Positions 1 to 28,175 of a DNA stretch of 28,175 bases are shown here, in pieces. Position 1 is the first letter of the stretch. Each line of letters opens with the position of its first letter. This stretch comes from a virus. Taxonomy: Duplodnaviria; Caudoviricetes. The stretch covers positions 1 through 28,175 of IMG/VR virus record IMGVR_UViG_3300017910_000554; one strand, given 5' to 3'. Under the pieces are notes generated by a model that made no database searches, was not told the DNA's origin, and was given only the letters and a program-made list of their open reading frames with translations. Made by a program: the position numbers and the translations under genes.

Positions 1-45
1 ACCCTCGTCAGCTTTTATTTCTTCTTTTAATGCTTCTAAGTCCAT
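1..45 (-). CDS. Endolysin (T4-type/GH24 lysozyme), N-terminal 15 codons only; truncated by window edge
   Basis: Manual translation from ATG at 45 gives MDLEALKEEIKADEG, typical of phage lysozyme N-termini with the catalytic Glu in DEG. TAATG overlap with the upstream gene. Confidence 0.7.
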   Translation of the reverse strand, partial: MDLEALKEEIKADEG

Positions 46-233
46 TATCCTAAAACCTTTACAATCATAGTTATAAATTGTGATGCAACCATAAACCCAA
101 TAGTCATTAATACATAATTCAATCTTTTAACATCTTTTTGTAAATGATAAATATGATTTGTTTCTAATTGCTCAATCTTATTATAAATATTGACAATATG
201 TTCTTTTGTTGTTTTTGGTTCTATTTTTGCCAT
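45..233 (-). CDS. Small membrane protein, holin/XhlA-like (coiled coil plus C-terminal TM helix)
   Basis: 62 aa with hydrophobic C-terminus (YVLMTIGFMVASQFITMIV). GAGG RBS. Directly upstream of the lysozyme. Confidence 0.6.
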   Translation of the reverse strand: MAKIEPKTTKEHIVNIYNKIEQLETNHIYHLQKDVKRLNYVLMTIGFMVASQFITMIVKVLG

Positions 234-335
234 TTAAACCTCGTCAAAAGTGTGCTGACCTAGCCAATAACAAATCAACACACTTTTGTCATCATCATAA
301 CTCATAATGAGTCACACGTGGTGAATTTGCACCAC
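234..335 (-). ncRNA. Candidate structured RNA / 5' leader of the lysis genes (three hairpins)
   Basis: Minus-strand stems: GUGGUG/CACCAC (335-318), GUGACUCA/UGAGUUAU (315-297), and long stem CAAAAGUGUGUUGA/UCAGCACACUUUUG (288-245). Plus-strand A-C mismatches become G-U pairs on the minus strand. Confidence 0.55.
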
Positions 336-341
336 TTAATT

Positions 342-370
342 AATATAATTTTTTTTTTAATACAAATCAA
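342..370 (-). promoter_or_regulatory. Sigma70-like promoter
   Basis: TTGATT (370-365), 17-nt spacer, TATATT (347-342), then AATTAA. Predicted start at G335, the first base of hairpin 1. Confidence 0.65.
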
Positions 371-567
371 TATAATCTAACTTTTTCGTTAACTTCGACC
401 ATTTTACAATAACAAGAATATTGTTTAAATTCCTCACCAATTTTTATAGATTTTTGTTCTGATAAGAATTTTGAAAAATATAAACAATTATTCATATTAC
501 TGAAAAAAGCAGTTCCATTTTGAGGAAATCCGTCTAAAAAGCACAATATCGCAAACGCAATTTTCAT
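367..567 (-). CDS. Small Cys-containing hypothetical protein (lysis region)
   Basis: 66 aa with hydrophobic N-terminus and 4 Cys including CYC. ATGA overlap with the upstream gene. Confidence 0.6.
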   Translation of the reverse strand: MKIAFAILCFLDGFPQNGTAFFSNMNNCLYFSKFLSEQKSIKIGEEFKQYSCYCKMVEVNEKVRLY

Positions 568-917
568 TTTCCATTTTTGCTCATATAGGCTGTTGTTCCC
601 ATATAAGTTCCCACAATGCCTGCCCCTGAAATATAAAATAAATTTGATATATCGCTTAAAGCATTAACTCTATCTATCGGCACAAAAAACATGGCAACAG
701 TAAATACACCCATACCAATTAATGTGTATCTTGCCATTCTTAATTGTGCTAAATTTTTTCTTAATTTTGTTTCAGTTTCTTTTATTTCTTTGACGTGGCT
801 TAATTCTGCGTCTGATATAATGCCATCTCCGTCCGTATCATATTCTTTATAAACACTATCTTTTTGAAATTTTTTTTGTGCCATATCTAAAACTTTAACA
901 AATAATATCCCTGTCAT
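564..917 (-). CDS. EF-hand-containing two-TM membrane protein (holin-like); start may be 884
   Basis: Canonical EF-hand loop DTDGDGIISDAE followed by two hydrophobic segments (YTLIGMGVFTVAMFFV; LFYISGAGIVGTYMG). Confidence 0.65.
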   Translation of the reverse strand: MTGILFVKVLDMAQKKFQKDSVYKEYDTDGDGIISDAELSHVKEIKETETKLRKNLAQLRMARYTLIGMGVFTVAMFFVPIDRVNALSDISNLFYISGAGIVGTYMGTTAYMSKNGK

Positions 918-926
918 AAAGGTTTT

Positions 927-1379
927 TTAAAGATTACCTTTTAAATACATAGCCCAATAATATATACCTAACCCACCAAAAACAATAATAAATATTGATA
1001 AACAAGCCTTAATAATTATATCTCTTTGTCTTGCTTGTTCTTCTAATTGTTTTTTATGTTCGGCTCTTGCCCTTGCAATCGTTGCTTGTAATCTTTCCCA
1101 TTGACCAGGAGAACCATACAATTGGAACATTGACCGCAATTCGTCTTTTAATCTTTTTTGTTCTTCTTCTTTGAAATGTTGTTCGATAGCATTGTCCATG
1201 ACCCCACCGAATATGCCTTTTTTCTTTCTTTCTTTAGCAAAACCTAATTCAGCTTCGCCCTGAGCATATTTTTGAATTGCAGATTGTGCTGAGTTTAAAT
1301 CTCGACCCATTTCAACACATTTTTTAATAGCCGCATGTGCTGAAGTAATAAGTCCAAATGCTGAAACGGGATCAATCAA
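927..1379 (-). CDS. Hypothetical coiled-coil protein with C-terminal TM anchor
   Basis: 150 aa, TTG start, helical charged middle, C-terminal TM (ACLSIFIIVFGGLGIYYWAMYL). Confidence 0.7.
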   Translation of the reverse strand: MIDPVSAFGLITSAHAAIKKCVEMGRDLNSAQSAIQKYAQGEAELGFAKERKKKGIFGGVMDNAIEQHFKEEEQKRLKDELRSMFQLYGSPGQWERLQATIARARAEHKKQLEEQARQRDIIIKACLSIFIIVFGGLGIYYWAMYLKGNL

Positions 1380-1382
1380 TAA

Positions 1383-1931
1383 TTATTCCTCTGGAAAATC
1401 ATATATAGGCGGGTTTCCTGTAGGGTTCCCGTCTTTATCTGTTGGTGTATCAAATAACTTTTTAAAAGCAGTTAAATTAGAACAAGCATTTATTTTTGTT
1501 TCAATACTATCACAGGCAGTTCTAACTTTATCTCTAAATACAGTTGTTTCCGTTTTAATTTCTGTTCCCTTTTCTGCTTTTCTAGTTATTTCCCAATCTG
1601 TATTAGCAAGTAAAGTATTTGCCTGTTTTTTAGTTATATTTATCCAGATAGTTTTTAAACCCTGAACTATAATTTGTTTTCCGTTCTCGTCCGTAAGTTT
1701 TTTCCCGCTTTCATCTGTAGCATCTTCGTCATCTAATTTTTTGGCTACTCCTTTTGACCAATAAAAACGATTATCAAATGAATTATCAACATCATCAGTC
1801 CATGCTATATCCCAAGTTTTTTTATCTTCGTCACTCCATGCTGATTCCCAATTTGAGGGGTGTTTAAAACCATTCTTATCTGTCCATGAACTCCCTACAT
1901 TGATTTGATTGCCATTATGTTTCCACACCAT
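1383..1931 (-). CDS. Putative tail fibre assembly/chaperone protein
   Basis: Follows the fibre genes. LLANTDW...RDKVR motif resembles tail fibre assembly proteins. AGGAG RBS. Confidence 0.55.
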   Translation of the reverse strand: MVWKHNGNQINVGSSWTDKNGFKHPSNWESAWSDEDKKTWDIAWTDDVDNSFDNRFYWSKGVAKKLDDEDATDESGKKLTDENGKQIIVQGLKTIWINITKKQANTLLANTDWEITRKAEKGTEIKTETTVFRDKVRTACDSIETKINACSNLTAFKKLFDTPTDKDGNPTGNPPIYDFPEE

Positions 1932-1951
1932 TATTTTCTCCTATCTATTAT

Positions 1952-4465
1952 TCAACGAGCTAAACTATACTTAAAAGGCATTTCGGCAAATGCCATATAA
2001 ACATACGTATGACCACTACCATTCCACTCGGCATTGGTTGTATTTAATTTGAAACCATTACTAAGTAATTGAACAGCATTAACTCCACTGTCTGCTACTT
2101 CGACAACACCTGAGTTTGCAGTTAAATAAGCACCAGTGCCAATCGAATAATTCATTCGCGGTGAACGTGCAGAATCATAAATCCACCACCTGCCTGTTTG
2201 CGATGTTACTTTGCCGAGCAAAAAAGTAGGAGCAAATCCAGTGTAAACGAATGCTCCGTCGGTGCCACTAGAATTGCCAGAATATGTGCCAAATTTAGAA
2301 TATCCCTCTACTTCATGCCAACACCATATAACTTGTGATTTACCACTTAAATTTGCATTACCTGCTACACCAATAGTTGTGCTACTAACAGAAGTTATTT
2401 GGTCGCTAGTTGCAACAGCATCAGTAAGATTTAATTTTAAAAAAGTTCCTAAAGATATTCCTTTATGCCAAACAACACGATTTGAACCAGAGCTATCTCT
2501 TGGAGTGGCTATTATCCAATCTGGACTTTGTGATAATCCATGAGCAATAGTATCTGTTCCTCCAGTTCCACTATAAGTAATAATACTAAAACCAGCAGTC
2601 GTGTTTGCTTGATATGTGCTATCTTCTGAACCAACACTTGTATAACTTGCATCGTTTGTGGTCGTAGTTCCACCATTTGCTTTCCAATTCCAAGCCACAT
2701 AAGTTCCACCATTATAATTTAATAAATCACCCGCAGAACCGTCTGTAGTAGTATTGAATCCGTCTGAAGTAAATCCATTAAATACGTCATGTGTGCTTTC
2801 TACTGATGTATTATTTGAAAAGATACCTTTATCATTACCTCTTGAACTGTCATAAAGTCTATGGCTAAAAGCCTGATTTCTTGCCTTGTTCCACATAAGG
2901 TCTGCTTGGAAATTAAATCCACTTATTGTTCTTGTAGAATCTGAGTTGCCTGTATATAAAAATGCTTCAAAATGATCATTAGCTTGTTCATCTGAATTAG
3001 GACCCAATGTTGACTCACTTAAATTAGAACTACAAAGAGCTAAATAACCTGAGGGAACTGCATATTTAAAATCCCCAACATTTTTACCATCTGCATTGCC
3101 TCCTGCACTAACAGCACCATTAAAAGTAGAATCTTGTCCAAAATTGAAAGTAACATCAAATGAACTTATAGTCCCTCCATTAGCTCCTCCCGCCGCAAAA
3201 TAAGTAAATGATGTATCTATACCTGTCACAGCAGTTCCTAAAGAAGAACCATTTTTATAAATTATCCAAGTGCCATTTTCTAAATCTAAAGCATGACCTA
3301 AAATATCACCACTGGTATGTGCTGAACCAAAAGCAGAAGTAGAATTATTATGCCTTATACCATGAGTACCACCACTATTAACTTGAGTATAACCATATCC
3401 AGATAATGTAGCAGAACTTCCATTACCTAAAGATTGACCATAAGTTCCATCATCTACAGATTTACTTATTGTTGAATATGGTGCAAAACCTACATTCCAA
3501 TCCCTAGCATCAGCAGGTGTTCCACCACCACTAAGTCTTGTTTCCCAATACCATTTACCACCTTTCATTCCAAAATTACAAACTACTCCAGCATCATAAT
3601 TACTAGGGGATAGAGTGCTACCATCAAAAAATAAGTTTCCTTGAGAAGCAGCAACTGTTGATGTAAGACTTTGTGCCTGAAAGTTTATAGTGCAAAAATT
3701 ATTCTCAGGAGTATCTTTTACCACATCTGAAGCCGCTAAATTTGTAACTGCAAAATGTTTATTATTACCTGATGTGTCAGCACCTATACCGCTTGAGTTT
3801 TGTGAAGTCCCCGTTTGTAAATATTGCAATCTATGCCCATTTGTGCCATAGGTTAAACCAGAAATATCTATTGGAATAAATACTCCCTCTTTAAATTCTC
3901 CAAAACTTGTGCCTGCTAATTGTGCACCGTCTATTTGCACACATTCGGCTAAATATCCGTCAAAATATAAACTAGATGTTTCTCGCCTACCCCAATATAT
4001 TTTGCCATTATTCGCCTTTATATCTGCATCTTGGCTTGGATTATTTGTTGTTGAAAAAGATGTTTCTTGAACTCCATTTACATAAATTTTAATTCTATCG
4101 TTTGCAGTGCTTTGTGATGAATCAAAAGCAACAACTATATGATACCAAGCCGCTGTATCTTTAAATACTCTATTTGTTGTTCTCATAGCAGTATCGCCTA
4201 TTTGCACATTTAATGTATTGCCAGATAAAAAACCTATTTGATTTCTATTTGTTCCGCTTCCGTCATAACAAGACCACATTCGCATATCATCAGATAAATC
4301 GCCTCTTTTACACCAAAAAGCGATTGTTGCTTTGGTTGTTGAGCCACCTGATAAACTGGAAAGTGATAAGTCTGGACTATCGGATTGTTCAAACCTTAAT
4401 GACCGAGTCACCTGATCATTATAAAATCCAGTAACAGCACCAAACCATTTTTCATTTGCTACCAT
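1952..4465 (-). CDS. Virion receptor-binding protein with LamG/concanavalin-A and SPRY-like domains
   Basis: LamG motifs (TIAFW, WYHIVVAFD, IKIYVNG, FDGYLAE), SPRY motifs (GKWYWE, GDILGHALDL, FNFGQ), and C-terminal YTGN/YSGT repeats. Located in the tail region. Confidence 0.75.
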   Translation of the reverse strand: MVANEKWFGAVTGFYNDQVTRSLRFEQSDSPDLSLSSLSGGSTTKATIAFWCKRGDLSDDMRMWSCYDGSGTNRNQIGFLSGNTLNVQIGDTAMRTTNRVFKDTAAWYHIVVAFDSSQSTANDRIKIYVNGVQETSFSTTNNPSQDADIKANNGKIYWGRRETSSLYFDGYLAECVQIDGAQLAGTSFGEFKEGVFIPIDISGLTYGTNGHRLQYLQTGTSQNSSGIGADTSGNNKHFAVTNLAASDVVKDTPENNFCTINFQAQSLTSTVAASQGNLFFDGSTLSPSNYDAGVVCNFGMKGGKWYWETRLSGGGTPADARDWNVGFAPYSTISKSVDDGTYGQSLGNGSSATLSGYGYTQVNSGGTHGIRHNNSTSAFGSAHTSGDILGHALDLENGTWIIYKNGSSLGTAVTGIDTSFTYFAAGGANGGTISSFDVTFNFGQDSTFNGAVSAGGNADGKNVGDFKYAVPSGYLALCSSNLSESTLGPNSDEQANDHFEAFLYTGNSDSTRTISGFNFQADLMWNKARNQAFSHRLYDSSRGNDKGIFSNNTSVESTHDVFNGFTSDGFNTTTDGSAGDLLNYNGGTYVAWNWKANGGTTTTNDASYTSVGSEDSTYQANTTAGFSIITYSGTGGTDTIAHGLSQSPDWIIATPRDSSGSNRVVWHKGISLGTFLKLNLTDAVATSDQITSVSSTTIGVAGNANLSGKSQVIWCWHEVEGYSKFGTYSGNSSGTDGAFVYTGFAPTFLLGKVTSQTGRWWIYDSARSPRMNYSIGTGAYLTANSGVVEVADSGVNAVQLLSNGFKLNTTNAEWNGSGHTYVYMAFAEMPFKYSLAR

Positions 4466-5490
4466 TAACTAAAAGCCAACTGAGGTGTGCCAAGCAATAT
4501 TGAATTATCTGCTTTTATTAAATAGGGAACGACATCATAAGCAGAATTCGTGCTTGAAAGTGTTAATCCTCCACCACCTACTGTTTCATAATCACCATGT
4601 AAACTCACCGTTCCAGCAGAACTAGAACTTGGTTGAATAAACACTATTATGCCACTTTGCCCTACATTTCCAGCCTCTGTGCTTGGTTGTGCTAGTGTGT
4701 TCGTGCCTGACCCCAAAGTTAAAATAAAATTTTGGTTTGTATCAAAATCTAGGGTTTTACTTGTAGAAATAGTAGCAGTTTCTGTTTTGGGAATACTAAC
4801 TTTATTTGACAATGTGCCAGTAGATACCAAAGAAACTAATGTTGAGTCTGCCCCATCAGGTAAAAGTAATTCGTTTGTTACACCAGCCGAATGTGGTTGA
4901 GATTTTACTATTTGACCATGACTATTATTTTCACAATTAAATTGAATAGCACCAGCATTAGTGTTCCCCCTTACAGTTACATGACCAGTGCCTTTTGCTT
5001 CTAAATCTAAATCAATATTACTATCGCCACCCGTTGCTTCAAGTTTTGGTGGATTGCCTGTTGCCGCATTTGTAATATCAAATTGATTAACTGCTGATGT
5101 TGTTTTTTGAAAAATAATAAATTCATTCCCACTATCATCATTAATTCCATGTGCATCATCAAATTGTATATTGAAACTATTGGTATCTAAATCTCCACCA
5201 AGCTGAGGTGTTGTATCTCCCACCATATCAGTAGCACTATCTGTAAAATTTACTGTATTTGCAGATGTGTTTATTACTGCAAAATCTATATCATCAGAAC
5301 CATCAAAAAATTTCATAGTTAAAGAATTACTGCCAGAATTAGTTGTGTCTAACCACATAGTTCCTACTGCCGCCCCACTTGGTCTTGATGTTCCAGAGTG
5401 CATTGTATTTAATGCTGTAAAAGCATTATTTAAATCTGTCCTAAAACTAGGAAAAGATTGATTTGCAATATTCATATCGTGTTGTGCCAT
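4465..5490 (-). CDS. Tail fibre protein
   Basis: G/S/T/N-rich. N-terminal MAQHDMNIANQSFPSFRTDLN anchor and DTTPQLGGDLDTN motif as seen in marine phage fibres. Follows the tail tip gene. Confidence 0.7.
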   Translation of the reverse strand: MAQHDMNIANQSFPSFRTDLNNAFTALNTMHSGTSRPSGAAVGTMWLDTTNSGSNSLTMKFFDGSDDIDFAVINTSANTVNFTDSATDMVGDTTPQLGGDLDTNSFNIQFDDAHGINDDSGNEFIIFQKTTSAVNQFDITNAATGNPPKLEATGGDSNIDLDLEAKGTGHVTVRGNTNAGAIQFNCENNSHGQIVKSQPHSAGVTNELLLPDGADSTLVSLVSTGTLSNKVSIPKTETATISTSKTLDFDTNQNFILTLGSGTNTLAQPSTEAGNVGQSGIIVFIQPSSSSAGTVSLHGDYETVGGGGLTLSSTNSAYDVVPYLIKADNSILLGTPQLAFS

Positions 5491-5507
5491 ATGTTTTTAT
5501 ACTCCCT

Positions 5508-8393
5508 CTAAAATCCTTTTGCAATAAAATCAAAAGTTTTTGAAACCCCTGAGTTTGAACTATTAAAAAATGCAACATCAAACCCAGTTATTGCTTTATT
5601 CGTTACGGTAAAATAATCACCTGTTGCCATACCCTGTGCTGTTATCCCTACAGCATAATTAACAGTTTTAAATGGTTTTGTAAATGTAATTGATTTTGTT
5701 GATGTTCCAGAAACAATGTCATTATCGCTAAATATTCTATCTTGCATATCAAGACTCACTGAAACCTCAGAAACAACAGGTGTGCTTGCACCATCTCTTG
5801 AAATTAACACTACTCTAAATTTGTAATATCTTGCTTCATACTCTCCAATAACAAAACCTCTAAAATCTGTAAACGTGCTATTATCATCACTTGTTGCTAT
5901 TTCTAAATGTGCATTACAATTAGCAGGAGTATCTCCGTCAAAATTTGAACTAGCATCATCAAAATCACCACTTCTGTTATCAAATAAATCATCTGGATTA
6001 TCAGAAGTTTGTGTTAATGATGCAGTAACCCGTGTTGTATGTTTTGCCCCTATATCTATTACACTAGCAAACTCATAATTCCCACTAGATAAAAAATCAG
6101 CATTGCTTGCCCCAGAATCAAAAAACCTAGTGGTGTTCGTATCAAAATCTCCACTTGCAGAATCAAATAATTCTGAGCTATCTAACTCTATAGCATTATC
6201 AGATATCACAACATTTGTTAAGGTTCCGCTAAATGACGGGTGTTCGGATTGAGTTGCTACTGAATTAAAATTAAGCGGACTTGTAACATTTGAAATTATC
6301 GCAGTAGCATTAGAACTAAAATTACCTAGTTTATCTACTGCCTTTATTAAATAGGTTCCTTGCCTGACAGGAACTGATATTGATGTAGCGGGTCTTGATA
6401 TTTTTTCAACCAATGCAACTGAATTTTGCCAATCTGCGGTTCCGTCTATTGCTTCTGAAAATCTTAAATTATAAAAGGCTAAATCTAAATCGGTTACAGC
6501 CTCCCATGACAAATGGGCTTCTTGTCCAGATACATTACAAGAAAAATCTGTAACATCTGAGGGTGGTGCTATTGCCCCTACTATTGTTCTTTGTGCTGAA
6601 ACATATGTTGATGAAATGCCAACTGTATTTACTGCCTTAACTCTCACATCATAAGTGGATTGATCTATTACATTTAAAACTCTATGGTTTAATCCCGAGC
6701 CTCGAGCGTAAATTATAAAATCTGAATCTGTGCTTAATTTATATTCTACTTGATAAAAATCAATAAAATTATCTGGGCTTGCCCCTATCGTTATATCTAA
6801 AGCAACAATAACTGTTCCGTCATTATATTCTATTAATTGATCTGACAAAGTAACACTTGCAGGTGGTTGAACTGAAAATACGTTGGGTAATGTTGTTGTA
6901 GGTATACTTGCGACTTCGACTTGTGTTCCAAACGTGTAAAAACTATCTTGATGTTCTGAACATTGTAAACTTACTGTATGATCTGGGTTTATAGATAAAC
7001 CTTGTACTCGAAATGCTTTTGCTGAAAAACTTGGTGTGGCATGAGTAATATTGACCAGATCACCAACCGCTAAATCTAGGGCTGTAGCATCTGCTGTGAG
7101 CGATATATCTAAACTAGACCTTGACCGCCTTAAAATAATTTCTGCCATCTCTTGGGCTTGATATGGGCTTGTAAACATAGAAAAATCAAATCTACCCTCT
7201 AAAAGCAAACCGCCATCTGCTGTTTTCATAGTAGAGTGTTGATCTGCAGTTGCTAACCCTGTTTCATCTACAGGCGGAAATTGCACGGTATCAGATTGAT
7301 AATTTTTACTTGGATTAATAAAACTAATAATAACCCTATTATATCTTGAATTTTTATTTTTACTTTGAACAGATATTCCATTTATAATATTATCTTCTGT
7401 TAATGTAATAGAAGCAGAACCCGTTGTTTCGACTAAAATATTATATTTTCCAGCAGAAAAATTTAAATATGCCCTTGCCCCTCGTATAAAATCTTTTACA
7501 TTATCTATGGCTTTTTTCGAAGTATCAACAACAGTATGGCTATCCATTAAATCTATCTGACTTGCACCACTAAAAGGTGTTATATTAGTATCGCAAACAT
7601 CTGCGGCAGTTTGCCAATCTGCAAAATTACTATCGAAATATGAGTTGGATATACCCATGCCAAATCTTTCGTTTCTCAAATAATCTAATAATTGTAATAT
7701 AGGATTATCTGAATACTCCCATGTCGAACTTGTATCGGCTCTGTGACTACCGCTTCCTCCAGTAAGTGTTCCGTCTAAATTTGGATTATATACTTTTTTT
7801 CCCTGAACCACTGCCTGAACTGTTGGTAATGAACCAAATTTATCTTGATTCCATTCAAATCTTAATGCCAAATAAGCAAGTCCTCGTAATCTATGATTTG
7901 ATGTCCAAGAACTTAATGTTGATAATAAACTAGAAGCATTTTGACTATCACTACCAAAATGAGGTTCGCAAGTAATTAAACTCGCACTTGAAAAAAAATT
8001 GGCATCATCACTAGCAACTGTAATTTGGCTGTTATCGGCTATATCACCACTCCATGAAACTGTATTATCATTAATAATAATTGATGAAATATCGTTAATT
8101 TCTCCCTCGCTTAAAACAATAGCCATATAAAGATATTGATTATCGGTTCCAGATGTTTCTAAAAAAACAATATTACCCCCAACCTTTCTGGTGCCATATA
8201 CAATAGGAATATGTGCATTAGCATTTATTTTATTAACTAAAACACCTCTAGCATTTTGTTCTTGTAAATTTTCACCATGATCTGGTATTTCTGGAATAGG
8301 TATAAGCCAACCTATAACATCTTCTACAACATCAACGACAACATCGACAACATCTTCTATTACATCTCCGATTACCTCAAATGGATTACACAT
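5508..8393 (-). CDS. Tail tip / host-specificity protein (lambda gpJ-like, with FN3 domains)
   Basis: 961 aa. IPIVYG, LSEGEI, LRGLAY, SDNPILQLLDYL and LAVGDLV motifs. FN3-like repeats (YDVRVKAVN, YLIKAVD). Confidence 0.85.
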   Translation of the reverse strand: MCNPFEVIGDVIEDVVDVVVDVVEDVIGWLIPIPEIPDHGENLQEQNARGVLVNKINANAHIPIVYGTRKVGGNIVFLETSGTDNQYLYMAIVLSEGEINDISSIIINDNTVSWSGDIADNSQITVASDDANFFSSASLITCEPHFGSDSQNASSLLSTLSSWTSNHRLRGLAYLALRFEWNQDKFGSLPTVQAVVQGKKVYNPNLDGTLTGGSGSHRADTSSTWEYSDNPILQLLDYLRNERFGMGISNSYFDSNFADWQTAADVCDTNITPFSGASQIDLMDSHTVVDTSKKAIDNVKDFIRGARAYLNFSAGKYNILVETTGSASITLTEDNIINGISVQSKNKNSRYNRVIISFINPSKNYQSDTVQFPPVDETGLATADQHSTMKTADGGLLLEGRFDFSMFTSPYQAQEMAEIILRRSRSSLDISLTADATALDLAVGDLVNITHATPSFSAKAFRVQGLSINPDHTVSLQCSEHQDSFYTFGTQVEVASIPTTTLPNVFSVQPPASVTLSDQLIEYNDGTVIVALDITIGASPDNFIDFYQVEYKLSTDSDFIIYARGSGLNHRVLNVIDQSTYDVRVKAVNTVGISSTYVSAQRTIVGAIAPPSDVTDFSCNVSGQEAHLSWEAVTDLDLAFYNLRFSEAIDGTADWQNSVALVEKISRPATSISVPVRQGTYLIKAVDKLGNFSSNATAIISNVTSPLNFNSVATQSEHPSFSGTLTNVVISDNAIELDSSELFDSASGDFDTNTTRFFDSGASNADFLSSGNYEFASVIDIGAKHTTRVTASLTQTSDNPDDLFDNRSGDFDDASSNFDGDTPANCNAHLEIATSDDNSTFTDFRGFVIGEYEARYYKFRVVLISRDGASTPVVSEVSVSLDMQDRIFSDNDIVSGTSTKSITFTKPFKTVNYAVGITAQGMATGDYFTVTNKAITGFDVAFFNSSNSGVSKTFDFIAKGF

Positions 8394-8833
8394 TAATTAT
8401 ATCTCCAATTTGAACCTAAATTTTGAAAACCTAATTTTTTAAACACTGGGTCAATATTTAAACCACTTGTAACAGGTAAATACATTGGTAAATTATCTGA
8501 AACTTTTTTTATGGCTTCAAATAATGCTGTTACTAATTTAAAATTTCTAAAATTCTTCTTTATATAAATTGTGTGAATATGTATGCATTTACTTTTACTA
8601 AACCAATACTCAGTTTTATTAAAAATAGCACAACCTAAATTTTCATCTAAATCTAAATCTTTTAATAAAATAACTTGTCCTTTTGTTAACATAAAACTAA
8701 TAAAATTTGTTAATTTTTGTTCATCTACTTTTGGATAATTTATATTTTTTAAATCTTCATCTTTAAATGTTTTTAATAAATCACATACTATTTCAATATC
8801 TTTTTTTTCTGCATTGTATAAATGTATGCTCAT
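8393..8833 (-). CDS. GNAT-fold acyltransferase within the tail operon
   Basis: GNAT motif A (IYIKKNFRN) and C-terminal FKKLGF. ATG at 8833 overlaps the upstream stop (ATGA). Its own stop overlaps the J start (TAATG). Confidence 0.65.
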   Translation of the reverse strand: MSIHLYNAEKKDIEIVCDLLKTFKDEDLKNINYPKVDEQKLTNFISFMLTKGQVILLKDLDLDENLGCAIFNKTEYWFSKSKCIHIHTIYIKKNFRNFKLVTALFEAIKKVSDNLPMYLPVTSGLNIDPVFKKLGFQNLGSNWRYN

Positions 8834-9396
8834 AATCTGCCCCATTTTATATCTTTCACAGTAAGGGCAGTAAATTCCATTCCTTTGTCGCCACTGAAAA
8901 ACCTTTGTTGGGAATTATCTGTAGTGGTTCTGCCATTTGTTTTAGAAAAATTACCCCAATGTGAAGTTGCGGTTAAATTTATTGTTGCCTTTTCGGAGTT
9001 ATCAGAAATTATATAATTATCAATAGTTCCATAAAACAACAAAAATGGGTCTGCTATTAAAGATAAATTTGCATCAAAAAATCCTCTATAAACAAAAACA
9101 TTATCATTTATAATATTTTCATTAAGGGCAACAGATATATAACTTTGCTCTACGCCAGATAAACTAACTATTAATGAATTTTTAGTAGGATTATTTGTTT
9201 CACTAACTGTTGTTATATTTCGTAAATGACCATTTGAGGAATATGTCCTTGAGGTTCCAGAAACATCAGATGTTATATCAAAACTTGCATTAGTAAGGTA
9301 TATTGGAGTTTCAAAACCTAATTCAATTAATAACACTGGGTCTATATTACCTGTGGCTAATTCTGTTTTTACTGCACTTGTTAGACCTCTAGCCAT
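8830..9396 (-). CDS. Tail hub / minor tail protein (gpL-equivalent position)
   Basis: Lies between Dit and J. C-terminal GRTT...QQRFFSGDKGMEF...IKWG motif typical of this family. Confidence 0.7.
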   Translation of the reverse strand: MARGLTSAVKTELATGNIDPVLLIELGFETPIYLTNASFDITSDVSGTSRTYSSNGHLRNITTVSETNNPTKNSLIVSLSGVEQSYISVALNENIINDNVFVYRGFFDANLSLIADPFLLFYGTIDNYIISDNSEKATINLTATSHWGNFSKTNGRTTTDNSQQRFFSGDKGMEFTALTVKDIKWGRL

Positions 9397-10005
9397 TTAC
9401 AAACTTTCTATAACATCAAACTCATAACTAAAAAGCAAATTTCCATCTTCATCATTTAGATTTGTTTGAAACTCTTGAACATCACTGGTTAAATGCACTT
9501 TAAAAGGCACTGAATCATAGGTTACTGAACTATTATTAGTCAATGCTGTTCTTAATGGAGGTTCAATCGTTACTGTTGCGGCATTACTAGATGAAGTTAC
9601 ATCTTCAACAACCATATAAACTTTATCATGTGCAAATTTTAATAAATCTCCTGCTTTTAATCTTCCAGCTCCGTCAGAAGCAAACCCGTCAATGGCTATC
9701 GTTGTATCGGAGGCAGAGTGAGCACCATTGACAAGTAATGTTCCTGTTTCATTACCTTGTGCATTTAAATAACTAGGGAAAGTGATCGTAAAATCTTCTT
9801 TCCTTGATCTTTGTTTAATTATAAATGCCATTATTGGTGCAAACTCTGACCGTTTCATCGGAGGAAATGAAACACTAAAACTAAATCTTTGTCCTTGTAT
9901 TTGTCGCCTAAAAGTTTTCCCGCTATCAGTTTCACTAAATAATGTTTTTTGATTACTTTTAAAATTAATCGCATTAAATCTAGTATTTGGTAATGTGCCA
10001 CTCAT
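9397..10005 (-). CDS. Distal tail protein (Dit)
   Basis: Immediately after the tape measure gene. LKAGD, IEPPLR and terminal E-x-L motifs. Confidence 0.7.
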   Translation of the reverse strand: MSGTLPNTRFNAINFKSNQKTLFSETDSGKTFRRQIQGQRFSFSVSFPPMKRSEFAPIMAFIIKQRSRKEDFTITFPSYLNAQGNETGTLLVNGAHSASDTTIAIDGFASDGAGRLKAGDLLKFAHDKVYMVVEDVTSSSNAATVTIEPPLRTALTNNSSVTYDSVPFKVHLTSDVQEFQTNLNDEDGNLLFSYEFDVIESL

Positions 10006-11984
10006 ACCACTGCCATTTTTCCTTTTTCATTTACTGCACTATTAATTAAATTAATAATTGTTCCTCTACTATTTACTAATAATTCATTAAAACCACGAGC
10101 ATCTACTGTATTGATATTGAAATTAACAGTTACTGCTTGTCCACTTGGGAGTTTATTATTGGGAACAACATTTGATGGTCTATCTGGAACAACCATTTCT
10201 GGACCTGCCTCACCGACCATATAGGGTTGTCCTTGATTCATGCGACCACCTAATCTACGACCCTCATATTTTGTTTGAGATATAGCGGCGATCTGAACCG
10301 CACCCATAGCACCAATTAAAATAGCCAACGGAATGTTCGGTAATGCTTTGGTTACACCTTGAGCGGTGTTCATTATCGCTTGAGCCATATTAAAGGCTTT
10401 ATTTAAAGCAAATGCTTTCCTGTTATTTTGTGCTATTCCCGACAAAATTTGTTTTCCACCCTCAATCATTATTTCTTTTTCTTGTTCTTTACTTAAATTT
10501 GCTAACTTTAAATTCTGAAACTGACCAGTTTTCATCGCCTCAAAATTATCTTTCATTAATTGTTTCTCAATTTCCAGTTGTTTATTTGCAGTATCTTGAG
10601 CTAATTTTAATTTTTTGTCTGCATGGATTCGTTGCAATTCAAGTTGGAATTCGTCATTTTCCATTATTGCTTTTATTTTTTCATCATTTGCTTTTTTAAT
10701 AATGTCAAATTCTTGTTGAGCAATATTTTTAACACCCTCTAGTCTTTGTTCATTTGTAAAAGCATTTAAATGAGCATTTACTGGAACTCCACCCATACTA
10801 GCATCTGAAAATATTAAAGCTTCTTTAATTTTTTGTTTTTCTTTTTCTATTTTTAACAATTCTTTTTCTTTTTCAAATGTTTTAAATACTTGTTCGCTTA
10901 ATTGGTGTTGTTGTCTTAATCTTTCATCACCTAATTTAAGCAAATCTGTTTCGGCTTGTATTTGGGAATTCTTTTCCTCTAACTGTTTTTTGAAAATTTC
11001 GAGTTGGTCTTGTGCATTTTTAGAGAGTGTTTTGCTAGACATTTCGGCTATTTTTTCTTCTAGGTCTGCTCTTTGTTTGAATAGTTTATTAATTTCTTTT
11101 GCAGTTGTTACTGTATCTTGAAAATTTCTAGGAATGATTCCAATCGTTGTTAAAAAATTTGTTGTGCTTTTTGTAGCTTCAGTCATGCTTTTAATGATAT
11201 CTGACAAAATTGGCAATAATGGTTGCATAACTTTTACTTGTAATTCTTCTAATGCTGAACTTAATGCCTTTGATTGATTGGCAAAACTTCCCGCAGTTCT
11301 AGTCGCATCACCTTGAGCATCAGCGACACCAGCAGTTATTAAATTTAATCTTGCTTGCACTTTTTCTTGGTTAGTTATTTCATGCGAACTTTTCTTTATC
11401 CCCATTCTTAACAATTCTTGTTTAAGAGTTGCTTCCGTAATAACTACACCAAATCTTCTTACTGTTTCGTGATTACCTACTAAAGCACTTTGAAAAGCCG
11501 CCATTGTTTCAGTATCACTAGCATTGTTAAAAGATGCTGTATCTACTGCTAATTTTGTTAATTCAACAGAAAGTTTTGCCGCTTCTTTTCTTGCAAAACC
11601 CATAGGAACAAATGTATCTTGAATTGATGAAGCCATGCTTTCTAATTCAAATGTTGACCTACCTACTGCATTGCCAAATGTTTCTAATTCTGCCCTGACA
11701 TCATTAACAAATTTTCCAAATACAACAGAACTTTTGGCTTGCATTTCCTCTACTGCACTTGTCATTTGCACCATTTGACCAGCAAATCTAACAGTTTGAA
11801 TAATTGCTAAACCACCTAAAACTGTTTTAATTGTGCTTCCCAAAGCCATAAAAGACCTTTGTTGTGTTTGCACTGATCTTTGAACATTATTAGTTAGGTT
11901 ATTGACACCTCTTGTGGCAGATTGCATTGCCCTTTGGGTTTTGTCCCTTGCAATAATGTCAATATTTACGTCTTTAGTTGCCAC
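10002..11984 (-). CDS. Tail tape measure protein
   Basis: 660 aa, helical. N-terminal IDIIARDKT and C-terminal GG...YMVGEAGPE motif. GTG start after the chaperone genes. Confidence 0.9.
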   Translation of the reverse strand: MATKDVNIDIIARDKTQRAMQSATRGVNNLTNNVQRSVQTQQRSFMALGSTIKTVLGGLAIIQTVRFAGQMVQMTSAVEEMQAKSSVVFGKFVNDVRAELETFGNAVGRSTFELESMASSIQDTFVPMGFARKEAAKLSVELTKLAVDTASFNNASDTETMAAFQSALVGNHETVRRFGVVITEATLKQELLRMGIKKSSHEITNQEKVQARLNLITAGVADAQGDATRTAGSFANQSKALSSALEELQVKVMQPLLPILSDIIKSMTEATKSTTNFLTTIGIIPRNFQDTVTTAKEINKLFKQRADLEEKIAEMSSKTLSKNAQDQLEIFKKQLEEKNSQIQAETDLLKLGDERLRQQHQLSEQVFKTFEKEKELLKIEKEKQKIKEALIFSDASMGGVPVNAHLNAFTNEQRLEGVKNIAQQEFDIIKKANDEKIKAIMENDEFQLELQRIHADKKLKLAQDTANKQLEIEKQLMKDNFEAMKTGQFQNLKLANLSKEQEKEIMIEGGKQILSGIAQNNRKAFALNKAFNMAQAIMNTAQGVTKALPNIPLAILIGAMGAVQIAAISQTKYEGRRLGGRMNQGQPYMVGEAGPEMVVPDRPSNVVPNNKLPSGQAVTVNFNINTVDARGFNELLVNSRGTIINLINSAVNEKGKMAVV

Positions 11985-12164
11985 TTATCTTCTCGCTTTT
12001 GCTAACCTGTTTTGTCTTTCTATTTCCTCAGATTGTAAACTAAAATAGGCTATCCACATATTAAACTCACTTACTGACATTTTTAAAATTTCGGCAACTG
12101 TTTTATGAAGTTTCTCGGCTAAACTAAAAATATTATATAATTCAATATTGTTTTTTAGTTTTTT
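11985..12164 (-). CDS. Tail assembly chaperone -1 frameshift extension (gpGT-like)
   Basis: The -1 frame after slippery A AAA AAC reads KLKNNIELYNIFSLAEKLHKTVAEILKMSVSEFNMWIAYFSLQSEEIERQNRLAKARR* and stops right at the tape measure start. Confidence 0.8.
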   Translation of the reverse strand, partial: KKLKNNIELYNIFSLAEKLHKTVAEILKMSVSEFNMWIAYFSLQSEEIERQNRLAKARR

Positions 12165-12505
12165 TTAGTGTCCTCTATATCTTCATTATCGGTTCCCATT
12201 ATTTTGGTGGCGACATCAGCAATAATATTTGTATCTGCTTTTGTTTTAAAACCTAAAGCATCTTGTGGAGTAAACATTTTTTCGCCACTCTGAGTTAATG
12301 CTTTTTCAACAATTACATCAATTAATACTGTTAAATTAGTATTAGTTGCACCTTTAAAAATCTTTTGTTTTTCTAACATATTAAAAGGTTTACAATGAAT
12401 GGCTTTTTCGCCAACCAATCCCCATTCTGGTACTTCGATAATTTTTACTTCTAAAGAATTAAAATGTTCTCTGATGCCGTCAAAATAATCAATTTTATCA
12501 GTCAT
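12155..12505 (-). CDS. Tail assembly chaperone (gpG-like)
   Basis: Between tail tube and tape measure genes. VPEW motif. Ends ...TKKN* on a slippery sequence. Confidence 0.85.
   Translation of the reverse strand: MTDKIDYFDGIREHFNSLEVKIIEVPEWGLVGEKAIHCKPFNMLEKQKIFKGATNTNLTVLIDVIVEKALTQSGEKMFTPQDALGFKTKADTNIIADVATKIMGTDNEDIEDTKKN
12158..12164 (-). other. Programmed -1 ribosomal frameshift site A AAA AAC
   Basis: X XXY YYZ heptamer in the correct frame immediately before the chaperone stop codon. Confidence 0.8.
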
Positions 12506-12517
12506 GTTTAATGCCTA

Positions 12518-12904
12518 TTAAACAGTGCCAGTCGTCAAAGCCCCATTACCCTGTAATGCTACTGTTCTTGTTGTCATGCCATCTAAAGTAACTGCAAATG
12601 ACATTCCTGTAACAATACCTGTGCCACTAAAACTTTCATCACCTGAATCATTACCCTCTGGCAAAAATACAAAAGATAAACTAGACCCTTGAGTTAATGA
12701 ACTTTGTTGTGTTGATTCTTCATCATAATTCATTTCTATTGAAGCGGTGAATGTCCCTCTACCTGCTTTATATGTTTTCATTGATGCACCTAATGCTGTA
12801 TCTTCAACAACATCGTGAGTAGTATCGACTGTGAAACCTGTAATATTTGCTATAGCAGTTCCACCTACTGTAACCACTCCCTCTTTTCCGTGATGTGTAG
12901 CCAT
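12518..12904 (-). CDS. Major tail tube protein
   Basis: 128 aa, G/T/S-rich beta protein ending LQGNGALTTGTV. Strong AAGGAGG RBS. Expected synteny. Confidence 0.85.
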   Translation of the reverse strand: MATHHGKEGVVTVGGTAIANITGFTVDTTHDVVEDTALGASMKTYKAGRGTFTASIEMNYDEESTQQSSLTQGSSLSFVFLPEGNDSGDESFSGTGIVTGMSFAVTLDGMTTRTVALQGNGALTTGTV

Positions 12905-13063
12905 TTAAGCCTCCTTTTTTTCGCTTTGTTTAACCACTTTTTCGTCTTTCTTTATAGCATTTTTTTCTTCAGTTTTAAAACCTAATTTTTTATAATGCTC
13001 TAAAAAATCTGGGGAAATTGATATTTTTTCATTTCCTTTTATCATAGTAATGTCTTTAGCCAT
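12905..13063 (-). CDS. Small hypothetical protein (52 aa, not in ORF track)
   Basis: MAKDITMIKGNEKISISPDFLEHYKKLGFKTEEKNAIKKDEKVVKQSEKKEA*. Fills the gap exactly, with TAATG coupling and GAGGGAG RBS. Confidence 0.75.
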   Translation of the reverse strand: MAKDITMIKGNEKISISPDFLEHYKKLGFKTEEKNAIKKDEKVVKQSEKKEA

Positions 13064-13506
13064 TATGCACTCCCTCTAGTAAATTCATATAAAACTCTTG
13101 CTGTTATTCTTACCCCTCCATATGGGTAAATGGTTCCCTCATCTGTGTTTGCCTCTATTATTTGAGTATCTAAAGCATTCCCATCTCTAGTTATATCATT
13201 ATCTAATGTTTCTTCAATAACTTCTATTAACTGATTTCTGATTGTATCAATATTGCTATCTGTGCCTTTATTAAAAGCAACAATAACAAAATCTATAGTT
13301 CCTCTATATGAACCACTTCCTGTAACACCTATGCTTGAAACCTCTCTTGTTTCATCTCCAGATTGAACAAACATAGCGGGAAATTGAGCATCTGACAATT
13401 CTTCTACTTCAAATGGTTCCCTAGTTACTTTTTTAAATTCTATAGGGCTTGTAACAGCATCTAATTTTGTAATAATATCGTTTGCTATATTTTCTCTTTT
13501 ACTCAT
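13063..13506 (-). CDS. Tail terminator / tail completion protein
   Basis: MSKRENI...FPAMFV pattern. Position upstream of the tail tube gene. Confidence 0.7.
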   Translation of the reverse strand: MSKRENIANDIITKLDAVTSPIEFKKVTREPFEVEELSDAQFPAMFVQSGDETREVSSIGVTGSGSYRGTIDFVIVAFNKGTDSNIDTIRNQLIEVIEETLDNDITRDGNALDTQIIEANTDEGTIYPYGGVRITARVLYEFTRGSA

Positions 13507-13973
13507 ATTTTCATTTTTCTAAAATAAAACTTTGCAAAATCATCTTTAATTTTTAATTCTTCTTTTTTTCCTATTGCAAAAAAGGGTCTTATTGTTTTTC
13601 TTTTTCCAACACCAAACGTATCATGTCTAGCTGCAATCCTTGCTCTTTCCATATTAGTAAATAATAGGGTATTTTTAAAACCATTTTGCCTAAAGTCTAA
13701 ACTTCTAAACATTTTCCCTGTGTCTGTTAAATCTACAAAACCTGTTTGTCTGCCTCTTTTTTTTCTCGCTTCAATCGTTTTTTTTGCATAAGGTCGCATT
13801 TTACCACCGTCAGGTAATCGCCCACTTTGAGTTCTTTTGGTTATCATTAAAATTGCAAAATTCGACACACGATTTAAACCCATTTTAACTACATTTTTTT
13901 GTTTAGCGGTTATACCTTTTATAAATTGATGAGCTTGAATCGTATTAATATTTATATTTATTTCGGCAACCAT
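13503..13973 (-). CDS. Neck / virion morphogenesis protein
   Basis: Basic protein with LTDTGKMFRSL and RPFF motifs typical of HK97 gp10 / Mu gpG-like proteins. Confidence 0.7.
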   Translation of the reverse strand: MVAEINININTIQAHQFIKGITAKQKNVVKMGLNRVSNFAILMITKRTQSGRLPDGGKMRPYAKKTIEARKKRGRQTGFVDLTDTGKMFRSLDFRQNGFKNTLLFTNMERARIAARHDTFGVGKRKTIRPFFAIGKKEELKIKDDFAKFYFRKMKI

Positions 13974-14449
13974 TAGCGAACTAATCTCAAATGATGTATT
14001 GGTTCTTTTTCGCTATCACTAACAGAACCACCTCCATCTTCATCATATTCAACACCATCTCTAAGTATGGCTTGGAATTCTTCCTCGTATCTATCTCTAT
14101 AAAAGTCAATTTGAACTTGAAACGCATCTTTACCCTCGCCTGTGTCTGGGTCTCGCCATTTAGTTAAAATCGGATAAACATATTTCCAAAGAGTTAAATA
14201 TACGACAGATTGTGTCCATTGTGCATTAGTTAATTTACTGTTGGTCATTTCAACAGATGTAACTTTAGTAATATCTTTGTATCGGACTTGGTGTCTATAT
14301 CTTTCCCACCATTCTTCTCTTATTCGCCTTAAAACATCATTTTCGGCAAATTGTAATTGATCGCCAAAATCTGTAATGCCAAAACCTAAAATATCAGGTT
14401 GTATTTTTTGCAAGTTTGCATTTGCTACACTAAATTCTGTGGTTGCCAT
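13973..14449 (-). CDS. Head-tail adaptor/connector
   Basis: Position after the capsid gene, helical, with C-terminal YDEDGGG..SDSEK...RLVR. Confidence 0.6.
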   Translation of the reverse strand: MATTEFSVANANLQKIQPDILGFGITDFGDQLQFAENDVLRRIREEWWERYRHQVRYKDITKVTSVEMTNSKLTNAQWTQSVVYLTLWKYVYPILTKWRDPDTGEGKDAFQVQIDFYRDRYEEEFQAILRDGVEYDEDGGGSVSDSEKEPIHHLRLVR

Positions 14450-14670
14450 TATTTATCTTTCTTTTTTGATTTACTTGGTTTTTCTTCTTGCCATTCTGAA
14501 CTTAAATCGGAAGCAACAATAGTTTGATCTTTAGGTTGTTCTGTTTTAGGTGCGGAGTTTGGTTTTGCTTCTTTAAAACCTCTTAAATCATACCTAACTT
14601 TATTTGCTTCGTAATCTGCTCTACTTCTTTCTATAATTTTACCATTTCTTTCAAGTTTAATAATACTCAT
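14449..14670 (-). CDS. Small hypothetical protein after the major capsid gene
   Basis: GAGGG RBS before ATG 14670 (alternative GTG at 14676). Low-complexity, Lys-rich C-terminus. Confidence 0.7.
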   Translation of the reverse strand: MSIIKLERNGKIIERSRADYEANKVRYDLRGFKEAKPNSAPKTEQPKDQTIVASDLSSEWQEEKPSKSKKKDK

Positions 14671-14680
14671 TTTCACCCTC

Positions 14681-14707
14681 TAATAAAAAGGGGAGTTTCC
14701 TCCCCTT
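14681..14707 (-). terminator. Rho-independent terminator after the major capsid gene
   Basis: AAGGGGAG-GAAA-CTCCCCTT perfect 8-bp stem with GNRA loop, followed by TTTATTA. Confidence 0.85.
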
Positions 14708-14712
14708 AAATG

Positions 14713-15555
14713 TTAATTAATAACAGATTCATTAAGCATTTCAATGCCATAACTATCATGTAGTTCGCCTACACCATATACAGCAGTTGCGACTATTTCA
14801 TCTGACCTTAAACTCGCATCTCTTTGAGTTTCAATTTTTAAATCTTGCATCATAGCAAGACCTAAAGCATCTTGTGAAAATATGCCACCTTTACAATTAT
14901 CAGTATCGGTTGTTCCGTCAACATTTGAAGATTCAAATATTTGTACTCCAGCAATAGTCCCAATAAAACCTGTTCTCATAGCTTCGTTTTGTAAATCGCC
15001 TGCATTCGGATTAACAAAAGTATTCGTCAATGATTTTTTTACATTATAAATAACTTTTGGATTAAACACCCCATAATAAGGCATTGGCACGTTTGCTTGT
15101 CTAAGAGTAGCAACTGCTTTGAATATATTATCAATAGTCAATTCAGTTCCACCACCGCCGATGCTTGTAGAAAACCCATCAAATAATGCAATTAAATCTT
15201 GATCCATTTTTGTTGCTATCGCTTCGCCAAATAATTTTCCAATATCTGCCGCCACATTTCTTGGTGCAGATTCCCTTGCTAAATCTGTAAGGGTTGTCAT
15301 TATTCCTTTTTCTGATGCTGTTATTGTTACAGAAGTAGGATTAATCGCAGTATTTGTTAAATCTGTTGCTTCATTAACATTTGCCGCTGATACAGTCGCA
15401 TAAATTGGAACCTCAACAGATTTACCGCCGCCTGCAATAGTGTAATTTTTGACAAGATTTCGCATTATAGATTGTTCGCTTGCCACAAACAATGCTTCTG
15501 CAACTATCTCGGTGTATAATTCCGATATGGTTGAACTGGTTGTTTCATTAGCCAT
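14713..15555 (-). CDS. Major capsid protein (HK97 fold)
   Basis: 280 aa with GKSVEVP, GFIGTIAGVQIFES and IETQRD...YGVGEL motifs. Follows the scaffold gene. AGGAG RBS and downstream terminator. Confidence 0.9.
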   Translation of the reverse strand: MANETTSSTISELYTEIVAEALFVASEQSIMRNLVKNYTIAGGGKSVEVPIYATVSAANVNEATDLTNTAINPTSVTITASEKGIMTTLTDLARESAPRNVAADIGKLFGEAIATKMDQDLIALFDGFSTSIGGGGTELTIDNIFKAVATLRQANVPMPYYGVFNPKVIYNVKKSLTNTFVNPNAGDLQNEAMRTGFIGTIAGVQIFESSNVDGTTDTDNCKGGIFSQDALGLAMMQDLKIETQRDASLRSDEIVATAVYGVGELHDSYGIEMLNESVIN

Positions 15556-15576
15556 TTTTTTCTCCTTTTAATAGAC

Positions 15577-16326
15577 TTAATTATTTTTTAAATTAATCAC
15601 AGTAGGTTTTGAATCTCTTTGTCTGCGGTATGCCGCATAAAGTTTTTTGTCCTCTGGATTATTAAAATTTAACTCCGCCAAATTAAGGTCTTTGTGGCGT
15701 CCTGACCTATCCACATTCGACACTGAGCCTGAACCACTTGGAGTAGCTGAAACAAAGTGTGGGTTAGTGTTCAAAAATTCTTTTACTAAATCATCTGTAT
15801 TAAAAAGTTCGCCTTTATCATTATATCGGGTTACTCCATTATTATCTGTAACTTCAACATTACCAGAATCATTTAATTTTATATTCTTTTCTAATAAACT
15901 AACAACTTGTTCTGGATTTATGGCTTTATGTTTTGATGCTGATTGTAAAATCGCTTTATTTATTTTAATATCTTTTAATTGATTTTCTAATTGTGTTTTT
16001 TCTTTATTCCATTCTTGGGTTTTGCTTTTTAATATTTCTTCAAACTCGCCCTTTTGAATTTTTTGTTTTTCCTGCATATCTTTTTTTTCTTTAACTGCCT
16101 GTATGGCTTCATCAATATCATCAACACCTAATTTGCTATACATAACACCCCTATCACGAGCAACTCTCTCTTGTAATTTTTCAGCAAATTCATCTTTAGT
16201 CATTGTGATCGTTTCAGGCTTTGTTTCCGTTGTTTTTACTTCAGATGTTTCATGTGAAACAATTTCTTCTACTTTGGGTTGAGTGTTTTTACTTTCTTTA
16301 TTTTCTTTTTCCATTTGTTTCTCCAT
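15577..16326 (-). CDS. Capsid scaffolding protein
   Basis: Charged coiled coil with NPHFV..PSGSGS near the C-terminus. Likely ATG at 16326 (GGAG RBS, TAATG overlap). Confidence 0.8.
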   Translation of the reverse strand: MEKQMEKENKESKNTQPKVEEIVSHETSEVKTTETKPETITMTKDEFAEKLQERVARDRGVMYSKLGVDDIDEAIQAVKEKKDMQEKQKIQKGEFEEILKSKTQEWNKEKTQLENQLKDIKINKAILQSASKHKAINPEQVVSLLEKNIKLNDSGNVEVTDNNGVTRYNDKGELFNTDDLVKEFLNTNPHFVSATPSGSGSVSNVDRSGRHKDLNLAELNFNNPEDKKLYAAYRRQRDSKPTVINLKNN

Positions 16327-17231
16327 TAAATACTCCATTCTGGGTTTGTGGGAATCCATGTATGGCGACATCTATAACCACCTCTAACGATAAATGGGTC
16401 GCCTGTAGATTTACCCTCCCACGATTGATTATTCCAAACATTCCTTATTTCTTTTTCTGTCAATGTTTTATTTACCATATTAATACAAAAAGGTCTACTA
16501 TCTCTTACTAATGTTCCTGTATATGTAAAATGTTTTAATCCACTATCTTTTGCTTTTTTAACTGTAAACTGTCCATGAAATTGCATAACTGAATCATGTG
16601 CTATTTGACTTGCATATCGTCTGAGATTATTTCCTGCCCTATCAGCCGCATATTGAACTCTTAATTTGTTTATCGCATCTTCTACTTGTTTTTTTTTAGC
16701 ATTATTGTATTTATTTGCATTAATAAAGTCCACCAAGTCATTGATTTCATTAATATTAGACCTTTGATAAACTCCATTTATATGCCCTCTTATATTTGAT
16801 ACCATATCATCAAAAGGTCGTCCAGCAATAATACTTTGATATACTTCATCATTTATAACTTTAGAAAATCTTTCCGCAATATCTTCAAATCCAGCAAAAG
16901 CCTGATATTTTAGAGATGTTATTGTTTGTAAATCAACATCAGTTAAATTTTTAAATTTATTTGGTATCGGCATTTTTCCAAAAGTATCTAATACCTCTTT
17001 TGCAATCTTGTTGTATTCTTCATTAATAATTAAATCAGCTTCATTTAAAAATGTAGATTCAATAACTGCTTTTAATTGAGGTTGTAATTGAATTGCTAAT
17101 CTTGTTTCGACTTCTAATGTTCCACCAGTTGCTTTTGTGATGGCTTTAATAACGTCATTTTCTAATTCGTATAAAACATTTATAATTCTTTGTTCGTGTT
17201 GATCAGCTAATTTATCTAATAGTCTTGACAT
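16326..17231 (-). CDS. Minor capsid / head morphogenesis protein (SPP1 gp7 / Mu F-like)
   Basis: RDSRPFC...GGYRCRH motif. Likely start at ATG 17231. Confidence 0.8.
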   Translation of the reverse strand: MSRLLDKLADQHEQRIINVLYELENDVIKAITKATGGTLEVETRLAIQLQPQLKAVIESTFLNEADLIINEEYNKIAKEVLDTFGKMPIPNKFKNLTDVDLQTITSLKYQAFAGFEDIAERFSKVINDEVYQSIIAGRPFDDMVSNIRGHINGVYQRSNINEINDLVDFINANKYNNAKKKQVEDAINKLRVQYAADRAGNNLRRYASQIAHDSVMQFHGQFTVKKAKDSGLKHFTYTGTLVRDSRPFCINMVNKTLTEKEIRNVWNNQSWEGKSTGDPFIVRGGYRCRHTWIPTNPEWSI

Positions 17232-17509
17232 TACAAGGGGAAGTCCTTTTTCCAAGCCTTAATTGACCAAAAGGCAGGGGATAATGATTTTTGACCTTTT
17301 ACTTGTTTAAGAACTCCACCCATTCTTGCTAAAAAAGATTTTTGTCTTGCTGGTATAGATTTTTTGATTCGCATGGTTGGGTCGCCAAATCTAACTTTTT
17401 TAATATTATTTGTTTTTTTGTCTTTTACATAGACAGCAAATTTTTTTCTTTCGTTAGGTGTGCGAAATGGTTTATTTAATTTAACAGATTTTCCTCTATA
17501 CTCAGCCAT
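17231..17509 (-). CDS. Small basic viral protein (DUF6321/DUF5754-like)
   Basis: KKFAVYV...VRFGDPTMRIKK...RQKSFLAR...SPAFWS..W, recalled from cyanophage and giant-virus proteins. Confidence 0.6.
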   Translation of the reverse strand: MAEYRGKSVKLNKPFRTPNERKKFAVYVKDKKTNNIKKVRFGDPTMRIKKSIPARQKSFLARMGGVLKQVKGQKSLSPAFWSIKAWKKDFPL

Positions 17510-17618
17510 ATCTTTCTTCACTTTCCATTACCAAACCCTTACAAACAGGGCATTTATAAACACCTTTTAATTCTGTTGGTTTCAACTGAACTTTGCATCT
17601 TTCACATAATTTAATCAT
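17502..17618 (-). CDS. Zinc-ribbon microprotein (38 aa, not in ORF track)
   Basis: MIKLCERCKVQLKPTELKGVYKCPVCKGLVMESEERYG*. CxxC-x14-CxxC. ATGA overlap upstream and fills the gap. Confidence 0.75.
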   Translation of the reverse strand: MIKLCERCKVQLKPTELKGVYKCPVCKGLVMESEERYG

Positions 17619-17884
17619 TTTTTCTTTTTTCTTTTACTAGCTCTTCTAATTATGTCTTTATCAAATGTTCCTGACCTCCCTCGACTTATAAGTTTGTTCA
17701 CTCTTGCCATAGCCCATTGATTCATACCAATGCCTCGTCTACTTCCACCAGATAAAAAAGCACCTTGACCTCGCATATATGAAGCTCGTAAATCAGCCAA
17801 ATTAAATAATTTTGATTTTTTTGCTTTTGCTTTTAGTGTTTTTAATGTTGATGCTGATAAAGGTTTTCTAAATTTACTTGCCAT
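17615..17884 (-). CDS. Small basic protein (DUF5824-like)
   Basis: Y-x-RG-x-GA...SR-x-G...QWAMARVN motif. Very K/R-rich. Confidence 0.6.
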   Translation of the reverse strand: MASKFRKPLSASTLKTLKAKAKKSKLFNLADLRASYMRGQGAFLSGGSRRGIGMNQWAMARVNKLISRGRSGTFDKDIIRRASKRKKKK

Positions 17885-18075
17885 TATGCTTTTGTCCTAC
17901 TCTTTAAAAGTGATAAAGGTATTCTTGCACCTGAACGATATAAAGAACTCACTTGTTTAATTAAATTTGCTCTTCTTCTTTTTTTAGCACCTTTTAAACC
18001 TGATAAATATTTTTTAGGTAATTTTGTTTCTTTATCTTTTGGTACTTTTCGGACTTTACGTTTCTTCTTCGCCAA
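17884..18075 (-). CDS. Highly basic small protein
   Basis: 24 of 63 residues are K/R. TTG start with GAGGGG RBS inside the portal 3' end. Confidence 0.7.
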   Translation of the reverse strand: MAKKKRKVRKVPKDKETKLPKKYLSGLKGAKKRRRANLIKQVSSLYRSGARIPLSLLKSRTKA

Positions 18076-19474
18076 CTGTTTGCCCCTCTACTTCTGTTGT
18101 TTGAAATTGACCTCTAACTGTTCTAGTGTTATCAATTTCTTCATTAATAGTTCGAATAACTTCGTCTTTGTCAATAACTGCCTCCGCAATCTGTTTGTCT
18201 ATTTCTTTATTAAATGTTTCGGATTTAATTCCACTTGCTTTTGCTATTTGCAAATATTGTAGGTCGTTAGCCCAATCTCTAATATCAAATGTATCAGGAT
18301 AATTAACTGCCCCGTCCCATTCTTTGTTTATCCATTTTGAAAAAATACTCCAGATATGTTCTTCAGCATTCTCTAAATAATCTGCTTTTTCTGATAGTCT
18401 TGCATTTAATAATTGAAATTCTGTCTGCAGTGCAATCCCACTAGCTATTTGTGTTCCTGTTGCTCTTACTGAACCCATGTGTGTAATTCTGTCTATAGCA
18501 TCAATTTTATTTTGTATACATTTCATAATTCCGTCTAGGTTTTGACCGCTTGGTTGTATAATATATGGTTTTAATGCTGAATCCATATCTTCTGGTATTT
18601 CAATTATAGAACCAGCACCAGCACTCGCCTCTACATTTGGTGTCTTTACTAAACTTGGGTGGTTTGCCAATCTTATTAATTGTTCTTTTTCTGAATAATC
18701 GTTATAAATAGATTGTTGAAGATGTGCAACATCTGCCAAATCCGAAATACCTATGGGTCTTTTAGTTCCTCGTAAATTATAAACATTTACAGCAGGTATC
18801 ATATTTAATGGGTTGGGTATTTGCTCTATCAAACTTACTTTACCATTTGAATAATTTTGTTCAAAATCTGTTACTTTATAAGTAGATATTGTTTCTTCTG
18901 TAAATATCTTTAAAATGGCTCTTTCTGAATCAATATCTTCAACAATAGTTAAAAAATCTAAATAAAATCTTCCACTAGATGCTCTACTATAATTCCAGTT
19001 TACTACATTTTCTGGGGTATATATTGAAATATAAGGTCTAATATCTTGTGCTAATTCTTCTGCTCTTGTTTTTGTATTTGTTTGAGGTTTATCAACAATT
19101 ACCCAGCAATTCCCATAAATAGAAGCGTTCATTTGCACCTCCCGCATGACAGTATTAAAACTTCTTCCATCAAGGTCTGCATCTTTTAAGAATGACAGTA
19201 ATAAGGGGTCATCATTTAAACTGCCATAATCTCGGGTTGGTGGAACTCTCCATAAAAAACTTGTATATATTTGGACAACATTTTTACAATGATTATCTAA
19301 AGGTGTGTGCATTATTCTAGCATCATATTCTTCAGGCGATTCAAGAATATATCTATGTAAATAATAACCATTTTTGTAATCGTTACCACCTAAATAACTT
19401 CTGATATAGAACTCCCAATTAGATATATTTGCATTCCATAAATCATGTTTTTCAAGTATTAAATCTGTTTTCAT
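18056..19474 (-). CDS. Portal protein (SPP1 gp6-like)
   Basis: About 472 aa, directly after terL. YGNCWVIVD, IPAV, GISDL and SGIALQ motifs. Confidence 0.9.
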   Translation of the reverse strand: MKTDLILEKHDLWNANISNWEFYIRSYLGGNDYKNGYYLHRYILESPEEYDARIMHTPLDNHCKNVVQIYTSFLWRVPPTRDYGSLNDDPLLLSFLKDADLDGRSFNTVMREVQMNASIYGNCWVIVDKPQTNTKTRAEELAQDIRPYISIYTPENVVNWNYSRASSGRFYLDFLTIVEDIDSERAILKIFTEETISTYKVTDFEQNYSNGKVSLIEQIPNPLNMIPAVNVYNLRGTKRPIGISDLADVAHLQQSIYNDYSEKEQLIRLANHPSLVKTPNVEASAGAGSIIEIPEDMDSALKPYIIQPSGQNLDGIMKCIQNKIDAIDRITHMGSVRATGTQIASGIALQTEFQLLNARLSEKADYLENAEEHIWSIFSKWINKEWDGAVNYPDTFDIRDWANDLQYLQIAKASGIKSETFNKEIDKQIAEAVIDKDEVIRTINEEIDNTRTVRGQFQTTEVEGQTVGEEET

Positions 19475-20691
19475 TAACTCCACCTTGTTTGCGGTTGCGG
19501 TTTAAAATGACGTCTTAATGGAAAATTAAACTCTATCATATATCCTAAAGCATCGTTCATGTGGTCAAAGCCACTATCTTTATCAGGAATATGTGTTCCC
19601 TCCTTATAAATTTGTCGCTCTAAACTTTTTATAACATTTTTACAAGAATTTGAAATAAATAAATTATTTTCGCCATTAGTATTTTTTAATTTAGCATTTA
19701 CTGAATTAATTCTATCTCTAACTAAAGGTGCCGCATTTCGACATTTTACTTCAAAACCATAATTTTTTAATATTGCTAAATCAGTTAAACCACCTGCCGA
19801 TGTTTTTCTTTGTCTTGCACTAGGGTCTGGATATATTATTATTTTTTTTCCTTTATATCTATTTTTGATTTCTTCGCACATTTCGTTTGTATTGGAACTA
19901 TAGATTTGTATTTCATCAAAAACAATTATTTTTTGATTTTCAATTACACATACTACTGCACACATAGGATCAACATTAAAATCAAGCCCTAAATGAATAT
20001 ACGAATGTTGATTATTATAATCATAAATTATATTTTTATCTCTACTAAAATTATAATATATCATACCAGAATAATTAACAAATGTCGCTTCATACTCTTG
20101 TTGAAATGTCCTTATATCTAAATCTTGTTTTGCTTGTTCTATTTCTGTATCAGGAACTTGACCACCCTCTAATGTCGTATATTTAAAACTTTCCCATTCT
20201 TTGTTTGTTTCGCCCATTTTAAATAGTTCATAACTCCAGTTTCCAAAACCTCTTGGACTTCCACAAAATAAAGCATGACCATTTGTATCAGATAATGTGG
20301 GTCTCAGTACTTCATACCAAGCATTTTTATCTACATCGGAAAATTCATCAATGACTAAAAAATTTAATCCCACACCTCTTAATGAGTTTTCATTATCGCT
20401 TCCCCTTAATGTAATTGTGGAATTATTCCTTAATGTAATAGTTAAATCGCTATGATTTATGCTTTTTACCCATTTATGTTTAATTAATTTTTCTTTTAAT
20501 TCAGTCCAGCAAATGCTTTTTGCTTGTCTATAAGTCGGTGCAACATACCAAACCTTTTTATTTCGTTGTGATGCAAATTTTGCTATTTCATTAATTGCAA
20601 GATAAGTTTTGCCAAATCTTCTGCCAGTAACTAATACTCTAAACCTTGCACCTGAATTTATTACAGTAGTTTGTGGCTGGGTTAATGGCAC
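19474..20691 (-). CDS. terL: Terminase large subunit
   Basis: Walker A GRRFGKT, Walker B LVIDE, nuclease motifs GLDFN and DHMNDALGY. GTG start. Confidence 0.95.
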   Translation of the reverse strand: MPLTQPQTTVINSGARFRVLVTGRRFGKTYLAINEIAKFASQRNKKVWYVAPTYRQAKSICWTELKEKLIKHKWVKSINHSDLTITLRNNSTITLRGSDNENSLRGVGLNFLVIDEFSDVDKNAWYEVLRPTLSDTNGHALFCGSPRGFGNWSYELFKMGETNKEWESFKYTTLEGGQVPDTEIEQAKQDLDIRTFQQEYEATFVNYSGMIYYNFSRDKNIIYDYNNQHSYIHLGLDFNVDPMCAVVCVIENQKIIVFDEIQIYSSNTNEMCEEIKNRYKGKKIIIYPDPSARQRKTSAGGLTDLAILKNYGFEVKCRNAAPLVRDRINSVNAKLKNTNGENNLFISNSCKNVIKSLERQIYKEGTHIPDKDSGFDHMNDALGYMIEFNFPLRRHFKPQPQTRWS

Positions 20692-20915
20692 TATTTTCTA
20701 CCACGATTTAATTTTATAGACCGAATCCTTAAATTTTTTAATCTATTGTCCATTGGGTTTCTGTTTTTATGGTCTATATCTTTTCCGTTAATAGCTTTTA
20801 AACCTCTAATTTTTTTTATTATTGACCTTGCTTTATTTCTACTTGCTCTATTTTTAATTTGTTTTGGTTTAGAGTGATAATTTTTATACTCCTTTTTGTA
20901 ATTTCTTTTAGTCAT
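20691..20915 (-). CDS. Minimal HNH endonuclease between the terminase subunits
   Basis: DIDHKNRNPMDNRLKNL...NR motif with a basic N-terminus. Confidence 0.75.
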   Translation of the reverse strand: MTKRNYKKEYKNYHSKPKQIKNRASRNKARSIIKKIRGLKAINGKDIDHKNRNPMDNRLKNLRIRSIKLNRGRK

Positions 20916-21213
20916 TTGACCAGATTAAAGGTTCTTCTAATTGGTTTTCTTCTATTTTATCTTGTTGACCTAACATATTTTTTCCTAAAAAGATAAGCAT
21001 TGTTACATTTCCATTTTCACAAGCCCTCCATTGTAATTGTCTTAACCTCATTTTTTGCTCTGCCCTCCCTTTTATCAGAAATTCCGAATAACTCTTTTCT
21101 AATAAGTCTGGTGAACAACCGAAAAAATCAGCCATTTCTATGTTAGTACAACCTAATTTTGCTAAATTTGTTAATTGTTTTGTATTTATTTCATACTTTT
21201 TCGGTCTAGCCAT
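20908..21213 (-). CDS. terS: Terminase small subunit
   Basis: MARPKK start, HTH (CTNIEMADFFGCS) and GNVTMLIFLGKNMLGQ motif. Upstream of terL. Confidence 0.8.
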   Translation of the reverse strand: MARPKKYEINTKQLTNLAKLGCTNIEMADFFGCSPDLLEKSYSEFLIKGRAEQKMRLRQLQWRACENGNVTMLIFLGKNMLGQQDKIEENQLEEPLIWSND

Positions 21214-21270
21214 TCCTATTTTACCCTTTTGTTTAGGTATTTTATATTTATCAAACTTTTACATATAAAT

Positions 21271-22491
21271 CTAATTTATTTTTTTTGCTTTTTTTCCAGT
21301 ATAATTTTCCCACCTTTGAATTATTACATCTATATAAACTGGGTCTAATTCTATTCCATAACCAATACGACCTAATTTTTCTGATGCTATTATTGATGTT
21401 CCAGTTCCACAAAAACAATCCACAACACCCCTTGATTTATTCATTAAATCGCCAACAACAAACTCTGGTAAATGGACTGGAAATGTTGCTCCGTGAATTT
21501 GAGAAAATTCATTTTTTCTTTGTGGTGGAGCTTGATAAACATTTGAAAATTTACCTTGCCAACTTGCATATGGAATTACTCTTGAGGGATTATTTTTATT
21601 TGTATATAAAAACAACCATTCGTATCTACTAGACATGACTCCTTTTTGTATTTGTGGTGCCGAATGCCCTTTATCCCAAGTTATTATATCAATCATTTTT
21701 GAGGCATATTCTGATAATAAATTCATTAATGGTTTTTTTGATTTTGCTAATGGTTGCAAATTAAACACTGAAACTTCACAAAAAGACAGAGAACAATTTA
21801 AAGAATTTTTAATTAAATGTAAATAATCATCATCTTCTACTTTATCCTGATAATTTGAATAAGCAGAATTTTTTTTATTTAAAAAAGTATTTCCACTTAA
21901 TTTAATTGATTCCCCTAAATTATAAGGTGGTGAAGTAAAACATATAATACCTTTTTCGATCTGTAACTTTTCCCAAACTTTAATATCAGTCGCATCTCCA
22001 CAAATTATTTTATGTTTTCCTAATTCATAAATATCGCCAAGTTTTGATTTAGGTTTTTTAGGTGGTTCAGGTATTTTATCTTCATCAGTTAAATATTGTT
22101 CATCATTTTTTAAAAATTCATCTAATTCAGTAGAATCAAAACCTAACAAGTCTATATTGTAATTATCATCTAATAAACTTTTAACTTCTAAATCTAGCAA
22201 ATCAAAATCCCAAATAGAATCCTCATTTAATCGGTTATCAGCTATTCTATATGCTTTTGCTTTAGACTCCGATAAATCTGCAATTTGGACTGGGACTTGT
22301 TTTAAACCTATTTTTTTAGCTCCTAATAATCTGGTATGACCCACAATAACAATCATATTTTTATCAACTACAATAGGTTGTTGAAACCCATATTCAGCAA
22401 TAGAACTAGCAACTTTGTCTACTGCTTGATTTTTTCTTGGATTATTGTGATAAGGTATTACCTTTTCAATATCTATATTTTCTATATTCAT
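21271..22491 (-). CDS. ParB/Srx-domain fused DNA amino-methyltransferase (beta class, probably m4C)
   Basis: N-terminal NNPR...YGFQQPIVVD...VGHTR...RIADNR. Catalytic TSPPY precedes SAM-binding DCFCGTGT. Likely ATG at 22491. Confidence 0.85.
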   Translation of the reverse strand: MNIENIDIEKVIPYHNNPRKNQAVDKVASSIAEYGFQQPIVVDKNMIVIVGHTRLLGAKKIGLKQVPVQIADLSESKAKAYRIADNRLNEDSIWDFDLLDLEVKSLLDDNYNIDLLGFDSTELDEFLKNDEQYLTDEDKIPEPPKKPKSKLGDIYELGKHKIICGDATDIKVWEKLQIEKGIICFTSPPYNLGESIKLSGNTFLNKKNSAYSNYQDKVEDDDYLHLIKNSLNCSLSFCEVSVFNLQPLAKSKKPLMNLLSEYASKMIDIITWDKGHSAPQIQKGVMSSRYEWLFLYTNKNNPSRVIPYASWQGKFSNVYQAPPQRKNEFSQIHGATFPVHLPEFVVGDLMNKSRGVVDCFCGTGTSIIASEKLGRIGYGIELDPVYIDVIIQRWENYTGKKAKKIN

Positions 22492-23348
22492 TATAGCCAC
22501 CCTCTCATATCTAAATAAATTTCAGCATCATTTTTATTAAATTTGTTTTCATTGATAGCCCTTTTAACCAGATGAATATTATCTCTTGCTATTTTACTTG
22601 TTGCGGGTCTTTCTTGTTTAGATTCAATTACTTCTATAAATCTTTTTAAGTAAAATGTGTAATCATCAATTTTTTCTTCGTTTATTTTTACTTCTTCATC
22701 TTCGTATTTTCTAGCTGATAACCAAAAAGCTGGTTGTTTAGCAAATTTTTTATCTTCTACATTATCAAAGTATTTATTATACATATTTGCTAACTCTACT
22801 GCTTTTTCTTTCCATTCTATATCTAAATTATTAAAGTTTTTTTCAGCTATTCCCTTGCTAACCTTATTTTTAACCTTTTCCCAAAATAAAGGGAAATTAC
22901 TCTTTTCTTTGGTTTTAGGTTTAATGGTAGTGGTAGTGGTAGGGGTAGGGGGGTTTTCGCTAGGTTTAGGGCTAGGTTTTTTTGGTCGCCCTCCTAACTT
23001 ACCATTTTGTCTTGATGCTTCTATTCTATTCGTAATATATAAATATTCTTGTAATTGTCTTTCATTTTGATAATGATCGTTAATTTTTATAAAAAATTCT
23101 TTAATTACTGATTCGCATGATTTCTTTTCTTCTTCAGAAATGCAATTTGCTATTCTATGCTGTGTCATGCTATCGCATGGTATGCCGCAACATCTTTTAT
23201 TCCAATTCCAACATAGTAAACGTATATAAATACCGACTTCAAGATTACTTAAATGACTCGTTCCAGAAATAAAAGAATCTGTAAATAAATACCATGCTTT
23301 TAATTTTTCATTTGGTTTTGAATTTTCTTCAATAAATGTTTTGTCCAT
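22491..23348 (-). CDS. DUF1376/YdaU-family replication initiator-like protein
   Basis: LSNLEVGIYIRLL..W, NERQ, NGKLGGRPK, Pro/Thr linker, and C-terminal FW...K..K..A...PAFWL domain. Confidence 0.75.
   Translation of the reverse strand: MDKTFIEENSKPNEKLKAWYLFTDSFISGTSHLSNLEVGIYIRLLCWNWNKRCCGIPCDSMTQHRIANCISEEEKKSCESVIKEFFIKINDHYQNERQLQEYLYITNRIEASRQNGKLGGRPKKPSPKPSENPPTPTTTTTIKPKTKEKSNFPLFWEKVKNKVSKGIAEKNFNNLDIEWKEKAVELANMYNKYFDNVEDKKFAKQPAFWLSARKYEDEEVKINEEKIDDYTFYLKRFIEVIESKQERPATSKIARDNIHLVKRAINENKFNKNDAEIYLDMRGWL
22911..22985. repeat. Iteron-like repeats in the initiator linker (candidate origin)
   Basis: GCTAGGTTT at 22959-22967 and 22971-22979, TAGGTTT at 22916-22922, and GGTAG(T/G) x4 at 22926-22949. 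Confidence 0.45.
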
Positions 23349-23388
23349 AATATACTCCTCAATTTAAAACATTTTATCACAAATTAAT

Positions 23389-23416
23389 TAAAACCTAAAC
23401 TTTTTTTTAGGTAAAA
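23389..23416. promoter_or_regulatory. Palindromic operator 1 (TAAAACCTA-N10-TAGGTAAAA) upstream of the initiator
   Basis: Same left half-site and 10-nt spacer as the site at 23983-24010. An extended -10 TGATAAAAT on the minus strand (23379-23371) lies just downstream. Confidence 0.55.
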
Positions 23417-23446
23417 GAAAACCCTTAAAATAAATTAAGGGCTTTC
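23412..23446 (-). terminator. Rho-independent terminator
   Basis: GAAAGCCCUUAA-UUUAUU-UUAAGGGUUUUC (12 bp, one G-U) followed by UUUU. Confidence 0.7.
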
Positions 23447-23500
23447 CTTATTAATTAACAGTCATAAGACTTAAAACAAATGAGGAGTATGTTTAAGTCC
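23412..23500 (-). ncRNA. Candidate ~90-nt small RNA with an anti-Shine-Dalgarno loop
   Basis: Promoter at 23535-23507. Stem GGACUUAAACA/UGUUUUAAGUCU encloses the loop UACUCCUCAUU, followed by a terminator hairpin. G-U pairs form only on the minus strand. Confidence 0.6.
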
Positions 23501-23506
23501 TTAATT

Positions 23507-23535
23507 ATTTAAGCATATAATTTTTATATTAGCAA
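23507..23535 (-). promoter_or_regulatory. Promoter for the candidate sRNA
   Basis: TTGCTA-N17-TTAAAT with TG extension, then AATTAA and G23500. Same -35/-10 pattern as 23956-23928. Confidence 0.5.
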
Positions 23536-23909
23536 TTTATTTTTGCCATTTGTTTTAATGGAATATATTTTTTAATAATTGATTCAACTTGATATAAACA
23601 ATCGCTTAAATTTCCTTGAATAATGAAATGTGGTGTTTCATAGATTGACGATTGAACTTTCCATAATTTTTGTGCTTCTGATAATTTCCCTTTTTGATTT
23701 TTTATTTCTAAATATAACATTTTGCCTTTTGGGTATTCTATAATCATATCTGGGGCACCAGCTCTTAATCCCATTTTTTTTAATTTAACTTGAAATGATA
23801 TTTTTTTTTTTTTTTTTTTTGGCACATGAAAATGACGAAATAAATAAGCTTTTGATAAATGATTTAATAAAACATTACAGGCTATTTGTATATCTGATTC
23901 TTTTATCAT
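23529..23909 (-). CDS. VRR-NUC domain nuclease (Holliday junction resolvase-like)
   Basis: ESDIQ, FHVP, KKMG...GAPD, YLEIK...GKLSEAQKLW. Contains a suspicious 20-nt homopolymer. Confidence 0.8.
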   Translation of the reverse strand: MIKESDIQIACNVLLNHLSKAYLFRHFHVPKKKKKKISFQVKLKKMGLRAGAPDMIIEYPKGKMLYLEIKNQKGKLSEAQKLWKVQSSIYETPHFIIQGNLSDCLYQVESIIKKYIPLKQMAKINC

Positions 23910-23927
23910 TTTTACCTCTTTTTATGT

Positions 23928-23956
23928 ATTTAATAAAAAATTTAAAAAAAAAGCAA
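23928..23956 (-). promoter_or_regulatory. Leftward promoter
   Basis: TTGCTT-N17-TTAAAT upstream of the GAGGT RBS of the VRR-NUC gene. Confidence 0.5.
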
Positions 23957-23974
23957 TTATTTTACGTTTTTAAC

Positions 23975-24002
23975 TTTACTTTTAAAACCTAGACTTTATA
24001 AT
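23975..24002 (+). promoter_or_regulatory. Rightward early promoter
   Basis: TTTACT-N16-TATAAT upstream of the GAGGAG RBS of the first plus-strand gene. Confidence 0.5.
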
Positions 24003-24010
24003 AGGTTTTA
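23983..24010. promoter_or_regulatory. Palindromic operator 2 (TAAAACCTA-N10-TAGGTTTTA)
   Basis: Perfect 9-bp inverted repeat straddling the -10 of the rightward promoter. Confidence 0.6.
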
Positions 24011-24036
24011 TAATAATAAAAAATGAGGAGTTAAAA

Positions 24037-24246
24037 ATGTACTATACAGAAAAAGTTTTAAGATACAGAGTTTACACCCAAGACAAAATTGCTGAAGATA
24101 AAGATGTTTGGTCTTTATATTATTCATCAAATGATTTACTTGATGCAGATAAAGTAAAGTGTTCTTTTGACAATGACGAGTTAAGAATAGCTAGACTTTA
24201 TGACAATCGTTGTGAAAGCACAATCCAGCGTTCAATGTTAATATGA
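24037..24246 (+). CDS. Hypothetical early protein
   Basis: 69 aa, strong GAGGAG RBS, first gene of the operon. Confidence 0.75.
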   Translation: MYYTEKVLRYRVYTQDKIAEDKDVWSLYYSSNDLLDADKVKCSFDNDELRIARLYDNRCESTIQRSMLI

Positions 24247-24398
24247 TTTTAGAAAGAGCATTTAAAGATATTAAAAGGTTTGACCTTATCAGCAATGGTA
24301 AGGTCACCCATTTCTTTCGTGTAATTTTTTTAGATGATACGATTGGATTATACGATAATAAAATGATTAAAATTAATATTTACAATAATAGGACATAA
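24243..24398 (+). CDS. Hypothetical protein (51 aa, not in ORF track)
   Basis: MILERAFKDIKRFDLISNGKVTHFFRVIFLDDTIGLYDNKMIKINIYNNRT*. ATGA overlap with the previous gene. Confidence 0.65.
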   Translation: MILERAFKDIKRFDLISNGKVTHFFRVIFLDDTIGLYDNKMIKINIYNNRT

Positions 24399-24447
24399 CA
24401 CCAAAAGGGGATCGAACACCCCATAATAATAATAATAGGAGATAATA

Positions 24448-24639
24448 ATGAAATCAAATATCGAAAATTTACTACTTCAAAAAGTAACCATTTTAAAAGG
24501 CAGATTAGCAAAACAACCATATTGCACACCTTTTGATAATCAAGAGTTATTTCACTTTAAAAACTCAATAGATGAGTTATTTGAAATTTCTACTGAACTT
24601 TTAAAAAAATCAAATATTAATAATTATAAGGAGAAATAA
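24448..24639 (+). CDS. Hypothetical protein
   Basis: 63 aa, AGGAG RBS. Confidence 0.7.
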   Translation: MKSNIENLLLQKVTILKGRLAKQPYCTPFDNQELFHFKNSIDELFEISTELLKKSNINNYKEK

Positions 24640-24641
24640 TA

Positions 24642-24848
24642 ATGAACAATTTATTACATGATTTAGCAAAACTAGATGAAGTAAAACAAATTTTAGTTAC
24701 ATTTTTATATACAAATCGAAAAGATCACCATCTTCATAAAAATATTCAAAATGCTATGAATATCGTTGGGGAGTTAATTCAAGAAAAAAGCAACAGAGTC
24801 GATGAAATCATTGAAATTGATAAGCGGAGGTCTCAATGGGGAAAGTAA
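24642..24848 (+). CDS. Hypothetical protein
   Basis: 68 aa, AGGAG RBS, helical. Confidence 0.7.
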   Translation: MNNLLHDLAKLDEVKQILVTFLYTNRKDHHLHKNIQNAMNIVGELIQEKSNRVDEIIEIDKRRSQWGK

Positions 24849-25048
24849 ACTCTTTAATTTTAGATTGGCAACAAAAAATCCATGAGATTGAAGATTATCC
24901 AATTATAATTTCAGAAGCAGAAAATGTTTCTGAACTTGTTGCTTTTGTTGTTGATTATTTAGACTTAAAATATGACATTGATAAAGATCATGTTTTTCAT
25001 ATTTGTTCCGAAGATTGGAATGAATATTGGTCTTATTATAATATGTGA
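24836..25048 (+). CDS. Hypothetical acidic protein
   Basis: 70 aa, GGAGG RBS, acidic/aromatic. Confidence 0.7.
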   Translation: MGKVNSLILDWQQKIHEIEDYPIIISEAENVSELVAFVVDYLDLKYDIDKDHVFHICSEDWNEYWSYYNM

Positions 25049-25440
25049 TCGTTATGAACAAAAACATTTTAAGGCACATTAAAAATGCTACCCCAAAAAA
25101 ATATACATTTTGGAATACAGATAAACATTTTAAAATTAGTTTTATTTTTCTGCTACTAATACTTATTTTAATATTATCTGGTTGCAGTTCAATGCCAATA
25201 GTCGATAGCAGAGGTAAATCAGCGGCGAATATCAAAGGCGATATGAACCGATTCCATGATGATTATTTTACTTGTAAAAGCCTTGTAGAATTAGAAACAA
25301 ATACTGTTTTAGATTATGGAAAAATCTTATATAATAGTATGAGGTGGCGAGTTTTATGGTTATCACCAAAAATTAACACACGATCTGACTTAATAAATAA
25401 TTGTCTTGAGGGTCGTGGTTATAATGTCATTAATAAATAA
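25045..25440 (+). CDS. Lipoprotein (possible superinfection exclusion)
   Basis: Hydrophobic stretch plus lipobox ILSG/C, then PIVD, D...C and NCLEGRGY motifs. Start is GTG 25045 or ATG 25054. Confidence 0.7.
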   Translation: MIVMNKNILRHIKNATPKKYTFWNTDKHFKISFIFLLLILILILSGCSSMPIVDSRGKSAANIKGDMNRFHDDYFTCKSLVELETNTVLDYGKILYNSMRWRVLWLSPKINTRSDLINNCLEGRGYNVINK

Positions 25441-25454
25441 CAGAGGAGTAAAAT

Positions 25455-25874
25455 ATGACAGATCAAATAACAGGAACAGTTAAAAGTTGTTTCGATAATT
25501 CAAAAGAGGGCGAATATAATTATGCTATTATCTTGAATGATGAAACAAGGCTTTATTATCGAGGTTTTGAATTGAACCCATTATTGCAAAATGGCGATAC
25601 CATTAAATATAAAGTTATCAATACCAAACATTCAAAGCAAGGCAATCCATATACAAATGTTAGTAGTGTGGAAATAGTTAACGATAATGCTGAATCACAA
25701 TCATCTGGAACAATTACCAATAATTTTACAAAAAATAATACACAAAGATTAGATATTTTTGTAACAGGTATTGTTGGTAGATCAATGGGTTCTGGTCATT
25801 TTTCGGTGCATGATATAAGCGAATTAACTAAAAATGCAGTTAGTGCTTTTAATGAAAACCTTAAAGAACTATAA
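25455..25874 (+). CDS. Putative OB-fold single-stranded DNA-binding protein
   Basis: Beta-rich N-terminal domain (ITGTV...GDTIKY...GNPYTNV), linker and helical C-terminus. Recombination-module context. Confidence 0.5.
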   Translation: MTDQITGTVKSCFDNSKEGEYNYAIILNDETRLYYRGFELNPLLQNGDTIKYKVINTKHSKQGNPYTNVSSVEIVNDNAESQSSGTITNNFTKNNTQRLDIFVTGIVGRSMGSGHFSVHDISELTKNAVSAFNENLKEL

Positions 25875-26142
25875 AAAATTGTTTTCTGACTTTTGGGGAT
25901 ATTGTGAAAGCGATATCCCTATATGTTGGGGTTGTCATAAAGAGCAAGCAGTAGATATACATCACCTAACTCAAAAAGGCATGGGTGGTGTAAAAAATAA
26001 CAGATTAAATAGAATTGATAATCTTTTTCCAGTTTGTAGGTCTTGTCATACGATTGCACATAGAAATAAATCTATAAATGAAAAATGGAAAAATGTTTTA
26101 AAAGAAAAAATGATTTTAAAAGAGGGTGGGTATGATTGGTAA
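25852..26142 (+). CDS. HNH endonuclease (zinc-binding)
   Basis: CWGC...DIHH...N...NL..VCRSCH. Likely ATG at 25852. Confidence 0.8.
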   Translation: MKTLKNYKKLFSDFWGYCESDIPICWGCHKEQAVDIHHLTQKGMGGVKNNRLNRIDNLFPVCRSCHTIAHRNKSINEKWKNVLKEKMILKEGGYDW

Positions 26143-26419
26143 AGAATTGATGGATAAAGCGTTAGCAGTAGTCAATGCTAGAGGAAAGAATTATGGGGAC
26201 ATTAAAGAAAACCATAATTTATGTGCAGTTGGCATTAATGCAATAACTGAATATGCGATTAAAGAACATGGCAAAGTTTTGGATTATCATTTTGCTCTTA
26301 TAATGCTTTGGGTTAAAATTGTAAGATTATTAACAAATCCTAAGCATTTAGATAGTTGGGTTGATTTAATTGGTTATGCCATTACTGGTTATGAAAATAT
26401 AAAGGGGAGTAAAAAATGA
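26132..26419 (+). CDS. DUF6378-like all-helical nucleotide pyrophosphohydrolase-like protein
   Basis: RGKNYGD...KIVR...DSWVDLIGYA motif. Confidence 0.7.
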   Translation: MIGKELMDKALAVVNARGKNYGDIKENHNLCAVGINAITEYAIKEHGKVLDYHFALIMLWVKIVRLLTNPKHLDSWVDLIGYAITGYENIKGSKK

Positions 26420-26769
26420 CTGATATTTATTCCTTACAATTTGACCCACAAGCCATATCAATAAAGCAAGAAGAATTAGGTTTGCATTTTGCTGATTTAG
26501 ATACTGCTGTTGATTTAATGAAAAAAGAAGAAAAAATGATAGTTGCTGAATTAACTATTTACTATACGAGAAAAGGCGGATACAAGAATATGACAGAATT
26601 AAATGGTTATATTAATTCTGATAACAAGATTAAGGATTTTGCCATTAGATATGAAAAAGTCCTTAAAGAAAGAAATCGTTCTAAAATTAGATACGATACT
26701 TTCAAATCTTTCAGCGATAATTTGAGAACAAAAATGGTCAATGAAAGAGAATTAGCAAAAAACTTATAA
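26416..26769 (+). CDS. Coiled-coil protein (possibly a UvsY-like mediator)
   Basis: 117 aa all-helical hairpin pattern ending LRTKMVNER. GGGGAG RBS. Confidence 0.55.
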   Translation: MTDIYSLQFDPQAISIKQEELGLHFADLDTAVDLMKKEEKMIVAELTIYYTRKGGYKNMTELNGYINSDNKIKDFAIRYEKVLKERNRSKIRYDTFKSFSDNLRTKMVNERELAKNL

Positions 26770-26783
26770 CAGAGGAGTTAATT

Positions 26784-27005
26784 ATGAGTAATAAAACAAC
26801 ACAAAATAAAGAAATTTTAAAATGGCTTGAATCTGGCAAATCTATTACAGGATTAGAAGCAATAGAACGATTTGGTTGTTATCGATTAAGTGCAAGAATT
26901 TTTAATTTAAGAGAAAATGGTTATCAAATTGTTACCAAAAACATAACTAAAAATGGCAAAACTTTTGCTGAGTATTCTTTGGCTAATCCATATTTTACCA
27001 TTTAA
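26784..27005 (+). CDS. Winged helix-turn-helix DNA-binding protein (HTH_39-like)
   Basis: Q...IL..L..G..IT..EA...FGC.RLSARI..LR..GY.I motif. Confidence 0.8.
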   Translation: MSNKTTQNKEILKWLESGKSITGLEAIERFGCYRLSARIFNLRENGYQIVTKNITKNGKTFAEYSLANPYFTI

Positions 27006-27007
27006 TA

Positions 27008-27796
27008 ATGATTGAACATTTTAAGAAGTTCGATAGTGATAGTAAGAAAAATCTACTGCCATTATCTTTTAGTCAATTATCTGAATTTGCTTTTAATCGG
27101 GAGCGGTGGGCTTTAAGGCGTATATTTGGTTATGAGTTTCCTACATCTGCCGCTATGGAAAGAGGAAAAGCAGTGGAATCAGGTTTAAATATGTTTCTTA
27201 ATGGTCTTGATAAAGATGAATCAATTAAAAAAATGATTAACGAATATGAAGCCAATTGTGCTAATATTCAAGATGCTAAATATTTAGAAGAAAAAGAAAA
27301 TTTAACACCTTTGTTTCATTTAGGTGCGGAAAAGTTAATTGATTTTGCTTTTAAATGGAATCTTATTAGTTTTCAAAATAAAATTGAATTAGATATTGAG
27401 GGTGTGCCATTTGTAGGTTTTACTGATTTTCAATTTGAAGATAAAAAAACAAAAGAAACTTTTTTTATAGATTTAAAAACCAGTTTAAGAAAACCAAGCG
27501 GTGTTTCAATGGCTCATGCTATGCAACAATCTATTTATAACAAAGGGACTAATGCCGAACAAAAATTATGGTATTTGATAGCAAAAAAATCTGGCACAGA
27601 ATTTTATGAGTTTCCTATTTATAATTATGACTACCCTATGAAAATATGTAAGCACATTATTAATGTTATGATTAACTTTTTAGAAAAGGTAAATTCTAAA
27701 GAAGATGTGAAAAATTGTTTAATACCAAACCCTGATGATTGGATTTGGCGAGAAGAAGCAGTTATAAAGGCACGAAAAGAGGTTTGGGGGTATTAA
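27008..27796 (+). CDS. PD-(D/E)XK exonuclease (RecB/Cas4/RecE-like)
   Basis: LSFSQL, AMERGKAVE, GFTDF, IDLKTS and QQSIY motifs. Confidence 0.8.
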   Translation: MIEHFKKFDSDSKKNLLPLSFSQLSEFAFNRERWALRRIFGYEFPTSAAMERGKAVESGLNMFLNGLDKDESIKKMINEYEANCANIQDAKYLEEKENLTPLFHLGAEKLIDFAFKWNLISFQNKIELDIEGVPFVGFTDFQFEDKKTKETFFIDLKTSLRKPSGVSMAHAMQQSIYNKGTNAEQKLWYLIAKKSGTEFYEFPIYNYDYPMKICKHIINVMINFLEKVNSKEDVKNCLIPNPDDWIWREEAVIKARKEVWGY

Positions 27797-27928
27797 CTAC
27801 CCCTTGACCTTTAAAAGTCGCTGAGGGGCTTTAAAACTACGTTTAAAGCGGTTTTTGTTTTTTCTTTTCCTCATAGATCTTTTATTAATCATTACAGCCA
27901 AAGTCGTTGTCGTTGTGAAACCACTCAT
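27797..27928 (-). CDS. Basic microprotein (43 aa, not in ORF track)
   Basis: MSGFTTTTTLAVMINKRSMRKRKNKNRFKRSFKAPQRLLKVKG*. ATGA overlap upstream. Its stop abuts the exonuclease stop. Confidence 0.6.
   Translation of the reverse strand: MSGFTTTTTLAVMINKRSMRKRKNKNRFKRSFKAPQRLLKVKG
27828..27868 (+). terminator. Putative terminator of the plus-strand early operon
   Basis: GCTTTAAA-ACTACG-TTTAAAGC hairpin followed by GGTTTTTGTTTTTTCTTTT. Confidence 0.5.
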
Positions 27929-28107
27929 TTTCCGACTTTCCGCATTGCTCGAACATGGGCTTGATCAAATGTTCTGCCTTTTTCCAAATCTTCCGCCATT
28001 TGTTTCATATGTTTAAGGCTATGATGTCTAGCATGACGATTCATTGTTTTACGTTGTCTTGATGTAAGATTTTTTGTAAATCTTTTAATCGAAGCTACTT
28101 TGACCAA
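27925..28107 (-). CDS. Basic His/Arg-rich small protein
   Basis: 60 aa, TTG start directly after the upstream stop. RHARHHSLKHM...G.TF..AH..AM motif. Confidence 0.7.
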   Translation of the reverse strand: MVKVASIKRFTKNLTSRQRKTMNRHARHHSLKHMKQMAEDLEKGRTFDQAHVRAMRKVGK

Positions 28108-28175
28108 TTATTTTTTCTTTCGCATTTTCATTTTATTTTTTTTCTTCTTACCTTTTTTTTTCATTCCTTTAGAAT
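28108..28175 (-). CDS. Protamine-like peptide, probably 5'-truncated by the window edge
   Basis: ...SKGMKKKGKKKKNKMKMRKKK*. 14 of 21 visible residues are K/R. Its stop abuts the next start. Confidence 0.55.
   Translation of the reverse strand, partial: SKGMKKKGKKKKNKMKMRKKK

Follow-up and report, generated by a model that had tools for sequence, protein, structure and literature searches.

A candidate regulatory RNA whose hairpin loop changes together with the replication-initiator ribosome-binding site in a family of marine phages

Between a nuclease gene and the likely replication-initiator gene of a tailed phage lies a two-hairpin element which, judged by comparison with related loci, is a real and conserved regulatory RNA candidate, apparently undescribed, and of which the copy discussed here is an outlier. 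The loop of its first hairpin is complementary to the initiator's ribosome-binding site (RBS), and across the relatives loop and site change together, lineage by lineage. The candidate is probably a trans-acting antisense RNA, its loop pairing with the RBSs of its own phage's initiator and of a few early genes and blocking their translation. The initiator RBS is the most constant target of the loop.

The element and its predicted targets

The window, that is the whole 28,175-nucleotide stretch analysed (IMG/VR record IMGVR_UViG_3300017910_000554), is a 28-kb tailed-phage contig of 31.6% GC. Its host is likely to be SAR11, because the nearest cultured phages are HTVC111P-type pelagiphages (HTVC111P, 112P, 026P, and 202P; 67–69% identity for the capsid and 56–58% for the terminase). 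In the available part of the preprint describing them, these are reported to be lytic, with integrase absent from both the isolates and the environmental cluster (bioRxiv 10.1101/2019.12.14.876532). Neither an integrase nor a prophage was found when they were looked for in the window phage, and no sign of lysogeny is evident from its sequence. The window exonuclease retrieved zero relatives from GTDB genomes, while the eight capsid relatives found there sit on contigs of 1–12 kb in bins of unrelated taxa and give no evidence of a prophage or of a host. About 1.2 kb between the window's ends is seemingly missing from the contig; in two relatives, the corresponding stretch holds ORFs that by eye would resemble lysis genes.

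The element is located between the VRR-NUC nuclease gene (23529–23909, minus strand) and the gene for the likely initiator, a DUF1376 protein related to PHROG primosomal and replication-initiation families (22491–23348, minus strand). It overlaps neither a target RBS nor a gene, and the early operon starts at 24037, running in the direction opposite to that of both element and initiator. Hairpin 1 (23467–23500, minus strand) is the predicted guide: its 11-nt loop (23489–23479) is complementary to the initiator and early RBSs, and in relatives this is the architecture whose loop covaries. Hairpin 2 (23414–23449, minus strand), with a core stem at 23441–23422 followed by a U-rich run, is a likely intrinsic terminator that may act bidirectionally. 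Both hairpins and all four RBS matches described in the initial annotation are present, position for position. The 12-bp terminator that it proposed does exist as hairpin 2 (23449–23414), but the predicted fold gives it 15 bp, and in the terminator scan it appears for the plus strand alone. Over 89 nt of the minus strand, the two hairpins fold with −26.0 kcal/mol (z −4.8, none of 200 shuffles being equally stable), as compared with −18.9 kcal/mol (z −3.4) for the plus strand of the same 89 nt.

The promoter candidates facing this structure (23507–23535, minus strand) are weak. Those first annotated, TTGCTA (23535–23530) and TTAAAT (23512–23507) separated by 17 nt, are in place, but the second hexamer is without the A that is conserved at its position 2, and the site is absent from the output of the promoter scan. 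Since an extended −10 motif, TGcTAATAT (23534–23526), is an equally weak alternative, the start site G23500 is uncertain; this motif stands 44 nt ahead of the loop core, and the commonest spacing in relatives is 45–47 nt. With our own promoter scoring, the window promoter reaches 12.0 against a shuffle mean of 12.9. Another extended −10 motif, TGaTAAAAT (23371–23379, minus strand), is likely to be the initiator's own promoter, as far as its sequence indicates. A contig from a different study covers 23100–23754 with 19 differences; 18 are listed, of which three fall near the element (23457, 23502, and 23503) and none within the hairpins. Public sequencing runs yielded no entry of the RNA kind for the sequence, a result with no bearing on its expression, and runs X5–X8 leave the hairpin uncovered.

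Two features of the neighboring VRR-NUC gene may be mentioned here. It carries a run of about 19 T (23803–23821) translated as PKKKKKKI, in a place where five relatives have NEGKR-type sequence of the same length (NEGRK in one of them), and this run is likely to be an assembly artefact. The gene also has an AAGAGG site, while in relatives (e.g., L003 480–545) hairpin 2 abuts the VRR-NUC start codon, without any Shine-Dalgarno (SD) sequence.

What does the loop match in the window? Among 45 start regions, listed by hand and ranked with opening energies (accessibility) included, the top four are those singled out in the initial annotation: the initiator RBS (23352–23361, minus strand; 10-nt complement, rank 1), the RBS of the first early gene (24021–24031, plus strand; 11 nt, rank 2), that of the HTH_39 gene (26772–26778, plus strand; 7 nt, rank 3), and that of the early gene 25455–25874 (25443–25450, plus strand; 8 nt, rank 4). 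The capsid and tail-tube RBSs match at AGGAG and no further, and GGAGTAT is common to two late genes, both as already remarked there. With the CUCCU core held fixed and the flanks randomised, the chance of obtaining both long matches is 0.00035. The window loop pairs over 10 nt with its own initiator site, and over 6 nt at most with the sites of 14 other lineages.

Locus architecture and loop covariation in relatives

Related loci were fetched with five window proteins, keeping at most the best 80 matches per search, and the bounds of the control region were set in 181 of them, the window counted in. In the relatives, hairpin 1 and then hairpin 2 come after a promoter that faces away from the early genes, and behind the hairpins lies the VRR-NUC gene, some other gene, or a U-rich tail; in most relatives the element is placed as the 5′ leader of a longer predicted transcript rather than as a free-standing gene. 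The window is arranged differently, with the VRR-NUC gene 5′ of the hairpins, instead of 3′ of them as in the relatives that have this gene. A covariance model of 15 relatives does not recognise the window hairpin, and a blastn comparison with the relatives' loci gives no match, so it is by architecture that it is assigned to the family: we infer its membership from that architecture, from a usual place that is devoid of hairpins in the window, and from the similar loops of L199 and L182. The control region has zero blastn matches in 50,697 phage records, and among the 11 matches of an exact 16-mer scan of viral contigs, none is near any relative of the window proteins.

Several leaders have features of their own. 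Many contain a second CCUCC-type stretch or a small hairpin 5′ of hairpin 1 (L003 550–625, L056, L134, L145, and L163), and L182 has two anti-SD seeds within a single loop. A small ORF, whose 3′ end holds the initiator RBS, lies between the VRR-NUC gene (or leader) and the initiator in loci that share the gene order of the window (L147, L082, L119, and others); it is missing in the window and in L164. In most lineages, a AATAATAATAAT run precedes the first early RBS on its 5′ side (e.g., L017 1275–1300, at the early promoters).

Gene order divides the family. Among the 159 locus hits that have both exonuclease and initiator, 134 carry the two on one strand, and 25 resemble the window in having them on opposite strands; the early block of the window is inverted relative to 78 of the first 80 relatives listed. 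Mis-assembly of this block was considered and excluded: the inverted order is natural, since 25 of the 159 locus hits share it and the contig from the other study spans 23100–23754. The block from VRR-NUC to exonuclease (window 23417–27800) is found in both orientations in the family, with its ends near an ACC-type operator half-site, and no recombinase gene was detected among the proteins scanned.

This division also bears on the way in which the RNA would act. In the window, a distance of about 125 nt separates the loop from the initiator RBS on the same strand, and where relatives share this gene order, a single predicted transcript contains both; the element could then be a purely cis-acting attenuator, the loop of a read-through RNA pairing with the initiator RBS while hairpin 2 limits transcription into the initiator. 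Such a restricted role is highly unlikely, for the first early gene, on the other strand, is matched equally well or better, the initiator apparently has its own promoter behind the terminator, and the commoner gene order rules out action in cis. With exonuclease and initiator in this commoner order, every target is on the opposite strand, and pairing in trans is therefore required.

The stem of hairpin 1 is kept amid sequence change. Because lineages align in different registers in a 39-row sequence-only alignment, changes were counted within sub-lineage alignments: compensatory changes on both sides affect six of nine pairs in 15 sequences and four of nine pairs in nine sequences, these being plain counts, and the former including one row (also in model R1) that is shifted by one base and adds one gap per pair. 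The probable strand of the RNA rests on the architecture of the locus, and G-U counts do not fix it. It is true that G-U pairs are confined to the minus strand in the window, as initially annotated, but this fails across the family, where the antisense-loop strand of 63 hairpins has 55 G-U pairs and the other strand 87, at equal stability. Likewise, guide/target runs at initiator sites end at 24 G-U-compatible versus 25 A-C positions. The best promoter facing the hairpin has a TTG-type −35 in 95 of 101 upstream regions; its mean score is 15.3, as for the early promoter (15.3), and on the antisense-loop strand the promoter outscores that of the opposite strand in 96 of the 101 regions, the opposite window being richer in G+C. 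A mini-ORF on the plus strand was also considered and rejected, since 47 of the 69 hairpins are without a start codon 4–11 nt past the SD-like motif, and in the others it is TTG (20) or GTG (two), never ATG.

The strongest evidence comes from the loops themselves. The initial annotation had proposed covariation of loop and RBS in relatives as a check, and it is clearly found. From 135 loci, 73 distinct loop/initiator-RBS pairs were obtained, in which loop and site shift together between types (in message sense, GGAGTTC, GGAGATC, GGAGGTC, GGAGGC, AAATGGG, ACGAGGA, AGGAGAAT, and the window's TGAGGAGTAT). With the initiators grouped into 46, 25, and 13 clusters, Watson-Crick runs of own pairs average 8.8, 8.9, and 8.4 nt respectively, against 6.3, 6.4, and 6.4 nt after shuffling, and in each case none of 5000 shuffles reaches the observed value. 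This test considered the 55 nt before hairpin 2, a region chosen blind to the targets, and kept hairpin-less cases; it used 68 of the 73 variants, leaving out five with initiator fragments shorter than 100 aa. At a cut of 0.4 the initiators form one single cluster, and the initiator tree is a quick one.

Early sites are preferred over late ones, as the initial annotation had expected. For the initiator, 50 of 69 sites have runs of at least 8 nt and 65 have runs of at least 7 nt; for the first early gene these numbers are 39 and 42 of 69, for other early ORFs 83 and 113 of 764, and for late ORFs 13 and 28 of 549, counted in the loop region only, with L169, L170, L192, and L255 omitted, three loops picked by hand, starts predicted automatically, and loci that are non-independent. 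By duplex energy, 15 representative loops place their own initiator first in seven cases, second in four, and third to sixth in four. In seven of eight related pairs (hand-picked, two of them including L382), each loop prefers its own site to its partner's. The four omitted loci are the variants, out of 73, that have no matching hairpin; all are close kin of carriers. They make up a sub-lineage, of which L169 and L255 carry an extra gene in the control region.

Could the loop be a generic anti-SD RNA, which lowers host translation or competes with ribosomes, and whose phage matches are a by-product? Most loops do contain CUCC, and many leaders have that second CCUCC-type stretch further 5′. 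However, the loop flanks follow the phage's own sites, late phage sites with an ordinary SD seldom match, and the anti-SD core is entirely absent from one clade, all of which makes this explanation very improbable. To judge from its sequences, this AAATGGG clade is the clearest case against it: in several members both loop and initiator site are devoid of GGAG, and the early genes are not well matched. On the quick initiator tree, L382 lies inside the AAATGGG clade, yet its loop and its site have both switched; recombination of the entire upstream block could explain this.

Proposed mechanism and the place of the operator

How, then, would such an antisense RNA be made, and what would it do? 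In relatives, it would be transcribed from the divergent promoter pointing away from the early genes; in the window, either a weak local promoter would drive it or the VRR-NUC message would supply it as its 3′ end. Pairing would begin with the loop on the RBS, and the weak upper stem would open to give a duplex of 8–13 bp, whose position on the RBS would block 30S binding. The likely purpose would be a negative feedback, damping synthesis of the initiator and of the first early gene product as the infection advances.

This feedback would come in addition to a protein operator on the same promoters. An operator-like palindrome, ACCTA-N10-TAGGT (23393–23414), stands before the initiator promoter, and a second one (23987–24008) overlaps the early promoter TTTACT-16-TATAAT (23975–24008, plus strand); palindromes of this kind (ACCTA-N~10-TAGGT) are found at both places in relatives as well, and in many of them also before the gene that matches window 25045–25440. 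Together with the gene for a winged-helix HTH_39 protein (26784–27005, plus strand; E 3.5e-18), the palindrome points to a protein regulator acting on DNA, with the HTH_39 protein, which had no match among solved structures, as a candidate binder. The initial reading of the element as an RNA repressor is supported in part: the element is structured and its loop tuned to its own initiator and first-early-gene RBSs, but the idea that it replaces a missing CI repressor is unsupported, because an operator-like palindrome and an HTH_39 gene are present and no integrase or prophage was found.

Behind operators, early sites that match the loop are over-represented (59 of 115, versus 63 of 718). Such an enrichment suggests that the first gene of each unit is doubly locked, but it would also be allowed by the copying of cassettes. 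Recombination might indeed carry short promoter-RBS cassettes around the early region, the hairpin being a structural leader or terminator and the complementarity functionless. Cassettes of operator plus RBS are repeated in front of several early genes and match over up to 16 nt; where the gene order is that of the window, less than 1 kb separates the hairpin from the initiator site and the two are heritable as one block, and the match is missing in the four variants out of 73. On the other hand, 21 of 23 initiators with the window's gene order and no operator within 110 nt still match over at least 7 nt, and the AAATGGG clade matches at the initiator site alone, which in several members lies at the end of an upstream reading frame. 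Besides, the copy is placed in the loop while the stem sequence varies, and block inheritance keeps a match but cannot create one for each loop type. Functionless copying is thus quite unlikely.

The same enrichment may be turned into another argument, since matched sites cluster at operator-controlled promoters. The shared motif could be bound by some phage protein, be it a translational repressor, an RNase, or a DNA-binding protein, its copy in the hairpin then being a decoy or an extra site that acts through the plus strand or as DNA. The plus strand folds too (the z of −3.4 given above), and G-U pairs are, if anything, commoner on the strand displaying the SD (the 87 versus 55 already cited). 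But the promoter scan shows no promoter-like site on the plus strand 5′ of the hairpin (23250–23466), while the antisense-loop strand has the better promoter in those 96 of 101 regions, and in relatives the hairpin is preceded by that promoter and followed by a gene of like orientation. If the site were double-stranded DNA, a covarying stem would be unnecessary, and with so many forms of the motif, one of them without GGA, the specificity of the protein would need to switch each time. A protein site is accordingly unlikely.

If the antisense reading holds, a further role can be imagined, which is possible but doubtful: loop and initiator site would diversify as lock-and-key types, serving either RNA-encoded exclusion of same-type kin or plasmid-like copy control of a non-integrated carrier state. 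An infecting phage would then silence the start of replication in kin that arrive later and share its type, while sparing other types, and this in a lytic-looking family whose hosts are likely to be SAR11. The natural variants form a ready matrix of own and foreign guide/target pairs for reporters, and offer a handle on how phages of slow-growing oceanic bacteria time their replication or exclude their kin.

Comparison with known regulatory RNAs

To our knowledge, the phage RNAs that control genes of their own phage are mostly those of temperate phages infecting enteric hosts, and most of them lie opposite the genes that they target. The present family, marine and integrase-free, appears to maintain a guide encoded apart from its target, re-matched to the initiator site in at least eight loop types, and apparently kept matched through inversion of the early block and, in the window, relocation of the element. 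Plasmid copy-control antisense RNAs limit the replication gene of their own replicon and, like sar of P22, they are encoded in cis, opposite their target. As for the C4 RNA of P1 and P7, it is reportedly matured by RNase P, its specificity follows paired changes in guide and target, and C4 families are present in Rfam.

No description of the element was found in the literature searched, most subscription journals being outside its reach. The accessible parts of a 2025 review of phage small RNAs contain nothing similar (PMC12197685), and those of PMC2704228 and PMC11143913 add nothing on the element. A catalogue of 10,006 candidate phage RNAs has 41 rows with Pelagibacteraceae hosts and three rows beside DUF1376 genes (PMC10690425); as the sheets compared hold no sequences, a piece of the element may already stand there without a function.

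The HTVC111P-type pelagiphages come closest by phage lineage. Three of the four have strong hairpins with CU-repeat loops, and the two with ranked start regions have GAGAG-type early RBSs; they differ by another early module and an early region without the ACCTA-TAGGT operator, and the relatives' covariance model gives them a best E of 0.084, which is not convincing. The hairpins are at 4008–4040 (plus strand) and near 31409 (minus strand) in HTVC111P (L233), near 824 (minus strand) in L234, and near 32060 (minus strand) in L235. In HTVC026P, six of the top seven matches lie before the terminase gene; the pattern is weaker in HTVC111P, and its DnaD gene is matched over just 6 nt.

Among bacterial RNAs, AbcR1/2 and NfeR1 of Alphaproteobacteria block translation at RBSs through an anti-SD motif in the loop of a 5′ hairpin, according to the part of PMC8844928 consulted. 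The candidate resembles them by an anti-RBS seed exposed, in predicted folds, in a hairpin loop. From what that source covers, however, these RNAs are chromosomal and use fixed motifs such as CUCCUCCC against many host transporter messages, whereas the candidate loop varies along with a few phage targets. Their fixed CUCCUCCC-type motif is not encountered here: CUCCUCA stands in the loop of the window, the loops of other lineages differ, CUCC is absent from one clade, and Rfam gives no hit. Binding to Hfq is a further mark of AbcR.

Lambda OOP and P22 sar are small RNAs that limit a regulator gene of their own replicon (PMC12197685, in the part available). Like the plasmid RNAs, they lie opposite their target, which makes their match automatic, whereas guide and target of the candidate are separate and must change together. 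The C4 antisense RNA of P1 and P7 uses separate binding sites to silence other genes of the phage that encodes it (PMC8198154, as far as accessible), and the candidate would similarly have short complementarity to separate sites in its own phage's messages. Unlike C4, which belongs to the c4-icd-ant operon, it adjoins the VRR-NUC and DUF1376 initiator genes, has one loop seed predicted over the RBS, and occurs in a phage without sign of lysogeny; no antirepressor family was found among the proteins scanned (23 in PHROGs and 17 in Pfam), and Rfam gave no hit at E ≤ 1 in the window and none at the gathering score in 14 relatives. The CI RNA of P4 is derived from a leader and restrains replication genes by pairing at short complementary sites (PMC4825925, in the portion seen), and on that description the candidate is predicted to be alike on both counts. 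According to the same portion, P4 CI acts by premature termination through flanking seqA and seqC, while the complements of the candidate, which again has no Rfam hit, are RBSs, some of them on another transcript: of those with at least 8 nt, one lies downstream on the same strand (23361) and two lie on the other strand (24021 and 25443), and none is in the upstream leader of the same strand, unlike in P4 CI. By analogy, then, the candidate would function like P1 C4 or P4 CI RNA while belonging to neither family.
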